Below are positions 1 to 64,000 of a DNA stretch of 64,000 bases, in pieces. This DNA comes from Escherichia coli. GTDB lineage: Bacteria > Pseudomonadota > Gammaproteobacteria > Enterobacterales > Enterobacteriaceae. The notes beneath the pieces are model-generated. The model worked only from the letters and a program-made list of their open reading frames with translations. It had not been told where the DNA came from and did not search any database. The position numbers and the translations under genes are program-made. The stretch lies in the NCBI RefSeq assembly GCF_022846255.1, contig NZ_AP025682.1; one strand, 5' to 3'. Numbering within the stretch: the first letter of the stretch is position 1; each line of letters starts with the position of its first letter.

Positions 1-330
1 GGCTTTACCTACATTCCGCACCGTTTCGCGCTGGGCTTTGCCGAAGCGCCGCGCGGCGACGATATCCACTGGAGCATGACCGGCGACAACCAGAAGCTGT
101 ACCGCTGGCGCTGCCGTGCCGCGACCTACGCGAACTGGCCGACCCTGCGCTACATGCTGCGCGGCAACACCGTTTCTGATGCGCCGCTGATTATTGGTAG
201 CCTGGACCCTTGCTACTCCTGTACTGACCGCATGACCGTGGTCGATGTGCGTAAGAAGAAGAGCAAAGTGGTGCCGTACAAAGAACTTGAGCGCTACAGC
301 ATTGAGCGTAAAAACTCGCCGCTGAAATAA
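1..330 (+). CDS. hycE: Formate hydrogenlyase / hydrogenase-3 large subunit, C-terminal part (5' end lies outside the window)
   Basis: Frame-1 ORF open from base 1 to the stop at 330; C-terminal peptide with a CxxC motif; immediately followed by hycF, hycG, hycH and hycI in operon order. Confidence 0.85.
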   Translation, partial: GFTYIPHRFALGFAEAPRGDDIHWSMTGDNQKLYRWRCRAATYANWPTLRYMLRGNTVSDAPLIIGSLDPCYSCTDRMTVVDVRKKKSKVVPYKELERYSIERKNSPLK

Positions 331-339
331 GGAATCGCC

Positions 340-882
340 ATGTTTACCTTTATCAAAAAAGTCATTAAAACCGGCACGGCGACCTCGTCTTATCCGCTGG
401 AGCCGATTGCGGTTGATAAAAACTTCCGTGGTAAGCCAGAGCAGAACCCGCAGCAGTGCATCGGCTGCGCGGCCTGCGTCAATGCCTGCCCGTCAAACGC
501 CTTAACGGTTGAAACCGACCTCGCCACAGGAGAGCTGGCCTGGGAGTTTAATCTCGGGCGCTGCATCTTCTGTGGACGCTGCGAAGAAGTTTGCCCGACG
601 GCGGCAATCAAACTGTCGCAAGAGTACGAACTGGCGGTGTGGAAGAAAGAAGACTTCCTCCAACAGTCCCGCTTCGCGCTGTGCAACTGCCGCGTCTGCA
701 ATCGTCCTTTCGCCGTCCAGAAAGAGATCGACTACGCCATTGCGCTGCTTAAGCACAATGGTGACAGCCGCGCGGAAAACCACCGCGAAAGCTTTGAGAC
801 TTGCCCGGAATGTAAGCGCCAGAAATGCCTGGTGCCGTCCGACCGTATTGAACTGACTCGCCATATGAAAGAGGCCATCTGA
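340..882 (+). CDS. hycF: Formate hydrogenlyase 2x[4Fe-4S] ferredoxin-type subunit
   Basis: 180 aa with two CxxCxxCxxxCP ferredoxin motifs; RBS ggaa upstream; stop overlaps the hycG start. Confidence 0.93.
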
Positions 883-1649
883 TGAGCAATTTATTAGGCC
901 CCCGTGACGCCAACGGCATTCCGGTCCCGATGACGGTGGATGAATCCATCGCCAGCATGAAGGCGTCGTTACTGAAAAAAATCAAACGTTCTGCCTACGT
1001 TTACCGCGTGGACTGCGGTGGCTGCAACGGCTGCGAAATCGAAATTTTCGCCACGCTTTCGCCGCTGTTTGATGCAGAACGCTTCGGCATTAAAGTCGTT
1101 CCTTCACCGCGTCATGCGGATATTTTACTGTTTACCGGCGCGGTCACCCGTGCAATGCGATCCCCTGCGCTGCGTGCGTGGCAGTCCGCGCCGGACCCGA
1201 AAATCTGTATCTCCTACGGTGCCTGCGGTAACAGTGGCGGGATCTTCCACGATCTCTACTGCGTGTGGGGCGGTACGGATAAAATCGTCCCGGTAGATGT
1301 CTACATCCCTGGCTGCCCGCCAACGCCTGCCGCTACGCTATACGGCTTTGCAATGGCGCTCGGCCTGCTGGAGCAGAAAATTCACGCCCGTGGGCCGGGT
1401 GAGCAGGATGAACAACCGGCGGAGATCCTGCATGGCGATATGGTGCAGCCGCTGCGTGTGAAAGTGGATCGCGAAGCACGCCGCCTGGCGGGTTATCGTT
1501 ACGGTCGTCAGATTGCCGATGATTACCTTACACAGTTAGGGCAGGGCGAAGAACAGGTTGCACGCTGGCTGGAAGCGGAAAACGATCCGCGTCTGAACGA
1601 GATTGTCAGCCATCTGAATCATGTTGTTGAAGAGGCGCGTATCCGATGA
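882..1649 (+). CDS. hycG: Hydrogenase-3 small subunit (NuoB-like)
   Basis: 255 aa; NuoB/small-subunit cysteine pattern (CGGCNGC ... GCPP); translationally coupled to hycF and hycH. Confidence 0.93.
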
Positions 1650-2056
1650 GTGAAAAGGTGGTGTTCAGTCAACTGAGCCGTAAATTTATTGATGAGAACG
1701 ATGCTACGCCCGCCGAGGCGCAGCAGGTGGTCTATTACAGCCTGGCGATTGGTCACCACCTTGGGGTTATCGATTGCCTGGAAGCGGCGCTTACCTGCCC
1801 GTGGGATGACTATCTGGCATGGATTGCCACTCTGGAGGCGGGCAGCGAAGCCCGCCGCAAAATGGAAGGCGTGCCGAAATATGGTGAGATCGTCATCGAC
1901 ATTAACCATGTGCCGATGCTGGCCAACGCATTCGATAAAGCCCGGGCAGCGCAAACTTCGCAGCAGAAGGAATGGAGTACAATGCTGTTAAGTATGCTGC
2001 ATGATATTCATCAGGAAAACGCCATCTATTTGATGGTGAGGAGACTGCGTGACTGA
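1646..2056 (+). CDS. hycH: Formate hydrogenlyase maturation protein
   Basis: 136 aa ORF overlapping hycG by 4 nt; operon position. Confidence 0.9.
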
Positions 2057-2519
2057 CGTTTTACTCTGTGTTGGCAATAGCATGATGGGCGATGATGGCG
2101 CAGGCCCGCTACTGGCGGAAAAGTGCGCTGCCGCGCCGAAAGGTCACTGGGTAGTGATTGACGGCGGTAGCGCACCGGAAAACGACATTGTCGCTATCCG
2201 CGAACTGCGCCCGACACGGCTGCTGATTGTCGACGCCACGGATATGGGGCTAAACCCCGGCGAGATCCGCATCATCGATCCGGATGATATCGCCGAGATG
2301 TTTATGATGACTACCCATAACATGCCGTTGAACTACCTTATCGACCAGTTAAAAGAAGACATTGGCGAAGTGATTTTCCTCGGCATCCAGCCGGATATCG
2401 TCGGCTTTTACTACCCGATGACCCAGCCGATTAAAGATGCGGTAGAAACCGTTTATCAACGACTGGAAGGCTGGGAAGGGAATGGCGGCTTCGCGCAGTT
2501 AGCGGTGGAAGAAGAGTAG
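2049..2519 (+). CDS. hycI: Hydrogenase-3 maturation endopeptidase
   Basis: 156 aa; GNxxxGDDGxG motif typical of hydrogenase maturation proteases; overlaps the hycH stop. Confidence 0.93.
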   Translation: MTDVLLCVGNSMMGDDGAGPLLAEKCAAAPKGHWVVIDGGSAPENDIVAIRELRPTRLLIVDATDMGLNPGEIRIIDPDDIAEMFMMTTHNMPLNYLIDQLKEDIGEVIFLGIQPDIVGFYYPMTQPIKDAVETVYQRLEGWEGNGGFAQLAVEEE

Positions 2520-2589
2520 TTTTTCAGTAAGGAATCAGGACAGGGATGTTCTTGATGAGGGAATCAGAACTGATAGCAAACGCCAGATT

Positions 2590-2672
2590 GCCCGATGCGC
2601 TGCGCTTATCGGGCCTACCTGGTTCGTGCGACATGTAGGCCGGATAAGGCGTTCACGCCGCATCCGGCACTG
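2590..2672. repeat. REP/BIME-type palindromic units in the hycI-ascB gap
   Basis: Imperfect palindromes of the gcc(g/t)gatgcg...cgcttatc(a/g)ggcctac family, e.g. gtaggccggataaggcgttcacgccgcatccggcac. Confidence 0.7.
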
Positions 2673-2676
2673 TTAC

Positions 2677-5567
<2,891 letters not shown>

Positions 5568-5826
5568 CGGATTTTATCCTGTTATCAGTAGGGTAGATGT
5601 AGTTGTTATCAGTCGACGTGACGGAAAAATGCCGATGCTGAAACGGAATTAGGAAACCGGTTTCACAAAATCATGAATAGTTGTCACTAAATAAGCAAGA
5701 GAGTTAATTGTTCATTTTTTATATTTGTGAAACCGGTCACCTGAATATTTTTCCCACCGATTGCGCAAGGACAATCGGCAAACGGTGCAGTACACTGCGT
5801 TGATTGCGTGTAAAGGGATGAAAATG

Positions 5827-6837
5827 ATGACGACGATGCTGGAAGTGGCGAAGCGCGCCGGGGTTTCAAAAGCGACCGTTTCCCGCGTGCTTTCAGGTAA
5901 TGGCTACGTCAGCCAGGAGACTAAAGATCGCGTGTTTCTGGCGGTAGAAGAGAGCGGTTACCGCCCAAACTTGCTGGCGCGCAATCTGTCGGCGAAGAGT
6001 ACTCAGACGCTGGGGCTGGTCGTGACCAACACGCTTTACCACGGCATTTATTTTAGTGAATTACTCTTTCATGCCGCGCGAATGGCGGAAGAGAAAGGGC
6101 GACAGTTGCTATTGGCAGATGGTAAACACAGCGCCGAAGAAGAGCGCCAGGCGATTCAGTATCTGCTGGATCTGCGCTGCGACGCCATTATGATTTACCC
6201 GCGCTTTTTAAGCGTGGATGAGATTGATGACATCATTGACGCGCACAGTCAGCCGATAATGGTGCTCAATCGACGCCTGCGCAAAAACAGCAGCCATAGC
6301 GTCTGGTGCGATCATAAACAGACCAGCTTTAACGCCGTGGCAGAGTTGATAAACGCCGGGCATCAGGAGATTGCTTTCCTTACCGGCTCGATGGATTCCC
6401 CCACCAGCGTTGAACGTCTTGCCGGGTATAAAGACGCGCTGGCGCAGCATGGTATTGCGCTCAATGAAAAACTTATCGCTAACGGTAAATGGACGCCTGC
6501 CAGCGGGGCCGAAGGGGTAGAAACGTTGCTCGAACGTGGGGCTAAATTTAGCGCGTTAGTTGCCAGTAACGACGATATGGCGATAGGTGCGATCAAAGCG
6601 TTACACGAGCGCGGCGTAGCGGTGCCAGAGCAGGTGTCAGTTATCGGATTCGATGATATCGCTATTGCCCCCTACACCGTTCCGGCGCTCTCCAGCGTAA
6701 AAATTCCGGTAACTGAGATGATTCAGGAAATTATTGGACGGCTGATTTTTATGCTCGATGGCGGGGATTTCTCACCGCCGAAAACCTTCAGCGGAAAACT
6801 GATCCGCCGCGACTCACTCATTGCTCTTTCGCAATAA
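5827..6837 (+). CDS. ascG: LacI/GalR-family repressor of the asc operon
   Basis: N-terminal HTH (VAKRAGVSKATVSRVLSG) and periplasmic-binding-like core; divergent from ascFB; start chosen at MTTMLEV inside the longer ORF (5761..6837). Confidence 0.9.
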   Translation: MTTMLEVAKRAGVSKATVSRVLSGNGYVSQETKDRVFLAVEESGYRPNLLARNLSAKSTQTLGLVVTNTLYHGIYFSELLFHAARMAEEKGRQLLLADGKHSAEEERQAIQYLLDLRCDAIMIYPRFLSVDEIDDIIDAHSQPIMVLNRRLRKNSSHSVWCDHKQTSFNAVAELINAGHQEIAFLTGSMDSPTSVERLAGYKDALAQHGIALNEKLIANGKWTPASGAEGVETLLERGAKFSALVASNDDMAIGAIKALHERGVAVPEQVSVIGFDDIAIAPYTVPALSSVKIPVTEMIQEIIGRLIFMLDGGDFSPPKTFSGKLIRRDSLIALSQ

Positions 6838-6850
6838 ATACTGTCATCAC

Positions 6851-6885
6851 ATGTCATCGTCACTAGTGTCGATGACATCGTTTTT
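6851..6885 (+). terminator. Rho-independent terminator downstream of ascG
   Basis: 9-bp perfect inverted repeat atgtcatcg/cgatgacat followed by cgttttt. Confidence 0.7.
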
Positions 6886-6985
6886 CCTGCATTACAGAAT
6901 TTAATTTCCTTAAATAACAGTAAATTAAAAACTGGCATGATTTGTGAATGTATCGGCGCATTAACTGTTATTGCTGGAGAATTTG

Positions 6986-7513
6986 ATGAACCGTTTCATC
7001 ATTGCTGACGCGAGTAAATGTATTGGTTGCCGTACCTGTGAAGTGGCGTGCGTGGTTTCCCATCAGGAGAATCAGGACTGTGCATCGCTGACCCCGGAAA
7101 CTTTTTTACCGCGAATCCATGTCATTAAAGGTGTGAACATTTCCACGGCAACAGTCTGCCGTCAGTGTGAAGATGCACCGTGCGCTAACGTCTGCCCGAA
7201 TGGTGCTATCAGCCGTGATAAAGGGTTTGTTCATGTGATGCAGGAACGTTGCATTGGTTGCAAAACCTGCGTTGTGGCTTGCCCGTATGGCGCGATGGAA
7301 GTGGTGGTACGTCCGGTGATTCGCAACAGTGGCGCAGGGCTGAATGTACGGGCTGACAAAGCCGAAGCCAATAAATGCGACCTCTGTAACCATCGTGAAG
7401 ACGGCCCGGCGTGTATGGCGGCTTGCCCGACCCATGCGCTGATTTGTGTCGATCGTAATAAACTTGAACAACTGAGCGCAGAAAAACGTCGCCGTACGGC
7501 GCTGATGTTCTAA
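6986..7513 (+). CDS. hydN: Electron-transport ferredoxin-like protein with four Fe-S cluster motifs
   Basis: Multiple CxxCxxCxxxCP motifs; start at [15 protein letters not shown]. Confidence 0.92.
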
Positions 7514-7665
7514 AAATCTTACTGAACTGTTCTGGCATCAAAGGAATTCCCGGAAATATTCGTAGAATACGGAGCGGGCGGTATCGCCGACCTGTGATTG
7601 CCGGATACGACGCTGTCGTGTCCGGCAGGGCGGGTTACGCAATTCATGATGGCGGGAATAACTCA

Positions 7666-9906
7666 ATGGCAAAAAACACATCTTGCGGTGTCCAACTGCG
7701 TATTCGTGGCAAAGTGCAGGGCGTCGGTTTTCGTCCGTTTGTCTGGCAACTGGCACAGCAATTAAATCTTCACGGCGATGTCTGTAATGACGGCGATGGC
7801 GTAGAAGTCCGGCTGCTGGAAGATCCGGAAACGTTTCTTGTTCAATTGCATCAGCACTGCCCGCCACTGGCGCGTATTGATAGCGTCGAGCGTGAGCCGT
7901 TTATCTGGTCACAACTGCCCACTGAGTTCACCATCCGCCAGAGCGCGGGTGGCGTCATGAATACGCAAATTGTTCCCGATGCCGCGACTTGCCCTGCTTG
8001 TCTTGCCGAAATGAATACCCCGGGCGAACGACGCTGGCGTTATCCGTTTATCAACTGTACTCACTGTGGTCCGCGTTTCACCATTATTCGCGCCATGCCT
8101 TACGACCGCCCGTTTACCGTGATGGCGGCGTTTCCGCTGTGTCCGGCTTGTGACAAAGAGTACTGTGACCCGCTCGATCGTCGCTTCCACGCCCAGCCGG
8201 TGGCCTGCCCGGAGTGTGGCCCCCATCTTGAATGGGTAAGTCATGGTGAACATGCAGAACAAGAGGCGGCATTACAGGCAGCTATCGCACAGTTAAAAAT
8301 GGGCAACATTGTCGCCATCAAAGGGATTGGCGGATTTCATCTTGCCTGCGATGCACGTAACAGTAACGCGGTGGCGACACTTCGGGCGCGCAAACATCGC
8401 CCGGCGAAACCGCTGGCGGTCATGTTGCCAGTGGCTGACGGTTTACCAGACGCTGCGCGCCAGTTGCTTACCACGCCCGCCGCGCCGATTGTGCTGGTGG
8501 ATAAAAAATATGTACCTGAGCTTTGTGATGATATCGCCCCTGACCTTAACGAAGTCGGGGTAATGTTGCCTGCGAACCCGCTCCAGCATTTGCTGTTACA
8601 GGAACTGCAATGCCCGCTGGTGATGACCTCCGGCAACCTGAGCGGTAAACCACCGGCTATCAGCAACGAACAGGCGCTGGCGGATTTGCAGGGCATTGCC
8701 GACGGATTCTTGATACATAACCGCGACATCGTGCAGCGGATGGATGATTCGGTGGTGCGCGAAAGCGGCGAAATGCTGCGCCGTTCGCGGGGGTATGTGC
8801 CGGATGCGCTGGCTTTGCCTCCGGGCTTTAAAAATGTTCCGCCTGTGCTGTGTCTCGGCGCGGATCTGAAAAATACCTTCTGCCTGGTGCGCGGTGAACA
8901 AGCGGTGTTGAGTCAGCATCTGGGCGATTTAAGTGACGATGGCATCCAGATGCAGTGGCGCGAAGCGTTACGCCTGATGCAAAACATCTACGATTTTACC
9001 CCGCAATACGTTGTGTATGACGCGCATCCGGGCTATGTCTCCAGCCAGTGGGCGCGCGAAATGAATCTGCCGACGCAAACGGTGCTGCATCATCATGCTC
9101 ATGCGGCGGCGTGTCTGGCAGAACATCACTGGCCGCTGGATGGCGGTGATGTCATTGCGTTGACGCTCGACGGTATCGGTATGGGGGAGAACGGCGCTTT
9201 GTGGGGCGGCGAGTGTCTGCGGGTGAACTATCGCGAATGCCAGCACCTGGGCGGCTTGCCAGCGGTGGCGCTTGCTGGGGGCGATTTGGCTGCAAAGCAG
9301 CCGTGGCGTAACCTGCTGGCGCAGTGCCTGCGCTTTGTGCCGGAGTGGCAGAATTACCCTGAAACGGCAAGTGTGCAACAGCAAAACTGGAGCGTGCTGG
9401 CGCGGGCCATTGAGCGTGGAATTAACGCGCCGCTGGCGTCGTCGTGTGGGCGTTTGTTCGATGCTGTGGCGGCGGCACTGGGCTGTGCGCCAGCCACGTT
9501 AAGTTATGAAGGTGAAGCGGCTTGTGCTCTGGAGGCGCTCGCAGCCTCATGCGACGGAGTGACGCATCCGGTGACGATACCGCTGGTGGACAATCAACTG
9601 GATCTCGCCACTTTCTGGCAGCAGTGGCTGAACTGGCAGGCACCGGTTAATCAACGCGCGTGGGCGTTTCATGATGCGCTGGCGCAGGGGGTTGCCGCGT
9701 TGATGCGTGAGCAGGCCACGATGCGCGGTATCACTACGCTGGTATTTAGCGGTGGGGTTATTCATAACCGATTGCTGCGTACACGCCTGGCGCATTATCT
9801 CGCTGATTTCACATTACTCTTTCCGCAGAGTTTACCGGCGGGTGATGGCGGCTTGTCTCTGGGGCAGGGGGTTATTGCTGCGGCGCGCATCCTGCATGCT
9901 GCATAG
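7666..9906 (+). CDS. hypF: [NiFe]-hydrogenase maturation carbamoyltransferase
   Basis: Acylphosphatase-like N-terminus, two Zn-finger CxxC pairs, YrdC-like and Kae1-like C-terminal domains; start at [16 protein letters not shown] inside the longer ORF (7594..9906). Confidence 0.92.
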
Positions 9907-9983
9907 TGGCGGATGTGGCGTAACTAAGCGTAAAAAGAGCGCGGACAGTCCCCTCGCCCTTTGGGCGAGGGAGAAAACCATGC

Positions 9984-11117
9984 CTACACCGGCAACGTTT
10001 TCAACAATCCAAACGCCTCTTTCATCCGATCCTCACTGACCACAAAGGCGCGAAGCTGGTCGGCATCATCAACACCGCGCGCCACCATCCCCTGGCGTTC
10101 GGTATTAATCTGCCAGCGTAAATCCTGACGCTGGGTTTCGCCTGCCAGATGCAGCGGTAATTCTGGCGTTTTGATTTTCACCAGCATCGCCGGGAGTTTC
10201 AGCGGCGTGTTATTGCCGAGAAGATTTTTTGCCAGCACCATCGCGCTAAGTTGAATCGGCTGGAGGAACGGCAATACCTGACCGTTAATTTCCGCGCAAT
10301 CGCCCAGCGCATAAATATCGGCATTACTGGTTTGCAGATAACTATCGACGCAAACGCCGCGATTAATCGTCAGCCCGGCGCGTCGTGCCAGGGCGGTTTC
10401 CGGGCGCAGTCCGGTGGCGGCAATTCCCGCATCCACTTCGATGCAGCGCTGGCGGTCCAGCGTTGCCAGAATGCCAGAATCTGTTTTTTCTAGTCCCTGC
10501 AACTGAGATTTCAACAGCAGATGAACGCCCATCTCCGTCAACCGATGCTGCAAGCGGCTGCTGACTTCCGGTGGCATTAACGACGCCAGAATACTGGCAG
10601 CGTTGTCGATTAGCGTGACCGCTTTGCCTGCCCGACAAAAATCCATCGCCAGTTCACTACCAATCAAACCACCGCCGACAATCAACACGCGTCGGGCATC
10701 CCGCAGTTGCGTTTCACAGGCGCGATACTCTTGCTGACTATTTAACGTCAGCATTAACTCACGCCCGGGCACTGGCGGGACAAAGGCGCTGGCACCAGTT
10801 GCCAGCACTAACTTGTCGTATTGCCACTGATTATTCTGACTTTTCACCACATGGGCTTCGGCATCGATATCCGTCACCCAGGTGTGCGGAAACAGGTGCA
10901 GATTAAACTGCTCGGCAAATTCACCCGCCGTCTGGCGGGTAAGGTCATCGGCACGTTGCCCCTGGCTGATAACATGGCTGAGATCCGGTTTGTTGTACTC
11001 ATCCATGCTGTCGGCGGCAATCAGGGTTAATGGAATACTGGCGTCCTGTTTGCGAATATTTTTCACCAGTTGGCGGGCGGCGAAGCCCGAACCAATGATC
11101 ACAATGCCTTTGCTCAT
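9984..11117 (-). CDS. norW: NADH:flavorubredoxin reductase
   Basis: 377 aa; FAD/NAD-binding GxGxxG motifs ([12 protein letters not shown]; [12 protein letters not shown]). Confidence 0.93.
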
Positions 11118-12553
11118 TTTGCCTCCGATGCCAGTTCGTCAAAGACGTCTTTGCCGAGGGAGCACTCCGGGCACAGGAAGTTATCCGGGACTTCACTCCA
11201 CGGCGTTCCTGGCGCAACGTCCTGCATTGGCTCGCCTTTTGCCGGATCGTAAATCCACTGGCAGACGCTGCACTGCATCCGTGGGCCGAGGTCAGCCGTC
11301 GTGGTGGCAGAGGTTTCTTCTTTAACCACCGTATTCACCGTGCTCTGCGGCAGCGGCGCGAGCGCCCACTGACGGGCGATTTCGCGACCGTGTTCACGGC
11401 ATAACTCCAGCGCGTCCTGGTCCGGTCGCCATTTGGCTTTCAGGCTAAGCGACATTTCGAAACCCGCATCCTGCAGGCGCGTGGAAAGACGATCCACCGC
11501 ACCGCCGCTCCAGCCGTGAGAGCCGAAAGCGCTGGCGCGTTTGTTACGGAAGCGTAATCCGGTCATCTCCTCCACCAGCCCGGCGATTTTCGGCATCATC
11601 ACATTATTCATCGTAGAAGTGCCGACCAGCACGCCTTTTGAGCGGAAGACATTGGTCAGGATTTCGTTTTTATCGCTTCGGGCGACGTTGAAAATTTTCA
11701 CCGCCACGCGTGGGTCGGTTTCCGCAATCCCCTGGGCGATAGCGTCAGCCATCATGCGGGTGTTATTCGACATGGTGTCGTAGAAAATGGTGATTCTGTC
11801 TTCCTGATAATCCGCCGCCCATTTCAGGTACAGCTCGACAATTTGCGTCGGGTTATCGCGCCATACCACGCCGTGAGAGGTCGCTATCATATCGACTGGC
11901 AAGTTAAAGCCCAGGATCTCGGTAATTTTCGGCGTTACCAGGCGGCTGAACGGCGTCAGGATATTGGCGTAGTAACGCTGGCACTGCTCGAAAAGCTCAG
12001 TCTGATCCACTTCATCGTTGAACAGATGCTCGTCGCAGTAGTGCTGACCGAAAGCATCGTTACTGAACAGCACCGCGTCGCCTGTCAGGTAAGTCATCAT
12101 GCTGTCCGGCCAGTGCAACATTGGCGTTTCGACAAAAATGAGCTGTTTGCCGTTGCCGATATCCAGCGTGTCGCCTGTTTTCACCACATTAAAATTCCAC
12201 TCCGGATGATGGTGATGACCATTTATCGAGTCGATAGCGTTGGCAGTACAGTAGATCGGCGTATCGGGAATTTGTGCCATCAGTTCGGTCAGCGCCCCGG
12301 CGTGGTCCTCTTCAGCATGGTTAATTACGATGTAATCGATATCCGCCAGATCGATTTCATTACGCAGGTTCTGCACAAATTCGCGGCTGAATTTATGGTC
12401 GACGGTGTCGATCAGCACGTTTTTTTCTTCGCGGATGAGGTAGCTGTTGTAGCTGCTGCCGCGCAGCGTTTTATATTCTGTACCGTGAAAATCACGCACT
12501 TCCCAGTCACGTTGACCAACCCAATGAATGTTATTTTTCACCACAATAGACAT
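11114..12553 (-). CDS. norV: Anaerobic nitric oxide reductase flavorubredoxin
   Basis: 479 aa; metallo-beta-lactamase-like, flavodoxin-like and C-terminal rubredoxin (CxxC...CPxC) regions; overlaps norW. Confidence 0.94.
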
Positions 12554-12600
12554 AGCAACCTCAATTTATTCAGCGTGTTCTAAAAAGATGTCTTGCTAAT

Positions 12601-12617
12601 TGCAGATTGCGTGCCAG
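12601..12617 (-). promoter_or_regulatory. Sigma-54 (-24/-12) promoter for norVW
   Basis: Reverse complement reads cTGGCACgcaatcTGCAa, matching the TGGCAC-N5-TTGCA consensus, about 50 bp upstream of the norV start. Confidence 0.75.
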
Positions 12618-12671
12618 TTTTTTATCTAATTGTTTTTACTCTATAAATAAAATTGTGCTCATTAATGAGTA

Positions 12672-12727
12672 GTCAAAATGACTATCAATAAAATGGTCGA
12701 TATGACAATATCTATAGTCAAATTGAC
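12672..12727. promoter_or_regulatory. Three NorR enhancer sites (GT-N7-AC)
   Basis: gtcaaaatgac (12672-12682), gtcgatatgac (12696-12706) and gtcaaattgac (12717-12727), in the divergent norR-norV region. Confidence 0.8.
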
Positions 12728-12739
12728 AGTGAGGCAAAG

Positions 12740-14254
12740 ATGAGTTTTTCCGTTGATGTGCTGGCGAATATCGCCATCGAATTGCAGCGTGGGATTGGTC
12801 ATCAGGATCGTTTTCAGCGCCTGATCACCACGCTGCGTCAGGTGCTGGAGTGCGATGCGTCTGCGTTGCTACGTTACGACTCGCGGCAGTTTATTCCGCT
12901 TGCCATCGACGGGCTGGCGAAGGATGTACTCGGTAGACGCTTTGCGCTGGAAGGTCATCCACGGCTGGAAGCGATTGCCCGCGCCGGGGACGTGGTGCGC
13001 TTTCCCGCAGACAGCGAATTGCCCGATCCTTATGACGGTTTGATTCCAGGGCAGGAGAGTCTGAAGGTTCACGCCTGCGTTGGTTTGCCGTTGTTTGCCG
13101 GGCAAAACCTGATCGGTGCCTTGACGCTCGACGGGATGCAGCCCGATCAGTTCGATGTTTTCAGCGACGAAGAGTTACGCCTGATTGCTGCGCTGGCGGC
13201 GGGAGCGTTAAGCAATGCATTGCTGATTGAACAACTGGAAAGCCAGAATATGCTGCCAGGCGATGCCGCGCCGTTTGAAGCGGTGAAACAGACGCAGATG
13301 ATCGGTCTGTCGCCAGGCATGACGCAATTGAAAAAAGAGATTGAGATTGTGGCGGCATCCGATCTCAACGTTTTAATTAGCGGTGAGACGGGAACCGGTA
13401 AGGAGCTGGTGGCGAAAGCGATTCATGAAGCCTCGCCACGGGCGGTGAATCCGCTGGTCTATCTCAACTGTGCCGCACTGCCGGAAAGTGTGGCGGAAAG
13501 TGAGTTGTTCGGGCATGTGAAAGGGGCGTTTACTGGTGCTATCAGTAACCGCAGCGGGAAGTTTGAAATGGCGGATAACGGTACGCTGTTTCTCGATGAG
13601 ATCGGCGAGTTGTCGTTGGCATTGCAGGCCAAGCTGCTAAGGGTGTTGCAGTATGGCGATATTCAACGCGTTGGCGATGACCGCAGTTTGCGGGTCGATG
13701 TGCGCGTGCTGGCGGCGACTAACCGTGACTTACGCGAAGAGGTACTGGCAGGGCGATTTCGCGCTGACTTGTTCCACCGCCTGAGCGTGTTTCCACTTTC
13801 AGTGCCGCCGCTGCGTGAGCGGGGCGATGACGTCATTCTACTGGCGGGGTATTTCTGTGAGCAGTGTCGTTTGCGGCTGGGGCTCTCCCGCGTGGTATTA
13901 AGTGCCGGGGCGCGGAATTTATTGCAACACTATAGTTTTCCGGGGAACGTGCGCGAACTGGAACATGCTATTCATCGGGCGGTGGTGCTGGCGAGAGCGA
14001 CCCGCAGCGGCGATGAAGTGATTCTTGAAGCGCAACATTTTGCTTTTCCTGAGGTGACGTTGCCGCCGCCAGAAGCGGCGGCGGTGCCTATCGTTAAGCA
14101 AAACCTGCGTGAAGCGACAGAAGCGTTCCAGCGTGAAACCATTCGTCAGGCACTGGCGCAAAATCATCACAACTGGGCCGCCTGTGCGCGGATGCTGGAA
14201 ACCGACGTCGCCAACCTGCATCGGCTGGCGAAACGTCTGGGGCTGAAGGATTAA
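12740..14254 (+). CDS. norR: Sigma-54-dependent NO-responsive transcriptional activator
   Basis: 504 aa; GAF region, AAA+ sigma-54 activation domain ([14 protein letters not shown]) and C-terminal HTH. Confidence 0.94.
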
Positions 14255-15216
14255 ATAATCCCGGCCTGATAGAAATCCTGCAGGTTAATTGCGCCGGTGA
14301 GTTTGCCGTTTTCATCCACTACCGGTGCGGCGGTGATTTTGCGTTTCATCAGGATTTCTTTGGCGTCGATGGCACGGCTTTGCGATTGCAACGTGGTGCC
14401 GCCGACCGTCATCGCTTCATTGACTGGCGTGGTGAGTGCGCCGCCGCCAACCAGCCAGCGACGTAAATCACCGTCGGTAAAGACGCCTTTCACCAGTCGT
14501 TGATCATCGCACACTGCCACCAGACCTAAACCGGTGCGGCTAAGTTCCAGCATCGCGTCCATCACGCTGGCGGTTAACGCCACCTGCGGGATGGCATCGT
14601 CACGACGCATAAGATGATGCACTTTGTTCAGCAAGCGAGCGCCCAGTGCCCCGGCTGGGTGGGAGCGGGCAAAATCTTCTTCATTAAAACCACGCGCCTG
14701 CATGACTGCCATCGCCAGCGCGTCGCCCATCATCAGGGTATTCACGGTGCTGGAGGTCGGCGCAAGGTGCATCGGGCAGGCTTCGCGTTCTACGGAGATA
14801 TCCAGCACCGCTTTCGCCGCCAGGCCCAGCGGTGACGTCGGTTTTCCGGTCATTGCCAGCAGCGCGATAGATTTATCTTCCAGACGCGGAATAATCAGAT
14901 CCAGTTCCTTCGCGCCACCGGAATAAGAGATAAACAGCATCACATCGCGGCTTTCAATCATCCCCAGATCGCCGTGCAGTGCTTCTGCCGGATGGACAAA
15001 AAAAGCCGGTGTGCCGGTGCTGGCAAGCGTTGCGGCGATTTTCTTACCAATGTGGCCCGATTTGCCAATTCCCGAAACCACCACTTTGCCTTCGCAGTGC
15101 AGGATGATATTGGCGGCGCGAACGAAATCATCGCCCAGACGTTCCGGTAAATGGCTTGCTTCCTGCAACTCCAGCATTAACGTCTGACGTCCCGCGTTCA
15201 GTAGTGCTTCACTCAT
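14251..15216 (-). CDS. gutQ: D-arabinose-5-phosphate isomerase (SIS + CBS domains)
   Basis: 321 aa; SIS domain motif ([10 protein letters not shown]) and tandem CBS domains; convergent with norR, stops overlap. Confidence 0.92.
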
Positions 15217-15982
15217 TGCTCTCTCCGGTTATGATCACGTCGATCCCTTTTTCTTCCAGCGCCTGACGAAACGCTGGATCGATACCTGCGTCGGTAATCA
15301 GCTTATCGACGCTTTCAAGACTACAAACCACGTTGGGGCTTTTACGACCAAACTTCGATGAGTCAGCCATCAAAATCACTTCGCGCGCGGCATTACACAT
15401 CGCCTTACTGACGGTATAGACCTCGTTAAAGGTGGTTACGCCCGCATTGAGATCGATGCCGTCGGTGCCCATAAACAATTTATCGAAGGTGAAATGCTCG
15501 AAGGCATTCTCTGCCAGTTGCCCGTGAAATGAGGCCGATTTTTTGCGAAATGTTCCGCCTGGCATCAGGATAGTTTGTTCGTTATCCAGTTCGGATAGCG
15601 CATTGACGATGTGCAGGCTGTTGGTCATCACCGTGATGTTATTAAAGCGCGATAGCAGAGGCACCATCTGCAACACGGTACTGCCAGCATCAAGAATTAT
15701 TGAGTCGCCATCATGAATAAAACCAACGGCAGCTTCTGCAATCAGCTCTTTTTTGTGGGTGTTGATAAGCGTTTTATGATCGATAGGCGGATCGGATTCC
15801 TCTTTATTCAACACCACTCCGCCATAAGTACGAATGACGGTTCCGGCATGTTCCAGAATGACCAGATCTTTGCGAATGGTTGTGCCTGTGGTGTCAAAGT
15901 ATTGCGCCAATTCTTCAACCGAGCATTTACCCTGCTTTTGCAGATACTCCAGAATGGCGGCCTGACGCTGACGAGGTTTCAT
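15209..15982 (-). CDS. srlR: DeoR-family repressor of the sorbitol (glucitol) operon
   Basis: DeoR HTH N-terminus; start at [14 protein letters not shown], 18 codons inside the longest ORF (15209..16036). Confidence 0.9.
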
Positions 15983-16047
15983 GGCGTGATTACCTGATTT
16001 AGGTTTCAAAATGATAACTTCGCAAGCAAGTAACATTCACAACGAAA

Positions 16048-16407
16048 TTATCCACGTTTCAGTTTAAGCGCCAATGATAGAGCATTCTGTGATAGTGGAT
16101 CATGGGGAAAGATCACATCGGGCTGTAAATCACCCGCATGCATACCGGTAATTGCGGGAATTTTTTGCGGTCGGGCGAAGACGGTCAGTCCTTTCATAAA
16201 CAAGGTGTCGACGATGCGCTGCTGATCGTCCAGCGCAATAGCGACCACGACCCGCGGTTTAAAGCGCCCGCTGGAACGGCCCACGCCAACCCTCCCTTGC
16301 TGGCATAGCGTGTCGAAGGCACGGTTAAAACGAGAAATTTGCCAACCGCCTAAGGCCAGTTGCGCACACCAGGCGATAACGGCGACGGTGATGAGTGCGG
16401 ATACCAT
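16048..16407 (-). CDS. gutM: Glucitol operon activator
   Basis: 119 aa with N-terminal hydrophobic segment; lies between srlD and srlR. Confidence 0.88.
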   Translation of the reverse strand: MVSALITVAVIAWCAQLALGGWQISRFNRAFDTLCQQGRVGVGRSSGRFKPRVVVAIALDDQQRIVDTLFMKGLTVFARPQKIPAITGMHAGDLQPDVIFPHDPLSQNALSLALKLKRG

Positions 16408-16443
16408 AACTTCTCCGTAATGTAGTGGCGGAAGTCCTGTAGA

Positions 16444-16470
16444 CCTGATAAGCGTAGCGCATCAGGCATT
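16444..16470. repeat. REP-like palindromic unit
   Basis: gataagcgtagcgcatcaggc, a REP-family motif, in the gutM-srlD gap. Confidence 0.6.
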
Positions 16471-16512
16471 CTATTAGTCGCGCGGAGATCCTTAAAAGAT
16501 CTCCGCTGTTGA

Positions 16513-17667
<1,155 letters not shown>

Positions 17668-17677
17668 GTTTCAGCCT

Positions 17678-19215
<1,538 letters not shown>

Positions 19216-19452
19216 TTATTGTTTTATTACCAAACGGCAATCTAATCTAATCAGATTGAAAGATTTAAAAGTGTTATTTTGATCGCAAAATGAAAGATAA
19301 ATATTTTATTTTGAAAGTTGTATAAAGAAGGTAGTGAGGAGAATGAGTTGAGTTATGTAAAGTCCGTATCGGGCAGTGACTACCGCTTCCTTGTGCGGGG
19401 CGGGATGCTTTACCATACTTGCCCCTGGTTGAATCTGTTAAATGGACCCCTC

Positions 19453-20538
19453 ATGTTCAAGCGTCGTTATGTAACATTGCTTCCCCTTTTTGTGTTGCTT
19501 GCCGCCTGTAGCAGCAAGCCAAAACCTACTGAGACTGAAACGACCACCGGAACGCCGTCTGGCGGCTTCCTGCTTGAGCCGCAGCACAATGTGATGCAGA
19601 TGGGCGGTGACTTCGCCAATAACCCGAATGCCCAGCAGTTCATCGACAAAATGGTGAACAAACACGGTTTCGATCGTCAGCAGTTGCAGGAAATTCTCTC
19701 CCAGGCGAAACGTCTGGATTCGGTACTGCGGCTGATGGATAACCAGGCACCAACCACATCGGTGAAACCGCCATCAGGTCCGAACGGCGCATGGCTGCGT
19801 TATCGCAAAAAATTTATTACGCCGGACAACGTGCAGAACGGTGTGGTTTTCTGGAATCAGTATGAAGATGCGTTGAATCGCGCGTGGCAGGTGTATGGTG
19901 TACCGCCGGAAATTATCGTCGGGATTATAGGCGTTGAAACCCGCTGGGGGCGCGTGATGGGGAAAACTCGCATCCTCGATGCGCTGGCAACGCTGTCATT
20001 TAACTACCCACGCCGCGCGGAGTATTTTTCTGGCGAGCTGGAAACCTTCCTGCTGATGGCGCGCGACGAGCAGGACGATCCGCTCAATCTGAAAGGTTCC
20101 TTTGCCGGGGCGATGGGCTACGGACAGTTTATGCCGTCGTCTTACAAACAATATGCGGTAGATTTCAGCGGCGACGGGCATATCAACCTGTGGGATCCGG
20201 TTGATGCGATCGGTAGCGTGGCGAATTATTTCAAAGCGCACGGCTGGGTGAAAGGCGATCAGGTCGCGGTAATGGCAAACGGTCAGGCGCCAGGCTTGCC
20301 AAATGGCTTCAAAACCAGGTACAGCATTTCGCAGCTTGCCGCGGCAGGTTTAACGCCACAGCAGCCGCTGGGCAACCATCAACAAGCCAGCCTGCTGCGT
20401 CTGGATGTTGGCACCGGCTACCAGTACTGGTACGGTCTGCCGAACTTCTACACCATTACCCGTTATAACCACAGCACCCATTACGCAATGGCGGTCTGGC
20501 AGTTAGGACAAGCCGTGGCGCTGGCGCGCGTGCAGTAA
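19453..20538 (+). CDS. mltB: Membrane-bound lytic murein transglycosylase B (lipoprotein)
   Basis: Lipoprotein signal with lipobox LLAAC; start at MFKRRYVTLLPLF inside the longer ORF (19318..20538). Confidence 0.92.
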   Translation: MFKRRYVTLLPLFVLLAACSSKPKPTETETTTGTPSGGFLLEPQHNVMQMGGDFANNPNAQQFIDKMVNKHGFDRQQLQEILSQAKRLDSVLRLMDNQAPTTSVKPPSGPNGAWLRYRKKFITPDNVQNGVVFWNQYEDALNRAWQVYGVPPEIIVGIIGVETRWGRVMGKTRILDALATLSFNYPRRAEYFSGELETFLLMARDEQDDPLNLKGSFAGAMGYGQFMPSSYKQYAVDFSGDGHINLWDPVDAIGSVANYFKAHGWVKGDQVAVMANGQAPGLPNGFKTRYSISQLAAAGLTPQQPLGNHQQASLLRLDVGTGYQYWYGLPNFYTITRYNHSTHYAMAVWQLGQAVALARVQ

Positions 20539-20682
20539 CTATTTGCAAGAGGGGGGCGTGAGCTTCCCTCTGGCTAATCAGCTTTTTTCTGAATCCTCCT
20601 CGTAAAATTGCAACGCCAACACCATCTTCCTGACGAAAGTGTTATCTTGTCCGGCATAAATTTTTGACTGACAGAGGTTGTG

Positions 20683-21180
20683 ATGACTGACAGTGAACTG
20701 ATGCAGTTAAGCGAACAGGTTGGGCAGTCGCTGAAAGCCCGTGGCGCAACCGTAACAACTGCTGAGTCTTGTACCGGCGGTTGGGTAGCGAAAGTGATTA
20801 CCGATATTGCCGGCAGTTCCGCCTGGTTTGAACGCGGATTTGTCACCTACAGTAACGAAGCAAAAGCGCAAATGATCGGTGTACGCGAAGAGACGCTGGC
20901 GCAGCATGGCGCGGTGAGCGAACCTGTCGTGGTGGAAATGGCGATAGGCGCACTGAAAGCGGCTCGTGCTGATTACGCCGTGTCTATTAGTGGTATCGCC
21001 GGGCCGGATGGCGGCAGTGAAGAGAAGCCTGTAGGCACCGTCTGGTTTGCTTTTGCCACTGCCCGTGGTGAAGGCATTACCCGGCGGGAATGCTTCAGCG
21101 GTGACCGTGATGCGGTGCGTCGTCAGGCTACTGCGTATGCATTGCAGACCTTGTGGCAACAATTTCTACAAAACACTTGA
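20683..21180 (+). CDS. pncC: NMN amidohydrolase (CinA C-terminal domain family)
   Basis: 165 aa beginning MTDSELMQLSEQ; the longest ORF starts one GTG codon earlier at 20680; directly upstream of recA. Confidence 0.9.
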   Translation: MTDSELMQLSEQVGQSLKARGATVTTAESCTGGWVAKVITDIAGSSAWFERGFVTYSNEAKAQMIGVREETLAQHGAVSEPVVVEMAIGALKAARADYAVSISGIAGPDGGSEEKPVGTVWFAFATARGEGITRRECFSGDRDAVRRQATAYALQTLWQQFLQNT

Positions 21181-21182
21181 TA

Positions 21183-22321
<1,139 letters not shown>

Positions 22322-22340
22322 TCGTCTTGTTTGATACACA

Positions 22341-22371
22341 AGGGTCGCATCTGCGGCCCTTTTGCTTTTTT
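22341..22371 (+). terminator. Rho-independent terminator between recA and recX
   Basis: GC-rich hairpin agggtcgcatctgcggccct followed by tttgctttttt. Confidence 0.7.
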
Positions 22372-22389
22372 AAGTTGTAAGGATATGCC

Positions 22390-22890
22390 ATGACAGAATC
22401 AACATCCCGTCGCCCGGCATATGCTCGCCTGTTGGATCGTGCGGTACGCATTCTGGCGGTGCGCGATCACAGTGAGCAAGAACTGCGACGTAAACTCGCG
22501 GCACCGATTATGGGCAAAAATGGCCCGGAAGAGATTGATGCCACGGCAGAAGATTACGAGCGCGTTATTGCCTGGTGCCACGAACATGGCTATCTTGATG
22601 ACAGCCGATTTGTTGCGCGCTTTATCGCCAGCCGTAGCCGCAAAGGTTATGGACCTGCGCGTATTCGTCAGGAACTGAATCAGAAAGGTATTTCCCGCGA
22701 AGCGACAGAAAAAGCGATGCGTGAATGTGACATCGACTGGTGCGCACTGGCGCGCGATCAGGCGACGCGAAAATATGGCGAACCTTTGCCAACTGTCTTT
22801 TCAGAAAAAGTTAAGATTCAGCGTTTTCTGCTCTATCGTGGCTATCTGATGGAAGATATCCAGGATATTTGGCGAAATTTTGCCGACTGA
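22390..22890 (+). CDS. recX: RecA regulator RecX
   Basis: 166 aa immediately downstream of recA on the same strand. Confidence 0.93.
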
Positions 22891-23018
22891 ACGCATACGG
22901 GATTTTACTTCCCAGTCAAGAAAACTTATCTTATTCCCACTTTTCAGTTACCAGCCGGGCGGTTAACGACACGCAACGGCTGGTAGCGATATTTCGTTAG
23001 CTTGATTTCAGGATAATT

Positions 23019-25649
23019 ATGAGCAAGAGCACCGCTGAGATCCGTCAGGCGTTTCTCGACTTTTTCCATAGTAAGGGACATCAGGTAGTTGCCAGCAGCT
23101 CCCTGGTACCCCATAACGACCCAACTTTGTTGTTTACCAACGCCGGGATGAACCAGTTCAAGGATGTGTTCCTTGGGCTCGACAAGCGTAATTATTCCCG
23201 CGCTACCACTTCCCAACGCTGCGTGCGTGCGGGTGGTAAACACAACGACCTGGAAAACGTCGGTTACACCGCGCGTCACCATACCTTCTTCGAAATGCTG
23301 GGCAACTTCAGCTTCGGCGACTATTTCAAACACGATGCCATTCAGTTTGCATGGGAACTGCTGACCAGCGAAAAATGGTTTGCCCTGCCGAAAGAGCGTC
23401 TGTGGGTTACCGTCTATGAAAGCGACGACGAAGCCTACGAAATCTGGGAAAAAGAAGTAGGGATCCCGCGCGAACGTATTATTCGCATCGGCGATAACAA
23501 AGGTGCGCCATACGCATCTGACAACTTCTGGCAGATGGGTGACACTGGTCCGTGCGGCCCGTGCACCGAAATCTTCTACGATCACGGCGACCACATTTGG
23601 GGCGGCCCTCCGGGAAGTCCGGAAGAAGACGGCGACCGCTACATTGAGATCTGGAACATCGTCTTCATGCAGTTCAACCGCCAGGCCGATGGCACGATGG
23701 AACCGCTGCCGAAACCGTCTGTAGATACCGGTATGGGTCTGGAGCGTATTGCTGCGGTGCTGCAACACGTTAACTCTAACTATGACATCGACCTGTTCCG
23801 CACGTTGATCCAGGCGGTAGCGAAAGTCACTGGCGCGACCGATCTGAGCAATAAATCGCTGCGCGTAATCGCTGACCACATTCGTTCTTGTGCATTCCTG
23901 ATCGCGGATGGCGTAATGCCGTCCAATGAAAACCGTGGTTATGTACTGCGTCGTATCATTCGTCGCGCAGTGCGTCACGGTAATATGCTCGGCGCGAAAG
24001 AAACCTTCTTCTACAAACTGGTTGGTCCGCTGATCGACGTTATGGGCTCTGCAGGTGAAGACCTGAAACGCCAGCAGGCGCAGGTTGAGCAGGTGCTGAA
24101 GACTGAAGAAGAGCAGTTTGCCCGTACTCTGGAGCGCGGTCTGGCGCTGCTGGATGAAGAGCTGGCAAAACTTTCTGGTGATACGCTGGATGGTGAAACT
24201 GCTTTCCGCCTGTACGACACCTACGGCTTCCCGGTTGACCTGACGGCTGATGTTTGTCGTGAGCGCAACATCAAAGTTGACGAAGCTGGTTTTGACGCAG
24301 CAATGGAAGAGCAGCGTCGTCGTGCGCGCGAAGCCAGCGGCTTTGGTGCCGATTACAACGCAATGATCCGTGTTGACAGTGCATCTGAATTTAAAGGCTA
24401 TGACCATCTGGAACTGAACGGCAAAGTGACCGCGCTGTTTGTTGATGGTAAAGCGGTTGATGCCATCAATGCAGGCCAGGAAGCTGTGGTCGTGCTGGAT
24501 CAAACGCCATTCTATGCGGAATCCGGCGGTCAGGTTGGTGATAAAGGCGAACTGAAAGGCGCTAACTTCTCCTTCGCGGTGGAAGATACGCAGAAATACG
24601 GCCAGGCGATTGGTCACATCGGTAAACTTGCTGCGGGTTCTCTGAAAGTGGGCGACGCTGTGCAGGCTGATGTTGATGAGGCTCGTCGCGCCCGTATTCG
24701 TCTGAATCACTCCGCAACGCACCTGATGCACGCTGCGCTGCGCCAGGTTCTGGGTACTCATGTATCGCAGAAAGGTTCACTGGTTAACGACAAAGTGCTG
24801 CGCTTCGACTTCTCACACAACGAAGCGATGAAACCAGAAGAGATTCGTGCGGTCGAAGACCTGGTGAACGCACAGATTCGCCGTAACTTGCCGATCGAAA
24901 CCAACATCATGGATCTCGAAGCGGCAAAAGCGAAAGGTGCGATGGCACTGTTCGGCGAGAAGTATGATGAGCGCGTACGCGTGCTGAGCATGGGCGATTT
25001 CTCCACCGAGCTGTGTGGCGGTACTCACGCCAGCCGCACTGGTGATATTGGTCTGTTCCGCATCATCTCTGAATCGGGTACTGCTGCAGGCGTTCGTCGT
25101 ATCGAAGCGGTAACCGGAGAAGGCGCTATCGCCACCGTTCATGCAGACAGCGATCGCTTAAGCGAAGTCGCGCATCTGCTGAAAGGCGATAGCAATAATC
25201 TGGCTGATAAAGTGCGTTCAGTACTGGAACGTACGCGTCAGCTGGAAAAAGAGTTACAACAGCTTAAAGAACAAGCTGCCGCACAGGAGAGCGCAAATCT
25301 TTCCAGTAAGGCAATTGATGTTAATGGTGTTAAGCTGTTGGTTAGCGAGCTTAGCGGTGTTGAGCCGAAAATGTTGCGTACCATGGTTGACGATTTAAAA
25401 AATCAGCTGGGGTCGACAATTATCGTGCTGGCAACGGTAGCCGAAGGTAAGGTTTCTCTGATTGCAGGCGTATCTAAGGACGTCACAGATCGTGTGAAAG
25501 CAGGGGAACTGATTGGTATGGTCGCTCAGCAGGTGGGCGGCAAGGGTGGTGGACGTCCTGACATGGCGCAAGCCGGTGGTACGGATGCTGCGGCCTTACC
25601 TGCAGCGTTAGCCAGTGTGAAAGGCTGGGTCAGCGCGAAATTGCAATAA
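23019..25649 (+). CDS. alaS: Alanine--tRNA ligase
   Basis: 876 aa; class II aaRS catalytic core, editing-domain HxxxH motif, C-terminal DHHA1-like region. Confidence 0.97.
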
Positions 25650-25883
25650 TATAAGCGTCAGGCAATGCCGTGGACTCGCTTCACGGCATTCGCATTAACG
25701 CTATCGACAACGATAAAGTCAGGTTGAAGTTGTGTATATCGGCTAAACTTAGGTTTAACAGAATGTAATGCCATGACTGCTTAGATGTAATGTGTTTGTC
25801 ATTGCTTACTTTTTGGCGTTATATGATGGATAATGCCGGGATACAGAGAGACCCGACTCTTTTAATCTTTCAAGGAGCAAAGA

Positions 25884-26069
25884 ATGCTGATTCTGACTCG
25901 TCGAGTTGGTGAGACCCTCATGATTGGGGATGAGGTCACCGTGACAGTTTTAGGGGTAAAGGGCAACCAGGTACGTATTGGCGTAAATGCCCCGAAGGAA
26001 GTTTCTGTTCACCGTGAAGAGATCTACCAGCGTATCCAGGCTGAAAAATCCCAGCAGTCCAGTTACTAA
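25884..26069 (+). CDS. csrA: Carbon storage regulator (RNA-binding global regulator)
   Basis: 61 aa [48 protein letters not shown]; strong RBS aaggag upstream. Confidence 0.97.
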
Positions 26070-26383
26070 TCTTTCCGCGTCTCATCTTTATCGGTGAGAC
26101 GCACCCTCAAAATTTCTCTTTCACTCCATTGTCTTTTCACTTTACTCCCGTTCATTCAACTTAAGTCTCCATTTTTTGCATTACTGCTATCTGTCAGACC
26201 TCCGTTTTTCTGTTGATAAAACACTCTTTTTGACGTTTTTACAGACTAATTGAGCGTGAAGTGTGCAAACGATAAAAGTGTGGGAAAAATTGTTTGACTT
26301 ATAAGTCTCAGAAAGTAATATGTGCGCCACGCAGCGACGATGAGCGATAAACAAGTTCTTCGAAGCACTCGTAAGAGGCGTGT

Positions 26384-26476
26384 GGTGAGGTGGCCGAGAG
26401 GCTGAAGGCGCTCCCCTGCTAAGGGAGTATGCGGTCAAAAGCTGCATCCGGGGTTCGAATCCCCGCCTCACCGCCA
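26384..26476 (+). tRNA. serV: tRNA-Ser (anticodon GCU), long variable arm
   Basis: 93 nt cloverleaf ggtgaggtggccgagag...ccgcctcaccgcca with anticodon loop cugCUAag and encoded CCA. Confidence 0.93.
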
Positions 26477-26479
26477 TTT

Positions 26480-26556
26480 GCATCCGTAGCTCAGCTGGAT
26501 AGAGTACTCGGCTACGAACCGAGCGGTCGGAGGTTCGAATCCTCCCGGATGCACCA
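26480..26556 (+). tRNA. argV: tRNA-Arg (anticodon ACG), copy 1
   Basis: 77 nt gcatccgtagctcagctggatagagtactcggctACGaaccgag...ggatgcacca; 3 nt after serV. Gene names for the four copies assigned by order only. Confidence 0.9.
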
Positions 26557-26620
26557 TCTCTTACTTGATACGACTTTAGTGGCGGTATCAAAAAATCTGC
26601 AGTAAAGTAAGTTTCCCGAT

Positions 26621-26697
26621 GCATCCGTAGCTCAGCTGGATAGAGTACTCGGCTACGAACCGAGCGGTCGGAGGTTCGAATCCTCCCGGATGCACCA
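26621..26697 (+). tRNA. argY: tRNA-Arg (anticodon ACG), copy 2
   Basis: Identical 77-nt sequence to copy 1. Confidence 0.9.
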
Positions 26698-26759
26698 TCT
26701 CTTACTTGATATGGCTTTAGTAGCGATATCAATATCAGCAGTAAAATAAATTTCCCGAT

Positions 26760-26836
26760 GCATCCGTAGCTCAGCTGGATAGAGTACTCGGCTACGAACC
26801 GAGCGGTCGGAGGTTCGAATCCTCCCGGATGCACCA
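26760..26836 (+). tRNA. argZ: tRNA-Arg (anticodon ACG), copy 3
   Basis: Identical 77-nt sequence to copy 1. Confidence 0.9.
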
Positions 26837-26899
26837 TCTCTTACTTGATATGGCTTTAGTAGCGATATCAATATCAGCAGTAAAATAAATTTTTCCGAT

Positions 26900-26976
26900 G
26901 CATCCGTAGCTCAGCTGGATAGAGTACTCGGCTACGAACCGAGCGGTCGGAGGTTCGAATCCTCCCGGATGCACCA
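26900..26976 (+). tRNA. argQ: tRNA-Arg (anticodon ACG), copy 4
   Basis: Identical 77-nt sequence to copy 1. Confidence 0.9.
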
Positions 26977-27123
26977 TATTCTCCAAAAAATTTCCTTCAA
27001 AAATATCTCATTTCTAAATAACTACTTTATCCATTTCCTGAATTTTCTTCTCCTTCGCCATCAGCGACAAAATCAAGCAATTACGCTAAAGTAGCGTCAT
27101 ATTTTTCGACTTGCGAGAAGACC

Positions 27124-27690
27124 ATGTACGAGCGTTATGCTGGTTTAATTTTTGATATGGATGGCACCATCCTGGATACCGAGCCTACGCACCGTAAAGC
27201 GTGGCGCGAAGTATTAGGGCACTACGGTCTTCAGTACGATGTTCAGGCGATGATTGCGCTTAATGGTTCGCCCACCTGGCGTATTGCTCAGGCGATTATT
27301 GAGCTGAATCAGGCCGATCTCGACCCGCATGCGTTAGCGCGTGAAAAAACAGAAGCAGTAAGAAGTATGCTGCTGGATAGTGTCGAGCCGCTTCCTCTTG
27401 TTGAAGTGGTGAAAAGCTGGCATGGTCGTCGCCCAATGGCTGTAGGAACGGGGAGTGAAAGCGCCATCGCTGAGGCATTGCTGGCACACCTGGGATTACG
27501 CCGTTATTTTGACGCCGTCGTCGCTGCCGATCACGTCAAACACCATAAACCCGCGCCAGACACATTTTTGTTGTGCGCGCAGCGTATGGGCGTGCAACCG
27601 ACGCAGTGTGTGGTCTTTGAAGATGCCGATTTCGGTATTCAGGCGGCCCGTGCAGCAGGCATGGACGCCGTGGATGTTCGCTTGCTGTGA
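27124..27690 (+). CDS. yqaB: HAD-superfamily sugar-phosphate phosphatase
   Basis: 188 aa; HAD motif I (LIFDMDGT) near the N-terminus. Confidence 0.9.
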   Translation: MYERYAGLIFDMDGTILDTEPTHRKAWREVLGHYGLQYDVQAMIALNGSPTWRIAQAIIELNQADLDPHALAREKTEAVRSMLLDSVEPLPLVEVVKSWHGRRPMAVGTGSESAIAEALLAHLGLRRYFDAVVAADHVKHHKPAPDTFLLCAQRMGVQPTQCVVFEDADFGIQAARAAGMDAVDVRLL

Positions 27691-28115
27691 GTGAAGCGTT
27701 ATCGCTTTTCTCGTTGTTTGCCAGTAGTTTTCTCAGCGCTACACTATTACCCGGCAACTCCGAAGTCGTGCTGGTGGCAATGTTGCTTTCCGGGATCAGT
27801 CATCCCTGGGTTTTAGTTTTAACAGCAACAATGGGTAATAGCCTTGGAGGGTTAACTAACGTTATCCTTGGGCGTTTCTTTCCATTGCGTAAAACATCGC
27901 GCTGGCAAGAGAAAGCTACCGGCTGGCTGAAACGCTATGGTGCAGTCACACTATTATTAAGCTGGATGCCCGTGGTTGGCGATTTACTGTGTCTGTTCGC
28001 GGGATGGATGCGCATCTCCTGGGGGCCGGTAATCTTTTTTTTGTGCCTTGGTAAAGCGTTACGCTATGTTGCAGTTGCAGCAGCGACCGTTCAGGGCATG
28101 ATGTGGTGGCACTAA
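27687..28115 (+). CDS. yqaA: DedA/SNARE-associated family inner-membrane protein
   Basis: 142 aa hydrophobic protein overlapping the yqaB stop. Confidence 0.88.
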   Translation: MSEALSLFSLFASSFLSATLLPGNSEVVLVAMLLSGISHPWVLVLTATMGNSLGGLTNVILGRFFPLRKTSRWQEKATGWLKRYGAVTLLLSWMPVVGDLLCLFAGWMRISWGPVIFFLCLGKALRYVAVAAATVQGMMWWH

Positions 28116-28160
28116 TTGTAGGCCTGCACATATGGTCACCATTACAGTTATGCTAATTAA

Positions 28161-29744
<1,584 letters not shown>

Positions 29745-29753
29745 CAGAAAAGA

Positions 29754-29825
29754 AAAAGGCCACTCGTGAGTGGCCAAAATTTCATCTCTGAATTCAGGGA
29801 TGATGATAACAAATGCGCGTCTTTC
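29754..29825 (-). ncRNA. micA: Hfq-dependent small RNA MicA (SraD)
   Basis: Reverse complement reads GAAAGACGCGCATTTGTTATCATCATCCCTGAATTCAGAGATGAAATTTTGGCCACTCACGAGTGGCCTTTTT with an intrinsic terminator; in the gshA-luxS gap. Confidence 0.9.
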
Positions 29826-29893
29826 ATATACTCAGACTCGCCTGGGAACAAAGAGTTCAGAAAATTTTTAAAAAAATTACCGGAGGTGGCTAA

Positions 29894-30409
29894 ATGCCGT
29901 TGTTAGATAGCTTCACAGTCGATCATACCCGGATGGAAGCGCCTGCAGTTCGGGTGGCAAAAACAATGAACACCCCGCATGGCGACGCAATCACCGTGTT
30001 CGATCTGCGCTTCTGCGTGCCGAACAAAGAAGTGATGCCAGAAAGAGGGATCCATACCCTGGAGCACCTGTTTGCTGGTTTTATGCGTAACCATCTTAAC
30101 GGTAATGGCGTAGAGATTATCGATATCTCGCCAATGGGCTGCCGCACCGGTTTTTATATGAGTCTGATTGGTACGCCAGATGAGCAGCGTGTCGCTGATG
30201 CCTGGAAAGCGGCAATGGAAGACGTGCTGAAAGTGCAGGATCAGAATCAGATTCCGGAACTGAACGTCTACCAGTGTGGCACTTACCAGATGCACTCGTT
30301 GCAGGAAGCGCAGGATATTGCGCGTAACATTCTGGAACGTGACGTGCGCATCAACAGCAACGAAGAACTGGCGCTGCCGAAAGAGAAGTTGCAGGAACTG
30401 CACATTTAG
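29894..30409 (+). CDS. luxS: S-ribosylhomocysteine lyase (autoinducer-2 synthase)
   Basis: 171 aa; conserved HTLEHL metal-binding motif. Confidence 0.96.
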
Positions 30410-30435
30410 TCAGTAAACTATCTTCACAATTAATT

Positions 30436-30466
30436 GAAAAAAGCCAGTTCAAATGAACTGGCTTAG
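30436..30466. terminator. Hairpin terminator between convergent luxS and emrB
   Basis: Stem agccagttc/gaactggct with loop aaat; flanked by an A-run upstream, which is the T-run for minus-strand emrB. Confidence 0.65.
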
Positions 30467-30472
30467 TTGTAC

Positions 30473-32011
30473 TTAGTGCGCACCGCCTCCGCCGCCACCT
30501 GCGCCAAATGGCGGTTTAGCAAACCACACCAGCCCCAGCAAGACGAGGAATATCCCCGCCGACATCCAGAAGATCTCATTGGCAGAAATAATCAGCCCCT
30601 GATTGGTGATCTGCTGGGCAATCCAGCCAGAGGCCTGCTGTTGCGTCATCCCCAGTCCTTCCAGTTGACTGTACATCGCCTGGGCGTTCGGGTTATACGG
30701 GTTCACCGATTCGGTCAACTGTGCATGGTGCAGCGACTCGCGGTTGGTCCACATGGTCGTGGTTATCGACGTGCCGATAGACCCCGCCAGCGTTCGCGTA
30801 AAGTTGGAGAGGCTCGATGCCGCCGCCAGTCGTTCCGGTGGCAAACCGGACAGCGTAATGGTGGTCAGCGGCATAAAGAAGCAGGCCACCGCAAAACCCT
30901 GGATAAACTGTGGCCAGGCCGACGCGCCAAAATCCATACCCGGTTCAAAGGTATAGGCACGCCAGTAGAAGCAGACGGCATACATAATAAAGCTGAAGGT
31001 TACCAGTCGGCGCATATCCAGTTTATGCGCGAAGCGGCCGATAATCGGCGACAGGATCACCGGAATAATCCCTACCGGCGCAGAGGCCAGCCCTGCCCAC
31101 GTCGCCGTGTAACCGTAGACCTCCTGCAACAACTGCGGCAGCAGAACAATCGCGCCGAAGTAGAGCATATACGCGAGGCTGATACACAAGCAGCCGATGG
31201 TGAAGTTGCGCGACTTAAACAACGACAGATCGACTATCGGGTTATCGTCGGTCAGCTCCCAGACAATCAGGAAGCAGATAGCCACCACCGCCACCACGGT
31301 GAGGATGATAATTTCCTGTGATGAGAACCAGTCCAGCTCTTTACCGCGGTCGAGCATAATCTGCAGGCTGCCGATACCAATAACCAGCAGTGCCAGCCCC
31401 ACGGCATCAATCCGCCGCCGTTCGGTGCGGGTTTCACGTCCGCGCAGAGTTTGCAGTGTCATCAACACCACCGCCACGCCAATCGGCACGTTGATGAAGA
31501 ATATCCAGCCCCAGTGGTAATTATCACTGATATAACCGCCGAGGATCGGGCCGCAAATTGGCGCAACAATCACCGTCATCGACCACAACGCCAGCGCGAT
31601 CGAGCGTTTGGCTGGCGGGTAGTTATTCAGCAATAGACTTTGCGAAAGCGGGATCAGCGGCCCGGCGACAATCCCCTGAATCACGCGGAAGAAGATCAGC
31701 ATATTCAGGCTGCTGGAGACACCACACGCCCACGACGCAATAGCAAAGGCGATGGTTGACCAGAGGAACAATTTCACTTCCCCGATGCGCTTTGCCAGCC
31801 AGCCGGTAAGCGGGATCGAGATGGCATTCGCCACCCCGAAAGAAGTGATCACCCACGTTCCCTGGCTGAGCGATGAGCCCAGATTCCCGGCGATAGTGGG
31901 GATCGCCACGTTAGCAATGGTGGAGTCCAGCACCTGCATGAATGTCGCCAGTGACAGCGCAATCGTCATAATGACCAGTTGTGCGCCTTCCAGCGGTTTT
32001 TGCTGTTGCAT
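30473..32011 (-). CDS. emrB: Multidrug efflux MFS transporter, 14-TMS type
   Basis: Start at MQQQKPLEGAQL, 3 codons inside the longest ORF (30473..32020); glycine-rich C-terminus GAGGGGGGAH. Confidence 0.94.
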   Translation of the reverse strand: MQQQKPLEGAQLVIMTIALSLATFMQVLDSTIANVAIPTIAGNLGSSLSQGTWVITSFGVANAISIPLTGWLAKRIGEVKLFLWSTIAFAIASWACGVSSSLNMLIFFRVIQGIVAGPLIPLSQSLLLNNYPPAKRSIALALWSMTVIVAPICGPILGGYISDNYHWGWIFFINVPIGVAVVLMTLQTLRGRETRTERRRIDAVGLALLVIGIGSLQIMLDRGKELDWFSSQEIIILTVVAVVAICFLIVWELTDDNPIVDLSLFKSRNFTIGCLCISLAYMLYFGAIVLLPQLLQEVYGYTATWAGLASAPVGIIPVILSPIIGRFAHKLDMRRLVTFSFIMYAVCFYWRAYTFEPGMDFGASAWPQFIQGFAVACFFMPLTTITLSGLPPERLAAASSLSNFTRTLAGSIGTSITTTMWTNRESLHHAQLTESVNPYNPNAQAMYSQLEGLGMTQQQASGWIAQQITNQGLIISANEIFWMSAGIFLVLLGLVWFAKPPFGAGGGGGGAH

Positions 32012-32027
32012 CACACGCACCTCTGGA

Positions 32028-33200
32028 TTAGCCAGCGTTAGCTTTTACGATATCGTCGATCAGTTTATTGACAGGTGCCAGGCTGATTTCACGCGCGGTA
32101 CTTACCGCGACCGGTGTGGAACGTACTTTGTTTGCCAGTACCTGACCGTCACGGTTAGTGGTATTGACACTCACCAGCGTGGATAAACCGATACGCAGCG
32201 GGTATTGCTCCAGCTGTTTCTGGTCCAGTTCAATACGCACAGGCAGACGCTGAACGACTTTGATCCAGTTACCGGTGGCGTTTTGCGCCGGAAGCAGTGA
32301 GAACGCGCTACCTGTGCCCATATCCAGACCAACCACTTTACCGGTGTATTTCACATCATCGCCGTAAATATCGGTGGTGATGGTGACCGGTTGACCGATA
32401 CGCATATTGGCAATCTGCGTCTCTTTAAAGTTGGCATCCACCCACATATTGGTGGCTGGAACGACCGCCATCAGCGGCGTCGTTGGGCTAATTTGCGCCC
32501 CAGGCTGTACCGCGCGGCGGGAGACATAACCGGTCATCGGACTGACAATACGGGTACGCTCCAGCGCCAGCCAGGCGTTACGTACTTCGGTGGCAGCCTG
32601 TTGTACGGCAGGCTGATCTTCCAGTTTCGTCCCCAGAATCATCGCCTGATTGGCATTGTATTGTTGAATAGCGACGTCCAGTTGCGCCTGGGCACTGGTG
32701 ACGGCGTCGCGGGCGTGTTGCAGCTCTTCGCGACCAATCAGGTTGGCATTGCCCAGCGGCACACGGCGGTTGTAGTCGCTTTGTGCTTTCGCGAGGGCGA
32801 TTTTTTGCACCTCAATATTCGCCTGCAACTGTTTGCTGTTAATCATCAGCTGGTGGGTTTGGCGAACGCTGGAAGCCAGTGCAGTTTTTGCTTTTTCAAA
32901 CGCCTGGCGAGCATCTGTCGGGTCGAGAGTGACCAGCACGTCGCCTTCTTTTACAAAATCGGTGTTATCGGCCCAGACTTTCGTCACGCTGCCAGACACC
33001 TGAGACATAATTTGAATCTGATTCCCTGCCACGTATGCGTCATCGGTTTCTTCGAAATGACGCAGTACCAAAAACCAATAAATCCCTATCGCTACGGCAA
33101 TAATTATAAAGAGCAAGGTGAGAAGGAGGAGCAGACGCTTACGTTTGCCGCTCTTCTTTACCGGTTGCTGCGGGGTTTGAGTCTCCGCATTTGCGCTCAT
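32028..33200 (-). CDS. emrA: Multidrug efflux periplasmic adaptor (HlyD family)
   Basis: Start at MSANAETQTP inside the longer ORF (32028..33212); single N-terminal TM then coiled-coil. Confidence 0.94.
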   Translation of the reverse strand: MSANAETQTPQQPVKKSGKRKRLLLLLTLLFIIIAVAIGIYWFLVLRHFEETDDAYVAGNQIQIMSQVSGSVTKVWADNTDFVKEGDVLVTLDPTDARQAFEKAKTALASSVRQTHQLMINSKQLQANIEVQKIALAKAQSDYNRRVPLGNANLIGREELQHARDAVTSAQAQLDVAIQQYNANQAMILGTKLEDQPAVQQAATEVRNAWLALERTRIVSPMTGYVSRRAVQPGAQISPTTPLMAVVPATNMWVDANFKETQIANMRIGQPVTITTDIYGDDVKYTGKVVGLDMGTGSAFSLLPAQNATGNWIKVVQRLPVRIELDQKQLEQYPLRIGLSTLVSVNTTNRDGQVLANKVRSTPVAVSTAREISLAPVNKLIDDIVKANAG

Positions 33201-33326
33201 ATTGTTCTCCACGATCTTCTTAACTCATCGGCTGAGCCGACCTGCTTGCCAAAAAGGCCAGCATGTTACGATGCTGGCCGGTTATTTTTTCTTTTATAAA
33301 TCTGGATTTTTGAGCGAGATGACGCG

Positions 33327-33857
33327 TTAGCTCATCGCTTCGAGAACCACACCGTCCTGTTCCATCTGGTCGAGGCGGGAGAGCAATTTGCGGGTGATTT
33401 GCTCGAGCTGGTCTTTTTCTGTTGTGCTGAGCGCGGACCAGAGTTGATGCAGGCAGTTATGCTGCGGCGGTAAAACCTCGCGCAAAAACTCGTGACCTTT
33501 TTCCGTTAATTGCAGATGCAGGCAGCGGCGATCGTTATCGCTTTCACGACGTTCGATCCAACCGCGTTTTTCCAGTTCATCGGCAATACGCGTCGCGTTG
33601 GTACGGGATGATCCAAGTGCACAACTCAATTCAGAAGGCTGAATACTGTGGTTTTCCTGAGACTCCAGCGTAATCAACGCCATAAACAACGTCTCGTTAA
33701 TCCCCTGAGCCTTCAGCATTTTATTGCGGTTTTCCAGCAGCTTGCTTTGCATATGCATGCAAAGACGGGTCAGAAGGATCTCCTGATAAGGAAAATCTTC
33801 GTGGCGGCTGGCGCGAAATTTTAGCATTTGTTCAATGGGCGTAAACGAACTATCCAT
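33327..33857 (-). CDS. mprA: MarR-family repressor of emrAB
   Basis: 176 aa; winged-helix MarR fold; first gene of the emrRAB operon (also called emrR). Confidence 0.93.
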
Positions 33858-33947
33858 TTGGGTATGACCTCATTAATTTCAGCCGATATAGTAACGACAG
33901 TGACAAATAAAGTAAATGTATTGTTTTAGAAAAATGATTCTTGTGGG

Positions 33948-34283
33948 TTATATAATCGCCATCACTTTCCAGGCGAGCCCATAGGCCAGCGCACTAAGCA
34001 GTGTTGGGATGATAATGCTGCGTGTTTTATAGAAACTGGCACCCAGTACCGCGAAGCCGACCAGTGTGGGCACGAAACGGCGTGTATCGTGCATCACTTC
34101 TGGTGCGGTAGAGACAACCAGCAGAGCGCATATCGAGGCGATGCCAATGGTGTCGAGCAAAATACCTACCGCGCCACGTTTGGTTGGGCGGGCATTACCC
34201 ACACGCAGGCGCAGCGGCAGATAGCGGAAGCAATAATTCGCCGCGCCAACCAGTAACCCAAGCAGCAGAACCTCATAGCTCAT
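33948..34283 (-). CDS. ygaH: L-valine exporter small subunit (AzlD-like)
   Basis: 111 aa hydrophobic; overlaps the ygaZ stop. Confidence 0.9.
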
Positions 34284-35010
34284 CGGGCGCTCCTTGCCAG
34301 AATGCCTGGATTAACGCAGTGAGGCAGCCACAGACAATGCCTGCCAGAATGGCGACGGGAATAGAAAATAGCGTTACGCCTGCAAGGGCACCAACTAACG
34401 CTGCGGTAACGCAAAGAGATTGTTTGCGCTGGAAAGAGGCGAGCAGGAAACTCATAAAGAGTGCCGGAAGCATAAAACCTAATGCTGCTTCAACGGCGGG
34501 ATAACCTTGCAGCAAGCCGCTGCCGGAGAATGCCCCTATTACCGTACCAAATACCCACGATGACCATGAACTGAAGGCAATGCCGATCATCCAGTTTTCG
34601 CTCCAGCGGCGATTATTGCGTACCAGTTTTGCGGTTGCGGCGGCAAAAACCTCATCCGTCAGGCCAAACGCCCACAGGGCGGTTTTCGATTTTTGCAGAC
34701 GCTGAATAATACGGCTACGCAGTGACGGGCCATACAAAACATGGCGAACATCCATTGCCATGACGGTCAGTGCAGCAACCCACAAACTACTCCCGGCTGC
34801 CAGCATCGCGGTAATGACGAACTGGCTCGCGCCTGCATAAATGATGCAGGAGAAAAAAACGCTTTCGAGAGGAGAGAATCCCAGACGGGTCGCATTCAGA
34901 CCGAACGCAAAGGCCACCGGAATATAACTAATAACAATCGGTAAACTGTCTTTGCATCCTTCCATGAAGGTCGCCGAACCAGGAGCAGGCTGTGGAGTAG
35001 GGCTTTCCAT
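34273..35010 (-). CDS. ygaZ: L-valine exporter large subunit (AzlC-like)
   Basis: 245 aa polytopic membrane protein upstream of ygaH. Confidence 0.9.
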
Positions 35011-35133
35011 AGAGTGTACGCTTAACGATTGTTAATATTATAAATAGACTGAATGAATATCTTAACCTTATCAGACTGATGGGCTTCTTAACACCCTTAT
35101 AAGTGTAAAGCCACGAAAACGGTTGCTGATTGC

Positions 35134-36318
35134 TTAATTTGCGGCTTCCTGACGATGAAAACCTCGCCACCAGACCAGTAAGTTAACCAGGGCAATCGTC
35201 GCGCCAGCCAGACACACGCCAGCCCAACCGCCATGTTGCCAGGCTGAGGCTGAAATTAGCGAACCAGCGGCACCGCCAATAAAGTAGCTGGTCATGTAAC
35301 CTGCGGTCAGGCGATTACGCGCATCAGGGTGTATTCGATAAATTACCGTCTGGTTAGTGATATGCACGCCCTGCACGGTGAGGTCCAGCACCAGGATGCC
35401 GATAATCAGCGCCAGTACGGAAGTGTGACCAAACCAGATTGCCAGCCATGAAAGTAACAGCAGCAGCAGACCGAAAGTTGTGGTGTGGTGCGATTTGCCC
35501 TTATCGGCAAAACCGCCCGCCGGACGAGCGCCCAACGCTCCGGCAGCTCCCGCAAGCCCAAACAGACCAATTACACCATCGCTGTAGTTAAAAGGTGGAG
35601 CGGCAAGCAAAAAGGCCATTGAGGTCCAGAGAATGCTGAAGTTGGCAAAGGTCAGGCAGCCCAGCAACGCGCGGGTGCGCAGGATTTTATCGCTGATAAA
35701 CATGCTGAAAACAGAACCTAGCAACTGTGGGTAGTTGAGGTGGGTTTCTGATTTCATTTGTGGCAGACCACGCCATAACGCCAGCGCCATCAGTGCCATT
35801 AATACCGAAGCGACCCAAAAGACAGTTCGCCAGCCACCGAGACTCGCCAGCAATCCGGCAACGGTCCGTGCCAGCAAGATCCCCAACAGCAGCCCGCTCA
35901 TAATGGTGCCGACCACTTTGCCGCGTTTGTCCGGTGAAGCCAGCGTCGCTGCCAGCGGAACCAGAATTTGTGCCACGACTGAGAATAAACCGGTTAATGC
36001 CGTACCGAGGAGCATCATCGCCAGCGACTGACTGCTGGCAGTGATTAACATGCCGCCTGCTGCCAGTAAGGTCATCGAGACAATCAGGCGGCGGCGTTCA
36101 AACATATCACCGAGGGGAACAAGAAACAGCAGACCTGCGGCATAGCCCAACTGCGCGGCGGTAACAATAAAGCCTGCCGAACTGGCGGAAAGGGAAAAGT
36201 TACGCGCGATGGTGTCGAGCAATGGCTGGGCGTAATAGTTACTGGCTACCGCCAGACCGGTGGCGATAGACATCAGCACGATCAGCGCCGGGCTAATCTC
36301 ATGATTAGGTTTAGTCAT
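35134..36318 (-). CDS. ygaY: MFS transporter, apparently intact
   Basis: Uninterrupted 394-aa ORF with about 12 predicted hydrophobic segments. Confidence 0.85.
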   Translation of the reverse strand: MTKPNHEISPALIVLMSIATGLAVASNYYAQPLLDTIARNFSLSASSAGFIVTAAQLGYAAGLLFLVPLGDMFERRRLIVSMTLLAAGGMLITASSQSLAMMLLGTALTGLFSVVAQILVPLAATLASPDKRGKVVGTIMSGLLLGILLARTVAGLLASLGGWRTVFWVASVLMALMALALWRGLPQMKSETHLNYPQLLGSVFSMFISDKILRTRALLGCLTFANFSILWTSMAFLLAAPPFNYSDGVIGLFGLAGAAGALGARPAGGFADKGKSHHTTTFGLLLLLLSWLAIWFGHTSVLALIIGILVLDLTVQGVHITNQTVIYRIHPDARNRLTAGYMTSYFIGGAAGSLISASAWQHGGWAGVCLAGATIALVNLLVWWRGFHRQEAAN

Positions 36319-36419
36319 TATTTTTGTTCATCAGGTGATGATTAAGCTGGAAATCAATAATAGCGGATGTTGATGAATATGGGATGAAAGATAGATTGTT
36401 GAAATGTGCGGTGTGGTTT

Positions 36420-36500
36420 GTAGGTATGATAAGACGCGCCAGCGTCGCATCAGGCATTGTGTACAGAGCGGCGGATGAGGCAAAAACGCCTTATCCGCCC
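36420..36500. repeat. REP/BIME palindromic units in the ygaY-proX gap
   Basis: gataagacgcgccagcgtcgcatcaggc and ggcggatgaggcaaaaacgccttatccgcc palindromes. Confidence 0.7.
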
Positions 36501-36509
36501 GAATAAAAA

Positions 36510-37502
36510 TTACTTCTGCGCTGCCAGCGCCTCATTCACCCAGCCATCGAACTGCTGCTGGTGGGCTTTGATCCAGCCATCAACGTGGCCCTGAATATCG
36601 CCTTCTGAGGCTTTGCCGTCATGCATAATGGCGTTCTGGGCGTTAATATCTGCCACTGGTAACTGCATAATGGCAAACAGTTTCGCTGCTGCCGGGTTTT
36701 TCTCGGCCCAGGCTTTGTTGGCAACGATATGCATGGTACTGACCGGGAAGCCGTAATTCGCGCCATTCGGCAGTTTGGTATCGGCATTTTTATCGCCCGG
36801 CAGTGCGGAGAACGGCACCTGCAACCAGACCACATCTTTCCCCGGTTTCAGTTCGTTACTCACCCAGTACGGCGTCCAGGTGTAGTAAAACACCGGCTTA
36901 CCCTCTTTGTAACGACTGATGGTGTCAGCCATCATCGCTGCGTAGTTCCCCTGATTATGCGTCACGGTATTGGTCAGTCCATACGCGGCAAGCTGGTGGT
37001 TGATCGCACCTTCGCAGCCCCAGCCTGGGTTACAGCCGGTTAAATCCGCTTTACCGTCGCCGTTGGTATCGAACAGTTTGGCGATCTTCGGATCTTTAAG
37101 TTGCGCGATGTTGGTAATTTTATACTGGTCGGCGGTTTTCTTATCGATCAGGTAACCCTGTGCCGCGCCGTTAACAAATACTCCTTCACGATAAAATTTC
37201 TTATCGCCACCGGCAGCTTCGTACATGTTGTCATGCAGTGGCGTCCAGTTCACTGCGGTGAAGGTTGCATCGCCGGAAGCAAGTGAGGTGTAGCCAACGT
37301 TGTAATCCACTTCGCTGGGTTTATTGACGGTATAACCTAATTTCTCCAGCGCACGACTGACCAGCAGTGTCTGGAAGGTTTCTTCGGTGATGGTGCTTTG
37401 AACTGGATTAACAGTAATGCCTTTGCCCGGCAGGTCGGCAGCAAAAGTTTGTGTAGAGATAAGCGTGGCAAACGCTGTCGCAAAAAGTACGCTATGTCGC
37501 AT
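36510..37502 (-). CDS. proX: Glycine betaine/proline ABC transporter periplasmic binding protein
   Basis: Start at [16 protein letters not shown] (signal peptide) inside the longer ORF (36510..37550). Confidence 0.94.
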
Positions 37503-37558
37503 TGTTATTCCTTTTTTTGGCAGGGTGATATGCCCGGCGTCACCGGGCAAGTGCAGAG

Positions 37559-38623
37559 TTACTTAATGAATGGGCGGGTCAGCAGACCGACAGGGCCAGT
37601 GGTGTACCAGCGACGATTGCCGCGACTGCGTGAGTCGCGCCCAACGGCCTGCGTCAGGCGGTCGAGGATAATGGCGAGGATCACAATCCCGACGCCGCCA
37701 ACGGTGGCAAGCCCCATATCCAGACGACCGATACCGCGAAGTACCATCTGACCCAGCCCGCCGACGGCAATCATCGAGGCGATGACCACCATAGAAAGGG
37801 CCAGCATCAGCGTCTGGTTAACGCCCGCCATAATGGTTGGCATCGCCAGCGGTAACTGAACTTTGAACAGCATCTGGCGCGGGCTGGCACCGAATGAGCG
37901 CGAGGCTTCAATCAGATCCGCCGGAACCTGGTTAATTCCCAGAATCGTCAGACGGATAATCGGCGGCAGCGCAAAGATGATCGTCACCACCACGCCCGGC
38001 ACGTTGCCGATACCAAACAGCATGACGATTGGCACCAGATAAACAAACGCGGGCGTGGTCTGCATGGCATCAAGCAGTGGACGAATAATTTTCGCCGCTC
38101 GCGGACTTCTCGCCAGCCAGATCCCCAACGGCAAACCTATGACGATACAGAACAGCAGGGCTGTTAACACCAGCGCCAGGGTAACCATTGCCTGTGACCA
38201 GGCACCGATTGCGCCGATGGCAATCAGCGAAACCAGCGTCGCCACGCCCATTCCGACCCCGGAAATCTGCCAGGCGATGAGAGCGAAAACGATAATCGCC
38301 ACCGGCGCGGGCATACCCAGCAGCAATTGCTGGAAACCGTTGAGGATGTAATCAACCGGAACGCGCACGCCCTGAAAGACGGGACGAAAATGGGTAACGA
38401 CCCAGTCGATCCCTTCTGTGACCCAACTGTCGAGCGGGATCAGCGTTTTATGGAACGGATCGAGAATATTAAAATGCTCGACGTTTGGCGCAGGCGTACT
38501 GGTCAGCCAGTCAGCACCACCGCCGTCAGTCGGTGCAGCAGCCGGTGTACCCCAGGCGTCTGCGGACTGTGCGGCACTGTCCGCCGCTGGCGTGGTATCC
38601 CACGGATTATTTTGATCAGCCAT
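37559..38623 (-). CDS. proW: Glycine betaine/proline ABC transporter permease
   Basis: 354 aa; hydrophilic N-terminus followed by TM segments. Confidence 0.94.
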
Positions 38624-39818
38624 TATTTACCCCCTCACGATCTAAAGCGCGCAGCAGCATTCCTTTCGAAATGATGCCGACATACTGTTGGTCCTCGTCG
38701 ACCACGGGCACCGCACAGGGGGCCTGTCCGACATGAGAGAGCAACTCGCTAAGAGGCGTTTGTGCATCGACCGCTAACGGCGCATCAATCAGCGCCGCAT
38801 CAAGACCTTGCTGCTGCGTTAACGCGGTTTTAAGCGAATCGATAGACACTGCGCCGACAAACTTATTACCGCGTTCGATGACGTAGCCATATTCGCGATC
38901 TTCATCCTGCAATAATTTCAATGCCGAACGCGGGCCGAAGCCGGGGGTTTTACGGATTAAGCCGTTCGGTGTCCGGCGAGCAATATCTTTCGCACTGAAT
39001 ACCTGACTAATATCGACGCCACGGAAGAAGGTACGGACATAATCATTCGCCGGATTATTGAGAATTTCATCCGGTGTGCCGACCTGTACCACTTCACCAT
39101 TTTGCATAATGGCAATTCGGTCGCCAATACGCATAGCTTCATCGAGATCGTGGGAAATAAAGACAATTGTGCGCTGATGTTTCGCCTGTAATTTTACCAG
39201 CTCATCCTGCATCTCGGTGCGAATTAATGGATCGAGTGCTGAGAAGGCTTCGTCCATTAATAATATATCCGGATTAATCGCTAACGCGCGGGCTAATCCC
39301 ACACGTTGACGCATCCCGCCAGAGAGTTCATCCGGGTAGCTGTGGGCATAATTTTCCAGCCCGACCTGACGCAGTGCATCAAGGGCTTTTTCCCGGCGTT
39401 CTTCGGCATTAATTCCGGCCAATTCCATACCGAATGCAGTATTGTCCAGCACGGTCATATGCGGCATTAAGGCAAAGGACTGGAAGACCATCGCAATCTT
39501 TTTTCTGCGCACCTCACGGAGTTCGGCGTCGGATATTTTGGCAATATCCACACCATCAATCAGCACTTGCCCGCGGGTGGGTTCAATCAGGCGATTGAGA
39601 AGGCGTACCATTGTGGATTTACCCGAACCGGATAATCCCATGATGACAAATATCTCGCCTTCTTCAATGGCCAGACTGGCGTCTTTTACGCCAAGCGATA
39701 GCCCAGTTTTTTCCAGAATTTGTTCTTTTGAAAGTCCTTGTTCGATATATTTGAAAGCTCGCTGTGGATGCTCACCAAATATTTTATAAAGATTTTTAAT
39801 TTCTAATTTAATTGCCAT
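38616..39818 (-). CDS. proV: Glycine betaine/proline ABC transporter ATPase with tandem CBS domains
   Basis: 400 aa; Walker [13 protein letters not shown] signature LSGGMRQR, Walker B LLMDEA. Confidence 0.95.
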
Positions 39819-40174
39819 GCAATAGAAAGATTCCTGTTATTTGTTTATGTCGATACATTACCCAATGGAAATAGTCACTTTTTTCTACCCTAACATACTG
39901 AGAATCTGAGGCAACCCCTGATGGCAAATGTGGCATGAATATTGATGTGAGCAAATCGCCGGAATTTCCCATGATATAAGGGCTGAGAGCAAATCGAGAA
40001 AAGTTGATATTTTTTGTCAAAGATAGCGAAAAAACGCCTGAATATTGTGGTTTCAGGCGAATAATGCAACAGAGTGTCAGTGTAGATCACCACAAAATAT
40101 TTGCGTGATAAAAAGCTATTTGGTGGGAATTATTTCCCTGCTGCGGGTAGTGATATTTTTGAAAAATAACACCC

Positions 40175-41143
<969 letters not shown>

Positions 41144-43288
41144 TTAAAGTGCACAGGAGACGCAGCCTTCAATTTCAGTGCCTTCCAGCGCCATCTGACG
41201 CAGGCGAATGTAATAGAGCGTTTTGATACCCTTGCGCCAGGCGTAAATCTGCGCTTTGTTGATATCGCGAGTGGTGGCGGTATCGGGGAAAAACAGCGTC
41301 AGCGACAGCCCCTGATCGACATGGCGAGTCGCTTCCGCGTAGGTGTCGATGATCTTTTCTGCGCCGATTTCGTAAGCGTCCTGATACAGCGCCAGATTTT
41401 CGTTAGTCATAAACGGGGCAGGGTAGTAAACGCGTCCTGTTTTGCCCTCTTTGCGTATCTCTACTTTCGCCACAATCGGATGAATACTCGACGTGGCATG
41501 GTTGATATAAGAGATAGAACCGGTTGGCGGCACCGCCTGGAGATTCTGGTTGTATATGCCATAGCGCATCACGTCGTCGCGCAGCTGCGCCCACATCTCA
41601 TGGGTAGGTAACGTAATACCACTACGGGCAAACAGTTCGCCAACTTTCGCCGTTTTCGGCTGCCAGTTCCCTTGCAGATATTGGCTAAAATATTCACCAC
41701 TGGCATAGCGTGACTGTTTGAACCCGGCGAAGGTTTCACCGCGTTCGCGCGCCAGCAACATCGAGGTACGCAGTGCGTGCCAGGTGATGGTATAGAAATA
41801 GAGATTGGTGAAATCGAGTGCTTCCGGCGATCCATAAGCGATGCCTTCTCGCGCCAGATAACCGTGTAAATTCATCTGCCCCAGTCCGATGGCGTGCGAG
41901 GCGGCATTTCCGGCTTCGATGGACGGCACGCTGCGGATATGACTCATATCTGATACTGCCGTTAAACCGCGCACGGCAGTCTCTACCGTGCGGGCAAAGT
42001 CGGGGGAATCCATGGTGTGGGCAATATTCAACGAACCTAAATTGCAGGAAATATCATGGCCTGTACGGGCATAGTCGAGATTCTCGTCATACTCTGAGGC
42101 GCTGTTAACCTGCAAAATTTCTGAGCAGAGATTGCTCATATTTATGCGCCCGGCGATAGGGTTAGCACGGTTAACCGTGTCTTCATACATGATGTACGGA
42201 TAGCCAGACTCAAACTGGATTTCTGCCAGTCGCTGGAAGAAATCACGGGCGTTGAGGTATTTTTTGCGGATGCGTTCATCGGCAACCAGTTCGTCATAGT
42301 GTTCACTGATGGCGACATCGGCAAACGGCTTGCCATAAACTCGCTCTACGTCATAGGGCGAAAACAGCGCCATCTGCGCATTCTCTTTTGCCAGATGGAA
42401 AGTGATATCCGGGATCACCACGCCCAGCGACAGTGTTTTAATGCGGATTTTTTCGTCGGCATTTTCCCGTTTTGTATCGAGAAAACGCAGAATATCGGGA
42501 TGATGAGCATGTAAATAGACTGCCCCAGCCCCCTGACGCGCGCCGAGTTGGTTGGCATAGGAAAATGCGTCTTCCAGCATTTTCATCACCGGAATCACGC
42601 CAGAAGATTGATTTTCAATACGTTTAATTGGCGCGCCCGCTTCCCGCAGATTCGACAGCAAAAATGCTACGCCGCCGCCGCGTTTCGACAGTTGTAGTGC
42701 GGAATTCACTGCCCGGCCAATCGACTCCATATTGTCTTCAATACGCAGCAGAAAACAGGAAACCAGTTCGCCGCGCTGCTGCTTACCGCAGTTGAGGAAT
42801 GTTGGCGTGGCTGGCTGAAAGCGTCCTGACAGCATCTCATCAGTGAGCTGCGTCGCCAGTGTTTCATCGCCTTGTGCCAGCGTCAGCGCCACCATCGTGA
42901 CGCGATCGGCAAAATCTTCCAGATAACGCTTACCGTCGAATGTCTTCAACGTATAGCTGGTGTAAAACTTCCATGCTCCGAGGAATGTCTGGAAACGAAA
43001 ACCGCTGGCGTGCGCGTGGGCAAACAGCGTAATGACAAAATCGCGAGAGTAGCGATTAAGGACGCTTTCATCATAGTAACCTTCGTTAACCAGCCAGTTC
43101 AGGCGCTGCTGCTGGCTACTGAAGGCCACACTGTTCGGACGCACATGCGTCGTCATAAAGGCGTCTACTGCCTGGCGATCTTTATCGAACTGAATGCGAC
43201 CTGCGCTATCGTAAAGGTTAAGCATCGCATTCAGAGCGTGATAATCCATCGTTTCCTGCGTCAGGCGTTCTGCGGTTGTCGTTGCCAA
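41144..43288 (-). CDS. nrdE: Class Ib ribonucleotide reductase alpha subunit
   Basis: 714 aa; C-terminal redox-active cysteine pair ([10 protein letters not shown]). Confidence 0.95.
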
Positions 43289-43671
43289 AATTCGGTTACT
43301 CCTTTACGAACGTTTTCGATATCGCTTTGCGTACCCATGAGTTCAAAGCGGTACAGCCACGGCACGCCGCATTTCCGGGCAATCACATCTCCGGCGCGGC
43401 CATATGCCTCACCAAAGTTGCGATTACCCGAAGCAATAACGCCGCGCAGCAACGCCCGGTTATGCTCGTCGTTTAAAAAGCGAATGACCTGTCGTGGCAC
43501 CGCGCCAGCCGTACCGCCGCCGCCGTAAGAGGGCACGATCAGGATGTAAGGCTCGTCTACCTGAATCCGTTCCCGCTCATTGAGCGGGATGCGCACCGCG
43601 GGCAGCCCTAAACGTTCGATAAAACGCTGCGTATTTTCGGAGCTGCTGGAAAAGTAGACGAGCTGGCTCAT
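43261..43671 (-). CDS. nrdI: Flavodoxin-like NrdI
   Basis: 136 aa; overlaps nrdE by 28 nt and the nrdH stop by 4 nt. Confidence 0.93.
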
Positions 43672-43913
43672 GCACTGGCCGCGTGTGGCGCTGGATGCAG
43701 ACGATTGATCATGTCCGGGCGGAAACCAGACCAGCTAAGATCGCCTGCAATCACAACCGGCAACTGACGAAAGCCCTGAGCACGCAGCGCTTCTGCCGCT
43801 TCAGGAACGCGATCGACATTAATCATTTCAAAATCAAAGCCCCGGTTTTCCATCGCCCGTTTAGTGGCGTGGCACTGAACGCAATCGTTACGAGTGTAAA
43901 TAGTAATGCGCAT
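43668..43913 (-). CDS. nrdH: Glutaredoxin-like protein NrdH
   Basis: 81 aa with CVQC redox motif. Confidence 0.93.
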
Positions 43914-43986
43914 GATTCGTATTTCCGTTTAAAATGAAGATACGGCGCGATGATACGCGTCGGGTTGTCTCTCTGTTGATACAGAG

Positions 43987-44041
43987 ATACTAGATGTAGT
44001 TGAAAAAAGATTCAACCACACAATATATAGCAAATAGTGGT
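43987..44041 (-). promoter_or_regulatory. nrdHIEF promoter region with NrdR-box-like palindromic half-sites
   Basis: acacaatatatagcaa (44026-44041) and atactagatgtagttg (43987-44002) resemble the ACACwATATATwGTGT NrdR consensus; 70-130 bp upstream of nrdH. Confidence 0.5.
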
Positions 44042-44096
44042 CGAAATTACCCTGGGTATGAGCGTGACGGGGTAGGGGGATTTTTGTGATTCACCA

Positions 44097-44128
44097 GGCA
44101 AAAAGAAACCCCGAAGCCAGGCTTCGGG
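44097..44128 (-). terminator. Rho-independent terminator of ygaM
   Basis: Stem ccccgaagc/gcttcgggg with an A-run on the plus strand, giving a T-run on the minus strand. Confidence 0.75.
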
Positions 44129-44160
44129 GTCAAAGACGCGTATTTATTATCATTATTGCA

Positions 44161-44490
44161 CTACGATTTGCGCATGCTTAACAGTGCGCCGATAAAAATA
44201 CCAACCGCAGCTGCTGTACCCACGCTACACCAGGGTCTTTCACGAACAAAAGAATCCGCGCAGCCAACGGCATCACGCGCGGCTTGCTGGACGCGAGTAC
44301 GACCATGCATTCGCGCCCTGGTTTCTTTCAGTAGAGCCTGCGCTTTACTACGAGCGGCTTCGGCTTCCCCTTTGGCGTCGCTGCCCCAGGACTTCAATAC
44401 AGATTCGAGACTGTCAGCTAATTGATTGACATCATTCTGGATATCCTGCACGCCATCATCAACGTCGTTGCGGTTCGGTCGGTTAAACAT
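44161..44490 (-). CDS. ygaM: ElaB/YqjD-family ribosome-associated membrane-anchored protein
   Basis: Start at MFNRPNRNDVDD inside the longer ORF (44161..44502); C-terminal TM anchor. Confidence 0.88.
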   Translation of the reverse strand: MFNRPNRNDVDDGVQDIQNDVNQLADSLESVLKSWGSDAKGEAEAARSKAQALLKETRARMHGRTRVQQAARDAVGCADSFVRERPWCSVGTAAAVGIFIGALLSMRKS

Positions 44491-44641
44491 ATGATCCCCC
44501 ATTAGAATTCGATGTAATTTTCAGTGTAGACCATAATTTTCTTAACTGAGGTTCATCGCGGCTTTATGGACTTTTCTGAAAGCGTTGTGAATGCGCAATC
44601 AGGTAAGGTAGGCCCGCGGTTGATAATAACGAGGATCAAAT

Positions 44642-44986
44642 ATGTATTTACGACCAGACGAGGTGGCGCGCGTACTTGAAAAAGTCGGTTTTACTGTCGA
44701 TGTGGTAACCCAGAAAGCGTATGGTTACCGCCGTGGGGAAAATTATGTCTATGTTAATCGCGAAGCGCGAATGGGACGTACCGCCCTGGTGATTCATCCA
44801 ACATTAAAAGAACGTAGTTCAACACTGGCTGAACCCGCTTCCGATATTAAAACTTGCGATCATTACCAGCAATTTCCGCTCTATTTAGCGGGTGAACGTC
44901 ATGAGCATTACGGTATCCCGCATGGCTTTAGTTCGCGTGTTGCGCTTGAACGTTATTTGAATGGTTTATTTGGCGAAGCCAGTTAA
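44642..44986 (+). CDS. ygaC: Conserved protein of unknown function (DUF2002)
   Basis: 114-aa ORF recognised as the conserved enterobacterial YgaC. Confidence 0.85.
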
Positions 44987-45022
44987 AGACGCGACTGGCG
45001 ATGCCAGTCGCGAAAAGAAGGG

Positions 45023-45472
45023 TCAGGCTTTTACCTGCTGGTAACGGCTGACTTTAAACAGTCGGCGGCAATAATCGAGGAAGTAGCCATAAACCGCCCC
45101 CATCAACATCGAAACAACGATGTTTGAACTGACCGCCGCCATAATCTGATGCCAGTCTGCGCCCACCACTAACAAGATCGCCACATACACCGGTGACTGG
45201 AACGTCACATAAGCCAGGATATCCGCCAGATTTTTTATCCAGCCCGACGGGCTAACTTTGCGTGCCGCGCGCATAAACAGATCGCGGTACATACCGTATG
45301 GCCATGCAATTAAGATGTTCACCGGAATCGCTACCAATCTGGAATAAAAAGACTGTTCGAAGCTCATTCCGGAGAGGAAAACTTCAATACACATGTTCAC
45401 GACAGAACAGTAAACAACCATCGCGAACGTATCTGCAACTGCATGACGCAAGCGTGACTGCGGTGAGAACAT
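45023..45472 (-). CDS. alaE: L-alanine exporter
   Basis: 149 aa small membrane protein (formerly ygaW). Confidence 0.9.
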
Positions 45473-46139
45473 GCTAATGCTCCTTAATAAAAGCGTAATG
45501 GGATGTTAATGGAGATGAAAGCAGTGGATCTCATTGCCATCTGCATTTTCGCATAGCGTATATCGCTGGCTATGACTAATCAATTAGTGAAAAATTTTTA
45601 TTTAATCTGTTTTTGTAGATAAAATATTCCGTAACGGCGCGTTTTTTGTACATTGTGGATTTTTACATGCCGGTATGATTTATTTTTAATTAAATCAATT
45701 GGATATGTGTTTACCTTTATTTTCACTCATGAAGGTTTGGGGGGGAGGTAACGCTATAAGCGTAGAGAATTCGGTGTATGTAGTGATCGGGTCATTTTCA
45801 GCATTTTTTATGCCAGATAATGTACATTGACAGCAGAAAGCACCAGTGAGTGATGTTTTCTTTTATTCTGTTGAGTTGCATTTTTATTCACTTTGGTTTT
45901 GTCAGGCTTGCGGAATTAGCGAGCAGAGAGCGCCGCTCTGTTCACCAATAACCTAAATTACTCATCAAAATGGCTAATATATAATCTTGAAATTATTCTG
46001 AGAGTTTCAGAAAATAACAGCTGAAATAATCTCGTGCAGGACTGTAAATAGATTAAATTTTGTGGAAATATAATAAGTGATCGCTTACACTACGCGACGA
46101 AATACTTTTTTGTTTTGGCGTTAAAAGGTTTTCTTTATT

Positions 46140-46544
46140 ATGTCCGTAATGTTACAAAGTTTAAATAACATTCGCACCCTCCGTGCGATGGCTCGCGAAT
46201 TCTCCATTGACGTTCTTGAAGAAATGCTCGAAAAATTCAGGGTTGTCACTAAAGAAAGACGTGAAGAAGAAGAACAACAGCAGCGTGAACTGGCAGAGCG
46301 CCAGGAAAAAATTAGCACCTGGCTGGAGCTGATGAAAGCTGACGGAATTAACCCGGAAGAGTTATTGGGTGATAGCTCTGCTGCGGCACCACGCGCTGGT
46401 AAAAAACGCCAGCCGCGTCCGGCGAAATATAAATTCATCGATGTTAACGGTGAAACTAAAACCTGGACCGGTCAGGGCCGTACACCGAAGCCAATCGCTC
46501 AGGCGCTGGCAGAAGGTAAATCTCTCGACGATTTCCTGATCTAA
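46140..46544 (+). CDS. stpA: H-NS paralogue nucleoid protein / RNA chaperone
   Basis: 134 aa [32 protein letters not shown] with C-terminal DNA-binding region; preceded by a 667-bp AT-rich leader. Confidence 0.95.
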
Positions 46545-46590
46545 TTACTGAGGCCGGATGCCGCTGCTATGGCGCGTCCGGCGTCGCTTC

Positions 46591-47115
46591 TCAAGCTCGT
46601 TGGTTCCACGGCATCTTATCTAACAATCTTGCCATTCCACAAAAACCACTAATTCCTGCAAACAGTAACCCAGCACCAACAAAGCCGCTTAATAAGAAGA
46701 AAACGCTATTTACGGTATAACCCAGTACAACGCCGATTAATATTAAACCACCCGCGGCGATCTGCACCTGGCGCATTAACGGCAAGGGTTGGGATTTATT
46801 TACCGCTACTGGCAATCCTGCTTTTTTCCAGCCATCAATCCCATCTTCGAGTAAAAAGATTTCTGCGGGGGCGGCAATCGCTGCTAATTTATCGGCGTTA
46901 TTACTGGTGCGTTTACCTGCCTGGCAGTGGAATATAATTTGCTCGCGACGTAATTTAGGCGGAAGACCTGACTGTTCCAGTACGGATAATGGAGCCAGAT
47001 CTGCTTCAGGAATATGTTCACGAAGATATTCATCAGCATCACGAATATCGATTAACTTTGCGCCGCGTGCGATTAATTCTTGTGCATCATGCGGCGAAAT
47101 GGTTGTCAAAGCCAT
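46591..47115 (-). CDS. ygaP: Membrane-anchored rhodanese (thiosulfate sulfurtransferase)
   Basis: 174 aa; rhodanese active-site Cys loop (FHCQAGKRT) and C-terminal TM segments. Confidence 0.9.
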
Positions 47116-47124
47116 AGTGACTCC

Positions 47125-47424
47125 TTACGGACAATAGACATTTTTCAGGGTGGCGATAATGGCATTTACCGCCTCATTTTTAATGGAATATAGAATGCGT
47201 TGGGCATCCCGTTGGCTGTCGATAAGCCCTTCGCCCCGCATACGAGCGAGATGCTGTGATGTCGCAGAGGCACTCAGTCCGGTAATGCGCGTCAGCTCTC
47301 CCGCGCTGGTGCCGGGGGAACCGCTAAGCATACACAGAATCAGCAATCGTTTAGGGTGGCTCATTGATTTCAATAAGGCCGCTGCCTGTTCGGCACTGGC
47401 CTGTAATTGTGCGAGTTCAGTCAT
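47125..47424 (-). CDS. ygaV: ArsR/SmtB-family transcriptional repressor
   Basis: 99 aa winged HTH; immediately upstream of ygaP on the same strand (operon). Confidence 0.9.
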   Translation of the reverse strand: MTELAQLQASAEQAAALLKSMSHPKRLLILCMLSGSPGTSAGELTRITGLSASATSQHLARMRGEGLIDSQRDAQRILYSIKNEAVNAIIATLKNVYCP

Positions 47425-47606
47425 AGTTATTTAAGTAATTTCTAAATTAAGTAAACTCTAAACTAAGAGTGCAACATATACCAGCATCAGCAGCGTAAAT
47501 GAGAGTAAAAGCGTAAGCTGAAACTGGCAGGCTCCGATAAAATTACTACGCTTAAGAGATAAAATCTCTTTTTAAACAATGAGTAATTTTCTTATAGGGA
47601 GTACAT

Positions 47607-47765
47607 ATGGGTTTCTGGAGAATCGTCATCACCATCATTCTGCCGCCGCTCGGCGTGCTGCTCGGTAAAGGGTTCGGTTGGGCGTTCATTATTAATATTC
47701 TGCTGACACTGCTTGGCTATATCCCCGGTTTGATTCACGCGTTCTGGGTGCAAACCCGCGATTAA
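47607..47765 (+). CDS. yqaE: Pmp3/UPF0057-family small membrane proteolipid (52 aa)
   Basis: ATG at 47607 preceded by RBS gggag; translates MGFWRIVITIILPPLGVLLGKGFGWAFIINILLTLLGYIPGLIHAFWVQTRD; absent from the supplied ORF track, presumably for being under 60 aa. Confidence 0.88.
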   Translation: MGFWRIVITIILPPLGVLLGKGFGWAFIINILLTLLGYIPGLIHAFWVQTRD

Positions 47766-47848
47766 ACCTGTGCTCACCCCCGCGGCGTTAACGCGCCGCG
47801 TTCCTCTGCTACACTTTCTGAGTGTTTCCGTTAACGAATGAGGTAGCT

Positions 47849-48298
47849 ATGGGTCTGTTCAATTTTGTGAAAGATGCCGGAGAAAAACTCTGGGACGCGG
47901 TTACAGGTCAGCACGATAAAGACGATCAGGCGAAGAAGGTGCAGGAGCATCTGAACAAAACCGGTATACCTGATGCCGATAAAGTGAACATTCAAATTGC
48001 CGACGGCAAAGCGACGGTCACTGGTGACGGCTTAAGTCAGGAGGCGAAGGAGAAAATCCTTGTTGCGGTGGGGAATATTTCCGGTATTGCCAGTGTCGAT
48101 GATCAGGTGAAAACGGCGACACCAGCCACTGCCAGCCAGTTTTATGCCGTTAAGTCTGGCGACACTCTGAGTGCCATTTCCAAACAGGTCTACGGTAACG
48201 CTAATCTGTACAATAAAATCTTCGAAGCGAATAAACCGATGCTAAAAAGCCCGGATAAAATTTACCCGGGGCAAGTGTTGCGTATTCCTGAAGAGTAG
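47849..48298 (+). CDS. kbp: Potassium-binding protein with BON and LysM domains
   Basis: Start at [15 protein letters not shown] inside the longer ORF (47822..48298); C-terminal LysM (also called ygaU). Confidence 0.92.
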
Positions 48299-48961
48299 TT
48301 AATTGCCAGCCATCGCCTGCTGGATAATGGGAATCGGCGTCAGCAAATGCTGGCGCATTAACTCACTGGCGCGCGCGGCATCCCGCGCCAGCACAGCTTC
48401 GGTTAAAATTTGATGTTGGTTGTGTTTATCTTCCAGCATTTCCACGGAAAGTACCGTTCGCCGCAGCCAGATGAAGCGATAGCGCGCCGCCAGATCAAAC
48501 AACCGTTCACGCATTTGCAGCAAATAGTGAGAACCACAGCCTGTCACAATTGCAGTATGAAACGCCTGATGACGCAGATCCCACTCATCAAGCATTTTCT
48601 CACTGGCGTCACAGGCCTCAAGCTTACTGAGCAGATGCGCCTTCGCAAGAACGTCTGCCTCCCACTCATCACTACCGCGGGCAATCGCCAGGCTTACCAG
48701 CATCGCTTCCATATTGGCACGGGCATCGAAAATATCGAGCAGCTCCTGCTCTGACATAGACGCCACCCGATACCCTTTTTGATTCACCACCGTGACCAGT
48801 CGTTCTGCCACCAGTTGCGAAAGCGCTTCCCGCAACGGCCCAACGCCAAGTGCATAACGCGATGTCAGCAAACTCATCCGTAATTTTTCATCCGGCTGAA
48901 AATTGCCGCGAATAATATCGTTCTTCAGCCAGCGATAGCCATCCAGAGAGGTAATGGTCAT
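48299..48961 (-). CDS. csiR: GntR/FadR-family repressor of the csiD-lhgO-gabDTP operon
   Basis: Start at MTITSLDGYRWL inside the longer ORF (48299..48979). Confidence 0.9.
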   Translation of the reverse strand: MTITSLDGYRWLKNDIIRGNFQPDEKLRMSLLTSRYALGVGPLREALSQLVAERLVTVVNQKGYRVASMSEQELLDIFDARANMEAMLVSLAIARGSDEWEADVLAKAHLLSKLEACDASEKMLDEWDLRHQAFHTAIVTGCGSHYLLQMRERLFDLAARYRFIWLRRTVLSVEMLEDKHNQHQILTEAVLARDAARASELMRQHLLTPIPIIQQAMAGN

Positions 48962-48981
48962 GGTGTGACTCCTGATCATTA

Positions 48982-50382
48982 TCAGCGCGTATTATGAATG
49001 GGTGTTTTTTGCCACATTATCAGCTTTTTCCAGCGAGCCATAATTGGCACGGTACAGATAATCCCAATCGCTAATAAGCCGGTGGAGAGCACTTCTAACT
49101 GTTGCGCCGGGCGGAATAGCATCACTACCAACACAAAGGTAATAAAACCGATTACCAGCCAGGTGAGCCACGGATAAAGCCACATCCGCAGGCGAATTTC
49201 GCTTCCTTCTGCTCGCAGAATTTTGCGCATCCGCAATTGTGAAACGGCGATGACTAAATAAACCAGCAGGGCGATAGCGCCGGAGCTGTCGATCAGAAAT
49301 TTAAACACCTTCGCAGGCGCGTAATAGTTCACCACCACCGTTAAGAATGCCGCGCCGGTGGAGAGTAACACCGCCACGTACGGGGTTTTACTGCGGTTGA
49401 TTTTACCCATTACCGCGGGAGCATCACCGCGACGGCTTAAGGAGTAGAGCATCCTGGAAGCGGTATACAGCGCCGAGTTCAGGCAACTGGTTACGGAAAG
49501 TAATATCACGCAGTCCATGATTAATTTCGCATGAGGAATATTGAGCAATTCCAGAACCGAGCGATAAGAACCAACGGCTTTCAGCCCCGGCATATTCCAC
49601 GGGATTAATGCCACAACGACAAAAATAGAACACAAATAGAAAATAGAGATACGCCAGATAACCGAGTTGGTGGCGCGGACAATATGTTTTTCCGGCGTGT
49701 CGGATTCCGCGGCGGCAATGGTGACAATTTCTGCGCCCATAAACGAGAACATGGTGATCAACATCGCGCTTAATACCGCACCGAAGCCGTTGGGCATAAA
49801 GCCGCCGCTATCCCACAATCTTGAAATACCGCTCACGTCGGCATACGGGTAAAAACCGCTAATTGCGACTGCACCAAGGAAAATAAAGGCCAGGATAGCG
49901 ATGACTTTACACAGCGCCAGCCAGAACTCAAATTCGCCGTAGTTTTTAACGCTTAATAAATTACTGCCGGTTAAGGCGAGGGTAATGACGAGGGAAAATA
50001 ACCAGATGGGAATGCCTGGAACCCACGAGTGCAGGATCATGGCGGCGATGTTGGCTTCAAGTGGGATAACCAGTACCCAAAACCACCAGTACAACCAGCC
50101 GATGGTATAGCCCGCCCAGCGGCCAATGGCTTTATCGGCATAGGTGGAAAACGAACCGGTATCAGGCGTGGCAACTGCCATTTCCGCCAACATCCGCATA
50201 ATCATAACCACCAGTAATCCGGCGAACAGATAGGCCAGTAATACCGCCGGGCCCGCTTCGGCGATGGCGACGCTGGAACCGACAAACAGACTTGCGCCGA
50301 TAACACCGGCAATAGACAACATGGTGACGTGGCGTGACTTCAGCCCGCCGCCTAACTCATGTGGTTGCGATGATTGCCCCAT
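48982..50382 (-). CDS. gabP: Gamma-aminobutyrate permease (APC family)
   Basis: Start at MGQSSQPHELGGGLKSRHV, 21 codons inside the longest ORF (48982..50445). Confidence 0.93.
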   Translation of the reverse strand: MGQSSQPHELGGGLKSRHVTMLSIAGVIGASLFVGSSVAIAEAGPAVLLAYLFAGLLVVMIMRMLAEMAVATPDTGSFSTYADKAIGRWAGYTIGWLYWWFWVLVIPLEANIAAMILHSWVPGIPIWLFSLVITLALTGSNLLSVKNYGEFEFWLALCKVIAILAFIFLGAVAISGFYPYADVSGISRLWDSGGFMPNGFGAVLSAMLITMFSFMGAEIVTIAAAESDTPEKHIVRATNSVIWRISIFYLCSIFVVVALIPWNMPGLKAVGSYRSVLELLNIPHAKLIMDCVILLSVTSCLNSALYTASRMLYSLSRRGDAPAVMGKINRSKTPYVAVLLSTGAAFLTVVVNYYAPAKVFKFLIDSSGAIALLVYLVIAVSQLRMRKILRAEGSEIRLRMWLYPWLTWLVIGFITFVLVVMLFRPAQQLEVLSTGLLAIGIICTVPIMARWKKLIMWQKTPIHNTR

Positions 50383-50479
50383 CCTGAATCCTCTCGAAAG
50401 TGTGTCACTTGGGAGAGCGCCCCGACATTTCCCGCGTCGGGTCACGCGTGTAATTGTTATTGATTCTTTTTACCGGAGA

Positions 50480-50612
50480 GCGGCTCCGCCTTATCCGGCC
50501 GACATAGATTTATTCCTGTTCACATACAGATTGTCGGATGCAGCGTAAACGCTTTATCCGACCTGGATTCGCGTAGGCCGGACAAGACGCGCAGCGTCGC
50601 CTCCGGCATGGG
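50480..50612. repeat. Cluster of REP/BIME palindromic units in the gabT-gabP gap
   Basis: cgccttatccggccgacat, gtcggatgcagcgtaaacgctttatccgacctg and gtaggccggacaagacgcgcagcgtcgcctccggcatg. Confidence 0.75.
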
Positions 50613-50619
50613 TACGGAT

Positions 50620-51900
50620 CTACTGCTTCGCCTCAGCAAAACACTGGCTGATGATCTCCAGACCCTGACGGATCTGAGCGTCTTCAATGGTGAGCGGTAC
50701 AAGGATGCGCAGCACGTTGTTATACGGGCCGCAGGAGAGAAGAATCAGGCCTTTATCGCGGGCACGCGCCACGATCTCGGCGGTGAGTTTGGCGTCCGGT
50801 TTGCTGTGATCGCCATCTTCAAACAGCTCGATGGCAATCATCGCTCCCAGCCCGCGTATATCGCCGATCTCCGGGTGTTTTTCGGCTATCGCCAGCAATC
50901 CGTCTTTCAGCTTATGCCCCAGGTCGTTGGCTTTTTGCAGCAGATTTTCCTGCTCGAATACCTTTAACACTTCCAGCGCTGCCACGCAGGCAATCGGGTT
51001 ACCGGCATAGGTGCCGCCCAGACCGCCTGGAGCGACGGCATCCATCACTTCCGCGCGCCCGGTGACGCCCGCCAGCGGGAAGCCGCCCGCGATCGATTTC
51101 GCAAAGGTGGTAAGATCCGGCGCAACGCCCATTTGCTCCATCGCAAACAGCGTGCCGGTACGCCCTGCGCCGCTCTGCACTTCATCGGCAATCAGCATGA
51201 TCCCGTGCTCGTCACACAGCGCGCGTAAACGCTGCATAAAGGCTGGCGTCGCGGCGTAGAAACCGCCTTCGCCCTGAACCGGCTCAATCACGATGGCGGC
51301 GATATCTTCCGGCGCAGCATCATTTTTAAAAATTCGGTGAATGCTGGCGATAGCGTCATCTTCACTGATGCCGTGCAGCGGGCAAGGATAAAGCGCGCGA
51401 TAAACGTGCCCAGGCATCAGCCCCATGCCCGCAGAGTACGGATTCACCTTGCCGGTCAGCGCCAGCGTGTAATGCGTGCGCCCGTGGTACGCGCCGCTAA
51501 AGGCGATGGTCCCGCTGCGTTTGGTGGCGGCGCGGGCGATTTTCACTGCGTTTTCCACCGCTTCAGAACCCGTGGTGACCAGCAGCGTTTTCTTGGCAAA
51601 ATCGCCCGGCACCTTCTGATTCATAATCTCGCACAGCTCCAGATACGGCTCGTAAGCCAGCACCTGGAAGCAGGTGTGCGACAGTTTTTTCAACTGCGCT
51701 TCCACTGCCGCCACCACTTTCGGATGCAGGTGCCCGGTATTGAGCACCGCAATCCCGCCCGCGAAATCAAGATACTCACGGCCTTCAACGTCCCACACCC
51801 GGCAGTTTTCCGCGCGGTCAGCGAAAATCGGGTGAATTTGCCCAACGCCACGGGGAATCGCCTGACTGCGGCGCTGCATTAACTCTTTATTGCTGCTCAT
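50620..51900 (-). CDS. gabT: 4-aminobutyrate aminotransferase (PLP-dependent)
   Basis: Class-III aminotransferase; start taken at the second Met (MSSNKELMQ); the longest ORF starts at 51906. Confidence 0.94.
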   Translation of the reverse strand: MSSNKELMQRRSQAIPRGVGQIHPIFADRAENCRVWDVEGREYLDFAGGIAVLNTGHLHPKVVAAVEAQLKKLSHTCFQVLAYEPYLELCEIMNQKVPGDFAKKTLLVTTGSEAVENAVKIARAATKRSGTIAFSGAYHGRTHYTLALTGKVNPYSAGMGLMPGHVYRALYPCPLHGISEDDAIASIHRIFKNDAAPEDIAAIVIEPVQGEGGFYAATPAFMQRLRALCDEHGIMLIADEVQSGAGRTGTLFAMEQMGVAPDLTTFAKSIAGGFPLAGVTGRAEVMDAVAPGGLGGTYAGNPIACVAALEVLKVFEQENLLQKANDLGHKLKDGLLAIAEKHPEIGDIRGLGAMIAIELFEDGDHSKPDAKLTAEIVARARDKGLILLSCGPYNNVLRILVPLTIEDAQIRQGLEIISQCFAEAKQ

Positions 51901-51913
51901 TCGCATTCTCCAG

Positions 51914-53362
51914 TTAAAGACCGATGCACATATATTTGATTTCTAAGTAATCTTCGATGCCATACTTCGAACCTTCACGACCCAGACCCGAGGCTTTAAT
52001 GCCGCCAAACGGGGCCACTTCATTGGAAATAATGCCGGTGTTGATGCCGATGATGCCGTACTCCAGTGCTTCGCCCACGCGGAAGACGCGGCTTAAATCA
52101 CGGGCGTAGAAATAGGCTGCAAGGCCAAATTCGGTGTCATTGGCTTGCGCAATCACATCGGCTTCATCTTTAAAACGGAACAGCGGGGCGAGGGGGCCAA
52201 ACGTCTCTTCTTTCGACACTTTGGCGTTAGCCGGAACGTCCACCAGAATGGTCGGCTGGAAGAAGTTACCGCCGCGTTCATGTGCTTTACCGCCGCAAAC
52301 CACGCGCGCGCCTTTCTCCAGCGCATCGGCAATATGCTCTTCCACTTTTGCTACCGCTTTTTCATCGATCAGCGGCCCGATGGTGACGCCTTTCTCCAGC
52401 CCGTTGCCGATGTGCAGTTTGCTCACCGCCTGCTGCAATTTTTCGGCAAAGCGGTCATACACGCCGTTCTGCACATACAGGCGGTTGGCGCAGACGCAGG
52501 TTTGCCCGGCGTTACGGAATTTCGAGGCCAGCGCGCCTTCCACGGCTTTATCGAGATCGGCATCGTCAAAGACAATAAACGGTGCGTTGCCGCCCAGCTC
52601 CAGCGACACTTTTTTGATGTCTTTCGCGCACTGTTCCATTAACTGACGGCCAATTTCGGTCGAGCCGGTAAACGACAGCTTGCGCACCAGCGGGTTGCTG
52701 GTCAGTTCGTTACCGACCGCGCCCGCCGAACCGGTGACTACGTTAAACACGCCAGCCGGAACGCCCGCGCGAATCGCCAGTTCTGCCAGCGCCAGCGCAG
52801 AGAACGGCGTCTGACTGGCGGGCTTCAGCACCATCGTGCAGCCTGCCGCCAGCGCCGGACCGGCTTTACGGGTAATCATCGCCGCCGGGAAGTTCCACGG
52901 CGTGATAGCCGCGGTGACGCCAATCGGCTGCTTGATAACAATCAGGCGTTTATCGGCCTGATGACCGGGAATGGTGTCGCCATAAATACGTTTGCCTTCT
53001 TCAGCAAACCACTCAATAAAGGAAGCGGCGTAGCTGATTTCGCCTTTCGCTTCAGTCAATGGTTTGCCCTGTTCGAGGGTCATCAGGCGCGCTAAATCGT
53101 CCTGATGCTCCATCATTAAATTGAACCAGTTGCGCAGAATGTTGGCGCGTTCTTTGGCAGTGAGCGCACGCCAGGCGGGCAGGGCGCGGTTGGCGGCGTC
53201 GATAGCGGCGCGGGTTTCATCAGCGCCCATTTTCGGCACGCTACCCAGCTTGTCGCCGTTCGCCGGATTGGTGACGTCGATGACCTCGCCATTGTTGGCG
53301 TCCAGCCATTCCCCGTTAATCAACGCCTGCTGGCGGAATAAGTTACTGTCGTTAAGTTTCAT
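51914..53362 (-). CDS. gabD: Succinate-semialdehyde dehydrogenase (NADP+)
   Basis: 482 aa aldehyde dehydrogenase with catalytic Cys/Glu motifs (ELGGNAP; FRNAGQTCVCANR). Confidence 0.95.
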   Translation of the reverse strand: MKLNDSNLFRQQALINGEWLDANNGEVIDVTNPANGDKLGSVPKMGADETRAAIDAANRALPAWRALTAKERANILRNWFNLMMEHQDDLARLMTLEQGKPLTEAKGEISYAASFIEWFAEEGKRIYGDTIPGHQADKRLIVIKQPIGVTAAITPWNFPAAMITRKAGPALAAGCTMVLKPASQTPFSALALAELAIRAGVPAGVFNVVTGSAGAVGNELTSNPLVRKLSFTGSTEIGRQLMEQCAKDIKKVSLELGGNAPFIVFDDADLDKAVEGALASKFRNAGQTCVCANRLYVQNGVYDRFAEKLQQAVSKLHIGNGLEKGVTIGPLIDEKAVAKVEEHIADALEKGARVVCGGKAHERGGNFFQPTILVDVPANAKVSKEETFGPLAPLFRFKDEADVIAQANDTEFGLAAYFYARDLSRVFRVGEALEYGIIGINTGIISNEVAPFGGIKASGLGREGSKYGIEDYLEIKYMCIGL

Positions 53363-53384
53363 CGCTACATCCTGTTTTCAAAGG

Positions 53385-54653
53385 TTATTGATTAAATGCG
53401 GCGTGTAAGGCATCCACACTACGTGCCGCTCGCAGCGTGCGTCCGGGGTTACTCTGGCTTGCCAACAGCGTTTGTACCTTGCTGACAATATGCGCACCAA
53501 TAGGAATTGCTGATGTCGCTGCCGGGGAGGGCGCATTACAGGTGTGGATCGTGCGCGGGGTGGTGACAAACAGAAAATCGTCAATCAGCTTGCCGTCCGG
53601 CGATACTGCCTGCGCCCGCACACCGGGGGGCCTGGGCTGGAGATCGCTTAACGAAAGCCGGGGACAATACTTTTGCACCAGCCGCAGATAGCCGCTTTTG
53701 CACAGCGAGTTTTTCATCTCGCCCAGTCCTGAGCGTAGATGGTTTTGCAGCACCCGGCGAATCCCCGACGAGCCTAAAATCTCCAGCGTGTCACTAAATG
53801 AGAAGTCGCGCTTGCGATAGCCTTCGCGTTTGAAAGCCAGCACCGCGTTTGGCCCGACGGTCACGCTGCCGTCGATCATGCGGGTGAGATGCACGCCCAA
53901 AAACGGCATTGCCGGGTCGGGAATGGGGTAAATCAGGTGGTTAACAATCTGGTTATGCTCCGGCGCAAGGCGGAAATACTCGCCACGGAACGGGCAGATA
54001 ATAAAGCCCGGTTCGAGGCCGAGCATTTTCACCAGCCGGTCAGCCATCAGCCCGGAACAGCTAATCAGCGTCGATGCTTCATATTCACCGCCCTGACGGG
54101 TACGTATCACCACGCCGTTTTTATGCTCACTAAGGGCGCTGACTTCGGCGTTATAAATAATCTCGCCGCCTCTGGCCTGGAAGATTTTTGCCATCGCCGC
54201 CGTCACTTCGCGATAGCTGACAATGCCGCTGGACGGCACAAAAATGCCGCCAAGCCCGGTGATATTCGGTTCGCGCTCGCGCAGTTCCTCGGCGTTTAAC
54301 CACTCGCGCTCGATACCGTTCGCCGCCGTGCGTTCCCACAACGCGCGCATCCGTTCCATTTCGAGTTCAGAGGTGGCGACCAGCATCTTGCCGCAGTTGT
54401 CATAGCGAATGCCGTTTTGATCGCAAAAGGCTTTGGTGGCGCGGTTTCCCGCCAGGCAAAACTGCGCCTTCAGGCTGCCGGGCGTGTAATAGACCCCAGC
54501 ATGGATCACGCCGCTGTTGTGGCCCGTCTGGTGACAGGCCGGGCCGGACTCTTTTTCCAGCAACGCAATGCGGGCATCCGGATAAACATCAATCAGTTGC
54601 ATGGCGGTCGACATGCCGATGATGCCGCCGCCAATAATCACAAAATCATACAT
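53385..54653 (-). CDS. lhgO: L-2-hydroxyglutarate oxidase/dehydrogenase (FAD)
   Basis: Start at MYDFVIIGGGIIG (FAD-binding GxGxxG) inside the longer ORF (53385..54719). Confidence 0.93.
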   Translation of the reverse strand: MYDFVIIGGGIIGMSTAMQLIDVYPDARIALLEKESGPACHQTGHNSGVIHAGVYYTPGSLKAQFCLAGNRATKAFCDQNGIRYDNCGKMLVATSELEMERMRALWERTAANGIEREWLNAEELREREPNITGLGGIFVPSSGIVSYREVTAAMAKIFQARGGEIIYNAEVSALSEHKNGVVIRTRQGGEYEASTLISCSGLMADRLVKMLGLEPGFIICPFRGEYFRLAPEHNQIVNHLIYPIPDPAMPFLGVHLTRMIDGSVTVGPNAVLAFKREGYRKRDFSFSDTLEILGSSGIRRVLQNHLRSGLGEMKNSLCKSGYLRLVQKYCPRLSLSDLQPRPPGVRAQAVSPDGKLIDDFLFVTTPRTIHTCNAPSPAATSAIPIGAHIVSKVQTLLASQSNPGRTLRAARSVDALHAAFNQ

Positions 54654-54672
54654 CCGCTCAATTCCTTTGCGC

Positions 54673-55749
<1,077 letters not shown>

Positions 55750-56179
55750 TTACATATTGTTTTCTTATTGTGATCAAAAACAACAAATTAATAACAAATA
55801 ATGTGAGGGATAAGAATTGGGTTGAAAGGAAATGAATAATTAAAACAATATATTAAGTGTGCTTATACTCTTTTTCGAACTGGTGGCATTTGTTTAAATG
55901 CTATTTAAACTGCTTTTCCAGAGTTCAACTTACTGAGTTCCGTGTCGACTAATGTGAGTAAGATCAATCGCATCCAACCTATGTTACTTGATGGAATCGA
56001 TAACAATATTAATGAATATACAGATTCCGGGAAGGCTGGCTATGGGGGCAAATTATTCTCTTTCTGGCAACAGGTAAATAACAGTGACCATTTGTCGAGA
56101 AGCTGATACTAAGCTGAGGGATACTGTATATGTCTGGACTGTAATTGGATGAATTCTATTCAGGGCGGGTCAGGACCAA

Positions 56180-56205
56180 TAAAAAAGCCCGCATCAGCGG
56201 GCTTT
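56180..56205 (-). terminator. Rho-independent terminator downstream of ssrA
   Basis: Plus strand aaaaaagcccgcatcagcgggcttt, i.e. hairpin plus T-run on the minus strand; about 128 nt beyond the mature tmRNA 3' end. Confidence 0.7.
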
Positions 56206-56332
56206 AATGTCATAGGGAGTCGCGACTCCGTTGCGTATCCTTTTTTGTCTCCTCACCGTCTGGTCGGTGTCCTGCTGAGACTTATAACTTCCTGTTTTTG
56301 TTGGTGTAGTCCTTACACCGTCCAATCATGAT

Positions 56333-56695
56333 TGGTGGAGCTGGCGGGAGTTGAACCCGCGTCCGAAATTCCTACATCCTCGGTACTACATGCTTAGTCA
56401 GTCTTTACATTCGCTTGCCAGCTGCGGACGGACACGCCACTAACAAACTAGCCTGATTAAGTTTTAACGCTTCAACCCCAGGCAGGGCTTCCACGCGATC
56501 TCTTTTGGGTTTGACCTCTCTTGATCCCCGTCCTAAGAGCGGAGGCTAGGGAGAGAGGGCTCTAAGCAGGTTATTAAGCTGCTAAAGCGTAGTTTTCGTC
56601 GTTTGCGACTATTTTTTGCGGCTTTTTACGAGGCCAACCGCCCCTCGGCATGCACCTTGGGTTTCGCAAATCCCGTCGAATCCAGAATCAGCCCC
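56333..56695 (-). ncRNA. ssrA: tmRNA (transfer-messenger RNA, SsrA)
   Basis: Reverse complement begins GGGGCTGATTCTGGATTCGACGGGATTTGCGAAACCCAAGGTGCATGCCGAGGGGCGG and ends ...GGTTCAACTCCCGCCAGCTCCACCA; 363 nt; tag-coding region present. Confidence 0.97.
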
Positions 56696-56908
56696 AATGT
56701 GTAACGGTAAGTATACCAGATTTATGAGCAGCATGACTAGCCCAAAACGCGTTATCATCCTGGAATTAGCGCCTGCATAGTATGATTTTTTTCGATTAAG
56801 CAATGGGATGGCTACATCTGTGTCAGATTTGACAGTCGATAAGATGTTCATTCGCGCCACCGGATAGGGAGGCGCGGTGAGGATTTGATTAGTATCGCTT
56901 ATATAGGT

Positions 56909-57391
56909 TTAACGATGGGCGTTTTTCATGATACGCGCTTTATCCACCTGCCATTCGCGTTCTTTGATATCTGAACGTTTATCGTGCTGTTTTTTACCTT
57001 TGGCGACGCCGATTTTCACTTTGCACCAGGCATTTTTCCAGTACAGGGAGAGCGCCACTACGGTATAGCCTTCTCGATTGACGCGACCGTACAATGAGTC
57101 CAGTTCGCGCTGGTTGAGAAGTAACTTGCGGGTACGGGTAGGATCGCACACCACATGCGTGGAGGCCACAGCCATTGGCGTGATGTTAGCGCCAAACAGA
57201 AATGCCTCTCCGTCACGCAGAAGGACGTAGCTGTCGCTGATATTGGCTTTTCCTGCACGCAGGGATTTAACCTCCCAGCCTTGCAGGGCAAGTCCCGCCT
57301 CGAACTCTTCTTCGATAAAGTATTCGTGCCGGGCGCGCTTGTTAAGCGCGATGGTCGCTGAACCAGGTTTATGTGCTTTTTTCTTCGTCAT
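56909..57391 (-). CDS. smpB: SsrA-binding protein
   Basis: 160 aa [33 protein letters not shown]; adjacent to ssrA. Confidence 0.96.
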
Positions 57392-57522
57392 AAGCGTCGT
57401 GAATCATCGGTAATCTGAAATCGAAAACACCCCATATCAATCCTGCGGGGGACAAGGCTCTATCTTAGCATGAACCCGATGTTACCCAGCGCCGGGATAG
57501 CGTTTTTTTTACAGCAGGATAA

Positions 57523-57999
57523 ATGATATTATTTGTTGGATTTTTGTTGATGGAAATTGTTATGCCTCAGATTAGCCGGACCGCACTGGTACCCTACAGC
57601 GCGGAGCAAATGTATCAGTTAGTGAATGACGTTCAGTCTTATCCTCAGTTTTTGCCGGGATGTACCGGAAGTCGGATTCTGGAGTCCACTCCTGGGCAGA
57701 TGACTGCGGCGGTAGATGTCTCTAAGGCTGGGATCAGCAAAACGTTTACTACCCGCAACCAGTTGACGAGTAACCAAAGTATTCTTATGAATCTGGTGGA
57801 TGGGCCGTTCAAGAAATTGATCGGTGGATGGAAGTTTACGCCGCTGAGCCAGGAGGCGTGTCGTATCGAGTTTCATCTCGACTTTGAGTTTACCAATAAG
57901 TTGATTGAACTCGCCTTTGGTCGCGTGTTTAAAGAGCTGGCGGCTAATATGGTCCAGGCTTTTACGGTTCGTGCGAAAGAGGTTTACAGTGCCAGGTAA
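57523..57999 (+). CDS. ratA: Ribosome association toxin / SRPBCC-family protein (PasT)
   Basis: 158-aa ORF; an internal Met ([12 protein letters not shown]) at 57565 is an alternative start. Confidence 0.85.
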
Positions 58000-58279
58000 A
58001 ATTGCCGTTGAGGTGGCTTATGCGCTACCTGAGAAGCAGTACCTGCAGCGCGTGACGCTGCAGGAGGGTGCGACGGTTGAAGAAGCTATTCGCGCCAGTG
58101 GCTTGCTGGAATTGCGTACCGATATCGATTTAACTAAAAACAAAGTCGGCATTTATAGCCGTCCGGCAAAACTGAGCGATAGTGTGCATGATGGCGATCG
58201 GGTGGAGATTTATCGCCCTCTCATTGCCGATCCGAAAGAGCTGCGCAGGCAACGAGCAGAAAAATCAGCGAATAAATAA
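57989..58279 (+). CDS. ratB: RatB (UPF0125 family) protein
   Basis: Probable GTG start at 57989 giving (M)[19 protein letters not shown], 96 aa; overlaps the ratA stop. Confidence 0.8.
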
Positions 58280-58285
58280 CAGACA

Positions 58286-58317
58286 GAAAAAAGGTGCTCA
58301 TTGAGCACCTTTTTTAA
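58286..58317. terminator. Bidirectional hairpin terminator between ratB and bamE
   Basis: Stem aaggtgctca/tgagcacctt flanked by an A-run upstream and a T-run downstream. Confidence 0.75.
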
Positions 58318-58340
58318 CGTCTTTGAGAGCAACTTTATGA

Positions 58341-58682
58341 TTAGTTACCACTCAGCGCAGGTTTATTATCAATATTGGTCAACACCCCGCTACTATTAAA
58401 GGTCAGCGTCAGCGTTTGCTGCGTTACACCTTCATGACCTGGTTGCTGGCGGAAGACATAGAACCAGGTATTCGTACCAAATGGATCGGACATCAGCGGT
58501 GTACCCAATGCGTACGCAACTTGTTGTTGCGTCATGCCAACACGTATTTTGGATACGTCGTTAGCGGTCAGATAATTCCCCTGGTTGATGTCAGGACGGT
58601 AAACCACTCGCTCCAGAGTGGAACAGCCTGCGGTCAACATCAATAGTACTGCTGCTGCAGCAGTCAGCGTTTTACAGCGCAT
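58341..58682 (-). CDS. bamE: Outer membrane protein assembly factor BamE (lipoprotein)
   Basis: 113 aa; lipobox LTAGCS. Confidence 0.94.
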
Positions 58683-58830
58683 AGTGATTTGATTCCTTTT
58701 CGGGCCCGAGCAGTACGTGGCTCATCTGTAATATGCCGATGATAATAGACCTTTCATCACTTTAAAACCTTTTGCTTTCCGGTCTTACGGCGTTTTGCTG
58801 TTTACTCTGACCGTGAAGCAGGAAAAAAGT

Positions 58831-60492
58831 TTACGCCGCAAGCAGTTCTTTCGCATTCGCCAGTGTGTTACGTGTGACTTCACTGCCACCAAGCAGGCGC
58901 GCCAACTCTTGTAACCGCGCTTTTTTATCCAGGGATTGCATATGCGTTTCTGTCATCGCACCATCGGTTTCTTTGCTGACAAAATAGTGTTGATGACCAC
59001 ATCCCGCGACTTGTGGCAGGTGGGTAACACACATCACCTGAGTTGATTCGCCAAGTTGACGTAGCAGTTTGCCGACAACTGCCGCTGTTGGGCCGCTAAT
59101 CCCTACATCCACTTCATCAAAAATCAGTGCCGGGGTTTCCATTTTACGCGCGGTAATGACCTGGATTGCCAATGCGATGCGGGACAACTCACCACCGGAT
59201 GCGACTTTGGCAATAGGCTGCATTGGCTGACCTGGGTTGGTGGTTACCCGAAACTCAATACGATCAGCGCCGTCAGCGCCCAGGTGATGCTCGTCAAATT
59301 TAACATCGATCGTAAACTGCCCATGTGGCATAGAGAGTGCATGCATACTATCGGTGATCAGCTGTGCCAACTCATTTGCATAATGCTGGCGTTGCTGGTG
59401 TAACGCGCGCGCCGTTTCCAGTGCCTGCTGATGATGTTTCGTTACCGCCAGCGCGAGCGTTTCTTGTGAGTCGGCCTGATCGTCCAGTTGCTGCTGTTCT
59501 TCCAGTAGCGACTGGTAATACTGTGGCAATGCCTCAGGGCTGACGTGATGTTTACGTGCCAGCGAAATCTGTTTTGAGATGCGCTGTTCAAGTTCAAACA
59601 GTCGGTTGGGATCGAGATCCAGACGATCGCAGTAGTGGCGCAGTTCATCACTGGCTTCAGCAATCTGGATGGTAGCCTCTTCCAGCATATCAAGTACGCC
59701 GGACAGTTTGCTGTCCATGCCAATCAATTCGCTCACCAGTTGTTTAGCCGTGTAAAGTTGACTTTGCAGGTTTGCGTCTTCACCGTCAGCCATTAATGCC
59801 AATGCATTCTGGCTGGTGGTCAGCAATTGACCGCTGTTCGCCAGACGTTTGTACTCTTCGTCGATTTGCTCAAACTCTCCAGGCTGCGGATTAAATTCGT
59901 TAAGTTCTTTTAATTGGTATTGCAGCAGCTCCGCACGAGCGGCGCGTTCCTGACTTAACTGTTGATGATGCGCGAGGTCACGGCAGCTTTGATGCCACAA
60001 ATGATAACGTGCGGTCATTTCCTGGAGCTGAGAGGTTTCATTGGCATAGCCATCAAGCAGGAATTTTTGGTGCTCGGGTTTGGTGAGTAACTGATGAGCG
60101 TGCTGACCATGGATCTGAATCAGCAACTGACCCAGTTCGCGCAGTTGTGACAGAGGAACAGCTGTACCGTTGATGAAACCACGGGAGCGACCATCGCTGC
60201 TGATTACGCGACGAAGCAAACATTCATGCCCGTCTTCAAGCTGGTTTTCTTCCAGCCAACGCAGGGCCGCTGGCGTATCTTTCAGAGAAAAACGGGCGCA
60301 CAGGTCGGCACGAGCAGCGCCGGTACGCACCATGTCGGCTTCAGCGCGACCACCGAGACAAAGGCCGAGGGCATCTATTGCAATAGATTTACCCGCGCCG
60401 GTCTCGCCAGTTATTACGGTCATGCCGCTATGAAAATCAATCTCAAGCTCACGAACGATAGCAAAGTTGCTGATGGTCAGTTGTGCCAACAT
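58831..60492 (-). CDS. recN: DNA repair protein RecN (SMC-like ATPase)
   Basis: 553 aa; Walker A GETGAGKS at the N-terminus and coiled-coil middle. Confidence 0.96.
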
Positions 60493-60520
60493 AGTTGTTT
60501 TCCTGTATGAAAAACCATTA

Positions 60521-60558
60521 CTGTTATTGTGTACAGTATAAACTGGTTTTATATACAG
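60521..60558 (-). promoter_or_regulatory. Two LexA (SOS) boxes of the recN promoter
   Basis: CTGttattgtgtaCAG (60521-60536) and CTGgttttatataCAG (60543-60558), both CTG-N10-CAG; a weaker third candidate lies at about 60503. Confidence 0.85.
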
Positions 60559-60577
60559 TAAAGAGGCTGGCGTAAAA

Positions 60578-61456
60578 TTAGAATAATTTTTTTGACCAGC
60601 CGAGCTTGGTGCTTAATGTATTGAAATAACTGTAATCTTTCGGATGAATCAGATTCAGATGGTAATCACAGCGACGAATCAGGACATCTTCACCTTCCTG
60701 AATCGGAAGTGCTATCTGGCTGTCGCAACTGATTTCCAGGTCGTTACGGCGATGCGAAAAACGTAGACGGATCGTGCTGCTGCTGTTTATGACCAGTGGT
60801 CGTGCTGACAACGTATGCGGGAACATGGGCACCAGGGTAATCGCATCCAGAGAGGGTGTCAGAATAGGACCGCCCGCAGAGAGGGAATATGCGGTGGAGC
60901 CTGTTGGCGTCGAAATAATCAGTCCATCGGAACGCTGCGAAAACGCAAAGATCTCGTCGATATACACTTCGAACTCAATCATATGCGCCACTTTGCCAGG
61001 ATGAAGTACCACTTCGTTAATCGCCGTGCTGATGCGTTTCTGGCAATCTTGCTGACAGACTTGCGCTTCCAGCAAAAAACGTTTCTCGCTGATGTAGTGG
61101 CCTTCCAGCACATCGGCTAATTGTTGCTGGGCGTTATCGGGATCAAGGTCAGTCAGGAAACCCAGGTTGCCACGGTTGATTCCAATAACTTTAATATCGT
61201 AGCGGGCGAGCGTGCGCGCCGCGCCCAGCATATTACCGTCGCCGCCAACGACAACCGCGAGATCAGCCTGTTGCCCAATCTCCGCGAGCGTGCCAGTTTT
61301 CACATTCTTCAGTTGCAGTTCGTGAGCGATTTGTTGCTCAACGATGACCTCGTAACCTTTTGTGCACAGCCAGCGGTAGAGCATTTCATGTGTTGTCAGT
61401 GCAGTGGGGTGCCGTGGGTGTCCCACAATGCCAATACACTTGAAATGATTATTCAT
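60578..61456 (-). CDS. nadK: NAD kinase
   Basis: 292 aa; GGDG motif ([11 protein letters not shown]). Confidence 0.95.
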
Positions 61457-61503
61457 TTTTCCGAGGTCCTTGTTGCGAAGATTGATGACAATGTGAGTGC
61501 TTC

Positions 61504-61531
61504 CCTTGAAACCCTGAAACTGATCCCCATA
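61504..61531 (+). promoter_or_regulatory. Sigma-32 heat-shock promoter of grpE
   Basis: CTTGAAA (61504-61510), 13-nt spacer, CCCCATAA (61524-61531), matching the CTTGAAA-N13-15-CCCCATnT consensus. Confidence 0.85.
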
Positions 61532-61545
61532 ATAAGCGAAGTTAG

Positions 61546-62172
<627 letters not shown>

Positions 62173-62193
62173 TTTCTGCTTTCGTAATAAATC

Positions 62194-62226
62194 ACGGCCC
62201 AGCATGCGAATGCCGGGCCGTTTTCG
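62194..62226. terminator. Hairpin terminator between convergent grpE and yfjD
   Basis: Stem cggccc...gggccg followed by ttttcg. Confidence 0.7.
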
Positions 62227-63489
62227 TTACTCCGCCACACTCTCGCGCAGCGGTTTTACAGGAAAAACTTTTACCTGCTTAATCATATTGTCCTGTACGT
62301 CGAGAATATCGATATCGTACTCGCCTATACGCACGCGGGTGCCTGCTACCGGGATCTCCTCCAGCGCTTCCAGAATGACGCCGTTAACAGTACGAGCATC
62401 ATCTTCCGGTAGATGCCAGTTAAAGGCTTTGTTAATTTCTCGCACGTTGGCAGTGCCATCAATAATCACCGAACCGTCGTTTTGCGGCGTGACCTCTTCG
62501 GCAAGTGTTGGCGACATCGACGTGGTGAAATCGCCGACAATCTCTTCGAGAATATCTTCGACCGTCACCAGTCCCTGAATGTCTCCATACTCGTTGACGA
62601 CCAGGCCGACTTTCTTTTTGTTGCGCTGAAACTTCACCAACTGTGTGCTGAGCGGCGTACCCTCCGGGACAAAATAGATCTCGTCCGCGGCGCGTAGCAT
62701 GGTTTCTTTGGTGAACTCTTTTTTCTCCGACATGAGTCGCCAGGCTTCACGCACACGCAGCATACTGATGGCGTCGTCCAGCGAATCACGGTAGAGCACG
62801 ATGCGCCCGTGAGGTGAGTGGGAGAGTTGGCGCAGAATCGATTTCCAGTCATCGTTGATATCAATACCGATAATTTCACTGCGCGGCACCATGATGTCAT
62901 CGACGGTCATCTTTTCCAGATCGAGCACCGACAGCAGCATATCCTGATTGCGACGGGAAATTTGTGAGCGTGATTCGTGCACGATGGTACGCAACTCTTC
63001 TTTGCTTAAAGAGCCGCTAACCACGATATCGGTTTTGATGCCCATCATGCGCATTAACATGCGGGTAATAGCATTCAGCAACCAGACCAGCGGCATCATC
63101 AAAATTTGCAGCGGAGCCAGTAGAAAACTACTCGGATAAGCGACTTTTTCCGGGTACAGCGCGGCAATGGTTTTCGGCAATACCTCAGCAAAAACCAGTA
63201 CGACAAAAGTCAGCACACCAGTTGCAATTGCCACGCCCGCATCGCCGTACAAACGCATCCCAACAATAGTGCCGAGCGCGGAGGCAAGAATATTGACCAG
63301 GTTATTGCCGATTAACACCAGGCTTATCAGGCGGTCTGGCTTACGCAGCAATTTTTCGACGCGTTTGGCCGAGCGATTACCCTGTTTCGCCATATGTCGA
63401 AGACGATAGCGGTTGAGAGTCATCATTCCGGTTTCGGACCCGGAAAAATAGGCTGAAATGACCACCATGATGATCAGAATAATGATCAA
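62227..63489 (-). CDS. yfjD: CorC/HlyC-family membrane protein (DUF21 + tandem CBS + CorC-HlyC domains)
   Basis: 420-aa ORF from the first ATG; an upstream in-frame non-ATG start after the aggag RBS is possible (the reference protein may be slightly longer). Confidence 0.85.
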   Translation of the reverse strand: MIIILIIMVVISAYFSGSETGMMTLNRYRLRHMAKQGNRSAKRVEKLLRKPDRLISLVLIGNNLVNILASALGTIVGMRLYGDAGVAIATGVLTFVVLVFAEVLPKTIAALYPEKVAYPSSFLLAPLQILMMPLVWLLNAITRMLMRMMGIKTDIVVSGSLSKEELRTIVHESRSQISRRNQDMLLSVLDLEKMTVDDIMVPRSEIIGIDINDDWKSILRQLSHSPHGRIVLYRDSLDDAISMLRVREAWRLMSEKKEFTKETMLRAADEIYFVPEGTPLSTQLVKFQRNKKKVGLVVNEYGDIQGLVTVEDILEEIVGDFTTSMSPTLAEEVTPQNDGSVIIDGTANVREINKAFNWHLPEDDARTVNGVILEALEEIPVAGTRVRIGEYDIDILDVQDNMIKQVKVFPVKPLRESVAE

Positions 63490-63533
63490 CGTAGTAGTAG
63501 AAATGTGTTCCAGGGGAAACTCCTTTTCTGGGG

Positions 63534-64000
63534 TTAGCTGATTAACTGCTGGACAATTCGGCTGCCGAAGTAGGCCAGTGTCAGAATGACTGCACCCGCA
63601 ACGTTAAACCAGACGACGCGGCGTCCACGCCATCCTTCATGATAATGTCCCCACAGCAGCACAATATAGACAAACCACGCCACGATAGAGAGCACGGCCT
63701 TGTCGATATTTTCCATGCTAAATAAGTTGTGCATGTAGAACAGGCCAGTGCAAAGAGTGAGCGTTAGCAGCACCACGCCAATCTGCGTGATATGGAACAT
63801 TTTACGCTCGATACTCATCAATGGAGGCATTTCCTGGTTAAACGCCAGCTTCTTGTTCTTCAGTTGGTAATCAATCCACGCCAGTTGCAGCGCGTACAGG
63901 GCAGCGATAATTAGCGTGGCATAGGAAAAAAGCGATAAGCCAATGTGCACCAGCATCCCCGGCGTTGCTTCCAGATGGGTGATGTATTCATTGGGCATAA
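63534..64000 (-). CDS. ypjD: Inner-membrane protein, cytochrome c assembly-like, partial (N-terminus beyond the window end)
   Basis: Hydrophobic ORF running to the window edge; I recall the full-length protein as longer, starting upstream of the internal Met at 63998. Confidence 0.75.
   Translation of the reverse strand, partial: MPNEYITHLEATPGMLVHIGLSLFSYATLIIAALYALQLAWIDYQLKNKKLAFNQEMPPLMSIERKMFHITQIGVVLLTLTLCTGLFYMHNLFSMENIDKAVLSIVAWFVYIVLLWGHYHEGWRGRRVVWFNVAGAVILTLAYFGSRIVQQLIS

Follow-up and report, generated by a model that had tools for sequence, protein, structure and literature searches.

The nadK–recN spacer of Escherichia coli as the known SOS-regulated recN promoter with three LexA operators

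The LexA operator of gammaproteobacteria, the SOS box, has the consensus TACTG(TA)5CAGTA, which served as our reference. Colicin promoters contain two overlapping LexA boxes and are subject to multi-operator SOS repression, as is recN. Few SOS genes are repressed as tightly or induced as strongly as recN, whose promoter is in wide use for reporting the SOS response. The primary mapping of the recN operators is reportedly that of Rostas et al. in 1987 (NAR 15:5041). The operators are also said to appear in the compilations of LexA boxes by Lewis et al. (1994) and by Fernandez de Henestrosa et al. (2000), and these compilations reportedly give heterology index (HI) values of about 5, 9 and 11 for the three E. 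coli recN boxes. In Salmonella, recN has three LexA boxes, which lie 8, 26 and 48 bp from the ATG (PMC8072944, Table 1). The recN SOS operator region is already known, and the present analysis adds nothing new to it.

We analysed a stretch of 64,000 nucleotides (the window), which is E. coli chromosome. We read the site studied here as the E. coli recN promoter under SOS control, with three LexA operators, and give this reading a probability of about 0.97. The site occupies positions 60493-60577, which are the entire nadK–recN spacer of 85 bp, and the nadK stop codon (60580-60578) forms the boundary of this control region. The features of the locus are as follows.

58831..60492, minus strand: recN CDS, the regulated gene, 553 aa (ORF list; NCBIfam NF008121 RecN, 1066.7 bits against a cutoff of 418; RefSeq annotation of identical E. 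coli DNA)
60501..60504, minus strand: Shine-Dalgarno (SD) sequence AGGA, 8 nt upstream of the recN ATG (read from the sequence; columns invariant in 32 Enterobacterales sequences)
60501..60520, minus strand: LexA box 3, weak and imperfect, TAATGGTTTTTCATACAGGA (HI 12.20, rank 4 of 63,981)
60519..60538, minus strand: LexA box 2, TACTGTACACAATAACAGTA (HI 9.23, rank 3 of 63,981)
60535..60540, minus strand: -10-like hexamer TATACT of the recN promoter (promoter scan)
60541..60560, minus strand: LexA box 1, promoter-distal and strongest, TACTGTATATAAAACCAGTT (HI 4.06, rank 1 of 63,981)
60557..60562, minus strand: -35-like hexamer TTTACT of the recN promoter (promoter scan)
60578..61456, minus strand: nadK (NAD kinase), upstream of recN (ORF list; NCBIfam NF002893, 568.6 bits)

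Read on the recN strand, the spacer is ...CCTCTT TACTGTATATAAAACCAGTT TA TACTGTACACAATAACAGTA ATGGTTTTTCATACAGGA AAACAACT ATG. The ORFs of the window agree with the K-12 annotation in the gene order grpE - nadK - recN - bamE. A 301-bp query around the site matched many E. coli genomes at 100%, and the region was found in 5425 of 5426 complete E. coli genomes, annotated every time with nadK on one side and recN on the other. The spacer is at least 99% identical in 5360 of the 5426 E. coli records, and its variation among E. coli genomes is uninformative. One of the 5426 genomes lacks the spacer, one genome has two copies of it, and one occurrence is on a plasmid record.

Compared with E. coli K-12 MG1655, 120 of 121 aligned bases are identical, and the recN promoter/operator region of K-12 is the same locus: the three boxes, both hexamers and the SD are equal base for base. 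The sole difference is at 60496, where the window has A and K-12 has G. This base lies 4 nt upstream of the ATG in the SD-ATG spacer, outside every box and the SD. With a 120-bp query, about one third of the sampled E. coli genomes gave an exact match to the window, and a single base differed in most of the rest. The published operators could be compared through later papers that reproduce their sequences. Table 4 of PMC3009722 gives the sequence of box 1 for the LexA box of recN, boxes 1 and 2 are both listed for recN in Supplementary Table S1 of PMC6015884, and a third recN LexA box is acknowledged in PMC8072944. A full-text literature search gave no main-text match to the sequences of box 2 and box 3, and box 2 was found only in the supplement of PMC6015884. 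The window thus agrees with the published recN boxes in the sequences of boxes 1 and 2. The Salmonella enterica recN promoter is like that of E. coli, since its box distances of 8, 26 and 48 bp are the same as in the window. The two differ in which box is strongest: the published Salmonella HI values of 12.97, 7.72 and 8.82 make the middle box the strongest, whereas in E. coli it is the distal box (HI 4.06 with our own matrix, on a scale not comparable with published HI).

The first-pass annotation of this DNA had described tandem LexA boxes upstream of recN, as two CTG-N10-CAG palindromes 6 bp apart with a weaker third candidate nearby, and this description is borne out. The palindromes are CTGTTATTGTGTACAG at 60521-60536 and CTGGTTTTATATACAG at 60543-60558, exactly where it had placed them, and the 6-bp gap between them is TATAAA (60537-60542). 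The gene is RecN by its NF008121 match, the boxes lie in the nadK–recN spacer and the sequences of boxes 1 and 2 are those of published recN boxes. On the recN strand the core of box 1 runs from 60558 to 60543 and that of box 2 from 60536 to 60521; box 1 is 48 bp and box 2 is 26 bp away from the recN ATG. The third candidate, CTGTATGAAAAACCAT on the plus strand at 60503-60518, is box 3, with the core ATG-N10-CAG (60518-60503); the box is 8 bp away from the ATG and 18 bp away from box 2. The LexA operator core, a CTG-N10-CAG dyad with an A/T-rich centre, has both arms in boxes 1 and 2 and one perfect arm in box 3. Box 3 deviates from the consensus by ATG for CTG and by a terminal GGA for GTA, and its right arm overlaps the SD.

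For scoring, a heterology-index matrix was built from 16 E. coli LexA boxes of PMC3009722 Table 4, with recN excluded, and symmetrised; a lower HI is a better match. This matrix differs from the published matrix of Lewis et al., and absolute HI values given here are therefore not comparable with published ones. The 16 training boxes themselves range from 1.8 to 11.7. A scan with a LexA matrix had been proposed as a check, and in it the three recN 20-mers took ranks 1, 3 and 4 of the 63,981 positions in the window, with HI far below the chance level. All three are under the operator criterion of HI < 15 when that criterion, quoted from PMC11002266 (citing Lewis 1994), is applied to our matrix. 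In 200 dinucleotide shuffles of the window there was no site at HI <= 9.3, and sites at HI <= 12.2 occurred at a mean of 0.155 per 64 kb.

Rank 2 in the window is TACTGTATGAGCATACAGTA at 21181-21200 (core 21183-21198). It is the classical recA LexA box and matches the recA entry of PMC3009722 Table 4. It is located upstream of a plus-strand ORF of recA size (21245..22321), which is followed by an ORF of recX size (22390..22890). With the recA box and the recN boxes, the window therefore contains two SOS promoters about 39 kb apart. The fifth-best match to the matrix, GAATGGTTTTTAATACAGTG at 18106-18125 (HI 12.8), resembles recN box 3. We rejected it as a LexA site and take it as a chance match; it is most likely fortuitous because it lies within the srlE (glucitol PTS IIB) CDS and 0.36 such sites per window are expected by chance.

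The spacer is AT-rich (68% A+T), and the palindromes might in principle be chance products of this composition with no regulatory role. The bare pattern CTG-N10-CAG is indeed frequent, with 25 occurrences in the window against 13.4 expected, and since it is so common it proves little alone. However, the tandem pattern CTG-N10-CAG-N6-CTG-N10-CAG occurs once in the window and in none of 100 shuffles, and random sequence of spacer composition is expected to contain only 0.00024 sites at HI <= 9.3 and 0.0018 sites at HI <= 12.2 per 85 bp. The sequences are also identical to published operators (PMC3009722, PMC6015884), and the arrangement is conserved over several orders of Gammaproteobacteria, with zero matches in control windows among the matches listed. 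Statistics and conservation together rule out a chance origin, and what probability it retains is negligible.

The conservation data come from recN loci that were retrieved by a degenerate DNA pattern in the N-terminal codons of recN, one genome per species, so that sampling was independent of the operators. At least 120 loci were retrieved, 119 of them with enough upstream sequence to scan, and all 120 loci listed encode RecN N-termini, with 34-98% identity over the first 250 aa where the gene covers that length. Among the matches listed, at least one box at HI <= 13 was present in positions -150 to -1 in 116 of the 119 loci; this and the following counts are not independent events because the sequences are phylogenetically related. 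No box at HI <= 13 was found in either control window, inside the CDS or at -300 to -151, in any of the 119 loci (again among the matches listed). Nearly all Enterobacterales loci have a box at the position of box 1, and 81 of 92 adjacent pairs of strong boxes in the 119 scanned loci are exactly 22 bp apart, both among the matches listed. The 22-bp pair occurs in Enterobacterales, Vibrionaceae, Aeromonadales and Shewanella. Pasteurellaceae and Stutzerimonas mostly have a single box among the matches listed.

Three loci have no LexA box at HI <= 13 within 150 bp of recN, namely L031 and L081 (Haemophilus sputorum and H. paraphrohaemolyticus) and L107 (a Verrucomicrobia MAG). SOS control of recN may therefore be lost or re-specified in them. 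The E. coli matrix may not fit the Verrucomicrobia locus L107. Two Shewanella loci (L006 and L041) have three strong boxes (HI 4-7) at 63, 41 and 21 bp from the ATG, with spacings of 22 and 20 bp, a three-box route that differs from the weak box at +18 of enterics and vibrios.

A promoter scan of the recN strand gave TTTACT, a 16-bp spacer and TATACT, with 9 of 12 matches, at 60562-60535. This was the sole promoter-like site within 60300-60800. The TACT of box 1 is the last four bases of the -35-like hexamer, so that box 1 overlaps the end of this hexamer and the promoter spacer, and the TACT of box 2 is likewise the last four bases of the -10-like hexamer. Since each hexamer ends in the TACT of a box, the 22 bp from the centre of box 1 to that of box 2 are the length of one hexamer and the 16-bp spacer together. 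The predicted transcription start would be near 60529-60527, some 7 nt beyond the -10 hexamer, and box 2 would thus cover it as well. The one sigma-70-like promoter in the spacer, which is on the strand of recN, is therefore overlapped by the boxes. The same arrangement is seen elsewhere: in the 81 loci with the 22-bp pair, TTTACT always straddles the start of the upstream box, and TATACT that of the downstream box in 77 (among the matches listed). Given the wide conservation of the pair together with the hexamers, this design, a promoter made of two operators, is old and widespread, in line with existing comparative SOS studies.

General knowledge of the SOS response and the literature suggest how the promoter would work. 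As long as the DNA is undamaged, boxes 1 and 2 would be occupied by LexA dimers, which would cover both recognition elements of RNA polymerase and block initiation. Box 3 lies 18 bp beyond box 2, on the ribosome-binding site and the beginning of the transcribed region, and may add a third LexA dimer. Once damage occurs, RecA filaments that form on single-stranded DNA would stimulate the self-cleavage of LexA. The operators would then be vacated, and recN would be strongly induced. The presence of several operators would account for the reports of very low basal expression of recN and of a very large ratio of induction.

The multi-operator SOS repression that the first-pass annotation had proposed for this gene is supported. 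Published expression data fit tight repression and strong induction of recN. recN is among the top UV-induced genes in UV tiling arrays (PMC3009722), and it is among the most strongly induced genes in a time course after ciprofloxacin, with a log2 fold change of 2.8-4.6 (PMC11002266). In a lexA-defective strain, recN expression is raised 128-fold (PMC12211044), and Salmonella recN is induced 39-fold by nalidixic acid (PMC8072944). In contrast, deletion of lexA raised the expression of a chromosomal recN-lacZ fusion only about 2-3-fold (PMC6015884), far below the other reports.

The same study (Wurihan et al. 2018, PMC6015884) proposed a role for DnaA as a co-repressor of the recN promoter, acting at a DnaA box that overlaps a LexA box. 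Expression of recN-lacZ was about 2-3-fold higher in a dnaA(A345S) mutant, an effect additive with that of the lexA deletion, and overlapping LexA and DnaA boxes are listed there for the recN promoters of several enterobacteria. However, the nadK–recN spacer contains no exact TTWTNCACA. It has two matches with one mismatch (60506-60514 and 60549-60557), but such matches occur in the window at the background rate (102 observed against 102.8 expected), and a DnaA box is therefore unsupported from the sequence. The best candidate containing CACA, CTGTACACA in box 2, has two mismatches, and the spacer of box 2 varies between genera. We consider co-repression by DnaA through such a box improbable at this locus.

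The role of box 3 is less clear-cut than that of boxes 1 and 2. Across 32 Enterobacterales that share this layout without gaps, the columns of box 1 carry 1.82 bits of information on average, those of box 2 1.47 and those of box 3 1.46, compared with 0.69 in the flank upstream of the -35 hexamer and 0.76 between the SD and the ATG. The right arm of box 3, ACAGGA, includes the invariant AGGA of the SD. It is thus confounded with the ribosome-binding site, and its conservation could reflect the latter instead. Only boxes 1 and 2 might be true operators, and box 3 might be non-functional for LexA and owe its conservation to the SD and the recN mRNA leader with which it overlaps. Of the three sites it has the poorest score, and it has no CTG arm. 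In most genera of Enterobacteriaceae its slot has an HI of 13-18.6, above the threshold, and in Shewanella the 22-bp pair is kept and the slot is empty, with an HI of 26-34 (both among the matches listed). The third Salmonella recN box was missed by FIMO and added manually by the authors (PMC8072944).

Other data argue against a role in the leader only. The conservation of box 3 reaches its left arm, well beyond the SD. Among the matches listed, NTG-N10-CAG is kept at exactly +18 from box 2 in 24 of 24 Enterobacteriaceae and most other Enterobacterales, in 15 of 18 Vibrionaceae and in 4 of 4 Aeromonadales, with a median HI of 12.6-15.5 in this slot. A full CTG-N10-CAG is restored in Rahnella and Mangrovibacter, and some Vibrio box 3 sites have an HI of 9.4-10.3. 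Leader RNA structure does not account for the conservation of box 3. The search for Rfam families in the spacer and leader gave none, the best being a chance match to PYLIS_3 below threshold (19.6 bits against a gathering score of 38). The fold of the leader is unexceptional (z-score -0.58), and no conserved leader structure was found, with an alifold consensus energy of about 0 kcal/mol and no compensatory changes. On these three grounds we discarded a known cis-regulatory RNA as an element of the spacer or leader. Because the +18 slot is conserved and RNA offers no explanation for it, we prefer to read box 3 as a LexA site that is weak and probably auxiliary; that it serves the leader alone and not LexA seems rather unlikely to us, though this alternative carries some weight.

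Box 3, which in Enterobacterales, Vibrionaceae and Aeromonadales keeps its place over the ribosome-binding site at exactly +18 from box 2, might also be more than a spare operator. It could nucleate a complex of three LexA dimers that sets the unusually low basal level and a switch-like, bistable induction of recN. Alternatively, it could act as a roadblock to read-through from nadK. No terminator-like hairpin was found between the nadK stop and the recN promoter (60535-60580), and read-through from nadK into the region of the LexA boxes is therefore conceivable. Both roles are speculative and we regard them as improbable; the idea of three dimers may already be in the literature.

Our analysis is of value only as a positive control, in that a textbook regulatory element was recognised from raw sequence with the right coordinates and the right gene. 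The embedding of both hexamers in two LexA boxes at a fixed spacing of 22 bp, in 81 recN loci (among the matches listed) from several gammaproteobacterial orders, may be a useful descriptive summary and leaves the known picture unchanged. recN is like lexA, which has two boxes, in that more than one LexA dimer per promoter leads to tighter repression. It is unlike lexA and the colicin promoters in having three sites, and in that both promoter hexamers lie inside the left arms of two boxes with a fixed spacing of 22 bp.
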